Of a stretch of 64,000 nucleotides of DNA, positions 1 to 64,000 are shown in pieces. The translations under genes were made by a program, and so were the position numbers. The notes under the pieces were generated by a model, which did no database searches, was not told the DNA's origin, and saw only the letters and a list, made by a program, of their open reading frames with translations. Source of the DNA: Vicinamibacteria bacterium. GTDB taxonomy: Bacteria; Acidobacteriota; Vicinamibacteria; Marinacidobacterales; Marinacidobacteraceae. Numbering within the stretch: the first letter of the stretch is position 1; the number at the start of each line of letters is the position of its first letter. The DNA lies in NCBI GenBank assembly GCA_963555995.3, contig OY821641.1, positions 1,440,001-1,504,000 of the forward strand, read 5' to 3'.

Positions 1-165
1 CCCCTCTTCGAGGGGGTGGTGCAGGCGACCGAGGAGGCCATCGTCAACGCCGTGGTGGCGGGCCGGGACATGGTCGGGGTCAACGGCCGCCGGATCTACG
101 GGCTGCCGCACGACCGGCTCCGCGACATCCTCCGGCGATACAACCGGCTGAGCGAACCGGAGTAG
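1..165 (+). CDS. 3' end of P1/S58 (DmpA-like) aminopeptidase, partial
   Basis: Frame 1 reads PLFEGVVQATEEAIVNAVVAGRDMVGVNGRRIYGLPHDRL to TAG at 163-165; the ATEEAIxNA motif is typical of the DmpA C-terminus. Confidence 0.75.
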   Translation, partial: PLFEGVVQATEEAIVNAVVAGRDMVGVNGRRIYGLPHDRLRDILRRYNRLSEPE

Positions 166-190
166 TCGCCGCCGGGGCTCGGCGGGCGGC

Positions 191-1780
191 TCAGCGCCGG
201 TGCGGTGGGGTCCCGTAGGGGTAGAACTCGCTCAGGTCCACGTTCTCGTAGGGCAGCGCGTCGAGGAAGGTGGTCCCCACGAACGGTTCGGGCGCCTCCA
301 CGATCTGGATGGTGCGCGCGTAGCCGGTCTCGTCGAAGCCGCGCCGGAAGTGGACGCGGGACTTGACCACGAACACCTCGTAGTCCTCGGGGTTGATCGG
401 CCCGATGCGGAACGCCTCCGGGTAGAGCACCTGTTCGTAGGCGGGAACGAGGAAGACGACGTTGCCGTCGCCGAAGGAGACGACCGCGATCCGGTCGTAG
501 CCGAAGCCCTCGTCGAAGTACTCGAGGGTCCCGGTGATCCGCCGGGGCGAGCCGCCGGAGGGGGTGAAGCCGCCGATTTCCTGGTCGAAGGGGTCGCCCG
601 GCTGGGCGTCGGTGGCTGCGAGGGTCTCGAGGGTGGCCGGTGAAGAGATCGTGCCGTAGAGCGTATTGCCGATGCCCGCCGCCAGGAAGGCGTTCAGGAT
701 GTGCGTCGCGTCGCCGGGACGGTCGCTGTGGTCGCCCACCGCCACCGGCGTCTCCCCGGCGGCGATGGCCGCCGCCACGATCCGCGCGGCCTCCGCGGGT
801 CGGGGATAGGTGCCGAGGGCGAAGTCCTCGCGGACCCGCCAGATGAAGTCGTCCATGTCGTCGGCGATCCGGTCCGCGAGTTCCTGGTCGCCGTTCGTCA
901 TGACGTGGACGGTCGCGCCCACGTCGGGCACGTCCGACCAGGGATAGCCGTAGAAGACGCTCACCCAGGCGTCGTGCTCGCGCGCCTCCCAGCGCCGCGC
1001 CCGCTCCATGATGTCCATCGCGGGGGACTGGCCGGTCCACTGCAGCACGGTGGCGGTGATGACCCCCGGTTTGCGGGTCGCGGTGGTGGGCTCGTACTCG
1101 CCCCGCGCGGTGATCCGCAGCGCGCGGGCGGCGCGTTCACCCTGGATGTAGGAGTCGTAGTGGGGGAAGCGCTTGGTCACGAAGGCGAAGTCGGCATGCT
1201 CGAGGAACTCCCCGTCCTCGTTCCCGTGCAGGTCGAAGGTGCCGGCGATGGGCACGTCGGGACCGACGATCTCACGGAACCGGCGGGCGATCTCGGCTTC
1301 GGGACGCGGGACGTCCCGCACCGCCATCGCCCCGTGGAGCGCGAGATAGACCCCGTCCACCGGCAGTTGTTCCTCGAGCTCGGCGAGCATCGCGTCCAGG
1401 AAGTGGTCGAAGGTCTCCCTGGTATTCCAGCTTCGTGAGGAGCCCCCGAACACTCCCACCGGCGAACTCAGCGGTACGAGCTCCACGTCGCCGAACTCGC
1501 GGGCGCGCTTGACGAAGCCGCCGACGTAGCCGCCCGACCCGAGCAGCGCCTCGCCGGAAACGGGCTCGCTGACCTGAAGCCAGTCGTCAATTTCGGTGTC
1601 GCCGCCGGGACAGAAGGTGCAGGTCTCGTGCGCGAAGCGCGCCACCGCGATGCGGAGGTTGGGTTCGGCGGGAGGGGCGCCGCACGCGCAGAGCGCCGCG
1701 GTCGCGGCGGCGGCCAGCAGCGCCAGCCGCAGGAGTCGCCGGTCGGCGGCGGGGTGATCTGAAAACCGGTTTCGCATCAT
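191..1780 (-). CDS. M81 family metallopeptidase (MlrC-like), lipoprotein
   Basis: HETCTF, LALHGAM, DLHGN and VVKSRVHFR motifs; N-terminal signal ending in LCAC. Confidence 0.85.
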   Translation of the reverse strand: MMRNRFSDHPAADRRLLRLALLAAAATAALCACGAPPAEPNLRIAVARFAHETCTFCPGGDTEIDDWLQVSEPVSGEALLGSGGYVGGFVKRAREFGDVELVPLSSPVGVFGGSSRSWNTRETFDHFLDAMLAELEEQLPVDGVYLALHGAMAVRDVPRPEAEIARRFREIVGPDVPIAGTFDLHGNEDGEFLEHADFAFVTKRFPHYDSYIQGERAARALRITARGEYEPTTATRKPGVITATVLQWTGQSPAMDIMERARRWEAREHDAWVSVFYGYPWSDVPDVGATVHVMTNGDQELADRIADDMDDFIWRVREDFALGTYPRPAEAARIVAAAIAAGETPVAVGDHSDRPGDATHILNAFLAAGIGNTLYGTISSPATLETLAATDAQPGDPFDQEIGGFTPSGGSPRRITGTLEYFDEGFGYDRIAVVSFGDGNVVFLVPAYEQVLYPEAFRIGPINPEDYEVFVVKSRVHFRRGFDETGYARTIQIVEAPEPFVGTTFLDALPYENVDLSEFYPYGTPPHRR

Positions 1781-2055
1781 TTCCTGTCCTCGTGAGTGGG
1801 TGGTTGGGGGATGGCGCGCGTCCGGGCGGCAGCGCCACGATGGTCACGCCGATCAGGATCCGGTAGCCGACGTTACCCGCGGCGAGAGGATACGCGCATT
1901 GGCCCTCCTCGCATGACGATGGCCCGGCGGGATGCCGGCCATGACGCGGCGGCGGATTCGGAGTCCAGCGACTTGCCGGGTGGTGCACGCGATCGGAGCC
2001 GGCCGTGGTGGCTCGTTGGCGGGGGCGTGGGGTGCGGTCCCGCGCCGGGTTCGGA

Positions 2056-2084
2056 TTGCGCGGCGCAGCCGCCACTCCTATACT
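2056..2084 (+). promoter_or_regulatory. sigma70-type promoter for the NYN gene leader
   Basis: TTGCGC (2056-2061), 17-bp spacer, TATACT (2079-2084). Confidence 0.65.
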
Positions 2085-2090
2085 CCGATC

Positions 2091-2334
2091 GCGAAAGACG
2101 AACACGACGCCTGGTTAGCGTCACCCATCCAAAGAAGGGCCTTGTTGCCCTCACGCGGCCAGGCGTCAACCTTGCGAACAGAAACGGGACGCGGAGGGAG
2201 ATCCTCCGGACCGCGTTCCCCGGCTTGGGCTCGCTGGCCGAGAGACCGGAATGGCTGGCGGTCCGGCGTCGGCGTCCGCCTGGCTGCGATCGGCTGGCGC
2301 ATTCCGCCCGGCCCGGGTGGAGGAGGAGGCACTC
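2091..2334 (+). ncRNA. candidate structured leader or cis-encoded RNA upstream of NYN RNase
   Basis: Stem GACGCCTGGTTAGCGT (2106-2121) / ACGCGGCCAGGCGTC (2153-2167) enclosing AGGGC-CTTGTT-GCCCT; second hairpin at 2186-2220. Confidence 0.4.
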
Positions 2335-3015
2335 GTGCGGAGGGCGGCGCTGCTCATGGACGGCGGGTACGTCATCAAGAAGTTGGAGGGGCCCCGCCAT
2401 CGGTTCCCGTCTGCGACAACCATTCGGCGGCTGGCTGCGGAACTGGTTTCCGAGGCCGGTCTGCTGAACCTCTATCGGGTTTTCTTCTACCACGCCGATC
2501 CTTACCGCGGCTCGCTGCGGAGGCCGATGTTGGGGGAGCGAATCCACTTTGAAAGCACCAGGACGGCTCGAGACCACCGTCGGCTGCTCCAGGAGTTGGA
2601 AGGATCACGGGATTTCGCCGTGCGCCGCGGTGAAGTGGTGTTCCGGGGCTGGCGCATCCGCCGGGCGGTGCAGCGCCAGCTCCAGGCCGAGCCCGAGAGG
2701 CCGATTGCGGCCGGCGACTTCGTCCCCGACCTGGTGCAAAAGGGCGTAGACATGCGGATCGGCCTCGATATTGCCGCGCTGGCGCTCAAGCGGCTGGTGG
2801 ATACCGTCGTTGTGGTGAGCGGCGATGCCGACATGGTTCCCGCGATGCGTTTCGCACGCCGGCAAGGATTGCGGGTGGGACTCTGCACCCTCGGCGTCCG
2901 GGGAGCCAACCGCGAACTCCGCGCCCATGCGGACTTCATGCTGGACTGGACACCGGAAACGGCGCCCGCCGCTACGGCCGCCGCCGTTCCCGTTTCGCCA
3001 GCATCAGGTCACTGA
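2335..3015 (+). CDS. NYN (LabA/DUF88, PIN-like) domain ribonuclease
   Basis: DGGY, YRVFFYHA, QKGVDMRIGLDI and VSGDADMVPA motifs; GTG start after SD AGGAGGAGG. Confidence 0.85.
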   Translation: MRRAALLMDGGYVIKKLEGPRHRFPSATTIRRLAAELVSEAGLLNLYRVFFYHADPYRGSLRRPMLGERIHFESTRTARDHRRLLQELEGSRDFAVRRGEVVFRGWRIRRAVQRQLQAEPERPIAAGDFVPDLVQKGVDMRIGLDIAALALKRLVDTVVVVSGDADMVPAMRFARRQGLRVGLCTLGVRGANRELRAHADFMLDWTPETAPAATAAAVPVSPASGH

Positions 3016-3943
3016 GCTTCTGCCCTTGCCCGGGCTCCGACCAGGGGCAGACCTCGATGCAGATGGCGCAGCCGTAGGTCTTGGTGAAGTAGGGAACGCA
3101 CTTGTCGAAGTCCACGTACCAGCGCTGCTCCCCCCGGATCCACTGTTTTTCCTCGTGGATCGCGTCGGGGGGGCAGTCCATCACGCAGCGGCGGCAGCGC
3201 GTGCAGACGTCGTCCACCCCGATGTCCCGCGGGGCGTCCAGCGCGAGCGGCATGTCGGTGAGGACCGCGGCGAGCCGGAAGTTGGAGCCGTGCTCGCGGC
3301 TGATCATCGAGCCGTGCTTGCCGAGTTGGCCGAGTCCCGCCCGGACCGCGAGCGGGATGTGGAGGATGTCGGTGGCGTTCGGGTCGCCATAGGCCTTGGC
3401 GGGGAAGCCCCGGCGGCGGATCGTCCTGCCGAGCCGCATGGCGATGAGGCCGATCCGGCGGTAGGTCCGCATCACCTCGGCCGCCCCGCGGGGGCGCGCC
3501 GCATGCGCCATTTCCTCCCGGACCATCGGGAGCCCGATGCAGATGGCGGTGTGGTACGGCGCCTCGCGCCCCTCGAAGACGTCCGTTTCCCGGATCTCGG
3601 CGATCCCGACGAGGCTCGCCCCCGCGGCGCGGGCGGCGCTCTTCACGAACGCGGCATTCGCCTCGGGGCCTTCGTCCACGACCCGGCGCGCCACCGGGCC
3701 CCGCTCCTTCCGCAGCTCGAACTTGTTGAGGAGCCGGTGCCGCACCACCTGCCAGGGGTTCACGCACATGAAGAAGTCGTCGAGTCCCTGCCATTCGATG
3801 GGTCGGCTCGAGTCGGCGTTGTGGAACACCTGGGTGGCCCGGCGCGGCTCGCGTTCCCCGAAGCCGTTGATCTCGTTGCCCGAGCGCGGCGGAACCCGGT
3901 AGCCGAAGGCGTACTCGGCGCGCGGGACGTCGCGGATCTTCAT
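2972..3943 (-). CDS. reductive dehalogenase/QueG-like cobalamin 4Fe-4S dicluster protein
   Basis: AGLGQLGKHG...GSNFRLAAVLTD, CxxCxxCxxxCP and C-x9-CxxCxxxCPW motifs; start chosen at MKIRD. Confidence 0.75.
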   Translation of the reverse strand: MKIRDVPRAEYAFGYRVPPRSGNEINGFGEREPRRATQVFHNADSSRPIEWQGLDDFFMCVNPWQVVRHRLLNKFELRKERGPVARRVVDEGPEANAAFVKSAARAAGASLVGIAEIRETDVFEGREAPYHTAICIGLPMVREEMAHAARPRGAAEVMRTYRRIGLIAMRLGRTIRRRGFPAKAYGDPNATDILHIPLAVRAGLGQLGKHGSMISREHGSNFRLAAVLTDMPLALDAPRDIGVDDVCTRCRRCVMDCPPDAIHEEKQWIRGEQRWYVDFDKCVPYFTKTYGCAICIEVCPWSEPGQGQKLSDLMLAKRERRRP

Positions 3944-3953
3944 CGCCAGGCGG

Positions 3954-4169
3954 TCAGCTCGCGTCCTCTTCCGGTTCTCGGCGGAACGGGCCGTGGTCCA
4001 GCCAGATCGTGCCTCCGGACCGCTCGGCCGCGGCGTAGCGGCGCCGCACCGCGCGCCCCACGGTGAGGAAGAAGAAGACGAAGCGGAACGAAGCGAGGAA
4101 GAACCGGAGCGTCTGGAACCGGCGGAAGAGGAAGCCGCCGAGGCCGCGCGCGGTTTCGTCGAGGGGCAT
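3954..4169 (-). CDS. small hydrophobic hypothetical protein (71 aa)
   Basis: ORF MPLDETARG... with Phe-rich hydrophobic stretch; ends 10 bp before the dehalogenase-like start. Confidence 0.5.
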   Translation of the reverse strand: MPLDETARGLGGFLFRRFQTLRFFLASFRFVFFFLTVGRAVRRRYAAAERSGGTIWLDHGPFRREPEEDAS

Positions 4170-4241
4170 CCGGGGCTCAGCCCTCCGTCGCGAGACTTCG
4201 TGAACGCCGAATCGCGGCGCGTAGCGCCGCGGGGGTGGGGT

Positions 4242-4266
4242 GTGGGGAGGGGTTTCCCCTCCCCAC
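4242..4266. repeat. perfect 11-bp hairpin
   Basis: GTGGGGAGGGG-TTT-CCCCTCCCCAC. Confidence 0.7.
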
Positions 4267-4306
4267 GAAAGATGGTGGCGTGTATCGCGTAGCGATTGGC
4301 GCCACC

Positions 4307-4400
4307 GCCCCGTGGTGAGAACACCCCGCACCAGCCACCGGAAGTCCCGCCTGCCGGATCTGCAGGTTCGTAGGGGTGCGGGGCGTTCTCACCACGGGGC
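4307..4400. repeat. 26-bp inverted repeat (REP-like or terminator)
   Basis: GCCCCGTGGTGAGAACACCCCGCACC and its reverse complement with 1 mismatch, 42 nt apart, just after the upstream gene stop. Confidence 0.7.
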
Positions 4401-4402
4401 TG

Positions 4403-6490
4403 TCAGTTGCCGCCGGTGTCCGGCTCGGGATCCTTGAGCCGGACCGCCCAGAGGCCGCTGTTGAAATCGGCCAGGAAGATCGTGCCCTTGTGGGGCTGGG
4501 GGCCCCAGGTGAAGGCGGCGTTCGCGAGGAACCCGTCGTTGTCCTCCGGGAAGAAGCGGGCGATCTGGCGGCCCTGCCGGTAGAGGTCGCCGAGCAGGTC
4601 GCCCGAGACGTCCACGACCCGCAGGCCGGCGTCGTAATAGCCGACGTACATGATCTCCTCCTCCCAATCCACCCAGAGGTTGTGCGGCCCGGAGTCGGCG
4701 AGCTCGAAGCGGGCCACCTCCTCGGGGTTCTCCGGGTCGGTGAAGTCCACGAAGTGGAGCCAGCCCTTGGCCCGCGAGGGGATGCCCTCCTCCCAGAGGA
4801 TGCCGCCCCCGTCGGGCCGGCGCGGGTTCAGGTAGAAGGCCTCGTCACCGCCGATCACGTAGAGCTTGCCCGTCGAGGGGCTGCGGAAGGGCCACACGGC
4901 GTGGTTCCAGCCCGTGATCTGCGGGAAGCGTCCCATCTCGACCGGGGTGTTCGGGCTGCCGCCCAGGCCGCCGCCGCCCACGTCCACCATGATGAGGCCG
5001 TCGCTGCGGCCCGCCTGGTAGGCGATGCCGTCCCGGATCCAGACGTCGTGCACCGACCGTCCGGGGGTGTCCGTCTCGAAGCGGGACACCCGGAACGGGT
5101 TCCGGGGGTCCTCCACGTTCACCACGTCCCAGCGCCGGCCGTTGTTCACCGCATAGACGTGGTTGTTGTCGAGGAAGACGTTGTGCACCCCGCCGGTGAG
5201 CCCCTGGTCGAAGGAACTCAGGATCTCGGCGTCGTGCGGATCGGTGCAGTCAATCATCACGATCCCGTTCCGCCGGTTCGAGGCGCCCTCGCGGCTGATC
5301 ACGCAGAGGGTCCCGTCCTCGGAGACCTTCACGTCGTTCACGGTGCGGGCGTCCACCTGGACCGTGTCGATGAGTTCCATGTTCCGGGGGTCGGTGACGT
5401 CGTAGAAGTAGGCGTGCCCCTCGGCGTTCCAGGTGCCGTGCACCGCGTAATCGCGCCCGTCCACGCCCTCCCAGACCCAGAGGTCCCCGGTCACCCGGTC
5501 GGAGACCCGGGCGTGGCCGAGGAACTCGACCTCGCGCTCCACGTTGCGGGGGACCACCCGGACGGTCCGGCGGGCCAGCCGGTCGCCGCTCATCGCCACC
5601 ACGGTGTACACCCCCGGCTGCTCCGCGACGAACCGCCCGTCGGGCGTGACCTGCGCCGCCGCGCCGGCCCCGAGCGACTCCGGCCGGAACGCGTCCGGAC
5701 GGGACTCCACCGCGAACCGGATCGCCGGACCCGTGATCTCGTCCCCGGAGGCGTCGAGCGCGGCGGCCCGGAACTGCAGCACGTCCCCGGTGCGGACCTC
5801 GGTCCGGTCCGGCGCTTCGAGCGCCACCCGGGCGGTCGGATTGGGCAGGACCTCGACCTCGTGGTAGATCGTCATCTCGCCGTGCATGGCGGCCACCTGC
5901 ACCGACCCGGCGGTGAGGAAGGACGCCATCCCGACCTGGTCCACCACGGCGATGCTGCTGTCGCTGGTGGCGTAGCCCGCCTCGAGTCCGCGGCGGACCG
6001 CTCCCGCCGCGTCGCGTCCCGCGAGCGGGAATCGCACCTCGGTGCCCGCCCACACCCGGGGCGGCGCGTCCTCGAAGAAGATGTCGGCCAGCGAGGGGGT
6101 GCTCACGCTCACCCGGATCGAAGCCCGCAGGCCGGGGTCCCGGCTGCTGTAGTAGTCCCAGTTGCCGTCGAACGCCTGGTCCGGCAGCAGCGCCGTGACT
6201 TCGTGCTCCCCGGGCTGGTTCGCCGAGACGTGTCCGCCCGGCGTCACCGTCAACGCCCGCCGGTTGCCGGAGAAGAAGACCACCCGGGCGTCGGCGACCG
6301 GGTTGCCGGCGTTGTCCGTCACCGTCGCCGTGAGTTGCGCCGTTGCGCCGATCTCGAGGGTGAGGGCCGCGGGCTCGATGACGATGGTGGCGCCGGGCCG
6401 CGCCTCCTGGCCCGAGGCCGCGCCGAGCGCGAGGCTGAGCAGAGCGGCGGCCGCGGCGGCGCGGCGAAAGCGGATGGACGGACGGGGCAT
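4403..6490 (-). CDS. secreted Ig-like domain + LVIVD-repeat protein
   Basis: Signal peptide MPRPSIRFRRAAAAAALLSLALG after SD AAGGAG; Big-2-like repeats; YFYDVTDP, DVVNVEDP and LRVVDVS repeats. Confidence 0.75.
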   Translation of the reverse strand: MPRPSIRFRRAAAAAALLSLALGAASGQEARPGATIVIEPAALTLEIGATAQLTATVTDNAGNPVADARVVFFSGNRRALTVTPGGHVSANQPGEHEVTALLPDQAFDGNWDYYSSRDPGLRASIRVSVSTPSLADIFFEDAPPRVWAGTEVRFPLAGRDAAGAVRRGLEAGYATSDSSIAVVDQVGMASFLTAGSVQVAAMHGEMTIYHEVEVLPNPTARVALEAPDRTEVRTGDVLQFRAAALDASGDEITGPAIRFAVESRPDAFRPESLGAGAAAQVTPDGRFVAEQPGVYTVVAMSGDRLARRTVRVVPRNVEREVEFLGHARVSDRVTGDLWVWEGVDGRDYAVHGTWNAEGHAYFYDVTDPRNMELIDTVQVDARTVNDVKVSEDGTLCVISREGASNRRNGIVMIDCTDPHDAEILSSFDQGLTGGVHNVFLDNNHVYAVNNGRRWDVVNVEDPRNPFRVSRFETDTPGRSVHDVWIRDGIAYQAGRSDGLIMVDVGGGGLGGSPNTPVEMGRFPQITGWNHAVWPFRSPSTGKLYVIGGDEAFYLNPRRPDGGGILWEEGIPSRAKGWLHFVDFTDPENPEEVARFELADSGPHNLWVDWEEEIMYVGYYDAGLRVVDVSGDLLGDLYRQGRQIARFFPEDNDGFLANAAFTWGPQPHKGTIFLADFNSGLWAVRLKDPEPDTGGN

Positions 6491-6658
6491 GGTGGAACTC
6501 CTTGAACCGGAGGCGGACGCTCCGGAGCGGCGGGCTGTCGAAATTAGCGGAAACGCCTCGATCCATGCTACGCGCGGCCTCCGGGCGCCTCCCCGAACGG
6601 TCCGGCAGACCGCGATCGGGCCCGCGCGCATAGGATTCCGCACTCCACCCCGGTATCC

Positions 6659-9250
6659 ATGACCCTCGAAGCCCTCTGGCCGCTCCTCCTGCTGCCGCTC
6701 CTCGGCGTGGTGGTGCTGGTGGCGCTCCGCTCGGACCTCCGCTGGCCGAAGCTGCGGCTGCGCGCCTCGCTGGTGCTGCGGCTGCTCGCCGCCGCCTTCC
6801 TGCTGCTCGCGCTCTGCCGGCCGGTGGTCCGCGCCGGATCGCGGGAGGTGGCCGTGGCGTTCGTGGTGGACGTCTCCCGCAGCGTGGCCTCGGGGGCGAT
6901 GCAGGACGCGGTCGCCTGGGCCCGGGAGGCAAGCCGGGCGCTCGGCAGCGACGACGCGCACTTCGTGGCCTTCGCCGACCGCGCGGTGTCCGTGCCGGAC
7001 GCGGACGCGCTGCTGGAGGTCCAGGTCTTCGACAGCGGGGCGGCGGCGGGGCTTCCGCCTCCGGACGCGCTGGACCAGGGCCGGACGAACATCGAGGCGG
7101 CGCTTCGCCACGCCGCGGCGCGCCTCCCGCCCGACCGGCTGAAGCGGGTGGTGCTGTTCAGCGACGGCAGGGAGACGGAGGGCGATACCGCCGCGGCGCT
7201 GGCGTTCCTCAAGGAGGCGGGCGTGCGGGTCTTCCCGGCTCCGTCGGGGGTGCGGAGCGACGGCGGCGGTTTCGTGAACGCGATCCGGCTGCCGCCCGCC
7301 GTGCGGGCGGGAGAGATGACCGGGGTCGAGGCCGAGGTGTTCTCGGCGGCCGGCGGCCCGGCCGAGATCCGGGTCCTCGCCGACGGCGAGGTGCTGGCCG
7401 CCATCGAGGTCGAACTCCCGCCCGGCGCTTCGACCGTGCCGGTGCCGGTGCGCATCGAGGATCCGGGCATGACGGTCCTCGAAGCGGAGATCCGGGTGGC
7501 CGGCGACCGCCTTCCGGTCAACGACCGGCGGGCCGTCGAGGTGCCGGTGGAAGAAGAGGCGAGCGTGCTCTACGTCGAGGGGCAGCCCGAGAGCGCCCGG
7601 TACCTCAGGACGGCGCTGGAGTCCGAGGGCGTCACGGTGAACACCGCCCCGGCGTCGGCGCTTCCCCGGCTCGACCTCAACACCTGGGACGCCGTGGTGT
7701 TGAGCGACGTGGCCCCCGACCGGCTTCCCGATCCGGTGATGGAGCAGGTGGCGGCCTACGTCCGCGACGAGGGCGGGGGGCTGGTGTTCGCCGCGGGCGA
7801 GTCCAGCTACGGGGAGGACGGGTACTCGGAGTCGGTGCTCGAAGAGGCGCTGCCGGTGGACTTCCAGATCGAGGAGAAGTGGAAGGACCTGTCCCTCGTG
7901 ATCGTGCTGGACAAGTCCTACAGCATGTACGGGAGGAAGATCGCGCTGGCCAAGGAGGCCACCAAGGCCGCGCTGGATCTGCTCGAGGACACCCACCGCT
8001 TCGGCGTCGTGACCTTCGACTGGAACCCCTACACCACGATCCCCCTGCAACTGGTCACCGACCGGGAGTGGATCAAGGAGGGGATCAGCCGGATCCAGGC
8101 GAGCGCCCAGACGAACATCTATCCCGCCCTCGACCGCGCCTACGAACAGCTCATCGAGAGCCCTTCCAAGGTCAAGCACGTGATCCTGCTCTCGGACGGG
8201 AAGACCTATCCCGACGACTACGAGGAGCTCGTCATCCGGATGATGGAGGACGAGATCACCATCTCGACCGTGGCGGTGGGCGAAGAGGCCGACCGGGAAC
8301 TGCTCTCGGACATCGCCGAATGGGGCGACGGACGCAGCTACTTCATCCGGGACGCGGGACGGGTGCAGCAGATCTTCGTCGAGGAGACCCAGATCGCCCT
8401 CGACGCCACCCTGGTCGAGGAGCCGTTCCGCCCGGTGGTGCGGCAGATGGCGCGCGTGCTCGAGGGGCTGGACTTCGACGCCGCCCCGGAACTCAAGGGC
8501 TTCGTGGCGACGATGGCGAAGGACACCGCGGAGGTGCTCCTCGAAGGCCCCGACGAGGAGCCGCTCCTCGCCCGCTGGCAGTACGGGCTCGGCCGGGCGT
8601 CCATGTTCACCTCCGACTGCAAGAACCGCTGGGCCGCCGACTGGGTGGAATGGGACGGCTACGGCAAGTTCTGGACGCAGGTGGTGCGCGACGCGATGCG
8701 CCGGGGAGAGGGCGCCGATCTCGACTTCGAGGTGTCCCGGCGCGGGAACGCCGCCGACGTGCGCCTGTCGCTGATCCGCGAGGACGGCAGCTATCCCGAG
8801 GACGTGGCGCCCGAACTCGAGATCTCGTACGCCGGGCTCGTGGGCCGCACCACGATCCGGCAGACCGGCCCGGGAAGGTTCGAGGCCGAGGTGCCGCTTG
8901 ACCTGCGTCCCGGCGACACGGCGCGCTTCCGCATCGTCGGCGAGTCGCTTCCCGACGATCTCGCCGAGGGCGCCGACCTCGAGCGGGCCATCCACCTGAG
9001 CTATCCCGACGAGTACCGCTTCCTGCCGGCGGACGGCGAGGCCCTCGCGGCGCTGGCCGCGGAGACGGGCGGCGTCGTGGCGCCGACCCCGGCGCAGGTG
9101 CTCGCGACCGCCGGCGACCGGGTGGTGCGCTCGCGCGCCCTGTGGCCGCTGCTCGCGCTGCTGGGCCTGATCGCCTACCTGCTCGACCTCTCGGTCCGCC
9201 GCGTCCCCTGGCTCTGGACGCGGATCGGCCGGCAGTTGCGGCCCGCCTGA
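6659..9250 (+). CDS. membrane-anchored VWA domain protein with GATase-like domain
   Basis: Two MIDAS motifs (DVSRS, DKSYS), FSDG/LSDG, WQYGLGR; N- and C-terminal TM segments. Confidence 0.8.
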   Translation: MTLEALWPLLLLPLLGVVVLVALRSDLRWPKLRLRASLVLRLLAAAFLLLALCRPVVRAGSREVAVAFVVDVSRSVASGAMQDAVAWAREASRALGSDDAHFVAFADRAVSVPDADALLEVQVFDSGAAAGLPPPDALDQGRTNIEAALRHAAARLPPDRLKRVVLFSDGRETEGDTAAALAFLKEAGVRVFPAPSGVRSDGGGFVNAIRLPPAVRAGEMTGVEAEVFSAAGGPAEIRVLADGEVLAAIEVELPPGASTVPVPVRIEDPGMTVLEAEIRVAGDRLPVNDRRAVEVPVEEEASVLYVEGQPESARYLRTALESEGVTVNTAPASALPRLDLNTWDAVVLSDVAPDRLPDPVMEQVAAYVRDEGGGLVFAAGESSYGEDGYSESVLEEALPVDFQIEEKWKDLSLVIVLDKSYSMYGRKIALAKEATKAALDLLEDTHRFGVVTFDWNPYTTIPLQLVTDREWIKEGISRIQASAQTNIYPALDRAYEQLIESPSKVKHVILLSDGKTYPDDYEELVIRMMEDEITISTVAVGEEADRELLSDIAEWGDGRSYFIRDAGRVQQIFVEETQIALDATLVEEPFRPVVRQMARVLEGLDFDAAPELKGFVATMAKDTAEVLLEGPDEEPLLARWQYGLGRASMFTSDCKNRWAADWVEWDGYGKFWTQVVRDAMRRGEGADLDFEVSRRGNAADVRLSLIREDGSYPEDVAPELEISYAGLVGRTTIRQTGPGRFEAEVPLDLRPGDTARFRIVGESLPDDLAEGADLERAIHLSYPDEYRFLPADGEALAALAAETGGVVAPTPAQVLATAGDRVVRSRALWPLLALLGLIAYLLDLSVRRVPWLWTRIGRQLRPA

Positions 9251-9320
9251 CGCGCGCGGTCAACAGCCGCGGGCGTAGAAGGCGCCGGTGCGGCGCGACC
9301 CGGACGAGAAAGAACGGCGA

Positions 9321-10268
9321 TCAGCGCAGTGCGTGGCTCGCGAGGACCTTGCCGCGCGCCCGGACCACGATGCGGCGGACCCCGCGATGCCGGTCCGGAG
9401 GCAGGTTCCAGAACCGGTAGCGGTGGGGCGGCCCGCCGGGCAGCGAGGCCACGATCTCCGGTTGGACGGCGCCCTCGAGCAGCACTTCGATCCGGTCCCC
9501 GGGAGATCCTCCGGCGAGCGAGAGGCCGATGCCGAGCGTCTGGTGCGGAGCGATTCGGTCCGCATTCGGCGGTGGGTCCTTGAGCGCGTCCTCACCCCCG
9601 ATCGGCCCGTCCCGGACGACCAGGTCCATCAGGGTGAGCGCGTTCTCGTAGGGCGGGGGATCGGTCCACAGGTTGGGCCGGAAGGGATCGAGGACCGCGC
9701 CGCCGGGACCGCGCACCTCGAAGTGGAGGTGCGGCGCCGTGGAACAGCCGGAACTGCCGACCTCCCCCAGCGGCTCTCCCGCCGCGACGGTCTGCCCGAC
9801 GGCAACCTTGACCGATCCCCGGCGGAGGTGGAGATAGCGGGAACGCGTCCCGTCGGCGTGGGTGAGTTCGACGAGATTCGGCGCCTTCAGGATGCCGAGG
9901 AATCCACAGGCGACGTTCCGGTCGAACTCACCGTCGTGCGTTGCGGTCACCCGGCCGCCGGCGGCCGCCAGGACGGGGAATCCCCGATCCATCCAGCGGA
10001 AGTTGGGCACGTCCCAATCGGTGCCCTGATGGCGGTTGTAGGTCCTCCGGCCGCCCCGGTAGTCGCGGACGCCGGCCCCGGGGTCCCGGTCCACGTAGTT
10101 GTTGATCACCCAGTCCCGGCCGGCGACCCCGCCGAGCGGCAGGACGAAGCGGACGCGCGGGTCGGGAGCGGGTTCGGACACCCCCGGGCCGCGGCATCCC
10201 GGCAGGACCGCGAGCCAGACGAACGCGGCGCCGAGACCGCGCCGAAACGGGCTGGCCCCGGCCGTCAG
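9321..10268 (-). CDS. M23 family metallopeptidase (probable lipoprotein)
   Basis: HQGTD, YLHL and STAPHLHFEV motifs; start uncertain, possibly CTG overlapping the upstream stop. Confidence 0.75.
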   Translation of the reverse strand: MTAGASPFRRGLGAAFVWLAVLPGCRGPGVSEPAPDPRVRFVLPLGGVAGRDWVINNYVDRDPGAGVRDYRGGRRTYNRHQGTDWDVPNFRWMDRGFPVLAAAGGRVTATHDGEFDRNVACGFLGILKAPNLVELTHADGTRSRYLHLRRGSVKVAVGQTVAAGEPLGEVGSSGCSTAPHLHFEVRGPGGAVLDPFRPNLWTDPPPYENALTLMDLVVRDGPIGGEDALKDPPPNADRIAPHQTLGIGLSLAGGSPGDRIEVLLEGAVQPEIVASLPGGPPHRYRFWNLPPDRHRGVRRIVVRARGKVLASHALR

Positions 10269-11731
10269 GGCTGCTCCGCGGCTTCCGCCTGCCGGCGAAT
10301 GGAGTAGAGGTGGTTCTGCGTGCGGATCAGGAGGCGGTCTCCCACGATGGCCGGGGAGGCCAGGCTCCAGTCGCCCAGGTCGTTGACGCCGGCCAGGCGG
10401 TATTCGTCGTCGGCCTCGATCACGAAGGTGTCGCCCTCCTCCCCGAGGGCGAACACGTATCCTCCGTAGGCCCACGGCGAGGCGGTGAAGGCGGCGGCGC
10501 CCTCCGCAATCCGGGAGCGATAGACCCGTTCGCCCGTATCCACGTCGTAGCGGGCGAAGATGCCGCGCGAATACAGCACGTAGAGGGCGCCGTCATAGAT
10601 CACGGGGGTCGGCAGGTAGGTCCCGCCGGCGAGGCGGTCGTACCAGACGACGTGCTCGTTCGAGTCGGCGCCTTCGGGCGGGGTGATGTCTCCCGAGCCT
10701 CCGGGACGGATCGCGGCGAGCGGCCGGTACTGGCCGCCGGAGGCGCCGGCGGAGATGAAGAGGCGCCCCTCCCACGCGAAGGGGCTCTGGATTGGGCTTC
10801 CCGCCGTCCGCCCCATCCGCCAGAGCGGGTTGCCGTCGAGGTCGTAGCTGATCACGATCCCTGGTCCGACGGTCACGATCTCACTGCGCACCTCGTTCTC
10901 CCAGACGAAGGGAGTGGACCAGCCCGTCCTGCGCCGCTCGGTGATCTCGCGCGGGGTGCGCCAGAGTTCCTCTCCGCTGCGCTTGTCGAAAGCGGCGAGG
11001 AAACCCGACTCCTCGTTGTCGTTCAGGACGTAGAGGCGGTCTCCGGAGAGCGCCGGGGAGGCGCCGGTGCCGAAGTCGCGGACGGTCGGATGCGCCGCGA
11101 GAGGGGCGTCCCACGCCGGGTTCCCCTCCATGTCGAAGGCGAACAGCCCGTGATGGGTGAAATAGGCATAGACGTTCGTCCCGTCGGTCACCGGCGTCTC
11201 GGAGGCGTAGCTGTTCTTCCGGTGCCGGCCCCCGAGCGGCTGCCCGCGGTACACCTCCCGCTCCCAGAGCAGGGCCCCCGTCTCGAGGTCGAGGGCGAAG
11301 ACGTGGAGGCCGATCACGACCTCTTCGGGCAGTTCGCGATCGCGGGCGAAGAGGCGCCGGTTGACCTCCTCGGGGGGCAGGCCCTGGGCGCGCAGTTCGG
11401 CGATGTAGTTGTTGCTGAAATCGGTCCCGAGCGACGGTCCCTTCATTTCCTGGGGGCTGGTGGCGGCGGTCAGGAAGATGCGGTTCCCCCAGACCACCGG
11501 GGATGACCAGCCCACCCCGGGGACCGCGGCCACCCACTCGACGTTCTCGGTCCGGGACCAGGTGATGGGCAGGTCCGGGTGGTCGCCCACGGGGTTTGCG
11601 AGCGGCCCCCGGAAGCGGGGCCAGTTCGGGGAAGCCTCGGTTTCGGCCGGAGGCGTCTCGCCCGAACCCGGCGCGGGCGCGGCGGCGAGGACGACGAAGG
11701 CGGCGAGCGCCGCGAGCGGTAGCGGTCTCAT
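10265..11731 (-). CDS. PQQ-like beta-propeller repeat protein, secreted
   Basis: NWPRFRGP, GWSSPVVWG and ASETPVTDG repeats; signal peptide. Confidence 0.85.
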   Translation of the reverse strand: MRPLPLAALAAFVVLAAAPAPGSGETPPAETEASPNWPRFRGPLANPVGDHPDLPITWSRTENVEWVAAVPGVGWSSPVVWGNRIFLTAATSPQEMKGPSLGTDFSNNYIAELRAQGLPPEEVNRRLFARDRELPEEVVIGLHVFALDLETGALLWEREVYRGQPLGGRHRKNSYASETPVTDGTNVYAYFTHHGLFAFDMEGNPAWDAPLAAHPTVRDFGTGASPALSGDRLYVLNDNEESGFLAAFDKRSGEELWRTPREITERRRTGWSTPFVWENEVRSEIVTVGPGIVISYDLDGNPLWRMGRTAGSPIQSPFAWEGRLFISAGASGGQYRPLAAIRPGGSGDITPPEGADSNEHVVWYDRLAGGTYLPTPVIYDGALYVLYSRGIFARYDVDTGERVYRSRIAEGAAAFTASPWAYGGYVFALGEEGDTFVIEADDEYRLAGVNDLGDWSLASPAIVGDRLLIRTQNHLYSIRRQAEAAEQP

Positions 11732-11741
11732 TCGGGGGATC

Positions 11742-12605
11742 TCATTCGGGAATCAGGGACGGAGGCATCCCGGTGCGCTTGCTGCCGGCATCCTTCCAGG
11801 CGTCGTAGCGGAGCCGGAGGGTGATGACGGGGTTGGCGTTCTCGTGGGGCTGGATGTCCTCGTCGGTGGCGCTGATGTAGGCGTAGTAGTCGCCGTCATT
11901 GTGCGAAGCGCCGAGCGCGTCGTCCCGGTTCGCAATGGCGATGTAGGCGACGTGCGAGGCCTTGCCGTCGCAGGGCGCGGCGGGCTTCGGTTCCTCCTCG
12001 CAGGTGCATCGCTTGTCGCCGCCGGCCCGGTCCGCGCCTTCCATGGCGGCCATCACCCGGTCGGCCAGGGTGCCCTTCGCCCGCATGAACGCGAGCACCG
12101 CGTCCTCCGCCACGTCGTCGTCGAAGAGGATGTTCCCCTGCACCTGGACGAAGATGTCGTCTCCGACCTGGCCCGCCACGTAGAGCGACGCGGCGCTGTT
12201 GCGGCTCCCGTTGAAGCCGGCGCTCCGGCCTTGGAGATCGAGGATGCCGAACTGCCGCCGTTCCATCTGGGGCTCGTCCTTGAGGTTCTCCTGCTCGCGA
12301 AGGAGTTCGATGATCCGCTCCGGATCGGTCCCCTTCCGGATTTCCTCATAGACGAGCATCTGGTTCGCGCGGGTGTTGTCCACGCCGGCCTGGCAGGCGG
12401 CGACCCCCACGCCGGGCACGATCACCGCCTGGATGTCCATCAGGTCCCGCGCCGGCCGCGGCGGAAACCGCGACTGGCGAACGCAGGTAGCGGACGCGAC
12501 GATCACCTGGCCGGAGTTCCGGTCCACCGCGATCACCGACCAGGTGGCGAGCGCCGCCGACGGCGCCAGCAGAACCAGCGCGAGTGCGATGCCGATGCGT
12601 CTCAT
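11742..12605 (-). CDS. DUF1028 (Ntn-hydrolase-like) protein
   Basis: Signal peptide then TWSVIAVD; RQFGILD, QGNIL and AGGDKRC motifs. Confidence 0.8.
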   Translation of the reverse strand: MRRIGIALALVLLAPSAALATWSVIAVDRNSGQVIVASATCVRQSRFPPRPARDLMDIQAVIVPGVGVAACQAGVDNTRANQMLVYEEIRKGTDPERIIELLREQENLKDEPQMERRQFGILDLQGRSAGFNGSRNSAASLYVAGQVGDDIFVQVQGNILFDDDVAEDAVLAFMRAKGTLADRVMAAMEGADRAGGDKRCTCEEEPKPAAPCDGKASHVAYIAIANRDDALGASHNDGDYYAYISATDEDIQPHENANPVITLRLRYDAWKDAGSKRTGMPPSLIPE

Positions 12606-12687
12606 GGAACGCCTCCTCGGAATCCGCCAATGGTGTCAGATCAGGGCAGGGCGGTGGGTCGCAAACGCCCAGCGAGGCGAACCGGAA

Positions 12688-12712
12688 GGGACCGCCGGTC
12701 TTCAGACCGGCA
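12688..12712 (+). repeat. REP-like palindrome
   Basis: GGGACCGCCGGTCTTCAGACCGGCA, identical to the copy at 61769-61793. Confidence 0.75.
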
Positions 12713-12994
12713 TCGCGGCCCGGCGGGCCGCAACGGCAGACAGCCACTCCGAACACGATGCCGGCGCTCAAGTCGGCATCGCGCGGAAGCGGGCCGCGTG
12801 TCACGACTCTCGGTTTGGCCAATCTCAATGGGGCTCGCGCTCAACCGGGCAAGCAAAGCGGGCATCGAGAGGTGACAGGTATTGGCGTATGGAGGGGTGA
12901 TACTGACCCACTGATGCCGCAATTGCCCCGTCGTCACTCGCGACGGCAGGTTCAGCGGGCGCAGCCCGCCGGCCATTCCGTTCGAGTCCACTGA

Positions 12995-15631
12995 ATGTCA
13001 GACGCCTCCGTACCCTTGTCCCAGGTGGACCCGAATCGGGCTGTCGCCTGGGCCAAGGTCCGCGAGGAAGCCGACGGCGGAGTTCGGCGTCTCAGCCTCA
13101 CGGACCACTCGGTGGACGTGGCGGCAATGGCGGAGGCCCTGCTGCGTTCCCCAACGCTGGGAGCGCGACTCGGACGGCTCGCGGGCCGGCCGCTGACCGA
13201 GGTGGACATCGCCCGATTCAGTTTTTTCGCTGGGCTCCATGATGTCGGCAAGGCCGTCCATCCCTTCCAGCGGCGGCTGCGCGACGGGTCGCGGGCCTCC
13301 CACACGGCGCCGGTCTGGGTCCTGTTCGGCTCCGGCAGCTTTCCCTCGGAAACGAGCCAACGGGTCGCCGCCTCGCTAGGGCGAGAGCGCTGGCGTACGT
13401 GGTTCGCCGCGGCGGACGACCAGAAGGCTCTCTGGGATGTCGTGCTGGCGCACCACGGCAGCCTTCCGGCAGATCCCGCGCCCCCGAGACCGGCCGACTG
13501 GGACGCGGATGCGCTTACCGGCTACGCCCCCCTCGCCGCCGTCGCGGAGGTGGTCCAGACGCTTGAAGCCATGTTTCCCGAGGCATTCAGCGGAGCCGAA
13601 ACGCCGTTGCCCGCGTCTCCGCGCTTCCTCCACGCGCTGGCCGGACTCATCGTCCTCGCCGACTGGCTTGGTTCGGACGAACAGCGTTTTCGTTTTCCGG
13701 TGGATGACGCTCCGGAAGGAAGAGCCAGGATCGACTGGTCGCGCGGAACGGCGGCGAAGTCTGCCCGCGCGCGGTGGTTCGACCTGTCCTCGACGCGCGA
13801 GCAGGCCGACCGGCTGCGCCTCGATTTCGGGGCGCTGTTCCCGGAGTTGGCGGACCCCCGCCCGGCACAGCAAGCCGTCCTTGATGCTCCCGAACCGCGC
13901 ACGGGCCAAGTAGTCGTCCTCGAAGCGGAGACGGGGTCCGGGAAGACGGAAGCCGCGCTGATCCATTTCCTGCGCCTGTTTCGGCTTGCCGAGGTGGACG
14001 GGCTGTACTTTGCCCTCCCGACGCGCGCGGCCGCCGTCCAGATTCATCGTCGCATCTCGGAGACGGTGCGGCGCTGGTTCGGCGAGACCGCACCCCCGGT
14101 GACGCTCGCGGTTCCGGGTTATCTGCGAGTGGACGATCAGAAAGGGCGGGCGCTCCCGGATGGCTGGCGCGTCCTTTGGGACGACGAGCGCACGCGCGAG
14201 CGGGGATGGGCAGCGGAGAACGCGAAGCGCTATCTGTCCGGCGCGATCGTCGTGGGGACGATAGACCAGGCGCTGCTGGGAGGGCTCCGGATCCGACACG
14301 CGCAGCTTCGCTCGGGACCGATGTTGCGGCTACTGCTGGTTGTGGACGAGGTGCACGCCTCGGACGCCTACATGACGACCCTTCTGCGGAACCTCCTCGA
14401 CCAGCACACGGCCAGCGGCAGCCATGCCCTGTTGATGTCGGCCACCCTGGGTGCCTCGGCTCGGGAACGGCTGTTGCAGCCGGCCCTTGCCCGGGTTCCC
14501 ACCCCAGCGCTGGAAGAAGTCCAGAAGTCCGCGTATCCGTCCATGCAGCGGAGTGGCGAGCGCCTCCGTCCGCTCGCGGCTGACGGCCGGTCCAGGCGGA
14601 TTGCGGTCGAGCTCTCCGATCCTGCATCGGACGAAGACTCCCTCTTCGCCAGGCTCCGGGACGCCGCCGCGTCCGGTGCGGTGGTCCTCTTCATCCGCAA
14701 CCGCGTCAGGGACGCCCAGCAGGCGGTTCTTCGGCTGGAAGCAATGGGGACGGCCCTGTTCCGTTGCCGCAATGTAGCTGCGCCCCATCACGGGCGCTTC
14801 GCACCCGAAGATCGGACGCTTCTCGATGAGTCTCTCGAACGGGCGCTCGGAAAGGGAAGGGAGCGACGGGGGGTCGTGGCGGTAGCGACCCAGACCGCCG
14901 AACAGTCTCTCGACATCTGCGCCGATTGGCTGGTGACCGACATCGCGCCAGGCGATGTGCTCCTGCAGCGCATCGGACGCCTTCATCGCCACCCCGAGAA
15001 TCCGCGCCCCGCCGGGTACGCCGAACCACTGGTCAGCGTCCTTGCACCCTCGGAGCAGAGTCTCGAGAGTCTCCTGAGGCCAGACGGACGGCTTCGACGG
15101 ACGAAGCTGCCGCTCGGCCTCGGATGGGTGTACGACAACCTGGTAGCCGTGCTCGCGACCCGCCGATGGCTCGCCGAGCGCGGCGAGGTCCGCGTCCCCC
15201 GCGACAATCGAGATCTCGTCGAGCACGTGACTCACGACGAAGCACTCCGGGCCTTGACCGAGTCGCTGGGCGGCGCGTGGCCCGCATATCTGGACGCCGT
15301 GCGGATGGGCAGGGCAGTGGAAGGCGGGGCGGCGCTCCCGGTGATGATCCGCTGGGACGAACCACTGGTGGACAATCAGAAGATCACGGAGTTGGCGGCT
15401 CCGACGCGACTCGGGCTTCGGGACCGCCGGGTGATGCTTCCCGATGCCTGCGAAGGCCCTTTCGGATCACCCGTGCGGACACTGAACCTGCCGGAGTGGA
15501 TGATCGAGCCGGACGTGGGGGACGACGCCCGGCCCGAAAACGTGATCGCCTCCGCCGGGACGATCCGGTTCCGGTTCGGCGGGTCGTCGTTCGTCTATGA
15601 CCGCCTGGGGCTGAGAAAGGGCAATGCGTGA
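12995..15631 (+). CDS. cas3: CRISPR-associated HD nuclease/helicase Cas3 (type I-E)
   Basis: LTDHSVDVA, HDVGK, AETGSGKT, DEVH, SAT and QRIGRLHR motifs. Confidence 0.95.
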   Translation: MSDASVPLSQVDPNRAVAWAKVREEADGGVRRLSLTDHSVDVAAMAEALLRSPTLGARLGRLAGRPLTEVDIARFSFFAGLHDVGKAVHPFQRRLRDGSRASHTAPVWVLFGSGSFPSETSQRVAASLGRERWRTWFAAADDQKALWDVVLAHHGSLPADPAPPRPADWDADALTGYAPLAAVAEVVQTLEAMFPEAFSGAETPLPASPRFLHALAGLIVLADWLGSDEQRFRFPVDDAPEGRARIDWSRGTAAKSARARWFDLSSTREQADRLRLDFGALFPELADPRPAQQAVLDAPEPRTGQVVVLEAETGSGKTEAALIHFLRLFRLAEVDGLYFALPTRAAAVQIHRRISETVRRWFGETAPPVTLAVPGYLRVDDQKGRALPDGWRVLWDDERTRERGWAAENAKRYLSGAIVVGTIDQALLGGLRIRHAQLRSGPMLRLLLVVDEVHASDAYMTTLLRNLLDQHTASGSHALLMSATLGASARERLLQPALARVPTPALEEVQKSAYPSMQRSGERLRPLAADGRSRRIAVELSDPASDEDSLFARLRDAAASGAVVLFIRNRVRDAQQAVLRLEAMGTALFRCRNVAAPHHGRFAPEDRTLLDESLERALGKGRERRGVVAVATQTAEQSLDICADWLVTDIAPGDVLLQRIGRLHRHPENPRPAGYAEPLVSVLAPSEQSLESLLRPDGRLRRTKLPLGLGWVYDNLVAVLATRRWLAERGEVRVPRDNRDLVEHVTHDEALRALTESLGGAWPAYLDAVRMGRAVEGGAALPVMIRWDEPLVDNQKITELAAPTRLGLRDRRVMLPDACEGPFGSPVRTLNLPEWMIEPDVGDDARPENVIASAGTIRFRFGGSSFVYDRLGLRKGNA

Positions 15632-15637
15632 GTCAGG

Positions 15638-15714
15638 CCGAAGACCCCGCGAATGCGGGGGAATTCTCCGCTCCAAGAAAGCAGAGGGTCCATCCCCGAA
15701 GGATCGGGGCTATG
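15638..15714 (-). ncRNA. CRISPR mini-array (two pseudo-repeats plus short guide), CreR/CreA-like regulatory RNA
   Basis: Minus strand CATAGCCCCGATCCTTCGGGGATGGACC - C TCTGCTTTCTTGGAGCGGAG - AATTCCCCCGCATTCGCGGGGTCTTCGG; both 6-bp stems intact; 19/28 and 17/28 identity to the array repeat. Confidence 0.8.
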
Positions 15715-15740
15715 GAAGGAACCATCCGAGGACACGGAAA

Positions 15741-15801
15741 TTCCATGTACCGTCACAGAGTTTATACACTCTAATAATGCAGAATTTGCACTCACCGACA
15801 A
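15741..15801. promoter_or_regulatory. AT-rich candidate divergent promoters (cas8e and mini-array) carrying a guide target
   Basis: Plus strand TTCCAT-18 bp-TACACT; minus strand TTGTCG-16 bp-CATTAT; protospacer-like match at 15764-15783 with AAT PAM. Confidence 0.55.
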
Positions 15802-15871
15802 GAACGTCCACAATCCCGGATCTCGCCGCCGCGGCACTGGCCTCGGATCGCGTGCGAGAGGGGAGTTGAAC

Positions 15872-17416
15872 ATGAGGAACCTGTTGAGGGACGGGATCAT
15901 CCCCGTGCGCACCGGCCGCGCCGCGGACCGGGTCTCGTTGCCGGAGCTCTACGTCCGGTTGGCGGCGGATGAGGTGGACGCCTTTCCGGGACTTGCAGCC
16001 CACCAGTCGCCGGCGTGGTTCGAATTCCTGGCGCAGCTCGGAGCCCTCGCGGCACTCCACCGGGGCTCCGGCATCCCTCTCCACGACGCGGAAGCGTGGA
16101 GCCGGGTCCTCGCGGAACTCGCCGGCGACGCCGGTGCTTCGGCGTGGAACCTGGTCGGGGACGAGCCGGCGCAGCCGGCTTTCCTCCAGCCCCCGACGTT
16201 CCGGTTCGGCGAATACAGGCGGTTCGCAACAACCCCGGATGGCCTCGACCTTCTGGTGACCGCCAAGAACCACGACCGGAAACAGGCGCAGGCGGTCGGT
16301 GGAGACCCGCACCTCTGGCTCTACGCCCTCGTCAACCTGCAGACCCAACAGGGCTATTCGGGCCGAGGCCAGCCCGGCGTGGCCCGCATGAACGGAGGTT
16401 TCGCGAGCCGGGTGCTGGTGGACCGGCGCCCGAACGACCGTTGGGGAGCTCGGGTGGAACGCGCGATCCGGATGTTGGTCGCGCGGCGCGACGACGTGTT
16501 CCACAGCGTGGACGAAGCGGTGTACCGGGCTGAAGGCGGTTTGGCGCTCACCTGGCTCCGGGACTGGGACGAGGACCGGATGCTGACGCTTTCCGAACTG
16601 GATCCGTACTTCATCGAAGTGTGCCGCCGCGTGCGGCTCGTTCCGACCGACGAGGGCGCCGTCGAGGCCCGGGTTCGACCCGCGATGAAGCCCCGGACCG
16701 ACGCGAAGGCATTCCTCGGGAATCTCGGAGACCCGTGGGTCCCGCTGGATCTGCGCAAATCGCCGCCCACCGCCCTGACCGTGGGCGCGGGCGGCTTCGA
16801 CTATCGCCTGATGCAACGCATCCTGTTCCGTTCCGGCGAAACTCGGAAACCCTTGGCGTTCAAGGCCCTTCCGGGCGAATCCGGCAAAAACGCGGAAGTG
16901 CACTTCGCGGCCCTCGTCCGTGGGCAGGGGAAAACCGAGGGTTTCCACGAGCGCGTCATTCCCCTGCCGGCCGCGGTGGCGCTCCAGTTCGAGCGTGACG
17001 TGGACCAGGATGACGAAACGTCGCTCGAACAGCTCTCCGAACGCATGGTGGCCCACGCTGGAAGCGTGCGGAAGGTGCTGCGCCAGGCGGTGACGGTGTA
17101 CCTCCAGGGCCCGGAAAACCCGAACTTCAAGAAACCCGATGCCGCCTCCGTCGTCACCGGCTTCGACCGAAGGACCGATGAAGAGTTCTTCAAGCACCTG
17201 TTCGCGGCCCCCGAAGCGGGTTACACGCCATCCGAGCTGAAGTGGCAGCGATTCCTGAAGAACACCGCGGTCGAACTTGCCCGCGATGCCTGGAACCGGC
17301 TCTCCCCACCAAGCGCCCGTCGCGAAAAGGCGCAGTACGTCTCCGAAGTGGTGTTGTTCCGGGGCCTGCGCAAACAGCTACCGGACGCCTTCCCGAAAGC
17401 CGATCCCGCAAAGTGA
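15872..17416 (+). CDS. cas8e: Cascade large subunit Cas8e (Cse1/CasA)
   Basis: PAFLQPP, LDLLVTAKNHD, RMNGG and DPYFIEVCRR; position after cas3; ATG after GGGAG. Confidence 0.85.
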   Translation: MRNLLRDGIIPVRTGRAADRVSLPELYVRLAADEVDAFPGLAAHQSPAWFEFLAQLGALAALHRGSGIPLHDAEAWSRVLAELAGDAGASAWNLVGDEPAQPAFLQPPTFRFGEYRRFATTPDGLDLLVTAKNHDRKQAQAVGGDPHLWLYALVNLQTQQGYSGRGQPGVARMNGGFASRVLVDRRPNDRWGARVERAIRMLVARRDDVFHSVDEAVYRAEGGLALTWLRDWDEDRMLTLSELDPYFIEVCRRVRLVPTDEGAVEARVRPAMKPRTDAKAFLGNLGDPWVPLDLRKSPPTALTVGAGGFDYRLMQRILFRSGETRKPLAFKALPGESGKNAEVHFAALVRGQGKTEGFHERVIPLPAAVALQFERDVDQDDETSLEQLSERMVAHAGSVRKVLRQAVTVYLQGPENPNFKKPDAASVVTGFDRRTDEEFFKHLFAAPEAGYTPSELKWQRFLKNTAVELARDAWNRLSPPSARREKAQYVSEVVLFRGLRKQLPDAFPKADPAK

Positions 17417-17424
17417 GAAGAACC

Positions 17425-17970
17425 ATGGCTGAACAACAAGCAAACGGCAGCGAGCCGGTCCGTCTGGGCCAGTTGCTCGGCCGCCTGTCGCACCAACTCC
17501 ATGCCGGCCGCATCGGAGCCGGGTCGCTGGCGGAACTGCGCCGGATGACCCGCTCCAACCGGCCGCCTGCCTTCTGGAAGCTCTACCTCCAGATCGTGCC
17601 CGATGTCTGGCGGGAACCCGGGGGACGCCCGGACGTGCGCGTGGACGACGCCTGGGCCGCCATCATCCGGGGCATGGCCGAAATGGCGCCCGACGCACTG
17701 GCCTTCGGCCGGTCGTTCGGAGCCGAATTGTCCCGAGCCGGGTATTCCGAGAGCCGCTTCGTCCGCCTGCTGCGCGCAGACCACGCGGACCTCGCCCGCG
17801 AGTTTCGGGTCGCGGCCGGATGGCTCGGGGCGAAGGGAGCGAAGGCGAACCTGACACCGGTGGCCGAACTGCTTCTGGGCCGCCCCTACGTCGGTCTCGA
17901 CGTCAGGCCGGACTACGCCGCCCGCACGCTTGCCCACGACTTCTTCCGCGCCGAGACGACGCGGACCTGA
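17425..17970 (+). CDS. cse2: Cascade small subunit Cse2 (CasB/Cas11)
   Basis: LAELRR and YSESRFVRLLRA; position between cas8e and cas7. Confidence 0.85.
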   Translation: MAEQQANGSEPVRLGQLLGRLSHQLHAGRIGAGSLAELRRMTRSNRPPAFWKLYLQIVPDVWREPGGRPDVRVDDAWAAIIRGMAEMAPDALAFGRSFGAELSRAGYSESRFVRLLRADHADLAREFRVAAGWLGAKGAKANLTPVAELLLGRPYVGLDVRPDYAARTLAHDFFRAETTRT

Positions 17971-17998
17971 TCCCGTTCCACTCAAGGAGGAAACATCC

Positions 17999-19180
17999 AT
18001 GACACCTCGATTCCTGCAGATCCACACCCTTACCGGTTATGCGGCAACGCTGCTGAACCGCGATGACATCGGCAAGGCGAAGCGCCTGCCCTTCGGGGGC
18101 GCGGAGCGAATCCGGGTCTCCTCGCAGTGCCTAAAGCGCCACTGGCGGGAGGCGACCGGGGAATGGTCGCTCCGTGATCTCGGCAGCGGCAAGTCGCAGC
18201 GTTCCCGCCGACTCTTCAGCCAGGTGATCGCAGAGCGGCTGCGGAAGGAGGGGATGAAGGACGACGCCATCGTGACCGTCCTGACGCCGGTCCGATCCGC
18301 CGTACTCGGCGAGAGCATCAAGGCCCGGGAAACCCGCAAGGCGCGGAAGGCAGGCGACGAGCCCGCCAATCCGCTCGACGAGCTCCGGACCGAACAGGTG
18401 ATCGTCCTGGGAGAACCGGAGATCGGGTTCCTGACGCGACTCGCGCAGGACCTGCATCGCGACAGCGCCGACGAGACCGCGAAGGCCGTGGCGAGCTATT
18501 TCAAGGACAAGGAGACCCGGGGCAACCTCGCCGCCCTCCGGCAGGAGGTCGGGATGGGCATTGACGCCGCCCTCTTCGGACGGATGGTCACCTCCGACGT
18601 GATGGCCCGATCCGATGCGGCCGTCCACGTTTCCCACAGCTTCACGGTGCACCGGGAGAACGCGGAACCGGACTATTTCTCCGCGCTCGACGACCTCGTG
18701 ACGGAGGAAGGAGAACTCGGATCGGGGCACATCAACACCAGCGAGCTGACGAGCGGACTCTTCTACTCGTACGTGGTGGTGGATCTCCCGCATCTGACTT
18801 CCAACCTCTCCGGCGATGCCGAACTCGCCGCGAACGTGCTGCGCCGCCTGCTCCACCTGATCGCGACCGTTTCCCCGGGGGCCAAGCGGGGAGCCACCGC
18901 ACCGTACGCGTGCGCCGAGCTCATGGTCGCGGAGATCGGTTCCCGGCAGCCGCGAACCCTGGCGAACGCGTTCATGAAGCCGGTCCCGCAGGGAAAGGCG
19001 GATGTCAAGGCGGACGCCGCCCGGGCGCTGGATGGCTACCTGGAGCGCTACGACGCGATGTACGGCGCCCACGAAGAGCGGCGTTTCGCGACCATGATCG
19101 AACCCGGTCCCGCCCATTCCGGCGAACGGGTGAATCTGGCCGCGCTGGCGGACTGGGCGGCGGCCCGGGTCGCGGAGTAG
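17999..19180 (+). CDS. cas7: Cas7 (Cse4/CasC)
   Basis: LNRDDIGKAKR, RVSSQCLKR, DAALFGRM and DYFSALDDL; SD AAGGAGG. Confidence 0.95.
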   Translation: MTPRFLQIHTLTGYAATLLNRDDIGKAKRLPFGGAERIRVSSQCLKRHWREATGEWSLRDLGSGKSQRSRRLFSQVIAERLRKEGMKDDAIVTVLTPVRSAVLGESIKARETRKARKAGDEPANPLDELRTEQVIVLGEPEIGFLTRLAQDLHRDSADETAKAVASYFKDKETRGNLAALRQEVGMGIDAALFGRMVTSDVMARSDAAVHVSHSFTVHRENAEPDYFSALDDLVTEEGELGSGHINTSELTSGLFYSYVVVDLPHLTSNLSGDAELAANVLRRLLHLIATVSPGAKRGATAPYACAELMVAEIGSRQPRTLANAFMKPVPQGKADVKADAARALDGYLERYDAMYGAHEERRFATMIEPGPAHSGERVNLAALADWAAARVAE

Positions 19181-19184
19181 CGGC

Positions 19185-19964
19185 GTGGACGTCCTGCTGC
19201 TCAGCCTGCAGGCGCCGCTGATGAGCTTCGGCGGCCCGCAGGTGGACCAGGTCGGGCCGACCGGGCGGTTCCCCACGGTCAGCCAGATGGCCGGGCTCTT
19301 CGCGAATGCCCTTGGATATACACACGCCGACCATCGGCGCTTGCAGGTCCTCCAGGACCGCATTGCGCTGGCCGCCGCACTGGTCCGCGAGGGAGAGGAA
19401 CGGGAGGACTACCAGACGGTGGACCTCGGACAGCCGCATTTGGCGAAACCCTCCTGGACGACGCACGGTCGGCGCGAACACCGGGCCGGCGGTCCCGACG
19501 CCAGACTTGGGACGCACATCCGCTTCCGCCGTTACCGCGCCGATGCGCGGGTGCTCGCGGCGGTTGCGCTCGATCCTCCCGAGCCCGGGCCGGGTGTGGA
19601 AGAGATCGCGGCGGCGCTCGACAATCCCTGCCGCCCGCTCTTTCTGGGGCGCAAGAACTGCCTTCCGGCCGATCGCCTGGTTTTCGGCCTCTGCTCCGGC
19701 GTCCCGAATCTGACCGACGCGATTTCCCGAGCGCGCCGGAACTTCCCTGATCGTTGGACCGCCGCGTTCGGAGCGCCGGCGATCACCGAGGTCACCGCCG
19801 AGTGGCCCATCACGGAGCAGGATGTCGCGGTGGGGAGCCGGTCGGAAACGCATCGCGTCGTGGACCGGCGAGACTGGCGCAACCAGCTTCACGGCGGCGA
19901 GCGGGTGGTGGGACGCGGCGCGCTGCCGCTGGACGAGGCCGAACCCTCAGGAGGACCGGCATGA
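19185..19964 (+). CDS. cas5: Cas5e (CasD)
   Basis: LQAPLMSFG, FPTVS, DYQTV and PLFLGRKNC. Confidence 0.95.
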   Translation: MDVLLLSLQAPLMSFGGPQVDQVGPTGRFPTVSQMAGLFANALGYTHADHRRLQVLQDRIALAAALVREGEEREDYQTVDLGQPHLAKPSWTTHGRREHRAGGPDARLGTHIRFRRYRADARVLAAVALDPPEPGPGVEEIAAALDNPCRPLFLGRKNCLPADRLVFGLCSGVPNLTDAISRARRNFPDRWTAAFGAPAITEVTAEWPITEQDVAVGSRSETHRVVDRRDWRNQLHGGERVVGRGALPLDEAEPSGGPA

Positions 19965-20827
19965 CCCAGGTGTATCTCGTTCAAACTTCGTTGCGTCTTC
20001 GGTCGTTCACGAAGTGGGCGCTGGAGAGGCGCTTTCTCAGCGTGCCTCCCGGCGACGGCCGCGGGCGTCCTCGGGAACCCGATCTCGGGTATGCGCTGCA
20101 TGCCGCACTCACCGGCCTGTTCGGAGAGCAGGCGCCGAGACCGTTCACTCTTCTCCCGGAGGGAGGCGAGCGTCATGGTTGGTGCCTCGGGGGGCGCGAC
20201 AGGGACGTCGTTCCGGTACTCGGCTACGCCAAGGTGGATCAGGAGCAACTCGCGGGCCTGGCAGGACTGGCCCGTGAGGATTTCCGGGAGATCTTCGATT
20301 GCGACGCGCTGCGGGTGAAACCCCTCCCGGCGACCTGGCCGGACGGGATGCGACTCGGATTCGAGTTGCGCGCGTGCCCGGTACGGCGACGGCTGGCAAA
20401 GCGTCCGTTCACCACGAACACGTCCGGTCCGGCCCACAGGCAGGTGCTGTACTCGCAGCGCGGCCGGGAAGTGGACGCCTACCAGTTGGCGACGGCCCGG
20501 GCCGCGGAGCGCGGAGATCCGGTCCCGCGGCGTGACGAGGTGTACGCGGCCTGGCTCGGCGAGCGGTTCGCGGGATCACCGGATCGCCCTCGGGCGTTTT
20601 CTCTCGTGTCCGGGTCACTGCGGGTGCAATCCTTTCGCTCGACCCGTCTGCTCCGGCGGCCACATGACGGTAACGGGCGCTCCGCGCGCTGGCTGACGCG
20701 GCCCGAGGTCTGGTTTTCGGGCCAGATCGAAGTCGCAGCCGGCGGCAGAGTGGCGGAGTCGCTCCTGACCGGTGTCGGCCGGCACAGCGGTTTCGGATTC
20801 GGGATGTTGCTCCTCCGCCCCGCCTGA
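19961..20827 (+). CDS. cas6e: Cas6e (Cse3/CasE), 288 aa
   Basis: YALH motif; C-terminal G-rich loop GVGRHSGFGFGMLLL; ATGA overlap with cas5. Confidence 0.9.
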   Translation: MTQVYLVQTSLRLRSFTKWALERRFLSVPPGDGRGRPREPDLGYALHAALTGLFGEQAPRPFTLLPEGGERHGWCLGGRDRDVVPVLGYAKVDQEQLAGLAGLAREDFREIFDCDALRVKPLPATWPDGMRLGFELRACPVRRRLAKRPFTTNTSGPAHRQVLYSQRGREVDAYQLATARAAERGDPVPRRDEVYAAWLGERFAGSPDRPRAFSLVSGSLRVQSFRSTRLLRRPHDGNGRSARWLTRPEVWFSGQIEVAAGGRVAESLLTGVGRHSGFGFGMLLLRPA

Positions 20828-20851
20828 CGGGGCGCCGGGATTCCGCGCGCG

Positions 20852-21736
20852 GTGGTGCTCGAAGGCCGGCTCGGGCTGGATACGGCCCGGATTCCCCATG
20901 CGGACCGGCACGGCCTGATGTGGCTGTCGCGAGGCAACCTCTGGGTGGAGGCCGGGACGTTGAGGTTCCGCGCGGCGAAAGGCCCGATCCTGGAGGCGGG
21001 CGACTACGCAATTCCGTTCCAGATGGTTTCGGTGCTGCTCCTCGGGCCGGGCAGCACCGTGAGTCACGATGCCTTGCGACTGTGCGCCCGCCACGGCACC
21101 GGAATCATCGCGGTGGGAGATGACGGCGTTCGCGCGTACACCGCTCCGCCCTTCGGCCCCGACGAGTCCGCGATCGCGCGGAAGCAGGTACGCCTCTGGT
21201 CCGACGAGGACAACCGGATCCGGACCGCCCGACGCATGTACGCCTGGCGCCTGGGAGAAGTGCTGCCGCACCGGGATCTGAACGCCCTGCGAGGCATCGA
21301 GGGCGCACGGATGCGGGCTCTCTACAAAACCGTGGCGATGCAGCACGGCATCCGGTGGGAAGGCCGCCGCTACAAACGCGATGTCCCGGACTGGGCGGAC
21401 CTGCCGAACCAGGCGATCAACCACGCCGCCACCGCCGTGGAGGCGGCAGCGACGATTGCGGTGGCGAGCCTCGGGGCGCTGCCACAGTTGGGCTTCATCC
21501 ACGAGGACTCCGGGATCGCGTTCGTTCTCGACGTCGCCGACCTGTATCGCGGCGAAGTGACTCTGCCGGTGGCCTTTGCAGCGGTGAAGGAATACGAGCG
21601 GAATCCGAAGATCGAACTGGAGCGGGTCGTGCGCAAGCGGGCGGGCAAGGAAATGCGCCGACGGAAACTCATCCCTCACATGATCGACAGGATCAAGGAG
21701 CTCTTCGATGGCGATGTGCGTGATCGTGACCCGTGA
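20852..21736 (+). CDS. cas1: Cas1 (type I-E)
   Basis: LLGPGSTVSHDA, LRGIEGARMR, LGFIHE and FVLDVADLY. Confidence 0.95.
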   Translation: MVLEGRLGLDTARIPHADRHGLMWLSRGNLWVEAGTLRFRAAKGPILEAGDYAIPFQMVSVLLLGPGSTVSHDALRLCARHGTGIIAVGDDGVRAYTAPPFGPDESAIARKQVRLWSDEDNRIRTARRMYAWRLGEVLPHRDLNALRGIEGARMRALYKTVAMQHGIRWEGRRYKRDVPDWADLPNQAINHAATAVEAAATIAVASLGALPQLGFIHEDSGIAFVLDVADLYRGEVTLPVAFAAVKEYERNPKIELERVVRKRAGKEMRRRKLIPHMIDRIKELFDGDVRDRDP

Positions 21737-22067
21737 CGTGCCGGCGCGTTTCCGCGGGTTCTTGGCGTCCTGCATGTTGGAGATAGCTCCGGGGGTCTAT
21801 ACGCAGCCCGACATGTCGGCGGCGGTGCGCGAACGGGTCTGGAAGGTTCTGCGGGACTGGTGGATTCACTACACGCAGGGCTCCGTGGTGATGACCTGGG
21901 CCAGTCCGGCGGCGGATGAGCGCCAGCAGGTGCTGACCCTCGGGGAGCCCGCCAAGGAACTGATCGAATACGAAGGCATGTACGTGGTTCGGCGGGAGGA
22001 AAGCGAGCAGACCCCGGAATCTGGGCGAGAGTCAACTCGGTACGGTCCAAGAAGGCAGAACCGTTAG
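21708..22067 (+). CDS. cas2: Cas2 (type I-E)
   Basis: RFRGFLASCMLEIAPGVY and VRERVW; start 21708 or 21714; probably non-conserved C-terminal tail. Confidence 0.9.
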   Translation: MAMCVIVTRDVPARFRGFLASCMLEIAPGVYTQPDMSAAVRERVWKVLRDWWIHYTQGSVVMTWASPAADERQQVLTLGEPAKELIEYEGMYVVRREESEQTPESGRESTRYGPRRQNR

Positions 22068-22146
22068 CCGCCCACCGGTTCACCGAACCCCGGCCCGCGT
22101 TCCGGGCCTGTAGGGTTCGGTTTGTGAATTTTCAGAGACAATTAGG
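22068..22146 (+). promoter_or_regulatory. CRISPR leader with terminator-like hairpin
   Basis: ACCGAACCC...GGGTTCGGT stem at 22082-22121 followed by TTGTGAATTTT; AT-rich end abutting repeat 1. Confidence 0.65.
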
Positions 22147-25100
22147 GCTTCCCCCGCACACGCGGGGATGGACCTCAACCAGGTCCACGCCGACCACCGT
22201 CCGAAAGGCTTCCCCCGCACACGCGGGGATGGACCGCAGGTCGGCGGCTCGTTCGTCCAGGTTCGACCGCTTCCCCCGCACACGCGGGGATGGACCCTCC
22301 TCCGCCGAGCCCGACTCCCGGACGAGCTGGCTTCCCCCGCACACGCGGGGATGGACCCCTCGAGACCCGCATCTATCCGATCACGATCGAGCTTCCCCCG
22401 CACACGCGGGGATGGACCCGCGCCGACGGGCTCCGCCGCACGAGCCCCGCCGCTTCCCCCGCACACGCGGGGATGGACCGAGCGCCGTCGCCGCCCAGGT
22501 GGCCGCCGGACTGCTTCCCCCGCACACGCGGGGATGGACCGCAGGCCGGCCTCCTGGCGGAGCTGAACATCGAGCTTCCCCCGCACACGCGGGGATGGAC
22601 CCGTAACCCCGGCCCCCCTGACAATTCCCTTTAGGCTTCCCCCGCACACGCGGGGATGGACCCGAGTCAGTAGCGATGATGAAGCCGGCCGTACGGCTTC
22701 CCCCGCACACGCGGGGATGGACCCATGCTCCGCAGTGCCAAACAGAAACGACCGCGGCTTCCCCCGCACACGCGGGGATGGACCGCGTGAGACCAGCTCT
22801 GGCCGAATACCCGCGCTGCTTCCCCCGCACACGCGGGGATGGACCCGTCATCGAGAGGCGTCGAGAGCGGGATCCGGTGCTTCCCCCGCACACGCGGGGA
22901 TGGACCGATCGCCTCCCAGGCCTGCTGGGTGAGGATGAAGCTTCCCCCGCACACGCGGGGATGGACCCCACCAGGAGCTGTCCCGCCATGCGATGTTCCA
23001 GCTTCCCCCGCACACGCGGGGATGGACCTTATGGGCGCTCCCGGATTTTTGGACCGATCGTGCTTCCCCCGCACACGCGGGGATGGACCGCCTGGGCGGG
23101 GACGATCCTCCCGATTGACGACGCTTCCCCCGCACACGCGGGGATGGACCCTGAACCGGGTGCTCGACCTGCTGGACTCGAAGGCTTCCCCCGCACACGC
23201 GGGGATGGACCCTGGGCGAGCTCGCGCCAGAGCGCGCCCCCGGCGCTTCCCCCGCACACGCGGGGATGGACCGTTCCCGTTCCGGACGTAGATGTCCACG
23301 ATGAAGCTTCCCCCGCACACGCGGGGATGGACCCCACCGCGAGGCGCGCGCCCGGCGCGATGTAGAGCTTCCCCCGCACACGCGGGGATGGACCGTCGTT
23401 TCACACGGCGCTGTTGCAGGCCTCCTCGCTTCCCCCGCACACGCGGGGATGGACCCGCGACCTGGACGTTCGCCAGGACGGGCCGGCCGCTTCCCCCGCA
23501 CACGCGGGGATGGACCGTCCACGAGCTCCACCGCTCGACCGGCCTTCCTGCTTCCCCCGCACACGCGGGGATGGACCGCAGCAACACGGCCCGAAGTAAT
23601 ACCAGCCTGGGCTTCCCCCGCACACGCGGGGATGGACCCAGCGCCGCCAGCATCAGCCCCGTGTCGAGCGCGCTTCCCCCGCACACGCGGGGATGGACCG
23701 TCGACGGGCGATCAGTACCCCCCCGATGCCGAGCTTCCCCCGCACACGCGGGGATGGACCGCCCGCCGACCACCTGGCGCCGGCTCCGATACAGCTTCCC
23801 CCGCACACGCGGGGATGGACCTCGCGGAGGTTGATGCCCTGGGCGGGCTGGGAGGCTTCCCCCGCACACGCGGGGATGGACCCCATGTATTGGGCGGATC
23901 GGTCGGCGCATAGGCGCTTCCCCCGCACACGCGGGGATGGACCCTCGACCTCCCCGTAATCCGCGAGCGCATCATCGCTTCCCCCGCACACGCGGGGATG
24001 GACCCACGTCGATCTCATCCGCGCCATCCGTTGCCGGGCTTCCCCCGCACACGCGGGGATGGACCGCCCAAGATCAACCCCAGAATTAAGCAGGTTCTGC
24101 TTCCCCCGCACACGCGGGGATGGACCCTAGCCACCGGCTACCCACCTAACCCGGCGAGCGCTTCCCCCGCACACGCGGGGATGGACCTCAGCCTGATTCC
24201 GCGAGCATACGGGGTAGCTCGCTTCCCCCGCACACGCGGGGATGGACCCATCCGATACAGGTCGAGCGGCCGGTCCGCCGCGCTTCCCCCGCACACGCGG
24301 GGATGGACCGGTCTCGCGCCGCAGCCGCCGCCGCTCCTGGAGGCTTCCCCCGCACACGCGGGGATGGACCCTGGGCTCCAAGGTCAACGAGCTCTACCGG
24401 CGGGCTTCCCCCGCACACGCGGGGATGGACCGGCACCCGGCCATTGCGGTCGCCATCAGGATTTGCTTCCCCCGCACACGCGGGGATGGACCCGTGGCCT
24501 CGTCCAGGAACCGGAGCCCGCGATCGCTTCCCCCGCACACGCGGGGATGGACCCGCCTTGATCTCATCCCCCCATAGCACCCACGCGCTTCCCCCGCACA
24601 CGCGGGGATGGACCGCAGCGTGTCGTCGACCATGACGCCCGTTTTCGGCTTCCCCCGCACACGCGGGGATGGACCCCCCGCCAGCTCCTGGGCGGACGAA
24701 CTGTGGACGCTTCCCCCGCACACGCGGGGATGGACCCCCGTCGCGGCATTGGCTCCTGTTGGCAATCCTGCTTCCCCCGCACACGCGGGGATGGACCGGT
24801 TTCGTCCTCGTTGGCGTTGACCGAAGGGAGGCTTCCCCCGCACACGCGGGGATGGACCCCGGGCGCCCGGGCCGCCCACCGAATACTCGATGCTTCCCCC
24901 GCACACGCGGGGATGGACCTGAGGGTGGCGCCGGCGCCGGCGGCCTTGCGCAGCTTCCCCCGCACACGCGGGGATGGACCCTACCGGAACCTGGTCGCCG
25001 GCGCCGCGGAGGCGCTTCCCCCGCACACGCGGGGATGGATCCTCAGGGGGTGCGCCCAGTGATCGGGCAGCTCAGCTTCCCCCGCACACGCGGGGATGGA

Positions 25101-26199
25101 CCTCCGCCTTCATGCTCCAGGACGTGAGCGATAGCGCTTCCCCCGCACACGCGGGGATGGACCTGAGCCCCATGTTCACGACCTACGCCCTGGCCGGCTT
25201 CCCCCGCACACGCGGGGATGGACCTGAGCCCCATGTTCACGACCTACGCCCTGGCCGGCTTCCCCCGCACACGCGGGGATGGACCCCTCACTGCCGGCCA
25301 GATGTCGCTCCCGAATCCGCTTCCCCCGCACACGCGGGGATGGACCCGAAGCTGTGGGCGTGTTGTCGGTTCCGTACGAGCTTCCCCCGCACACGCGGGG
25401 ATGGACCCTTCGGGGCGACGATGGAATAGTTAGCCGCCGCGCTTCCCCCGCACACGCGGGGATGGACCCACCTCCGGGAGACCCGCAACGATGCGGCCAC
25501 CGCTTCCCCCGCACACGCGGGGATGGACCCCACCGGGGTAGCGTGCCGCCAGCTCGGGCGCGGCTTCCCCCGCACACGCGGGGATGGACCCAAGTTCTCA
25601 TGGATCGGATCGGCTACGCGGTGGCTTCCCCCGCACACGCGGGGATGGACCGCTGCCCGGGTCGTGATCCGGGTCACCGCCGAGGCTTCCCCCGCACACG
25701 CGGGGATGGACCCATCCTCGTCTGCTCATCGCAGGCGCTGGAACGGCTTCCCCCGCACACGCGGGGATGGACCGTACATGGCCGAAGCGCGGAAGGATCT
25801 CGGCGGGCTTCCCCCGCACACGCGGGGATGGACCGCAGACAGGACCGTAGCGGGAGCCGTCGACGTCGCTTCCCCCGCACACGCGGGGATGGACCGCTGG
25901 AACGGTGCGCCCTGGCGGACGAGTTCGCGCTTCCCCCGCACACGCGGGGATGGACCCGGATTACCGATCCGGACCAGTGGATATACGGAGCTTCCCCCGC
26001 ACACGCGGGGATGGACCCCCTCCGGGCAGGCGGATCTGTCCGCCGCCCTGGCTTCCCCCGCACAAGCGGGGATGGACCGAGCGCCTCCAGCCGCAGGGTG
26101 CGGCCTTCCAGGCTTCCCCCGCACACGCGGGGATGGACCCCGGATCGGGAGCGTCGTGGTCTGGCTCGGATCGCTTCCCCGCACACGCGGGGATGGACC
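22147..26199 (+). CRISPR. type I-E CRISPR array, 67 repeats and 66 spacers
   Basis: 28-bp repeat GCTTCCCCCGCACACGCGGGGATGGACC with exact 61-bp period; variants at 25014 (GGATC) and 26051 (ACAA loop); terminal copy at 26173 lacks one C. Confidence 0.99.
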
Positions 26200-26217
26200 C
26201 GATGCTCCGTCCTCGGG

Positions 26218-26487
26218 TGTCAATGGGCGCCGAAAATGTCCCACTTTTGGGCTTCGAAAATGTCCCACTTTTCTGGTGGGCTGGGGGTTGTGGAACGGGT
26301 CCGATGAGGGGAGTTCTGGCCGGGCGTCCGCCGCGGATCTCCGCTCACTCCGCTCCCGATGCTGACTCGCTCCGCGGCAACCCCGCTGAACCCCTCCCCC
26401 TGAACTCCCCCCAAAACTCCGTCTCCAACCCAAAAGGTGTCAAGTTTTCAGATCCCATTTCTGTCCACTTTTCTAATCCCATTGACA
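26218..26487. mobile_element. 270-bp non-autonomous IS21-like element (MITE)
   Basis: TGTCAATGGG...CCCATTGACA ends; tandem 24-bp subterminal repeats containing GAAAATGTCCCACTTTT; no transposase; no target duplication. Confidence 0.75.
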
Positions 26488-27167
26488 GCTTGACTCCCGC
26501 CAGCTCCGGCCCAATCGCGGATCGCGGTGCGACTGCCGTTGAGACAGTGCAGCACGATCTCGGCAGCGGCCCGGGCATCCTCCCCGGCGTCGTGATGCCG
26601 GAAGCGAATGCCGAGCCGATCCGCGATCGGCGCCAGGCCGCGCGAGCCGCGCGGAAACCGACCCGGCCACACGAGATTCGGAATGCGGGAGCTGTCGAGC
26701 CAAGCTCGCTGAAACGTCGGCAGGCGGTTCCGGCGACAGGCTTGGAGGAGTGCCGCCACATCGAAACCGGTGTGCGTGACCACGAACTCCGGCAAGCGTC
26801 TTTCGAGTTCGGAGTGGAGTTGGGCGAAGGGGGGAGCGTTCGCCACCGCCTCGCTCGTGATCCCGTGGATCCGGATGTGACGGCGGCTGAATCGTCCCGC
26901 GGGACGGACGAACTGGGTCCACACCTGCGTGACCCGGCCTGCTCGCACCGTGGCGATACCGATTTGGCAAATGCTGGTCGGGTCTGGGTTTGCCGTTTCG
27001 ACATCGAGTGCGGCGAAATCAACCTGTTCGCTGGGTGTTGCCGGAACATGCGAGTCGGGAGTGTGATCGGACCGGTGTCGCCGCGAGTCACGCGATGACG
27101 GCGTGTCTGGAGCCGACGTTCCTCCTCGACCGTGTGGTGTTTCCCGCGCTGGACGGTGAGTCTCCAT
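26448..27167 (-). CDS. DEDDh 3'-5' exonuclease (DnaQ/epsilon-like), possibly truncated
   Basis: ExoI LDVETAN, ExoII HTGFD, ExoIII HHDAGED; stop codon lies inside the MITE; start uncertain. Confidence 0.75.
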   Translation of the reverse strand: METHRPARETPHGRGGTSAPDTPSSRDSRRHRSDHTPDSHVPATPSEQVDFAALDVETANPDPTSICQIGIATVRAGRVTQVWTQFVRPAGRFSRRHIRIHGITSEAVANAPPFAQLHSELERRLPEFVVTHTGFDVAALLQACRRNRLPTFQRAWLDSSRIPNLVWPGRFPRGSRGLAPIADRLGIRFRHHDAGEDARAAAEIVLHCLNGSRTAIRDWAGAGGSQAVNGIRKVDRNGI

Positions 27168-27410
27168 GGGGCAGGGCTCGTCAGCCGCGAGACCGCCGTG
27201 ACAGAGGAGGTGGCTCACCCGCAGCCGCGAGGCTCGCGAGATAGAAGCCGACAGAGGTGGTAGTCGCCGCCAGCAGGGCCAGGAGGAGCGCGATCAGGGT
27301 CATGCGGGCATGTTGACGGCGCGTTGCGCCAAAAACGGACACCCCTTTTGCCCCGTGCGGCGGTGCGTTCGGATGGGTCGGGTCGCCTTCGTAGCTGTAG
27401 GGCGTTCCGG

Positions 27411-27435
27411 TGCCGACCTGGAGGTCGGCGGTCCC
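27411..27435 (-). repeat. REP-like palindrome
   Basis: Reverse complement reads GGGACCGCCGACCTCCAGGTCGGCA. Confidence 0.7.
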
Positions 27436-27516
27436 TGACCGGGGACGCCGCTTGTGGGACGGCCGGTCCGTGAGCGGTTCGAGCGTACGGGCCTCGTCCG
27501 TGTCCGCGCCGACGAT

Positions 27517-27666
27517 CTACGCCGCGCCGATGCCGCCGACGAGGGCGGCGGCCTCGTGGCGCAGCCGGACGCGGGTGGTGATGAGGCGGCGGCACTCCTC
27601 GGCGAGTTGCCGGGCGGTCTCCGGGGAGCGGGGCACGGGGAGCGCCAGCCGCGGGCGGGCGTACAT
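27517..27666 (-). CDS. possible 49-aa peptide coupled to rmuC
   Basis: ATG overlaps the rmuC TGA (TGATG); MYARPRLALP... Confidence 0.3.
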   Translation of the reverse strand: MYARPRLALPVPRSPETARQLAEECRRLITTRVRLRHEAAALVGGIGAA

Positions 27667-28883
27667 CAGGAGAGGAGGGTCCGGTCCGGCGGGATGTCCG
27701 TGTCCTCGGGGCGGAGGAGACGGGGGGCGATCTCGACGGGGGCGGGGAGCCGGTCGGCGGGGGTCTCCTCCGGGCGGTCGCCCAGTTCGCGGAGTTTCCG
27801 GAGCTGCGGGGTGAGGCGAGATTCCGACGAGCCGACGGCGCGGTTGTAGGCGGCGGTGGCCTTGTGAAGCTGGCTGCCGACGTCCGCGAAATGGCCGAGG
27901 AAGGTGTCCAGCCGCCTCTCCAGTTCGAGCCCGGCGTTCCGCATCTCCTCCGCATTCCGGGTGCTGGTCTCGTTCCGCCACATGGCGGCGACGCTCCAGA
28001 GCAGCCCCATGAGCGTGTGGGGGGTGGCGAGCACCACCCTCCGGTCCGCCGCGTACTGGAGGAGGTCGGGCTCGTGGCGGATGGCCGCCGCGAGCAGCGA
28101 CTCGATCGGGAGGAACAGGACGGTGAAGGGCGGGCCGTCGCCCAGTTTCGCCGGGTAGCTGCGCTTGGCCAGCGCGTCGGCGTGCAGCTTGACCTGCTTC
28201 GCGTGCTTCGCCAGCGCGGCGTCCTGGAGTTCGGGCGATTCCACCTCGGCGGCGGTCAGGTAGTCGTCCATGGGCGCCTTGGCGTCCACCGGGAGGACGG
28301 CGCCGCCGGGGAGCCGGAGCACGAGGTCGGGCCGGACGCCGTTCGTCCCGGTCTGGGTCGTGAAGTCGGAGTGGGCGGTCAGCCCCACCGACTCGACCAG
28401 CGTCTGGAGCTGGATCTCGCCCCAGCGGCCGCGCGCCTGCCGGTCGCCCTTCAGCGCTTCGCGGAGGGAACGGCTGCTGCCGAGCACGCTCTGGACCTGC
28501 TCGGACAGGTTCCGGGCGACCTGTTCGAGGGCGCCGTGGTCCCGGGCGCGCTTTTCTTCCAGTTCGCTCGCGAGCCGCCGTACCTGGGTGAGGGATTCCC
28601 GCAGCGGGGCGGCGGTCTCGGCGAACTGGGCCCGGCCGAGTTCGCGGTCCGAGCGGGTGGCGGCCTCGAGGCGATCCACCGCCTGGCCGGTGGCGCGTTC
28701 GTACGCCTCGCGGGCCTGCCGGTTGCTCTGGTCCGCCGCCGTCCGGGCGATGGCCTCGACGTCCGAGCGGGTCTGCCGGCGGCCGAGCCGTTCGCCGCGC
28801 CGGAGCCCGCTGAAGTAGGAGATGGCGCCGACGAGGGCGGCCACGAGGAGGGAGAGGAGAACGGTCGTGGTCATGGGCGGCAT
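27666..28883 (-). CDS. rmuC: DNA recombination protein RmuC
   Basis: N-terminal TM and coiled coil; RGRWGEIQL, RPDLVLRLPG, VDAKAP and LATPHTL. Confidence 0.9.
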   Translation of the reverse strand: MPPMTTTVLLSLLVAALVGAISYFSGLRRGERLGRRQTRSDVEAIARTAADQSNRQAREAYERATGQAVDRLEAATRSDRELGRAQFAETAAPLRESLTQVRRLASELEEKRARDHGALEQVARNLSEQVQSVLGSSRSLREALKGDRQARGRWGEIQLQTLVESVGLTAHSDFTTQTGTNGVRPDLVLRLPGGAVLPVDAKAPMDDYLTAAEVESPELQDAALAKHAKQVKLHADALAKRSYPAKLGDGPPFTVLFLPIESLLAAAIRHEPDLLQYAADRRVVLATPHTLMGLLWSVAAMWRNETSTRNAEEMRNAGLELERRLDTFLGHFADVGSQLHKATAAYNRAVGSSESRLTPQLRKLRELGDRPEETPADRLPAPVEIAPRLLRPEDTDIPPDRTLLS

Positions 28884-28950
28884 TCTCGGGGCGCGCTGCG
28901 ACAGAACGTGACATGCCCCGCCGGTGGGAGCGGGGAGGCCGCCGCGGCGC

Positions 28951-29178
28951 TCATTCCGGGTCCCCCGGGGCCGGGCGGGCGCCGGGCGGCTGCCGGAAGA
29001 GCGGGCCGCGCCGGAAGATGTAGGCGGCTACCGCGTCGCGGACCACCCAGGCCAGCGAGACCCGCTTCTCGGCGGCGATCCGCGTCAGTTCGTCGTAGTC
29101 GGCGGGGTCGAAGGAGACCGAGACGCGGCGGACCGCGCGGCCTGGGGCGGGACTGTCAGCGGGACCTTTTTGCACCAT
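28951..29178 (-). CDS. CopG/ribbon-helix-helix regulator
   Basis: RVSVSF strand followed by AEKRVSLAWVVRDAV helices. Confidence 0.75.
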   Translation of the reverse strand: MVQKGPADSPAPGRAVRRVSVSFDPADYDELTRIAAEKRVSLAWVVRDAVAAYIFRRGPLFRQPPGARPAPGDPE

Positions 29179-29197
29179 GCTGCACCATTGTGGTGCA
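29171..29197. promoter_or_regulatory. putative RHH operator
   Basis: TGCACCA (29171), TGCACCA (29181), TGGTGCA (29191) at 10-bp phasing, overlapping the RHH start codon. Confidence 0.6.
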
Positions 29198-29286
29198 GCG
29201 GTGCGGACGGGTCAAACGCGACCGGAGGAAGCACGGGTCCCGCCGGCCGGAGGCCGGCGCTCCGGGGCGTTTCGCGGTCCGGCCGG

Positions 29287-30231
29287 TCAGGTCTCGACGA
29301 GGCGGGCGCTCGGGCCGCGCAGGATCCGGACCGAGGCGCCCGCCGGGACGTCGGCGGAGACGACCGCGAGGGCGAGGCCGGCGGGGCCGCTCCAGCGGTC
29401 CGGGCGGCCGGCGGCGCTGGTGACTCGGCCGGCGGGACCGTCGCCGAACAGGACGACCGATTCGGCCTCGGGCACGAATTCCTCGTCGAACTCCAGCCGG
29501 CGCAGGAGACGGGGGATCCGGCCCCGGTGCGCCTGCCGCGCCACGTACTCCTGGCCGATGTAGCACCCCTTGCCGAGGCGGACGTGTGCGGACAGCCCGC
29601 TCTGGAGGGGCAGGGACCGCTCGTCGAGTTCGGCGCCCCACCGCGGCTCGCTCGCGAGGATGCGGAGGTACTCCTGTTCTTCGGGTGATGCTTCCACGGA
29701 CTCGCCGCCGCCCTCGATCAGGTCCCGGAACGAAATCCGGCCGCCGGTCCGGAGTCCGACGTGGACGACCGTCTTCGCCGGCCAGGGCCGGAAGTCCCGG
29801 CGCACGAACCCGGCGCCCGTTTCCACGACCCGTCCCGGGGGACCCGGGTCCGGTCCGCCCGGCCGCGGCGCGGCGTCCGTGCCGACGATCTCGAAGTCGC
29901 CGCGTTCCGCGAGCGCGATCTCCACGTCGTCCGCGATCCGGTAGCGGTCGAGCGCGGCCGCGAGCGCTTCCCCGCGGGGCCGTTCGCATTCGAGCAGGAC
30001 CGCCCCGCTGGTGACCGTCGCGACCGCGGCGGCGATCAGGTTGCCCTTCGGCCCGAGGAGGGCCGTCCGCGCGGCGCCGGGAGCCGCCGGCAGACCGCCC
30101 GACATGATGCGCGTGAGGAACGCGATGCGGTCGGTCCCGGTGACGACCACGATGCCGCGGCTGCCGGTCCGCACCGAAAAAAGCGGATCTCCGCCCGGAA
30201 ACGCCAGCATCTGCGGCATCGGATTCTCCAT
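29287..30231 (-). CDS. ygfZ: YgfZ/GcvT-like folate-binding protein
   Basis: KGCYIGQE signature; GTDRIAFL. Confidence 0.85.
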   Translation of the reverse strand: MENPMPQMLAFPGGDPLFSVRTGSRGIVVVTGTDRIAFLTRIMSGGLPAAPGAARTALLGPKGNLIAAAVATVTSGAVLLECERPRGEALAAALDRYRIADDVEIALAERGDFEIVGTDAAPRPGGPDPGPPGRVVETGAGFVRRDFRPWPAKTVVHVGLRTGGRISFRDLIEGGGESVEASPEEQEYLRILASEPRWGAELDERSLPLQSGLSAHVRLGKGCYIGQEYVARQAHRGRIPRLLRRLEFDEEFVPEAESVVLFGDGPAGRVTSAAGRPDRWSGPAGLALAVVSADVPAGASVRILRGPSARLVET

Positions 30232-30300
30232 GGATCGGCCCTCGCGCTTTATCCTAGTCGGGGGTGGGCGTTCGTTCCGGCCCGGAGGCCCCCGCCACTC

Positions 30301-31437
30301 ATGGATCTCCCACTCTCGCTCGTCGCCGAATCCTTCGCTCCGCCGCCGGCCCGCCTGCTCGACTTCGACAGCGTGGGGTCCCCCCGCAGCCTGCGGCCGC
30401 GCCCGGTGGGGGCCGATGCGTCGGCGGAAGCCGACCTGCGGGCCGACCTGGCCTGGTTCTGGAACTCGAACGCGGACTGGGCGGACGATCAGATCGCGGT
30501 CGGCGAGACCTACGCGGACCTGGTGCGCCGCCTGGTCCTTTCGCTCGGACTTCGCGAGGGGGACCGCATCGTCCTCAGCGCTTCGGAGCCCGACGACCGG
30601 CGGGCCGCCTGGAAGGCCGCCGTCCCGGACGGGGTCGAGGTGTCCGACTGGCGTCCGCGCCCGCTGGGCCGGGTCCTGCTCCGCGACCTCGAGGCGCTGC
30701 TCCACCAGCGGACCCGCCTCGTGCTGCTGACCAAGGCGTGTCCGGTGACGGGCTCGCTGAACGAGATCATTCCGGTCGCGCAGCTTCTCGAGGGGACGGG
30801 CGCGACGCTCGTCACCGAGGCGAGCCACTTCCTGTCGCACGGTTCGCTCGACATCCGGAACCTGCGCTGCGACGCCGTCGTCGCCGACGCCGCGGAGCTC
30901 TTCGGCGCCCGCGGCGCGACGCTCTGGGCCCGCCGGCTCGGTCCCGCGGCCTCCGCGAACGGGGCCGTTTCGCCGCACGTCCTCGCGGGGCTCGCCCGGG
31001 CGGTGTCCTATGCCGAACGGCTGGGCGAGGCGCCGGGCGCCCCGGTGGCGCCTCCCTCCGAGCGCTTCGGACGCCGGGAACCGATGCGGAAGGGGATGCA
31101 GGGCATCCGCCAGGAGGAACGGATCCTCTCCCGCTGGATGCTCCGGGGACTCGCGCGGATCGAGGGTGTTTCCGTCCTCGGGGAGGACGACCCCCGCCGG
31201 GCCGCCTACCGGATTCCGACGTTCAGCTTCACCTGCGAGGGGGAAAGCGCCGCGGCGCTCGGCGCCGCGCTCGAGGCGGAGGGGGTTCAGGTGGCTTCCG
31301 GGGACCTCGGGTGCTCGACCACCCTGGAGAACCTCGGCCGCGATCCGGAGAACGGCGTGCTGCGGGCGTCGCTCGGGCACTACCACACCCGGGACGACGT
31401 CGAGCGTTTCCTGCGCGCGCTGCGCTCGCTGCTCTAG
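30301..31437 (+). CDS. class V aminotransferase/cysteine desulfurase-like protein, degenerate active site
   Basis: RTRLVLLT...PVTGSL, RIPTFSF and GVLRASLGHYHT; the expected Lys position reads DAAELFG. Confidence 0.75.
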   Translation: MDLPLSLVAESFAPPPARLLDFDSVGSPRSLRPRPVGADASAEADLRADLAWFWNSNADWADDQIAVGETYADLVRRLVLSLGLREGDRIVLSASEPDDRRAAWKAAVPDGVEVSDWRPRPLGRVLLRDLEALLHQRTRLVLLTKACPVTGSLNEIIPVAQLLEGTGATLVTEASHFLSHGSLDIRNLRCDAVVADAAELFGARGATLWARRLGPAASANGAVSPHVLAGLARAVSYAERLGEAPGAPVAPPSERFGRREPMRKGMQGIRQEERILSRWMLRGLARIEGVSVLGEDDPRRAAYRIPTFSFTCEGESAAALGAALEAEGVQVASGDLGCSTTLENLGRDPENGVLRASLGHYHTRDDVERFLRALRSLL

Positions 31438-31706
31438 CAGCCTGTGGATACAGTGACGTGAGCACCGAGAACGCCGAGGCGCCCGGCTGACAAGGCGCGT
31501 GAGGGAGGAATACCGGGTGGATTCCGACCGAAACGCAACGCAAAGCGCCTCCTAGAGGCGCGGTTCAGGCGGGATGCATCGGCGTTCGCGTCGTTAGCGG
31601 GGCGTGAGCCCCGCGCAGACCCCGGAGCGAGAGGGATAGGGGACGGGTTCACCCGGCTCCTATCCCTCTTGGCTCGGGAATGGCGCGTGACTTTGTCCAC
31701 AGGCTC
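31438..31706. mobile_element. 269-bp MITE with CTAG flanks
   Basis: Terminal inverted repeats CAGCCTGTGGATACAGTGACG / CGTGACTTTGTCCACAGGCTC; CTAG at 31434-31437 and 31707-31710. Confidence 0.75.
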
Positions 31707-31776
31707 CTAGCCGGAGCAGGCTTTTCCTGCACGCCGCCGCCGGGGCGCGTACGATCGGCGGTCTGGGAGGCACGCC

Positions 31777-33453
31777 ATGACCGTCCGTTCCGCGTCCATG
31801 CCTGTTCCGCCGCGGCTCCTGCCGCTGCTCCTCGCCGGGGTGCTGGCCGGCTGCGGGTCCGAACCGCCCCCGCCGCCGGCGGCCGGGCCGGGCGCCCACG
31901 CCGACCTCGTCGCGCTCTTCGAGGAGTGGCGGGAGTTCGAGCGGCCGGAGTTCCGGGACGGGATTCCGGACTACAGCGCCGGGGCGATGGCGCGCCAGCA
32001 CGCCGAACTGCCGACGTGGCGCGCCCGGCTGGATGCACTCGCGCCCGGGAGCTGGCCGGTTTCCGAGCAGATTGACTGGCACCTGCTCCGCGCCGAGATA
32101 AACGGGCTCGACTTCGACCACCGGGTGCGGCGGCCGTGGGCCCGCGACCCGGGCTTCTACGTGCAGGTCTTCGCGGCCCAGAGCGACGTGCCGGCCCACG
32201 AAGGGCCGGTGCTCCACGGGTTCATTGACCTGTGGACCTACGACTACCCCCTCTCCGACGCGGACGCGGCCGAACTGGCGACGCGGATCGGGACGGTCCC
32301 CGGGGTGCTGGCGCAGGCGAAGGAGAACCTCGCGGCATCGAACGCCCGCGACCTCTGGCTCGGCGGGTTCCGCTACTTCCGGAACCAGGCCGCCGATCTC
32401 ACCGCCTTCGGCGAGCGGGTGGCGGGAACGAGCGCCGAACTGGATGCGGCCGTGGAGGCCGCGCACGCCGCCACCGTGGACTTCCGCGAGTTCCTCGAGG
32501 CGGAGGCGGACTCGAAGACCGGCCCCTCGGGAGTGGGCGCCGAGAACTACACCTGGGCGATGCGGCACGTGCACCTGCTGCCCTGGTCGTGGAAGCAGAT
32601 CGTGACCATCATGGAGCGGGAGCTGGCCCGCTCGCACTCCTCGATGCGCCTCGAGGAGAACCGGAACCGGGCGCTGCCCGAGCTGGAGCGGATCGCCTCC
32701 GCCGAGGAGTTCGACCGGCGGCTCAACGAGTCGGTGGACCGCTACCTGGAGTTCCTGACGCGCGAGGAGGTCCAGACCGTCGAGGACTACATGGATCCCG
32801 CGCTCCGGGCGGTGAACGGGACCTTCCAGCCGCTCGAGGACCCGGACGACCTGCGGAACTTCTTCAGCGAGGTGAACTACCGGGACCCCGACGCCTTTCG
32901 CCCCCACATGCACCACTGGATCGAACTGGCGGCGATGCGGGACGCGCCCCACCTGAGCCCCGTCCGCGCGGTCCCGTCGCTGTCCAACATCTACGCGTTC
33001 CGCTCGGAGGGCCTCGCCACCGGGGTCGAGGAGATGTTCATGCACCTCGGCCTCCTGGAGGGTTCCCCGCGGTCGCGGGAGCTGACCTGGATCATGCTCG
33101 CCCAGCGGGCGGCGCGCGCCATCAGCGGGCTGCACCTCCACGGCGGCGGCTTCGACATGGAAGAGGCGGTCGCCTACGCGATGAAGTGGACGCCGCGCGG
33201 CTGGCTCACCGAGGGCGCCCTGGTGCGCGGCGAGCAGAGCCTCTACCTGCGCCAGCCCGGTTACGGGACGAGCTACGTGATCGGCAAGATCCAGATCGAG
33301 CAACTGCTCGCCGAGGTGGCAGTGCTGGAGGGCGACGACTTCAGCGTCAAGGACTTCTTCGACCGGTTCTACGCGGCGGGGGTGATTCCGGTCACCCTGG
33401 CGCGCTGGGAGATGACGGGCGAGAAGGACCCGGTTCTGGATCTCCGGCCCTGA
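31777..33453 (+). CDS. DUF885 family lipoprotein
   Basis: Lipobox LAGC; SEGLATGVEE and PGYGTSYVIGK. Confidence 0.8.
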   Translation: MTVRSASMPVPPRLLPLLLAGVLAGCGSEPPPPPAAGPGAHADLVALFEEWREFERPEFRDGIPDYSAGAMARQHAELPTWRARLDALAPGSWPVSEQIDWHLLRAEINGLDFDHRVRRPWARDPGFYVQVFAAQSDVPAHEGPVLHGFIDLWTYDYPLSDADAAELATRIGTVPGVLAQAKENLAASNARDLWLGGFRYFRNQAADLTAFGERVAGTSAELDAAVEAAHAATVDFREFLEAEADSKTGPSGVGAENYTWAMRHVHLLPWSWKQIVTIMERELARSHSSMRLEENRNRALPELERIASAEEFDRRLNESVDRYLEFLTREEVQTVEDYMDPALRAVNGTFQPLEDPDDLRNFFSEVNYRDPDAFRPHMHHWIELAAMRDAPHLSPVRAVPSLSNIYAFRSEGLATGVEEMFMHLGLLEGSPRSRELTWIMLAQRAARAISGLHLHGGGFDMEEAVAYAMKWTPRGWLTEGALVRGEQSLYLRQPGYGTSYVIGKIQIEQLLAEVAVLEGDDFSVKDFFDRFYAAGVIPVTLARWEMTGEKDPVLDLRP

Positions 33454-33485
33454 GAGCGCGGCGAGACTCCAGGAGCGCCGTCCAG

Positions 33486-33758
33486 TTGCGGTGAAAATGC
33501 AGTCCCGCGCGTTCTCCAAAGAGCCGTGTGGGCACCGCCGGCTTGGAGCGCCGGCTTCAGCCGGCACTGCGGCCCGCAGGGCCGCGGGCGGTTCGTCGCT
33601 ACCCCGGGTGCGTTGGCGCGCGCAGCCGAGCCATCCCGGCGCATGAGGTTCGTCTCGCCGCCCGCCTTCGGCGGGCTGTGCCGGCTGAAGCCGGCGTTCC
33701 AAGCCGGCGGCGCCATCACGCCGCCTCGCCGACCCGTGGGACTGCGTTTACACAGCAA
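33486..33758. repeat. REP doublet inside 21-bp terminal inverted repeats
   Basis: TTGCGGTGAAAATGCAGTCCC / GGGACTGCGTTTACACAGCAA; inverted REPs at 33545-33566 and 33679-33700. Confidence 0.7.
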
Positions 33759-33863
33759 AGCAGAAGCGCCCGTCTCAGACCGGCATCGCTCCCCGACGGG
33801 GAGCGGAGTGTGAACACCGGCGCTCCGTGCCTGCGACGCGCGGCGGTGGGATACTTCGCGGCC

Positions 33864-34976
33864 GTGACGAGGAAGACCCTCCTCCCGCTCGCCGGCGTGC
33901 TGCTGTTCGCCGCGCCGGGGCGGGCGTCCACCGAGCCCTTCCGGCTCGGGACCTTCGAGCATCGCGGCGAGGCGTTCCTCGGCATCGTCCTCCGCGACGC
34001 CTGGGCGGTGGACCTCTCCGGGGCGAACGCCTCGCTCGAACGGCACAACCGGATGTGGGTGCGCCTTCCCATGCCGGAGGACATGACGGAACTGGCCGGG
34101 CGGTGGCATCTCGGCATGCGTGACCGCGTGCACGCCATCGTGGACCAGGTGGTCCCGCTGCTGGAGCGCCCCGCGGACGAACGCCCGCTCTGGATCCACG
34201 ACCTCGAGGGGCTCCACGTCTTCCCGCCGGTCCGCCCCGGCCTCATCCTGGCCACCGCGCTCAACTACCCGGCGCATGGCGTCGAGATGACCACCGGCGC
34301 GCCGGCGGCGATGTCGGACGCCTCGGCGCTCGACGACCAGCAGGTCTCGATGGACCACTTCTGGGAGCGCGAGCCGGGCGACCGCCGCCAGAACCCCTAC
34401 CTCTTCATGAAGCCGGGGAGCATCGCCATCGGCCACGGCGAGCCGATCCTGATGAAGCCGGAGCGGGAGATGGTGGACTGGGAGTGCGAGCTCGCGGTGG
34501 TGATCGGCCGGCCGGCGAGCGACGTGGAGGCGGAAGACGCCGGCGCCCACATCTTCGGCTACACGATGATGAACGACGTGGGCGACCGGGAGGGCCGGGG
34601 GGACGACCGCTACGGGTCCGACTGGCTGGTCTGGAAGTCCACGGAGACGTTCGCGCCGCTCGGACCGTTCATCACTCCGGCCGAGTTCGTGACCGACGCC
34701 CACGACCTCGACATCCGTTTCACCCTGTCGGGCGAGATCATGCAGGACGCCAACACCGGGCTGATGGAGCACCGGATCCCCGAACTCATCCAGTTCGCCT
34801 CCCACAACCTGATCCTGCGGCCGGGGGACGTGATCGCCACCGGGACCCCGGACGGCGTGGGCTACGCCCGCACCCCGCCCATCTTCATGAAGCCCGGCGA
34901 CACCGCCGCCTGCTGGGCCGAGGGGATCGGCACCCTCGTGAACCCGGTGCGCGCGTGGGCGGACGCCATCCGCTGA
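33864..34976 (+). CDS. fumarylacetoacetate hydrolase family protein with signal peptide
   Basis: ALNY, PYLFMK, DWECELAVVIG, MNDV and PGDVIATGTP. Confidence 0.85.
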   Translation: MTRKTLLPLAGVLLFAAPGRASTEPFRLGTFEHRGEAFLGIVLRDAWAVDLSGANASLERHNRMWVRLPMPEDMTELAGRWHLGMRDRVHAIVDQVVPLLERPADERPLWIHDLEGLHVFPPVRPGLILATALNYPAHGVEMTTGAPAAMSDASALDDQQVSMDHFWEREPGDRRQNPYLFMKPGSIAIGHGEPILMKPEREMVDWECELAVVIGRPASDVEAEDAGAHIFGYTMMNDVGDREGRGDDRYGSDWLVWKSTETFAPLGPFITPAEFVTDAHDLDIRFTLSGEIMQDANTGLMEHRIPELIQFASHNLILRPGDVIATGTPDGVGYARTPPIFMKPGDTAACWAEGIGTLVNPVRAWADAIR

Positions 34977-34992
34977 CCGACGGAGAGCGCCC

Positions 34993-36126
<1,134 letters not shown>

Positions 36127-36132
36127 CTCTTC

Positions 36133-37266
36133 TTGATCCAGGACCCCTTCGGGATCTTCCTGGCGCTCGCCGCGTCGGTGTTCCTCGCCGTCTGGCTGGA
36201 GCGGAACTACCGCTTCTTCCGGTCGCTGAGCGCGGGGCTCTTGTGCCTCCTCTTCGGGATGGTCCTGTCGAATACCGGACTCCTGGTGGGCGAGGCGGAG
36301 AGCTACGAGCAGATCTCGAACATCTGGATCAACGCCGCGATCGTGCTGGTGCTCCTCAACGTGGACCTGCGGTCGGTGCTGAGGGCCGGGAAGGCGATGC
36401 TCACCGCGTTCGGGCTCGGGGCGCTCGGCACCATGCTGGGGACCTTCCTCGCCACGGTCCTGCTCGCCGACGCGCTGGGTCCCGAGGCGTGGAAGCTCAC
36501 CGGCCAGTTCACCGGGACCTACATCGGGGGCAGCGCCAACTTCTACGCGCTGGCCGCGGCCTTCGAGACCGACCCGAACCTCATGTCGGGGGCGCTCGCC
36601 GCCGACGTGATCGTGACCAGCATCTGGCTCGCCGCCTGTATCGCGATCCCGGCGCTGCTGCGGGGAGGGAGGGATCTCGACCCGCCCCGTCCGCGGGAGG
36701 GGCCGCTGACGCTCGAACAGCGGCTCAACGAGAGCGGCGACAGCCTCCGGATGCTGGACTTCTTCGGGCTGGCGGCGATCACGCTCGGGACCATGGTCGC
36801 GTCGCGCCTGATCGCGGCGGCGTGGCCGGTGATCCCGTCGGTCCTCTGGCTGACGACCATCACCCTGGTCCTCGGCCACCTCGGTCCGGTGCGGAAGCTC
36901 CGGGGGGCGCCGGTGCTCGGGAACTCGCTGCTCTACCTGTTCCTCGCCGCCAACGGGGCGCGGTCGCTGGTGTCCGAGATGTTCGCGGCGGGAGCGGTGC
37001 TCTTCTGGTTCGCGGCCCTCATCGTCGCCGTCCACGGACTCGTGATCTTCGGGGTGGGACGGCTGCTCCGGATTGACGCCGGGACCCTCTCGGTGGCGTC
37101 CCAGGCGAACATCGGCGGCGCCGCCTCGGCGGTGGCGATTGCCTCCGCGCGCGGCTACGCCATCCAGATGCTCCCCGGCATCGCGGTGGCGCTCGCCGGC
37201 TACGCGGTGGGGAACTACTTCGGGTTCGGGATGGGCGTGCTGGCGCGGTCGCTGCTCGGGGGTTAG
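36133..37266 (+). CDS. DUF819 family membrane protein, tandem paralog
   Basis: 377 aa and colinear with the upstream gene; TTG start. Confidence 0.8.
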   Translation: MIQDPFGIFLALAASVFLAVWLERNYRFFRSLSAGLLCLLFGMVLSNTGLLVGEAESYEQISNIWINAAIVLVLLNVDLRSVLRAGKAMLTAFGLGALGTMLGTFLATVLLADALGPEAWKLTGQFTGTYIGGSANFYALAAAFETDPNLMSGALAADVIVTSIWLAACIAIPALLRGGRDLDPPRPREGPLTLEQRLNESGDSLRMLDFFGLAAITLGTMVASRLIAAAWPVIPSVLWLTTITLVLGHLGPVRKLRGAPVLGNSLLYLFLAANGARSLVSEMFAAGAVLFWFAALIVAVHGLVIFGVGRLLRIDAGTLSVASQANIGGAASAVAIASARGYAIQMLPGIAVALAGYAVGNYFGFGMGVLARSLLGG

Positions 37267-37949
37267 CGGGGGGCCGGACGTTTCCCCACCGCGACCACCA
37301 TCGGGCCTTCGGTCCACACCTGTTCCACTTCGAATCCGGCGGCGCGCATGGCCGCGGCTTCCACCTCTTGCGGGAAGTAGGTGTCCTCTTCCTGCCATTC
37401 GGCGAAGTGCCGGTAGGCGCGCTCCTCGGGAATCCCGCACGACACCAGGTGGGCGGCCCAGGCGCGCCACACGGGCTCCCGGGCGTCGGGTTCCGCTGGC
37501 ATCGTGGCGTCGGCGTTCACGAAGACGCCGCCCGGACGGAGACAGTCGTGGATCCGGGCGAAGAGCCGCCGCTTTTCGTCCATGGTGGGGACGTGGTGGA
37601 GGGCGAGCGAGGCGGCGACCGCGTCGGCATCGGGGAGCGGATCGTCGAAGGACGCCTCCCGGAACCGCGTCCGGGCGCCGAATCCGGCAAGGCGTTCCCG
37701 CGCCACCGCCAGCATTTCGGGGTCCACGTCCACCAACTCGACCACGGCGCGCGGCGCCGCCCGGAGGATGGCCTCCGAGAGGGCGCCGGTGCCGCCGCCG
37801 AGGTCGAGGACGTGCTCCGGATCCACCCGCGCGATCTCCGTGGCGGAGGCTGCGAGCATCGCCTCGTAGCCGGGGATAAACCGCCGGATGGCCTCGTCGT
37901 AGGCAGCGATCTCGACGCGGAGGTGGCGGCTGACGGAGTGGCGGGACAT
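37263..37949 (-). CDS. class I SAM-dependent methyltransferase
   Basis: VLDLGGGTG, ASLALHH and LRPGGVF. Confidence 0.85.
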   Translation of the reverse strand: MSRHSVSRHLRVEIAAYDEAIRRFIPGYEAMLAASATEIARVDPEHVLDLGGGTGALSEAILRAAPRAVVELVDVDPEMLAVARERLAGFGARTRFREASFDDPLPDADAVAASLALHHVPTMDEKRRLFARIHDCLRPGGVFVNADATMPAEPDAREPVWRAWAAHLVSCGIPEERAYRHFAEWQEEDTYFPQEVEAAAMRAAGFEVEQVWTEGPMVVAVGKRPAPR

Positions 37950-38044
37950 GACGGCGGATTCTTGCAGCAGCGTCCGTCAGGAGAATGCGGCTGCGACTCT
38001 CGCAGCCGGCGGCAAGGGAATTTCGCGGTCCTTTCGGGCGGCGA

Positions 38045-38152
38045 TGCCGGAGGCCGGCGTTCCGGGGCGTGCGAGCCGTGAGGATGGGTGGGGTTGCGAG
38101 GTGCGCGGCGCGGAGCGCCGCGCGTGCCGGTCTGGAGACCGGCGTTCCAAGC
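38045..38152 (-). repeat. two REP-like palindromes
   Basis: 38101-38152 is the reverse complement of the first 52 nt of the 83-bp unit at 58602, with 2 mismatches. Confidence 0.7.
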
Positions 38153-38180
38153 CGGCGCGCCGCAGAGCTGGTCCGTGTCC

Positions 38181-45198
<7,018 letters not shown>

Positions 45199-45257
45199 GG
45201 CGAACGGTCGCTCCGGTGTTGGGAAGCCCAATGGTACCGGCCCCGTGACGCACACTC

Positions 45258-45280
45258 GGAGCGCCGGCCTCTGGCCGGCA
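45258..45280 (+). repeat. REP-like palindrome
   Basis: GGAGCGCCGGCCTCTGGCCGGCA. Confidence 0.65.
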
Positions 45281-45341
45281 TCGCGCGGGAGCGCGAAACC
45301 AGCGCTGGTGGCGCTGCGCCCTGCCAGTACGAAGTGCTCGC

Positions 45342-45569
45342 TCACTGGGCCAGCTTCCGGTACAGCTCGTCGTACTCCTCGCGGCTCGTCCGGTAAGCGG
45401 CCATGACATGCGGCCGGGCGCGGCCCGGCTGTCGCTTCTCGACCAGGTCCGCGAGCGCCTCCTCCACGAGCACCGGAAGCTCCTGGCCATCTTTCGCGGC
45501 GATCTCTTGGAGCTGCGCCAAGGTCTCGGCGCTGATTTCCAAGGTGATCGCTTGACGCTTCGACGACAT
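45342..45569 (-). CDS. RHH-type antitoxin-like protein, no toxin partner
   Basis: AITLEIS...LVEEALADLVEK...RPHVMAAY...LYRKLAQ resembles antitoxins of Doc/Fic pairs. Confidence 0.65.
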   Translation of the reverse strand: MSSKRQAITLEISAETLAQLQEIAAKDGQELPVLVEEALADLVEKRQPGRARPHVMAAYRTSREEYDELYRKLAQ

Positions 45570-45667
45570 GTTCGTTCTCCCCCGCGGGAGCGATGGCACG
45601 ATACGTCATCGTGCCGTACAACACCCCAATACCCACCCATTTGCCGTCCTGTCCGAGGGGGTTCGCC

Positions 45668-47557
45668 GTGTCGGAAGCCCTTCTCCAGTTGACCGTCTGC
45701 GTCACGGCCCTCGCCCTTGCCGCCTGCGGCGCCCCGGGCGGTGAAGGTCCGGGCAATGCCCGGGTTCCCCTCACGCTCGAGAACATCTACCGGGACGCCC
45801 GGGGCGGAGGGTTCACCGCCGCCATCTCGCCCGACGGCCGCTGGGTGGCGGCGGTCGCCGAGAGCGCCGACGGACGGGGCATCCACCTGCTGGACCTCAC
45901 CGAGGATCCTCCGGTCGCGCGGTTCTGGCTCACCGGCGGCTCGCCGGCCTGGTCGGCGGACAGCCGCCACATCGCGTTCCTCCGCGACGGGAATCTCTTC
46001 CGTGCCCCGGTCGGCGATCCGGACGCCGTCCAGCTCACCGACGGACTTGAAGGCGTCCGCGCTCCGGCCTGGTCGCCCGGCAGCGAGACCGTCGCGGTGA
46101 TGGCGAGCGCGAGCGGCAGCCAGGACGTGTGGCTCGTGCCGGCGGGGGGCGGCGACCCGCGCCAGCTCACCTCGGACGCGATGACCGCCGACGAGGTCCG
46201 CTTCGGCGTCTCCTGGTCGCCGGACGGCGGGACGGTCGCCTACGTCGGGAACAAGGCGGACTACCGCGCCGACGATGTCTGGCTCGCCGACGTCGCGACC
46301 GGCGACGAACGCCGGCTCACCACCTCGATCCGCGCCATCTCCGCGGTCCCGGCGTGGTCTCCCGACGGCGGCCGGGTCGCGGTCCTCGGCGTGAAGAACG
46401 AGGAGTACTGGTATCTCGACATCGCCGATCTCTATCTCCTCGACCCGGCGGGCGGCCCGGAAGAGCCGCTCCCGATGTCGTCGTTCGCCACCGCCTACCG
46501 GTTCCGGCCCTTCTGGTCCGGAGACGGCGCGCGCCTGTTCTTCACCCACCAGGAGCGCGGCGAACACCACCTGTGGTCGGTTCCCGCCGCGGGCGGCGCG
46601 GCGACCCGGGTGACGAACCTGGGCGGGGTGTTCGGAAGCGTCACCGCGAGCGCCGGTGCGGAGCGCTTCGCCTTCGTGCGCTCTTCCGCCACCGAGGGTT
46701 CGGAGCTCTACACGGTTCCCGCGTCCGGCGGGCCGGCGGAGCGGCTGACCCGGCTGGCGCCGGTCTGGGACGGGGTCCAGTCGCCGCGCGAGATCTCCTA
46801 CCGCAGCTTCGACGGCCACTACATCCAGGGGTTCCTCTATCTCCCGCCGGAGGTCGAGGCCGGTGGCGTCTGTCCGGCACTGGTGCAGGTCCACGGCGGC
46901 GGGACGAACTCCTACCTGGCAGGTCCCAACCTGGCCGACCAGTACCTGGCCTCACGGGGCTTCGTGGTGCTCGCCGTGAACTACCGGGGCGGCTCGGGAT
47001 TCGGGCGGGAGTTCCAGGACCTCGGGGACGAGGACTGGCTGAACGAACAGGCCCTTGATCCCGGAGCGGCCGCCGACTGGTTGCGGGAGCAGCCGTACGT
47101 GGGCGGTCGGGTCGGAATCTACGGCTACAGCTACGGGGGAATGCAGAGCATGGCGGCGATCACCCGCACCCCGGACAAGTTCGACGCCGCCGCCCCGATG
47201 GCCGGCATCTACTCCGAGCGGCAGACCTTCGAGCACCAGGACCGGCTCGGCCAGATCTTCACGATCGACGGCCACGGGGGGCTCCCCGAGGAACGCCCCG
47301 AGATCTACGACAAGACCGAGACCATCGCCCGCATCGGCAACATCACCGCGCCGGTGCTGATCCAGCACGGGGACCGCGATGTCCGGGCGCCGTTCCTGAA
47401 CTTCGAACTCGCGGTGGCCGCGTTCGAGGAACACGGAGTCGAGTACGAGGCCCACACCTACCCTGAGGGGCACGGCTTCCGCGACCCCGAGAACCGGATC
47501 GCGCTCTACCGCCGGGTGGAGGAGTTCTTCAGGCGCCAGTTGGGAAGCTGCCGCTGA
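45668..47557 (+). CDS. S9 family peptidase with TolB-like propeller, lipoprotein
   Basis: WSPDG repeats; HGGG, GYSYGG, HGDRD and EGHGF; lipobox LAAC. Confidence 0.9.
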   Translation: MSEALLQLTVCVTALALAACGAPGGEGPGNARVPLTLENIYRDARGGGFTAAISPDGRWVAAVAESADGRGIHLLDLTEDPPVARFWLTGGSPAWSADSRHIAFLRDGNLFRAPVGDPDAVQLTDGLEGVRAPAWSPGSETVAVMASASGSQDVWLVPAGGGDPRQLTSDAMTADEVRFGVSWSPDGGTVAYVGNKADYRADDVWLADVATGDERRLTTSIRAISAVPAWSPDGGRVAVLGVKNEEYWYLDIADLYLLDPAGGPEEPLPMSSFATAYRFRPFWSGDGARLFFTHQERGEHHLWSVPAAGGAATRVTNLGGVFGSVTASAGAERFAFVRSSATEGSELYTVPASGGPAERLTRLAPVWDGVQSPREISYRSFDGHYIQGFLYLPPEVEAGGVCPALVQVHGGGTNSYLAGPNLADQYLASRGFVVLAVNYRGGSGFGREFQDLGDEDWLNEQALDPGAAADWLREQPYVGGRVGIYGYSYGGMQSMAAITRTPDKFDAAAPMAGIYSERQTFEHQDRLGQIFTIDGHGGLPEERPEIYDKTETIARIGNITAPVLIQHGDRDVRAPFLNFELAVAAFEEHGVEYEAHTYPEGHGFRDPENRIALYRRVEEFFRRQLGSCR

Positions 47558-47576
47558 GGGGTGACGCACACGGCTT

Positions 47577-47766
47577 GGAACGCCGACCTCTGGTCGGCAC
47601 GCGGCGCGCAGCGCCGCAAGGCACGTACGACGGACTCGCGTGAAGGGCACGGCAGCGGGCGCCCGGCGGAAAAACTGGTGAGCGTTTCTGCCGTTGCCGG
47701 GAGGCGCCCCCGCGTCACACCGCCGCGGGCCTCCGGCCCGCTGTGCCGACCGGAGGTCGGCGTTCC
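47577..47766. repeat. inverted REP doublet (REPIN-like)
   Basis: GGAACGCCGACCTCTGGTCGGCA and TGCCGACCGGAGGTCGGCGTTCC. Confidence 0.7.
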
Positions 47767-47910
47767 AAGCCGTTCTGCCATTTTCATGACTGGCGGGGTG
47801 CGCAGGAGGACACGCGCATGAACGTTTCTCCCGGTGGAGGGCGCCGCCCGGCCGGGTTTGCCGTGGCTGCCGCCACCTCGGCTGGTGTGGGTGAGCGACC
47901 GGACGTCGGG

Positions 47911-48351
47911 TTACGGGTCTTTCCAGGGATTCACCGTCCGGGCGCCGGTGTTCCGGAAGTCCCGGGTGTTGCGGGTGACGATGGTAAGGCCGCGGCGGAC
48001 CGCAACGGCGGCCAGGAAGGCGTCGGGAAGCTGAGCGTCGAGCGATTCTCCGCGCCTCCGTTTCTCCTCCATGATCCGGGCGCAGACCCGGGCGTCATCT
48101 ACGGTCCAGGGCAGCACCCGGTCTCGATAGGAATCCAGGACGTTTCGGAAACGGGTATCCAGCTCGCTCCGTCGGCGTCCGGCGGGGAGCTTTCGGATGC
48201 CATTGAGAACTTCCCAGACGGAAATCGCGGCGAGGCCTACCTGTTCGTTGGCGATCCGGGAAAGGAATCTGGCGACGCGGCGATCCGTCCGCGGCCGCAT
48301 CAGCTCGGAGGCGACGTTGGTGTCTAGTAGCCAGGAGAGCCGCGACGTCAC
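47911..48351 (-). CDS. vapC: VapC/FitB PIN-domain toxin
   Basis: LLDTNVASE, DAFLAA and VTRNTRDF; GTG overlaps the antitoxin stop. Confidence 0.9.
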   Translation of the reverse strand: MTSRLSWLLDTNVASELMRPRTDRRVARFLSRIANEQVGLAAISVWEVLNGIRKLPAGRRRSELDTRFRNVLDSYRDRVLPWTVDDARVCARIMEEKRRRGESLDAQLPDAFLAAVAVRRGLTIVTRNTRDFRNTGARTVNPWKDP

Positions 48352-48620
48352 TTCTCGTCTTCCAGCGGAAACTCGTCCTCGGGAAACTCCAGCGGCCGGT
48401 AGCCGTACTGGCCGCGGGGAGGCAGTTCGAACCCGTGCTCCGGCCCGAAGCATCGCAGCCAGATGTCGGTCACGCTTTCCTTGCGGGTACTTTCCTCGCG
48501 CTGCCTGCGGATCATCCGGCGCACGAACTCCTCCATGGAAATCCCGGCGTCTTTCGCCTCCGCCTTGAGCCAGATCTTCTCGGCCTCGTTCAGGCCGCGA
48601 ACGGTGATGGCAGAACCCAT
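48348..48620 (-). CDS. FitA-like RHH antitoxin
   Basis: ITVRGL...ISMEEFVRRMI; directly upstream of the PIN toxin. Confidence 0.8.
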   Translation of the reverse strand: MGSAITVRGLNEAEKIWLKAEAKDAGISMEEFVRRMIRRQREESTRKESVTDIWLRCFGPEHGFELPPRGQYGYRPLEFPEDEFPLEDEK

Positions 48621-48649
48621 GGCTGCACCTCCCGGAGGGAAAACGTGAA

Positions 48650-48670
48650 TGCTAGCATGGATTGCTAGCA
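48650..48670. promoter_or_regulatory. toxin-antitoxin operator
   Basis: Two TGCTAGCA palindromes 13 bp apart upstream of the antitoxin. Confidence 0.65.
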
Positions 48671-48769
48671 CACGAATCCCGGTCTGGCCGACGCGGGTTC
48701 CCGCTTCCGTTGGCATCCCCCGCAGTACGATTCCCGTGCATCACGACCGTCCCACCCGAGGAGAATCCG

Positions 48770-50158
48770 TTGACTGAGTCGAACACCAGAATCGAGAAGG
48801 ACACCCTGGGAGCGGTAGCCGTTCCGGCGGAACGGCTCTACGGGGCGCAGACGGAGCGCTCCCGCCAGAACTTCCGGATCTCTGGGGAGCGGATGCCCCG
48901 GGAAATCGTGGCCGCGCTGGCCCTCGTCAAGAAGGCGGCGGCGCTCGTGAACCGGGACCTCGGCCGGCTCGCCGAGGAGAAGGCGGACGCCATCGCCGCC
49001 GCCGCCGACGAGGTGCTGGCCGGGAAGCATCCCGACGAGTTCCCGCTCCTCGTCTGGCAGACCGGGAGCGGCACCCAGTCCAACATGAACATGAACGAGG
49101 TGCTCGCGAACCGCGCCAGCGAGATCCTCGGCGGGCCGCGCGGCGAGGGGCGGCTGATCCACCCCAACGACGACGTGAACCGGGGCCAGTCCTCGAACGA
49201 CGTGTTCCCCACCGCGATGCACGTGGCGGCGGTGCTGGCCCTCGAGGAGCGGGTCCTCCCGGCGGTGCGGGCGCTCGCCGCGGCGCTCGCCGAACGGGCG
49301 GAGGCCTTCCAGTCGGTGGTGAAGATCGGCCGCACCCATCTTCAGGACGCCACCCCGCTCACCCTCGGCCAGGAGTTCTCGGGCTACGCCGCACAACTGG
49401 ACCACGGCGCCGCCCGCATCGAGGCGTCGCTCCCCCACCTCCGCGAGCTGGCGCTCGGGGGCACCGCGGTGGGGACGGGCCTGAACGCGCACCCCGAGAT
49501 GGGGGCGCGGGCGGCGACCTGGCTGAGCCGCCTGACCGGCTGCCGGTTCGTGACCGCGCCCAACAAGTTCGAGGCGCTCGCTTCGAAGGATGCGCTGGTC
49601 GCCGGCCACGGGGCGCTCAAGACCGTGGCGGTGTCGCTCCACAAGATCGCGAACGACATCCGCTGGCTGGCCTCCGGCCCGCGCTCCGGAATCGGGGAGA
49701 TCCGGATCCCGGCGAACGAACCGGGCAGCTCCATCATGCCGGGCAAGGTGAACCCGACCCAGTCCGAGGCGCTCCTGATGGCGACCGCCCAGGTCCTCGG
49801 CAACGACGTGGCCATCGGGGTCGGCGGGGCGGGAGGGAACTTCGAGCTGAACGTGATGAAGCCGCTGATCGCCCACAACTTCGTGGGGAGCGCCCGGCTC
49901 ATCGCGGACAGCTGCGACAGCTTCCGGGAACGCTGCGTGATCGGCATCGAGCCGAACGAGGGCCGCCTCCGCGAGAACCTGGAGCGCTCGCTGATGCTCG
50001 TCACCGCGCTGAACCCGCACATCGGCTACGACAACGCGGCGAAGATCGCCAAGAAGGCCTATGCCGACGGCACCTCGCTCAAGGAAGCGGCGCTCGCGCT
50101 CGGCCTCCTCACCGCCGAGCAGTTCGACGAGTGGGTCCGGCCGGACGCGATGGTCTAA
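48770..50158 (+). CDS. fumC: fumarate hydratase class II
   Basis: [11 protein letters not shown] and [13 protein letters not shown]; TTG after GAGGAG. Confidence 0.95.
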
Positions 50159-51126
50159 CCGCTGTTCCGGACCGCCTCGGTCACCGCCGGGATGACCTCC
50201 AGGGCGTCGCCGACGATGCCGACGTCCGCGGCCCCAAAGATGGGGGCGTCCGGGTCCTTGTTGATGGCCACCACGAACCGGGAGCCGCGCATGCCCACGA
50301 GATGCTGGATGGCGCCGGAGATGGCGCAGGCCACGTAGAGCTTCGGCGACACGGTGGCGCCGCTCGAGCCGATCTGGAGTTCGTGGGGGAGCCAGCCGGC
50401 GTCGGTCACGGCGCGGGAAGCGCCGACCACGCCGCCGAGCGCCGCCGCCAGTTCGCGCACCATGTCGAGGTTCTCGGGACCGCCGAGGCCGCGGCCGGCC
50501 GCCACCACCACGTCCGCCGCCGTCAGGTCCACCCCGCCGGCGCCCGAGTCCCGGACCTCGACGAGGCGCGAACGCAGGTCGTTCGGACCCACGGGCGAGG
50601 GAAGGATGCGCACCGAGACCGCCGGACCGGGTTCCCGAGCCGGAAGGGCCCCGCGTTCCACCGTGACCACCGCGGGAAGCCCGGGCGCCACCACTTCCTG
50701 GACGAACTTCCCGAGGAAGGCGGAGCGCCGGGCGACGAGTCCGTCCTCGCGCCAGGAGAGCGCCGACACCGCGGTGGCGGCGGCGGTCCGAAGCCGCGCC
50801 GCGACCAGCGGCGCGACGTCCCAGCCGACCGGGTCGTGGGGCAGGAGAACACACTCGGCGCCGCTCGCCTCCCGGGCGTGCAGGACGGCGGCGGCGGTCC
50901 CGTCCGCGGTCGGGGCCGCGTGCGCCGGCCCTTCCACGAGCAGGAGTTCCGCCGCCGGCAGGACTTCGCGCAGCCCTTCGGCCTCGCTGGCGTCACCGAC
51001 CGGAAGGACGGCGCTCACCCCGTCCGGCCCGGCGGCGAGCCGGGAGGCGGCTTCGATCAGTTCGTAGCTGGCGTCGGTGACGCCGTTCTCGCTCCGCTCC
51101 GCGAGGATCAGGACCCGGCGGCTCAT
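50155..51126 (-). CDS. etfA: electron transfer flavoprotein alpha subunit
   Basis: [17 protein letters not shown] and [11 protein letters not shown]. Confidence 0.9.
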
Positions 51127-51902
51127 GCCGGGTCTCCGGGAAAGGAGATTCCGGCGCCGGCCCGCATCCGGGGAACGAGCGCCTCCGCCGCCTCCTGCGG
51201 AGAACCCTGGAGGATCTCGGCGCTCGCGCCCCGCTCGGGCCTGCTGAGCGTCAGCCGGCGGAGCCCGGCGCCGTCGGTGGGGGCGGCGAGCTCGACGCGC
51301 TCCACCGGCTTCCGCCGCGAGGCCATGATGCCGCGCAGGCTCGCGTAGCGCGGGGTGTTGACCCCCGTCTGGACGGCCACCACCGCCGGCAGGCGCAGTT
51401 CCACGACGGCGATCCGGCCGCCTTCGAGTTCGCGGTGCACTTCGAGGCGCCCGTTGCGGAAGTGCAGTCCGGTGGCGGCGGAGGCGAACGCGTAGCCGAG
51501 CAGGCCCGCCACCAGCCCTCCCACCTGTCCGTGGCCGCTGTCCTCGGCGAGGAGGCCGGCGAACACCACGCCGGCGTCGAGCCCGGATACGGCATCGGCG
51601 AGCGCCCGCGCCACGAAGAAGGGGTCGGCGAGGTGCGCCCGGTCGGTGACCAGGTGGACCCCGCGGTCCACGCCCATCGCCAGGCAACTGCGCAGCACCT
51701 GGCCCGCGTCGGCCGGGCCGGCGGTGACCGCCACCGTCTCCGCCGCGTGTCCCGCCTCCTTGAGCGCCAGGGCCGCCTCGACGGCGTAACGGTCGTAGTC
51801 GTTGACGCCGTACCCTAGGCTGGACTCGTCAATCCAGTCGCCCGCCGGGCGAAAGGCGGAGTTGCGGTCGGGGACCTGCTTGACGAGGGCGACGGCGTTC
51901 AT
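51123..51902 (-). CDS. etfB: electron transfer flavoprotein beta subunit
   Basis: VKQVPD, LAMGVD and NTPRYASLRGIM. Confidence 0.9.
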   Translation of the reverse strand: MNAVALVKQVPDRNSAFRPAGDWIDESSLGYGVNDYDRYAVEAALALKEAGHAAETVAVTAGPADAGQVLRSCLAMGVDRGVHLVTDRAHLADPFFVARALADAVSGLDAGVVFAGLLAEDSGHGQVGGLVAGLLGYAFASAATGLHFRNGRLEVHRELEGGRIAVVELRLPAVVAVQTGVNTPRYASLRGIMASRRKPVERVELAAPTDGAGLRRLTLSRPERGASAEILQGSPQEAAEALVPRMRAGAGISFPGDPA

Positions 51903-51916
51903 GGAATTCGGGCCGT

Positions 51917-52534
51917 ATGATCGCCGCGCTAGCGTCCGGGGGCAAGGTGAGCGGCAAAGTTCCGAGAGGGTCCTTCGTGGTGGCGGGAATCCTCGCGCTG
52001 GCGACCGGGCTCGGCCTGCTCGCGGTCGCCGGGAAACCGACCGCCGTCCGGCGGCCGGACCCGGTGGACCGGCCGGTCCTGCTGATCCCGGACTTCGACA
52101 ACCGCACCGGCCGGGGCGAGTTCACGCCTCTGGCGCAAGCGCTCACCGAGGCGGTGCGGGCGCGTCTCGAGCGGACCCCGGACGGCATCTTCGAACTCTC
52201 GCCGCGGCGGCTGCGTCCCGCGTTCGGCCCGCGGGAGCGCGAGGAGGGGCTGGTCGGTATCGCCGGCCGGCTGGGCGCGGACTACGTGCTCGCGGGAAGC
52301 CTGGAGTCGGGGCCGGGTGGGGATCTGGACCCCGGGTCCTCGTGGGCCCCTCCGGCGGGCGCCGGAGAGGGTGGCGGTGAAGTCCGTCTGGACGTTCTCC
52401 TGGTCCGGGATTCCGATCCGCCCCACGTGTTCGCGGAGCGGTTCCCGCTGGGCCGGCCGGATCCGGGGCAGGACGCCGAGACCCTGACGGCCTGGGTCGC
52501 CGAACGCATCGCGCTCTCGCTCACCCGGCCCTGA
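51917..52534 (+). CDS. hypothetical membrane-anchored protein (TolB-N/CsgG-like)
   Basis: TM segment, IPDFDNRTG and LGADYVLAGS; start uncertain. Confidence 0.55.
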   Translation: MIAALASGGKVSGKVPRGSFVVAGILALATGLGLLAVAGKPTAVRRPDPVDRPVLLIPDFDNRTGRGEFTPLAQALTEAVRARLERTPDGIFELSPRRLRPAFGPREREEGLVGIAGRLGADYVLAGSLESGPGGDLDPGSSWAPPAGAGEGGGEVRLDVLLVRDSDPPHVFAERFPLGRPDPGQDAETLTAWVAERIALSLTRP

Positions 52535-52550
52535 CCGGCGGCGGGCTCGG

Positions 52551-52748
52551 CTGCCGTGAGAATGCAGTCCCGCCGGTCATGAGAACGGCTTGGAGCGCCG
52601 GCTTCAGCCGGCACCGCGGGCCGAAGGCCCGCGGACGTCTTGCCGCTGTTCGCGATGATGGACTGCGAGCCGAGCGTCATCGGGCAGGTCAGCGTCGTGC
52701 CGTGCGTTGCGCTGTCGCGCAGCGCGTGCCGGCTGAAGCCGGCGCTCC
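52551..52748. repeat. inverted REP doublet
   Basis: REPs at 52592-52613 and 52727-52748; left end AATGCAGTCCC shared with the 33486 element. Confidence 0.7.
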
Positions 52749-52764
52749 AGGCCGGCGGCGCCCC

Positions 52765-54024
52765 TTACCGTAGGCGCACGGTGTCCCAGGAGTCCCAGGC
52801 GGAGGTGTCCGAGAGGATGATCTCGTCGCCTTCGGCGAGCCCGGCCAGCACCTCGATGCGGTTCACGGAGCCCCGGCCGAGTTCCACCGGCACCCGTTCG
52901 GCGGTCTCCCCGTCGGGAGCGATGCGGAAGAGGCCGACGGTGCTCCCCGGCTGGCCGTACGCCGGCCGGCCGATGTGGAGGGTGTCCGGGATGCGGTCCA
53001 GCTCGATCGTGCCGTCCACCGAGAGGTCGGGGCGCGCGCCGCGGGGGAGCTCGCCGGTGATCGCGATGTCCACGGCCACGGTCCCGTCGCGGACCGCCGG
53101 GTCCACCCGGGAGACGACGCCGCCCACGACCCCGTTCCGGGTGTCCACGAGCGCCGGCTGGCCGGGTTCGATGTCGCGCGCCTGCGTCTCGGCGATCCGC
53201 AGCACCGCCTTGAGTTCCCGGGGATCCGCGACCCGCGCGAGGTTCTGCCCGGGATTCACCTCCTGGCCGACCTCGACCGGCACCTCCAGCAGCGTTCCGG
53301 CGCGTCCGGCCCGCACCGTGAGGGCGGCGAGCTGCCGCCGGCGGAGTTCCAGCACCGCCCGGTAGCGCGCGACCGTCGCTTCCTTGGAGGCGACCTGCGC
53401 CTCGCTGGAGTCGGCCAGGATGGAGAGGCGCTCCTCCTCGAGGGCGTGGCGGGTCTCCAGTTCCTCGGCGCTCACCTGGCTCCGGCGGTGGATCAGTTCC
53501 CCGACCAGCCCCGCCTCGAAGAGCTTCCGGTCCGCGTCGGCGCGGCGGCGCGCCCGGGCCGAGGAGGCGGCGAGCTGGCCAGCCGCGTTCCGCTGCTCCA
53601 GCAGGTCGGAACGGGTCTGGTCGAGCAGCCGCCGCAGTTCCGCCTCCTGGGCGCGAAGCTGGAGTTCGGCCTCGCGGGTCTGCTGTTCGAGTTCGGGATT
53701 CGAAAGGACCAGCAGCACGGTGTCCACCTCGACCGGGGTGCCGGGAAGCACGCGGCGTTCCTCGACCCGCCCGCGGGTCTCGGCGGCCAGCCAGCGGATT
53801 TGTTCGGGCGGTACCTGGAGGCTGCCCGGTCCCCGGACCTGCCGGACCAGTTCGCCCCGTTCGACGACGCCCGTCCAGACGACCGAGCGATCCACTTCGG
53901 GCGCGCCGGGAGCGATGCTGCCGAGCAGCAGCAACACCGCCAGCAGCGCGGCGGCGCCCCCGCTGGCGAGGAGCAGCCGCCGGCTACGGCGTTTCCGCTG
54001 CCGGTCGGCGATCTGGAAGTCCAC
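52765..54024 (-). CDS. HlyD/MacA-like periplasmic adaptor subunit
   Basis: TM anchor, VRGPGSL, coiled coil, LRIAETQA and GLAEGDEIILSD. Confidence 0.85.
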   Translation of the reverse strand: MDFQIADRQRKRRSRRLLLASGGAAALLAVLLLLGSIAPGAPEVDRSVVWTGVVERGELVRQVRGPGSLQVPPEQIRWLAAETRGRVEERRVLPGTPVEVDTVLLVLSNPELEQQTREAELQLRAQEAELRRLLDQTRSDLLEQRNAAGQLAASSARARRRADADRKLFEAGLVGELIHRRSQVSAEELETRHALEEERLSILADSSEAQVASKEATVARYRAVLELRRRQLAALTVRAGRAGTLLEVPVEVGQEVNPGQNLARVADPRELKAVLRIAETQARDIEPGQPALVDTRNGVVGGVVSRVDPAVRDGTVAVDIAITGELPRGARPDLSVDGTIELDRIPDTLHIGRPAYGQPGSTVGLFRIAPDGETAERVPVELGRGSVNRIEVLAGLAEGDEIILSDTSAWDSWDTVRLR

Positions 54025-54044
54025 TCGGCCTCCGCGGTTGTCCC

Positions 54045-55919
54045 CTAGTCGAAGAAGAGTCCCGGCAGCGCCAGGGTCAGATACGGGACATAGGTCACCA
54101 GCAGCACCGCGCCGGCCCGGATCAGCAGGAAGGGCACCGACGCGCGATAGACCTCGCCGAGCGGCCGCTTGAACCGGTAGGAGGCGAGGAAGAGGTTCAT
54201 GCCCACCGGCGGCGTCAGGTAGCCGAGCTCGAGGTTCGTGAGGAAGATGACCCCGAGGTGGAGGGGATCAATCCCGAAGGCGAGTCCGAGCGGCGCGACC
54301 AGCGGCACCACGACCACGATGGCCGAGTAGATGTCCATGAGGCAGCCGACGATCAGCAGGAAGATGTTCAGCAGCAGCAGGAAAAAGAGCGGGGAGGCCA
54401 CGAACGACTGCACCCAGTCGATCGCCATCCCCGGGATGTCGGCGAAGATCAGGTAGTTCGTGAGCCCGAGCGCGGCGCCCAGGATGATCAGCACGCCGCC
54501 GATCAGGGTCACCGCGTTGGCCCCGGTGCGGACGAGGTCCGCGAACGTCTTCCCCTCGCGGTGGATCACGAACTCGATGAACAGGGCGTAGAGGACGGTG
54601 ATGGCGGCGGCTTCCACGAGCGTCGCGAAACCCCCGACCATCACGCCGATGACCACGAAGGGGATGGAGGCCTCCCACTTCGCGGTCCAGAGCGCCTCGG
54701 CCGCCTCGCGGACCCGGAAGGACGACGCTTTCCCCGCGAAGCGCCGGGTCACCAGGATGGTGAACCCGGCGACCAGCACGACCTGGAGGGCCGAAGGAAC
54801 GAGTCCGGCCACGAAGAGCCGCGGGATGTCCACCTCGGCGACGATCGCGTAGAGGATGACCGCGACCGAGGGGGGAATCAGGAGGCCGAGCGAACCCGCC
54901 GCGGTCAGGAGCCCGGTTGCGAACTTGGGCCGGTGCCCATCGGCCAGCAGCAGGGGGAACATCAGGCCCCCCATCGCCAGGATGGTGACGCCGCTGCCCC
55001 CGGTGAAACAGGTGAAGAACGCGGACATCACGATCGCTACCACCGCCACCCCGCCCGGCATCCAGCCGAAGACGCCGCGGAAGAGCACCACGAGGCGCTT
55101 GGGAGCGCCGCCCTCCGCGAGGATGTAGCCCGCGAGGGTGAAGAGCGGGATGGTCGGCAGCATGGGCTTCGTGACCATGCTGTAGGCCTCGGCGGGGATC
55201 GCCGAGACCGGGTCCCAGTTGCTCCACAGCAGCACCGCGGCGGCGCCGCCGAGCGCCACGAAGATCGGCGCCCCGAACGCCGCGGCGATCAGGATGAGGG
55301 CGAGGAGCGGCCATTCGATCCCGTTTCCGGTGAGGTCCCACCCGGTGAGTCCCTCGTGGAGCAGCAGGGGAATCGCGAGGCCGAGGATCGCCGTCCAGCG
55401 GCCCCAGCGGGTCGGGACGCGGCGCCAGAGCCGCCAGGCGATCAGCCCGAAGCCGGCCGGCATGACCGCCACGGCGACCCACACCGGGACGCCGAGCGCG
55501 AGTTCCCGGCCGCCCTCCCACTCGGCCCGGGTCAGGATCACACTGGCGTAGGAGAGCGCGACCGACACCACCACCCCGACCGCCCCCGAAAGGGACAGGA
55601 GGCGCGGCCTCCAGACCTCGGAGACCATGCTCGGGCCGGCGCTCAGCGAGAGCAGTTCACCCCGGCGGGACGCCACCGCCGCCCCCAGGAAGGCGACCCA
55701 GAGCGTCAGGTGCTGCACCCACATCGAGGAGCCCGGGATGCCCGTCGGATAGACCGGCCGGATGAGCGCCTCGACGATCGGGAGCGCCGCCATGAGGACG
55801 AGCGCGCCGACGGAGACCGCGTCCTCGAAGACCGCGAGTCGGCTCCGGGGCGGAACGGCGGCCGGTTCCGGGGTCGCGGCGGCCCCCTCCGGGAGAGCCC
55901 CTGCGGCGTCCGGACTCAT
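54045..55919 (-). CDS. TRAP transporter fused small/large permease (DctQM)
   Basis: IPLFTLAG, GSLGLLIPPS and LTPPVGMNLF. Confidence 0.9.
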   Translation of the reverse strand: MSPDAAGALPEGAAATPEPAAVPPRSRLAVFEDAVSVGALVLMAALPIVEALIRPVYPTGIPGSSMWVQHLTLWVAFLGAAVASRRGELLSLSAGPSMVSEVWRPRLLSLSGAVGVVVSVALSYASVILTRAEWEGGRELALGVPVWVAVAVMPAGFGLIAWRLWRRVPTRWGRWTAILGLAIPLLLHEGLTGWDLTGNGIEWPLLALILIAAAFGAPIFVALGGAAAVLLWSNWDPVSAIPAEAYSMVTKPMLPTIPLFTLAGYILAEGGAPKRLVVLFRGVFGWMPGGVAVVAIVMSAFFTCFTGGSGVTILAMGGLMFPLLLADGHRPKFATGLLTAAGSLGLLIPPSVAVILYAIVAEVDIPRLFVAGLVPSALQVVLVAGFTILVTRRFAGKASSFRVREAAEALWTAKWEASIPFVVIGVMVGGFATLVEAAAITVLYALFIEFVIHREGKTFADLVRTGANAVTLIGGVLIILGAALGLTNYLIFADIPGMAIDWVQSFVASPLFFLLLLNIFLLIVGCLMDIYSAIVVVVPLVAPLGLAFGIDPLHLGVIFLTNLELGYLTPPVGMNLFLASYRFKRPLGEVYRASVPFLLIRAGAVLLVTYVPYLTLALPGLFFD

Positions 55920-55960
55920 GGTTCCCCGGGGCGGATTCCGTGGGTCAGCCCGCGGACGGG

Positions 55961-56992
55961 CTACTCATGGGCGGCCCGGTACTCGTCGCGCAGCCGGATC
56001 ATGCGGTCGAACACCGGCGGGGAGACGAGCTGCTCCCGGACCAGCGGGAAGAGCTTCTCGGCGGTCTCCATCCAGGCGTTCTCGAACTCGGAGGAGGCCT
56101 CGATCACCTCCAGACCCCGCGACTTCATCGCCGCGAGCGACTTCCGTTCCTGCTCGCGGTTGGTCTCGCGGAACGAGACCGCCGCCTCGTTGCTCTTGCG
56201 GAGCACCACTTCCTGCTGGGACGGGTCGAGCCGTTCCCAGCCCTGCTCGTGCACGATGATGGCGCCCTGGAGCGGCGCCCAGGGCAGGTCGTTCATGAAC
56301 TTGGCCGAGCGGTAGATCTGGGACCCCTCCGCGAGGACGATCGGCAGCGGGACCGCCTCGATGAGTCCGGTCTGGAAGCCGCTCACCAGCTCGACCGAAC
56401 TGATCTGGACCGGGTCGAGCCCCGACCAGCGCAGGAGATCGAGGACCGTCTGGTCGTTCGAGGCGCCCGCCAGCTTCAGCCCCTGCAGGTCTTCGAGGGT
56501 ACGGACGGGGTCGCTCGCGAAGAAGTGGAGCCAGCCCACGTCGGCCCAGGCGATCACCTGGAACCCGTGCCCGCGCAGCGTTTCCGCGATCGCCGGGTTC
56601 ATGGCCTCCCGGACGTGGTCCCATTCGGGATAGTCGCGGAACACCATCGGGATGGAGAGCGTCCAGGCGCTCGGGTCCAGCTCGGCGAGTCCCACGTTGG
56701 AGACCGCGGCCATCTGCACCTGGCCGATCCGCATCTTGCTGATCATCGCGGTCTCGTCGCCCGCGGCGCCGCCGGCGATGATTCGGATGCGCACCTCGCC
56801 GCCGGTCTCGCGGCCGATCTCGGCGGCCATCTTGTCGAGGATCAGGTGGTACGCCGATCCCCGCGGCGCGACGGTCGCGAGCCGCAGGTTGACCCGCGCC
56901 TCGGCGGCGGCCGCCGGCAGGAGAAGCGCGAGACCGAGCGCCGCCAGCGCGCGGCAGCGCCCGGCCGGAAGAAGTTTCCTGACGTTCTGCAT
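55961..56992 (-). CDS. dctP: TRAP substrate-binding protein (DctP/TatP)
   Basis: LATVAPRGS and GDETAMISKMRIGQ. Confidence 0.85.
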   Translation of the reverse strand: MQNVRKLLPAGRCRALAALGLALLLPAAAAEARVNLRLATVAPRGSAYHLILDKMAAEIGRETGGEVRIRIIAGGAAGDETAMISKMRIGQVQMAAVSNVGLAELDPSAWTLSIPMVFRDYPEWDHVREAMNPAIAETLRGHGFQVIAWADVGWLHFFASDPVRTLEDLQGLKLAGASNDQTVLDLLRWSGLDPVQISSVELVSGFQTGLIEAVPLPIVLAEGSQIYRSAKFMNDLPWAPLQGAIIVHEQGWERLDPSQQEVVLRKSNEAAVSFRETNREQERKSLAAMKSRGLEVIEASSEFENAWMETAEKLFPLVREQLVSPPVFDRMIRLRDEYRAAHE

Positions 56993-57002
56993 GGCGAAAT
57001 CC

Positions 57003-57944
57003 CTACTGATTCTGCATGTCCTCGAGGAAATAGTCCTCGACGTTCCCGAGCAGCCAGGCGGCCCGCACCTGGGCCACCTGGTTCACGAGGCGCGAGCCGG
57101 GCTCGCTGTCGATGTCGAAATCGAGCGCCTGCCGCAGCAGGGTCTCGAACTCCTCCCGGTCGCCGCTGGCGACGGAGCCGCTCTCGGCCCAACTGGACCA
57201 GAGCACCGGCCGCCGCTCCGGGCCGATCTGGAGGGCGTGTTCGTAGTACTCGCGGGCCTCTTCGACCGAGCCCCCGATGCGCGAGACCTCGTAGAGGCTG
57301 AGGTAGTCGTACACGACCCCGTCGTCCACGGTGTCGTCGAGTTCGCGGGAGCGGTGGAGCAGGGCGCCCATCAGGGCGAGGTCCGCGGTGGCTTCGGGGT
57401 TGTCGGTGTCCATCGCGATCCAGGCGCCGAGGGCGGTGCCGGTCCACAGGGCCAGGGCCGCGTCCTCGACCTCCAGTTCGGCGGCGGCGGCTTCCGGATC
57501 GCTCCGGAGGCGCGCCTCGATCCCCCGGTGGTTCACCTCCAGACCGCGCATGCCGTAGTTCGTGGCGCGGCGGTAGAGCCGGGCGGCGCGTCGCCGGACC
57601 GCCTGCTTCTCCTCGAACTGGGTGAAGTCGAGTTCGAAGAGGTCCGGCTCCACGAAACCGTAGGTGAACAGCAGGAACCCCTTGGTCGCGCTCAGCAGCA
57701 TGTCCCGGTGCTCGGGGCTCGTCTCGAGCATCGTCTCCATGAGCCAGAGGTTGTTCGCGAGCGGGGCCTTCACGAGGTCGAGGTCGTCGTCGGAACGGAA
57801 GACGGCCTCCCCCTCCGCAAGCAGCCCGGCGATGGAGTTCACCGCCATGTTGGCCACCAGGGAACACCCCGGCAGGAACGCCAGCGCGGCCGTCAGGCTC
57901 GCCGTGAGGGCGAAACGCGCGGTCCCGGTCCCGGTGGCGCTCAT
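57003..57944 (-). CDS. TRAP-associated TatT lipoprotein (TPAT system)
   Basis: Lipobox LPGC; helical protein; DDLDLVKAPL; lies upstream of dctP. Confidence 0.75.
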   Translation of the reverse strand: MSATGTGTARFALTASLTAALAFLPGCSLVANMAVNSIAGLLAEGEAVFRSDDDLDLVKAPLANNLWLMETMLETSPEHRDMLLSATKGFLLFTYGFVEPDLFELDFTQFEEKQAVRRRAARLYRRATNYGMRGLEVNHRGIEARLRSDPEAAAAELEVEDAALALWTGTALGAWIAMDTDNPEATADLALMGALLHRSRELDDTVDDGVVYDYLSLYEVSRIGGSVEEAREYYEHALQIGPERRPVLWSSWAESGSVASGDREEFETLLRQALDFDIDSEPGSRLVNQVAQVRAAWLLGNVEDYFLEDMQNQ

Positions 57945-58006
57945 GGCACCGGAAGGTTACTCCCTGGGGGGACGCGGGGCGGGGAAGCGGATAGCCTCCG
58001 CGCGTC

Positions 58007-58567
58007 ATGCGCGTTTCCCGTCTTTTTCTGCGGTTCCGGTCCGTCCCGCTGCTCCTGATCGCTGCGGGCGGGCTGCTGTTCTCCGCCTGCGGATCGCCGG
58101 AGCCTCCGCCGCCCGCCCGGCCCGCCGCCGGGGAGTCCCGGCCCGCGCCCGACCCCATCGTGGGGTCCTGGCGGCCGCGCGAGTACCGCCTCGCCGCCGG
58201 GGAGACGCTGCCGGTGGACGGCCGGATCGTGTTCCTCGCCCGGAGCGATGACGGCAGCCGCGGCGAATGGTCGGTGAACTTCTTCGTGACCGGCGAGGAC
58301 GGCGCCGCGGTCCGGGGATCGGCCGAGGGCGGGGAGTGGTCGCGCGACGGCAGGTCCCTGTTGCTCACCCACCAGTTCCATCTTTCGGCGGGCGGCGCGT
58401 CCGGGCCGCTGCCCGAGGCGCCGCTGGCGATGGCGTTCCGTTCGGCGGCGGAGGCGGACCGGAACCACCGCGAGCCCTGCGAGGTCACGGTGGAGGGGGC
58501 CGTGCTGACGCTCCACTTCCCGAGCGGCAACTCGATGACCTTCGAGCGCGTCGAGGCCCTCCGGTAG
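58007..58567 (+). CDS. hypothetical lipoprotein (lipocalin-like)
   Basis: Signal ending FSAC; IVGSW motif; beta-rich. Confidence 0.6.
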   Translation: MRVSRLFLRFRSVPLLLIAAGGLLFSACGSPEPPPPARPAAGESRPAPDPIVGSWRPREYRLAAGETLPVDGRIVFLARSDDGSRGEWSVNFFVTGEDGAAVRGSAEGGEWSRDGRSLLLTHQFHLSAGGASGPLPEAPLAMAFRSAAEADRNHREPCEVTVEGAVLTLHFPSGNSMTFERVEALR

Positions 58568-58601
58568 CGGGGTGCCCGGACCAGCCGCCATGGCGCCGCC
58601 G

Positions 58602-58850
58602 GCTTGGAACGCCGGTCTCCAGACCGGCACGCACGGCGCTCCGCGCCGTGCACGGCCCGACCTTGACCTGCGGGATGGCGTGCAGCTTGGAACGCCGGTC
58701 TCCAGACCGGCACGCACGGCGCTCCGCGCTGTGCACGGCCCGACCTTGACCTGCGGGATGGCGTGCAGCTTGGAACGCCGGTCTCCAGACCGGCACGCAC
58801 GGCGCTCCGCGCCGTGCACGGCCCGACCTTGACCTGCGGGATGGCGTGCA
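58602..58850 (+). repeat. three tandem 83-bp REP-containing units
   Basis: Units start at 58602, 58685 and 58768; identical except for one substitution in unit 2. Confidence 0.95.
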
Positions 58851-58902
58851 GGAGGAATAGGATGTTGACCCACAATCCTCCGCGCGGAGGGGAGACGCAT
58901 TG

Positions 58903-59382
58903 ATGAGAGAGACCACGCTCACGGTCAACGGCAAGACCCATACGCTCAACGTCGATCCGGCGACGCCGCTGCTCTACGTCCTCCGGAACGACCTGGGGCT
59001 GCGGGGGCCGCGCTTCGGCTGCGGCCTGGCCCAGTGCGGGACGTGCACGGTGCTGATGGACGGGCGGCCGATCCGTTCGTGCATCCTGCCGGTTTCCCGT
59101 ACCCGGGGCGAGATCACGACCCTGGAGGGACTGCCCGAGGACGGGCAGTTGCACCCGGTCCAGCAGGCCTGGATTGACGAGCAGGTCCCGCAGTGCGGCT
59201 TTTGCCAGAACGGCCAGATCCTCACCGCCGCGGCGCTGCTGGACAACAACCCGAACCCGTCCGACGACGAGATCCGCGGGGGCATGAACCCGATCCTCTG
59301 CCGCTGCATGACCTACTTCCGGATCCAGTCCGCGGTGAAACGCGCCGCGGCGGTGATGGCCGAAGGGGAGGCCGACCGATGA
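58903..59382 (+). CDS. 2Fe-2S subunit of xanthine dehydrogenase-family oxidoreductase (IorA-like)
   Basis: GCGLAQCGTC, QCGFCQNG and CRC motifs. Confidence 0.9.
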   Translation: MRETTLTVNGKTHTLNVDPATPLLYVLRNDLGLRGPRFGCGLAQCGTCTVLMDGRPIRSCILPVSRTRGEITTLEGLPEDGQLHPVQQAWIDEQVPQCGFCQNGQILTAAALLDNNPNPSDDEIRGGMNPILCRCMTYFRIQSAVKRAAAVMAEGEADR

Positions 59383-61760
59383 GCGCCCGGCGCGACGTGA
59401 ACTCGATGGAGCGCGCGCTCCATCGCTGGGACGGGACCACTTCCCGGCGCGACTTCCTCAAGTCCTCGGGACTCTTCGTCTTCGGCCTGAGCGCCCTGGG
59501 CGCGGCCGGCGAGAGCTTCGCGGCTCAGCCGGCGGCCGACGGACCCTATCCCGATCCCGACTTCCTCCAACTCGACTCGTGGCTGGTCGTGCACGCGGAC
59601 GGCAGCGCGACCTTCTACGTCGGCAAGACCGACGGCGGCCAGGGGACCGGCACCGCCACCCGGCAGATGATGTGCGACGAGCTCGACCTCGCCTTCGACC
59701 GGGCCACGGTGGTCATGGGACGCACCGACCGGACCGTGGACCAGGGCGGCTCGGGCGGCTCGGACGCGATCGAGCGCGACGCCATGGTCGGACGCCGGAT
59801 CGCGGCGGAGGCCCGCCGGGTGCTGCTGGAGATGGCGTCCGAGCGTTTCGGCGCACCGGTGGAAGAGTTGCGCGTGAGTGAGGGGGTGATCTCGCTGGAG
59901 GGCGATCCCTCGCGGACGGTCACCTACGGCGAGCTGATCGGCGGACGGCGCTTCGACGTCGCGCTGACCGGCGCGAACATCAACGAGACCGCCGGCGTCG
60001 CGAGCATCAAGCCGGTGCAGGATCTGAAACTCGTCGGCCAGTCCATCCCGCGCTACGACATCCCCGCCAAGGTGGACGGATCGTTCGAGTGGGCCGTCGA
60101 CGTCAACCTCCCGGGGATGGTCCATGCCCGGAACGTGCGCCCACCCTTCGCCGGGGCCACGCTCACCGGCGTTGACGAGTCCTCGGTGAGCGGGATGCCC
60201 GGCTTCCTCCGGGTGGTCCGCGAGGGGAACTACGTGGCGGTGGTGTGCGAGCGCGAGGAGCAGGCGATCGAGGCCGCGGAAGGTCTGGCGGTCACCTGGG
60301 AGAAGCCCGCCACGGCGCCGTTCCCGGCAGCGGACGACCTCTTCGACTACCTGCGGAGCGCGGAGCCGGAGCCCAACCCGGGCGGCCGCTGGGCGGCGGA
60401 GGTCGAGGGTGATCCCGACGGGGCGCTGGCGAGCGCGGCGACCGTGGTAGAGGCCGCCTACGACGTCCCCTTCCAGGGGCACACCGCGATCGGACCCGCC
60501 CACGCGCTGGCCGATCCGTCGGACGGCCAGATGACGATCTACACGAACGACATGAAGCCGTACAGCCACCGGACCGGGATCGCCGAGTTCCTGGGGATGC
60601 CGCCGGAGCGGGTGCGGGTGATCTGGATGGAGGGCCCACAGCTCTACGGGCGCACCGCGGCGGACGACGCCGGCTTCGAGGCTGCCTACCTGGCGAAGGA
60701 ACTGGGGCGCCCCGTTCGGGTCCAGTGGATGCGGCACGAGGAGACGGCGTGGGACACCAAGGGGCCCGCCTTCGCCATGGATCTCCGGGGGGGACTCGAT
60801 GCGGACGGCAACCTGGTCGCGCTGGACTACCAGGGCCGGATCGCCAACTACGCGCACGTCGGCTACAACCAGGCCCGGACCGTGCTCATCGCGCAACTGA
60901 TGGGCCTCCGGCCCGAGCGTCCGGCGCCCGGGGGCGCCGGCGGACCGGACGCCATGTACCACGTCCCGAACCGGCGCGAGGAGACGCGGGCGGTCCGCCT
61001 CCCGCTGGTCTTCGAGACGCCGCTCCGCACCGGCAACCTCCGCGACCCGAACGGCCCGCAGATCACCTTCGCCGCGGAGTCGTTCGTGGACGAACTCGCG
61101 GCGGCCGCCGACGCCGATCCCGTCGAGTTCCGGCTACGCCTCCTCCGGCGCGCCACGGACGACGACGAGATCTTCCGGCGGGCGCGCTCGATCGCGGTGG
61201 TCGAGGCGGCCGCCAAGGCCTACGGCTGGGATGCCCGGCCGTCACCCGCGAGGGTGGGCAGCGGACGCCTGCTCACCGGACGGGGCATCGCCTACGCCTA
61301 CCGCGCCCGCACCACCGTCGCCGTCATCGCCGAGGTCGAGGTGGACCGCGAGACCGGGCAGGTGCGGGTCCCGCGCATGGTCTGCGCCCACGACTGCGGC
61401 CTCGTGATCAACCCGGACGGCCTCGAGAACACCATCCAGGGGAACCTGCTGCACGGCATCAGCCGGACCCTCTACGAGGAGGTCCGGTTCGACACCGAGA
61501 AGGTCACGAGCGTCGACTGGCGGACGCACCCGACCCTCACCCACCGGGACGCCCCCGAGCGCATTGACGTCGTAGTGGTGAACGGCGACCCGAACCCCGA
61601 CCGCCCCGACCTCCGCCCCTACGGCGCCGGAGAACCCTCCCACAAGCCGGTCCCCGCGGCCATCGCCAACGCCGTCCACGACGCCACGGGCGTCCGGATG
61701 CGCCGCCTCCCCCTCCGCCCCGAGCGCGTCCTGGCAGAGCTGCAAGCCGCCGGGGTCTAA
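59379..61760 (+). CDS. molybdopterin-binding large subunit (IorB/NicB-like), Tat-exported
   Basis: SRRDFLK Tat motif; GQGTGT, AHDCG, GAGEP and AIANAVHDATG. Confidence 0.85.
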   Translation: MSARRDVNSMERALHRWDGTTSRRDFLKSSGLFVFGLSALGAAGESFAAQPAADGPYPDPDFLQLDSWLVVHADGSATFYVGKTDGGQGTGTATRQMMCDELDLAFDRATVVMGRTDRTVDQGGSGGSDAIERDAMVGRRIAAEARRVLLEMASERFGAPVEELRVSEGVISLEGDPSRTVTYGELIGGRRFDVALTGANINETAGVASIKPVQDLKLVGQSIPRYDIPAKVDGSFEWAVDVNLPGMVHARNVRPPFAGATLTGVDESSVSGMPGFLRVVREGNYVAVVCEREEQAIEAAEGLAVTWEKPATAPFPAADDLFDYLRSAEPEPNPGGRWAAEVEGDPDGALASAATVVEAAYDVPFQGHTAIGPAHALADPSDGQMTIYTNDMKPYSHRTGIAEFLGMPPERVRVIWMEGPQLYGRTAADDAGFEAAYLAKELGRPVRVQWMRHEETAWDTKGPAFAMDLRGGLDADGNLVALDYQGRIANYAHVGYNQARTVLIAQLMGLRPERPAPGGAGGPDAMYHVPNRREETRAVRLPLVFETPLRTGNLRDPNGPQITFAAESFVDELAAAADADPVEFRLRLLRRATDDDEIFRRARSIAVVEAAAKAYGWDARPSPARVGSGRLLTGRGIAYAYRARTTVAVIAEVEVDRETGQVRVPRMVCAHDCGLVINPDGLENTIQGNLLHGISRTLYEEVRFDTEKVTSVDWRTHPTLTHRDAPERIDVVVVNGDPNPDRPDLRPYGAGEPSHKPVPAAIANAVHDATGVRMRRLPLRPERVLAELQAAGV

Positions 61761-61768
61761 CTGCCCGA

Positions 61769-61874
61769 GGGACCGCCGGTCTTCAGACCGGCACGCGGGC
61801 CGGAGGCCCGCAGAGCGCGTAGGGCCGTTTGGCCCCATGGCGCGTACGGCTTGGAACGCCGGCTTCAGCCGGCG
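61769..61874 (+). repeat. two REP-like palindromes
   Basis: GGGACCGCCGGTCTTCAGACCGGCA and GGAACGCCGGCTTCAGCCGGCG. Confidence 0.7.
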
Positions 61875-61952
61875 CCGCGGTCCGCAGGGCCGCGAAACCG
61901 CATACCGCCGACCAGCGACGGGCGCGGCGCGTAGCCCGGAGCGTCCGGACCC

Positions 61953-63335
61953 TCAGCGGTAGCCGCGCGCTTCGAGCGCGGCGCCGAGCTCCGCCGAAAC
62001 GTCCGGATCGGGCGCGCCGCCCCCCTCGTTCTCCTGCCGCCACGCCACCGTCTGGATCCGCCGGGTCTCCAGTTGCGCCTTCAAGGGCTCCATCGAAAAC
62101 CGCGCCTGCTCGTAGACGTTCTCGGCCTCGTTGGGATCCCGGACGAGGTTGAACAGCGCGAACAGGGGGGCCTCGTGGCCGGGAACCGGGATGCGCAGCA
62201 TCCGCAGCCGGCCGTCATAGACGCCGAACAGCCCGCGTTCAGACTGCGCGTAGAGCCGTCGGTGGGGGCGTGGGTCGTCACCGAGCAGCGCCGGGACGAG
62301 GGACTTGCTGATCGTCCCCATCGGCAGGGTGTCCGCGGGCGGCACCCCGATCAGTTCGAGGGCGGTGGGGCCGATGTCGCCGAGGCCCACCGCCGATCCG
62401 AAACGCGTCTCGGCGGGGACCCGCGTTCCGTCCCCGCCGGGCCAGCCGACCAGCAGCGGCACTTCGAGCGTCTCCCGGAACAGGGTGCGCGGGGACTCGA
62501 AGGGCGGGCCGTGTTCCCCGAGCGACTCGCCGTGCAACCCGGCGACCACGAAGAGCGTCCTGCCTCGCAGCGGACCGGACGCCACGCTCGCGAGCAAGGC
62601 GCCGGCCGCGCGGTCCACCGAGCGGATGGAGGCGTCATAGCTGTCCACCAGTTCCCCGTAGCCGGCGCCGGGGGCGACCGCCGCGGTCGGTTGGAGCCCG
62701 CCGCGAAACCGCGGGCCGGCGGGGGTCATCTCGTCGCTGCGGACCGCGTTCAGGTCCTCTTCCGGCGGCTGATGCGGGCGGGCGGGCGCGGCGAAGTGGA
62801 GCCAAAGGAACAGGGGGGCGTCCTCGGTGGTGGTCCCCAGCGTCCCAAGTCCGAAGTCCCGTACCGCATCGGTGCCGGTGGCCGCATCGCCCCAGTACTC
62901 CCGGAACTCGTCGAAACCGCTCCCGAAGCCGAGTTCGGCGGCGAGGGCGGGATGGCTGACCGCGGCGAGGGTCCGGTAGCCGTGCTCGCGTAACCGTGCC
63001 GCGAGCGTGGCCCCCTCGATCAGCCGCGCGGGCTCTCCCCGGGTGCTCCGACTCGGGTCCACCCCGGTGAGAAGCGCCGCCGCGGCCCGCCCGGTCTCGG
63101 GCCAGGGCGTCAGCGCTTCGAGGAACACCGCACCCGACGCACCGAAGAGGTCCAGGTTCGGACTGATGTTGCGCGGATAGCCGTAGATCCCGAGGTGGTC
63201 GGCACGCAGCGAGGAGACGGTGATCAGCACGAGGTTGGACCGCTCGGTGGGGACCTGCGGTCCTGAATCGCCGCACGCGGCCGCGGTAAGGGCGGCCAGC
63301 GCTCCCGCGGCGAGGCGGTTGGGCCAGCCGTTCAT
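61953..63335 (-). CDS. sulfatase-like lipoprotein, degenerate active site
   Basis: NLVLITVSSLRADHL, LFLWLHF, HGESLGEHG and LFNLVRDPNE. Confidence 0.75.
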   Translation of the reverse strand: MNGWPNRLAAGALAALTAAACGDSGPQVPTERSNLVLITVSSLRADHLGIYGYPRNISPNLDLFGASGAVFLEALTPWPETGRAAAALLTGVDPSRSTRGEPARLIEGATLAARLREHGYRTLAAVSHPALAAELGFGSGFDEFREYWGDAATGTDAVRDFGLGTLGTTTEDAPLFLWLHFAAPARPHQPPEEDLNAVRSDEMTPAGPRFRGGLQPTAAVAPGAGYGELVDSYDASIRSVDRAAGALLASVASGPLRGRTLFVVAGLHGESLGEHGPPFESPRTLFRETLEVPLLVGWPGGDGTRVPAETRFGSAVGLGDIGPTALELIGVPPADTLPMGTISKSLVPALLGDDPRPHRRLYAQSERGLFGVYDGRLRMLRIPVPGHEAPLFALFNLVRDPNEAENVYEQARFSMEPLKAQLETRRIQTVAWRQENEGGGAPDPDVSAELGAALEARGYR

Positions 63336-63787
63336 CGACCCTCCGCCCCGCCCCGGATCTCGATGCGGCGGGCCCCGTTCGCTTCCCGGAGCAGACGCAC
63401 CCGCGTGGCGTCGGCGCGCCGGTAGGGTCCGAGCCGTTCCGGCCACTCGACGATCACCACCGCGTCTTCCTCCTCCATCTCCTCGATGCCGAGTTCCCGG
63501 AGTTCCTCGGGTCGCTCGATGCGGTAGAGGTCCAGGTGGTACACCGGGCGGGTGCCCTCGCCGTAGCGGGACACCAGGGCGAAGGTCGGGCTGGTGACCT
63601 GGCGGGGGTCCACGCCGTAGTGGCGTGCGAGTCCCTTGGCGAACACGGTCTTCCCGGCGCCCAGGTCCCCCTCGAGATAGAAGGCGCGGCAACCGGGTTC
63701 GCGGGCCGCGAGGCGGGCGCCCGCTTCGAGGGTGTCCTCCGGACTGCGGCTGGCGACGGAGTCGGCCGCCCCCGGCGCAGCCCTCAC
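63332..63787 (-). CDS. tsaE: tRNA threonylcarbamoyladenosine biosynthesis ATPase TsaE
   Basis: [20 protein letters not shown] and VEWPE. Confidence 0.95.
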
Positions 63788-64000
63788 CGGGACGCCTCCC
63801 GGCGCAACCGGCGCACCGCCTTGCCGAGGTGGGCGGCCACGCCGGACGCGGTGACGGCGTCTTCGCCGCTGCTCGCGCGGGCTTCTTCCCCGGCGAGTCC
63901 GTGCAGGAAGACGCCCGCGGAGAGCGCTTCGAGCGGGGCCAGGCGGCGGGCGAGCAGCGCTCCCACCACTCCGGTGAGGACGTCCCCGGAGCCGCCCGCG
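63784..64000 (-). CDS. nnr: NAD(P)HX dehydratase (Nnr/YjeF) C-terminus, partial
   Basis: [10 protein letters not shown]...[10 protein letters not shown]; conserved nnr-tsaE gene order. Confidence 0.85.

Follow-up and report, generated by a model that had tools for sequence, protein, structure and literature searches.

In Salmonella enterica, the type I-E regulatory RNA CreR represses P-casA, and in E. coli the repression by Salmonella CreR was relieved when crRNAs or anti-CRISPRs drew Cascade away (10.1101/2023.03.10.532045). Previous studies have also reported that mini-arrays lie between cas3 and cas8 in about 19% of bacterial I-E loci, and that an I-F1 mini-array gave no cleavage (10.1101/2023.03.03.530964 = PMC10120712). 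Phage Cracr RNAs are short-spacer (21-24 nt) I-E guides against cas promoters, described as two- and three-spacer arrays (10.1101/2024.10.29.618823). These descriptions follow the available portions of the three reports. In the present study, we analyzed a 64,000-nt stretch of DNA (the window) containing a complete type I-E locus, in which the 240-nt gap between cas3 and cas8e holds an antisense mini-array whose nearer repeat lies 7 nt past the end of cas3. The mini-array is an addition to the published CreR/mini-array class, whose kind, position, orientation and target class are already in print for I-E in the portions of those reports available. The sequence evidence indicated that its guide very probably steers the locus's own Cascade to the predicted cas8e promoter and represses the Cascade operon in a CreR-type loop.

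Comparison with described regulators

Like the Salmonella CreR described in the available text, the window element is a degenerate two-repeat mini-CRISPR in which the first repeat (R1) supplies the 5' handle and the second (R2) the 3' part. In both, the guide partly matches a site that lies upstream of casA/cas8e and is flanked by AAN, and no toxin gene was seen with either. The match in Salmonella runs over 15 consecutive positions, whereas that in the window is broken at 6, 9, 12, 16, 18 and 20; Salmonella has the PAM AAG and a site about 140 bp upstream of casA, and the window has AAT and a site 85 nt upstream. The two guide sequences are presumably unrelated. Unlike Salmonella CreR, the window element belongs to an uncultured, high-GC host and has a self-paired guide. 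Repression has been demonstrated for Salmonella CreR and is predicted from sequence for the window. The I-E and I-F1 mini-arrays (crlRNAs), as far as described in the accessible text, share with the window their position, their orientation antisense to cas3, a decayed distal repeat, a short spacer, mismatches at 6 and 12, and a target that lies next to a PAM in the promoter region of cas8. They were validated for I-F1 only, and the main text of PMC10120712 does not contain the string 'Acidobacteri'.

CreA of CreTA also uses a crRNA-like guide to make Cascade a repressor, as proposed here. CreTA differs from the window in its toxin: no CreT-like toxin was seen in the window, and small-ORF candidates were present only in three related loci (L009, L010 and L011). 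Within 15632-15871, no toxin gene was seen by eye and no Rfam match came near the cut-off, a search by which diverse RNA toxins could be missed. With no sign of a toxin gene in the window, the element resembles CreR more than CreA. In L009, a long hairpin and a 14-codon ORF with a strong ribosome-binding site were found between the target and cas8e (about 7700-7990). L011 carried a small ORF with a like ribosome-binding site just upstream of cas8e (8001), and L010, which lacks an array, carried a 4-codon ORF with an ATA codon upstream of cas8e (8001). These small ORFs, identified by eye, are possible CreT-like toxins or remnants, and they raise the possibility that CreTA-like forms also occur in the clade.

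The Cracr RNAs share with the window element the use of short I-E guides against cas promoters; however, they are viral mimics, whereas the window element is chromosomal and lies between cas3 and cas8e. It is thus neither virus- or plasmid-encoded nor outside the cas operon, as Cracr and Racr elements are. A scan of viral contigs for the handle plus seed gave seven hits; none was a mimic, since agreement with the guide stopped at the 8 seed letters used in the search. Several viral contigs carried I-E elements of their own. A five-repeat, four-spacer I-E mini-array with 20-21 nt spacers stood behind a TTGACA box on contig IMGVR_UViG_2900074995_000003 (L064:625-880) and looks like a Cracr array. 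I-E mini-arrays were also observed on L068, L069 and L070, with 19-20-nt and 30-33-nt spacers (three 20-nt spacers in L069). Three small viral contigs (L047, L050 and L051) each had, near position 601, a hairpin and a TATACT box followed by a single I-E-like handle; these are possible solitary repeat units.

The mini-array, its target and the predicted promoter

The features of the locus are collected in Table 1. The locus lies on a 3.8-Mb contig in a 3.8-Mb genome of 70% GC, in which no second Cas7e gene was found. The array spacers gave no full-length self-match to this genome (best 28/32). Two successive spacers at 25136-25257 are identical, and a DEDDh exonuclease gene (26448-27218, minus strand) adjoins the array.

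Table 1. Features of the type I-E locus and its antisense mini-array, in window coordinates.
Feature	Position	Strand	Basis or remark
cas3 (HD nuclease + helicase)	12995..15631	+	TIGR01587 and TIGR01596 above cut-off
Pseudo-repeat 2 (R2), 6-bp stem	15638..15665	-	Repeat comparison
3' handle, 21 nt, within R2	15645..15665	-	Predicted
Predicted mature regulatory RNA, 49 nt (8 + 20 + 21)	15645..15693	-	Deduced from the Cas6e cut rule
Guide, 20 nt (= 32 minus 12)	15666..15685	-	Four Cas7 predicted
5' handle, 8 nt: 7 repeat bases + C at 15686	15686..15693	-	Predicted
Pseudo-repeat 1 (R1), stem 15709-15694, 5' handle intact	15687..15714	-	Repeat comparison
Mini-array -10 candidate TATAAA, weak, no good -35	15761..15766	-	Sister locus has TAGAAT at a like place
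Guide target, 14/20	15764..15783	-	Mismatches 6, 9, 12, 16, 18, 20
Putative PAM AAT	15784..15786	-	AAT in 4, AAC in 2 of 6 matched loci
cas8e -35 candidate TTGCAC, first base = last PAM base	15786..15791	+	Predicted; L002 and X4 allele
cas8e -10 candidate CACAAT, 17 nt from -35	15809..15814	+	Predicted; unchanged in X4 allele
cas8e	15872..17416	+	TIGR02547 E 1.4e-15, below cut-off; PF09481
cse2, cas7, cas5, cas6e, cas1, cas2	17422..22067	+	Profile search; cas6e below cut-off, E 1.6e-07
CRISPR array, 67 repeats of 28 nt, 33-nt spacing	22147..26199	+	66 by core motif and one variant

All coordinates that the sequence-only reading had assigned to the mini-array were reproduced, base for base. R1 was identical to the array repeat at 19/28 positions, including the last 12 nt, and its stem (CCCCGA/TCGGGG) carried the described change of the sixth pair from C-G to A-U. 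R2 was identical at 17/28 positions and had kept the stem and lost the handle, and C plus the 20-nt guide lay between the two. R1 and R2 each fold with a 6-bp stem. Cas6e cleaves repeat RNA at the 3' foot of the stem; since such a cut is expected at both stems, a 49-nt product is predicted. The locus thus holds two degenerate repeats outside the array, next to a complete Cascade operon, with the 5' handle in the first repeat and the 3'-handle stem in the second. The mini-array region folded far better than its shuffles (z -3.36). A search of Rfam gave four weak matches, all far under the cut-off. R1 alone was not beyond chance, since 10 places in the window outside the array reached at least 18/28 and one other reached 19.

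The match between guide and target, claimed at 14/20 behind an AAT, was found exactly as described, at a site 65 nt upstream of the mini-array. We scored pairing over positions 1-17 minus 6 and 12, a rule that was set after the alignments had been seen and was then applied in the same way to all loci. Under this rule, the window's guide paired at 13/15 positions, which was reached by 0/5000 dinucleotide shuffles of the region. The target was the sole 13/15 site among 160,413 AA[CGT]-flanked sites in the 3.8-Mb genome. No further target at 13/15 with AAN was found genome-wide, and the one site at 13/15 with AGC had a broken seed. Among the 65 array spacers, the -1 base was C in 35, G in 22, T in 8 and A in 0. 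The guide therefore matches a PAM-flanked site of its own locus in part, anchored by the seed, and more closely than chance would give. The likeness of R1 to the repeat is ordinary; the guide/target pairing is what stands out.

It had further been claimed that the target overlaps candidate -10 boxes on both strands, and this was only partly borne out. A strict promoter scan of the region returned no promoter. A loose scan placed a candidate sense -10 within the target (CCGTCA-17-AATAAT, 8 of 12), and the antisense TATAAA reaches into the target at its far end. The sense candidates of the window scored 7-8 of 12, and CCGTCA-17-AATAAT scored as well as the candidate in Table 1. The relatives, however, favor a -35 that starts in the PAM. 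In the closest relative (L002), TTGACA-17-AACAAT stood at the same PAM offsets, with the 17 letters between the boxes diverged from those of the window. In L002, L005, L009 and L011, the target coincided with a predicted sense promoter of sigma-70 type (9-10 of 12). It covered the -35 and the spacer of this predicted promoter in L005, L009 and L011, and it lay downstream of a predicted one in L008. The likely cas8e promoter thus has its -35 at the PAM and its -10 outside the target. Because the predicted -35 begins in the PAM, Cascade would sit on it by its PAM end, and the PAM-adjacent -35 is more likely to be the occluded cas8e element than the -10 in the target.

A second allele of the region was found in run X4, one of four runs searched as contigs of a single study that possibly includes the source of the window. 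This alternative version of 15682-15836, represented by one contig at a depth of 3.1 from one study, differed by 20 substitutions and 5 gap letters. Within the target there were three substitutions, which correspond to guide positions 6, 9 and 12 (P 0.018); two of them (6 and 9) would create a match to the guide. There were no changes in the 14 paired target positions (P 0.027), the R1 stem or the handle. The contig spans guide positions 1-4 only, and the rest was deduced from a flanking contig common to the two alleles, the depths of which add up to its own. In this allele, the -35 becomes a TTGAC-type hexamer, with the -10 and the 17-nt spacing kept. Its PAM ends in A, which occurred at 0/65 spacers here and at 5/344 repeat-following bases in relatives. 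The minor strain of X4 differed from the window at 82/676 letters in cas3 (14261-14936) and at about 20% in the promoter bubble. It was seemingly identical over 14907-15711, mini-array included, which may reflect recombination.

Guide and target in related loci

We compared 11 loci of one clade, defined by Cas8e proteins at least 50% alike and by the presence of upstream DNA; L006 (Cas8e 90%) was left out, its contig having no upstream DNA. An antisense mini-array was present in 7/11 loci (the window, L002, L005, L007, L008, L009 and L011). The other four had none, and the array is therefore dispensable; three of these four have short gaps of 57-163 nt. In 5/7 array loci, the guide matched a site of the same locus, preceded by AAT or AAC, at 13-14/15, which was reached by 0/5000 shuffles in each case. 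The five guides had only 4-11/15 letters in common, and each fitted its own site; guides of related loci cross-scored up to 12-13/15. The sequence-only reading had named guide/target covariation in related I-E loci as a check, and such covariation was observed. With four loci set against the window, and with target sites aligned by their PAMs and taken to be homologous on that basis, 26 positions that had changed on both sides still paired, and 5 broke. Whether through co-evolution or through separate fitting of each guide to its site, this comparison shows selection for pairing.

It was observed that the five loci agreed on where pairing is absent. Positions 6, 12 and 18, which had been described as not paired by Cascade, matched in 0/5, 1/5 and 0/5 loci, respectively, position 9 matched in 2/5, and every other position through 19 matched in 3-5/5. 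Each locus had one or two additional mismatches, at 4, 5 or 9. The seven guides measured 20, 20, 20, 20, 32, 32 and 33 nt, lengths that are consistent with one Cas7 for every 6 nt of guide, as given in the available part of PMC5159557. The two remaining array loci departed from this pattern. In L002, ungapped pairing was limited to positions 1-8 and 10 (8/15; 431/5000 shuffles), and one bulged guide base gave 14 matches. In L007, no target was found in its 17.5-kb locus (best 10/15). The Cas8e proteins of L007 and L009 are near-identical, and the guide of L007 is 12 nt shorter (20 versus 32 nt) and lies between short AGCT repeats. The stretch that would hold the target is gone from L007, as compared with L009.

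In all, 41 upstream regions were scanned, of which 37 were used after removal of three duplicates (L032, L033 and L035) and L016, which had only 56 nt. They contained seven antisense arrays, all in the close clade, and one sense array (L039), under patterns that were tuned to the repeat type of the window and may miss other types. Searches of the family, the class and two orders gave no extra clade members, and a metagenome scan gave one distant locus only, without an intergenic gap. No antisense handle was found in three loci from a plasmid collection and five later loci. In L039, which belongs to another I-E clade, a sense-strand mini-array lies directly before cas8e (3038-3119, minus). Its 32-nt guide matches a site just past the cas3 stop (3447-3478, minus), behind AGT, at 19 of the first 22 positions, and the mismatches fall exactly at 6, 12 and 18. 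By this match, L039 is predicted to carry a regulator of this kind in a different layout.

Proposed mechanism, rival explanations and the self-paired guide

Three lines of evidence, namely the unique target, the joint change of guide and target, and the X4 allele sparing the paired positions, support the proposal that Cascade would repress its own operon. In this mechanism, a minus-strand transcript would begin near 15755, and Cas6e would cut at the foot of both stems and free the 49-nt RNA. A short Cascade with four Cas7 would then assemble; its Cas8e would read the AAT, and the seed would pair with the plus strand. The bound complex would cover the predicted -35 and probably, at its far end, the mini-array's own -10. 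When array crRNAs or anti-CRISPR proteins divert Cascade, the promoter would reopen. The earlier idea that a short R-loop keeps Cas3 off required a qualification. According to the available part of PMC5159557, fully matched shortened crRNAs in E. coli, 20-nt ones included, retain some interference and priming; length alone is thus no guarantee. The window's mismatches at 9, 16 and 20 are for this reason probably required, and together with the short R-loop they would prevent cutting by Cas3.

The main job of the RNA might instead resemble that of CreA, silencing a toxin or small-ORF transcript or the mini-array promoter rather than cas8e, which we consider unlikely. The target lay at a nearly fixed 65-76 nt from R1 in the six matched loci, with its distance to the cas8e start varying over 24-292 nt, and the antisense TATAAA of the window overlaps the far end of the target. 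By eye, the interval from target to cas8e contained a small ORF preceded by a strong ribosome-binding site in both L009 and L011, and the 4-codon ORF of L010 stood behind AAAGGAGG. The H. hispanica CreA is also reported, in the available text, to repress two divergent promoters from one site (10.1101/2023.03.10.532045). However, from the predicted sense promoter of the window to cas8e, the sole ribosome-binding site seen by eye was that of cas8e. The ATG of the antisense leader had no ribosome-binding site and was missing in L002 (both by eye), and the best antisense promoter of L011 fell outside the target.

Alternatively, the element might be the relic of a decaying former regulator or array fragment whose match is now inert, as suggested by its absence from 4/11 loci, the loss of the target in L007 and the seed-only match in L002; this is very unlikely, since the guide, stems and handle of L002 are far better kept than the surrounding DNA, the X4 allele spares all 14 paired target positions, and the stems are preserved across relatives through paired changes. 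Least probable of all is an RNA without a target, acting as a Racr-like decoy for Cas6e/Cas7 or as inverted repeats that structure or terminate the cas3 transcript, which would suit the strong folding of the region and the self-paired guide but leaves the PAM-flanked, 6-periodic, guide-following match in five loci unexplained, and no plus-strand terminator was found in the region.

One property of the guide needs separate consideration. Together with base 15686 (-1), the guide pairs with itself in a 9-bp stem that covers the seed (-9.4 kcal/mol). The seed is predicted to be 93% paired when the RNA is free, and all 61 array crRNAs compared had a more open seed. This buried seed could hinder loading into Cascade, which would count against the autorepression reading. 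The hairpin was noticed after the fact. Five of the six target-mismatched letters sit in the stem, and with the paired letters held fixed, the stem gave P values of 0.004-0.048 under three nulls. L002 retained it, with a double change from C-G to U-A at the outer pair (-1:20; P about 0.003-0.006). Self-pairing in four other loci gave Fisher P values of 0.005-0.057, with L005 showing none. Overall, the fold is conserved in the sister locus, weakly present in three related loci and missing from the others. Ordinary spacers showed no such bias (7/223 at P <=0.05). Self-pairing as a general trait of I-E mini-arrays was supported neither by the viral mini-array guides, 1/12 of which fell below P 0.05 (Fisher 0.16), nor by the L039 guide (P 0.80).

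We tentatively suggest a self-locked guide, in which the target-free letters (6, 12, 16, 18, 20 and -1) were selected to close the stem over the seed, although this is rather doubtful. If it holds, the RNA would be a deliberately weak competitor that is loaded only when Cascade is in surplus over the array crRNAs, and it would set the threshold of the loop. No comparable self-locked regulatory guide was found in the literature searched, which left subscription journals largely outside.

Collectively, these results would extend RNA-guided autorepression by Cascade to a Cas8e clade in genomes titled Acidobacteriota and Alphaproteobacteria. The natural series of guides and targets suggests what a guide that represses and does not cut may tolerate: positions 6, 12 and 18 free, a further mismatch or two among positions 4, 5 and 9, and a length of either 20 or 32-33 nt. 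Together with the self-paired guide, this series bears on how the set-point of the loop may be tuned.
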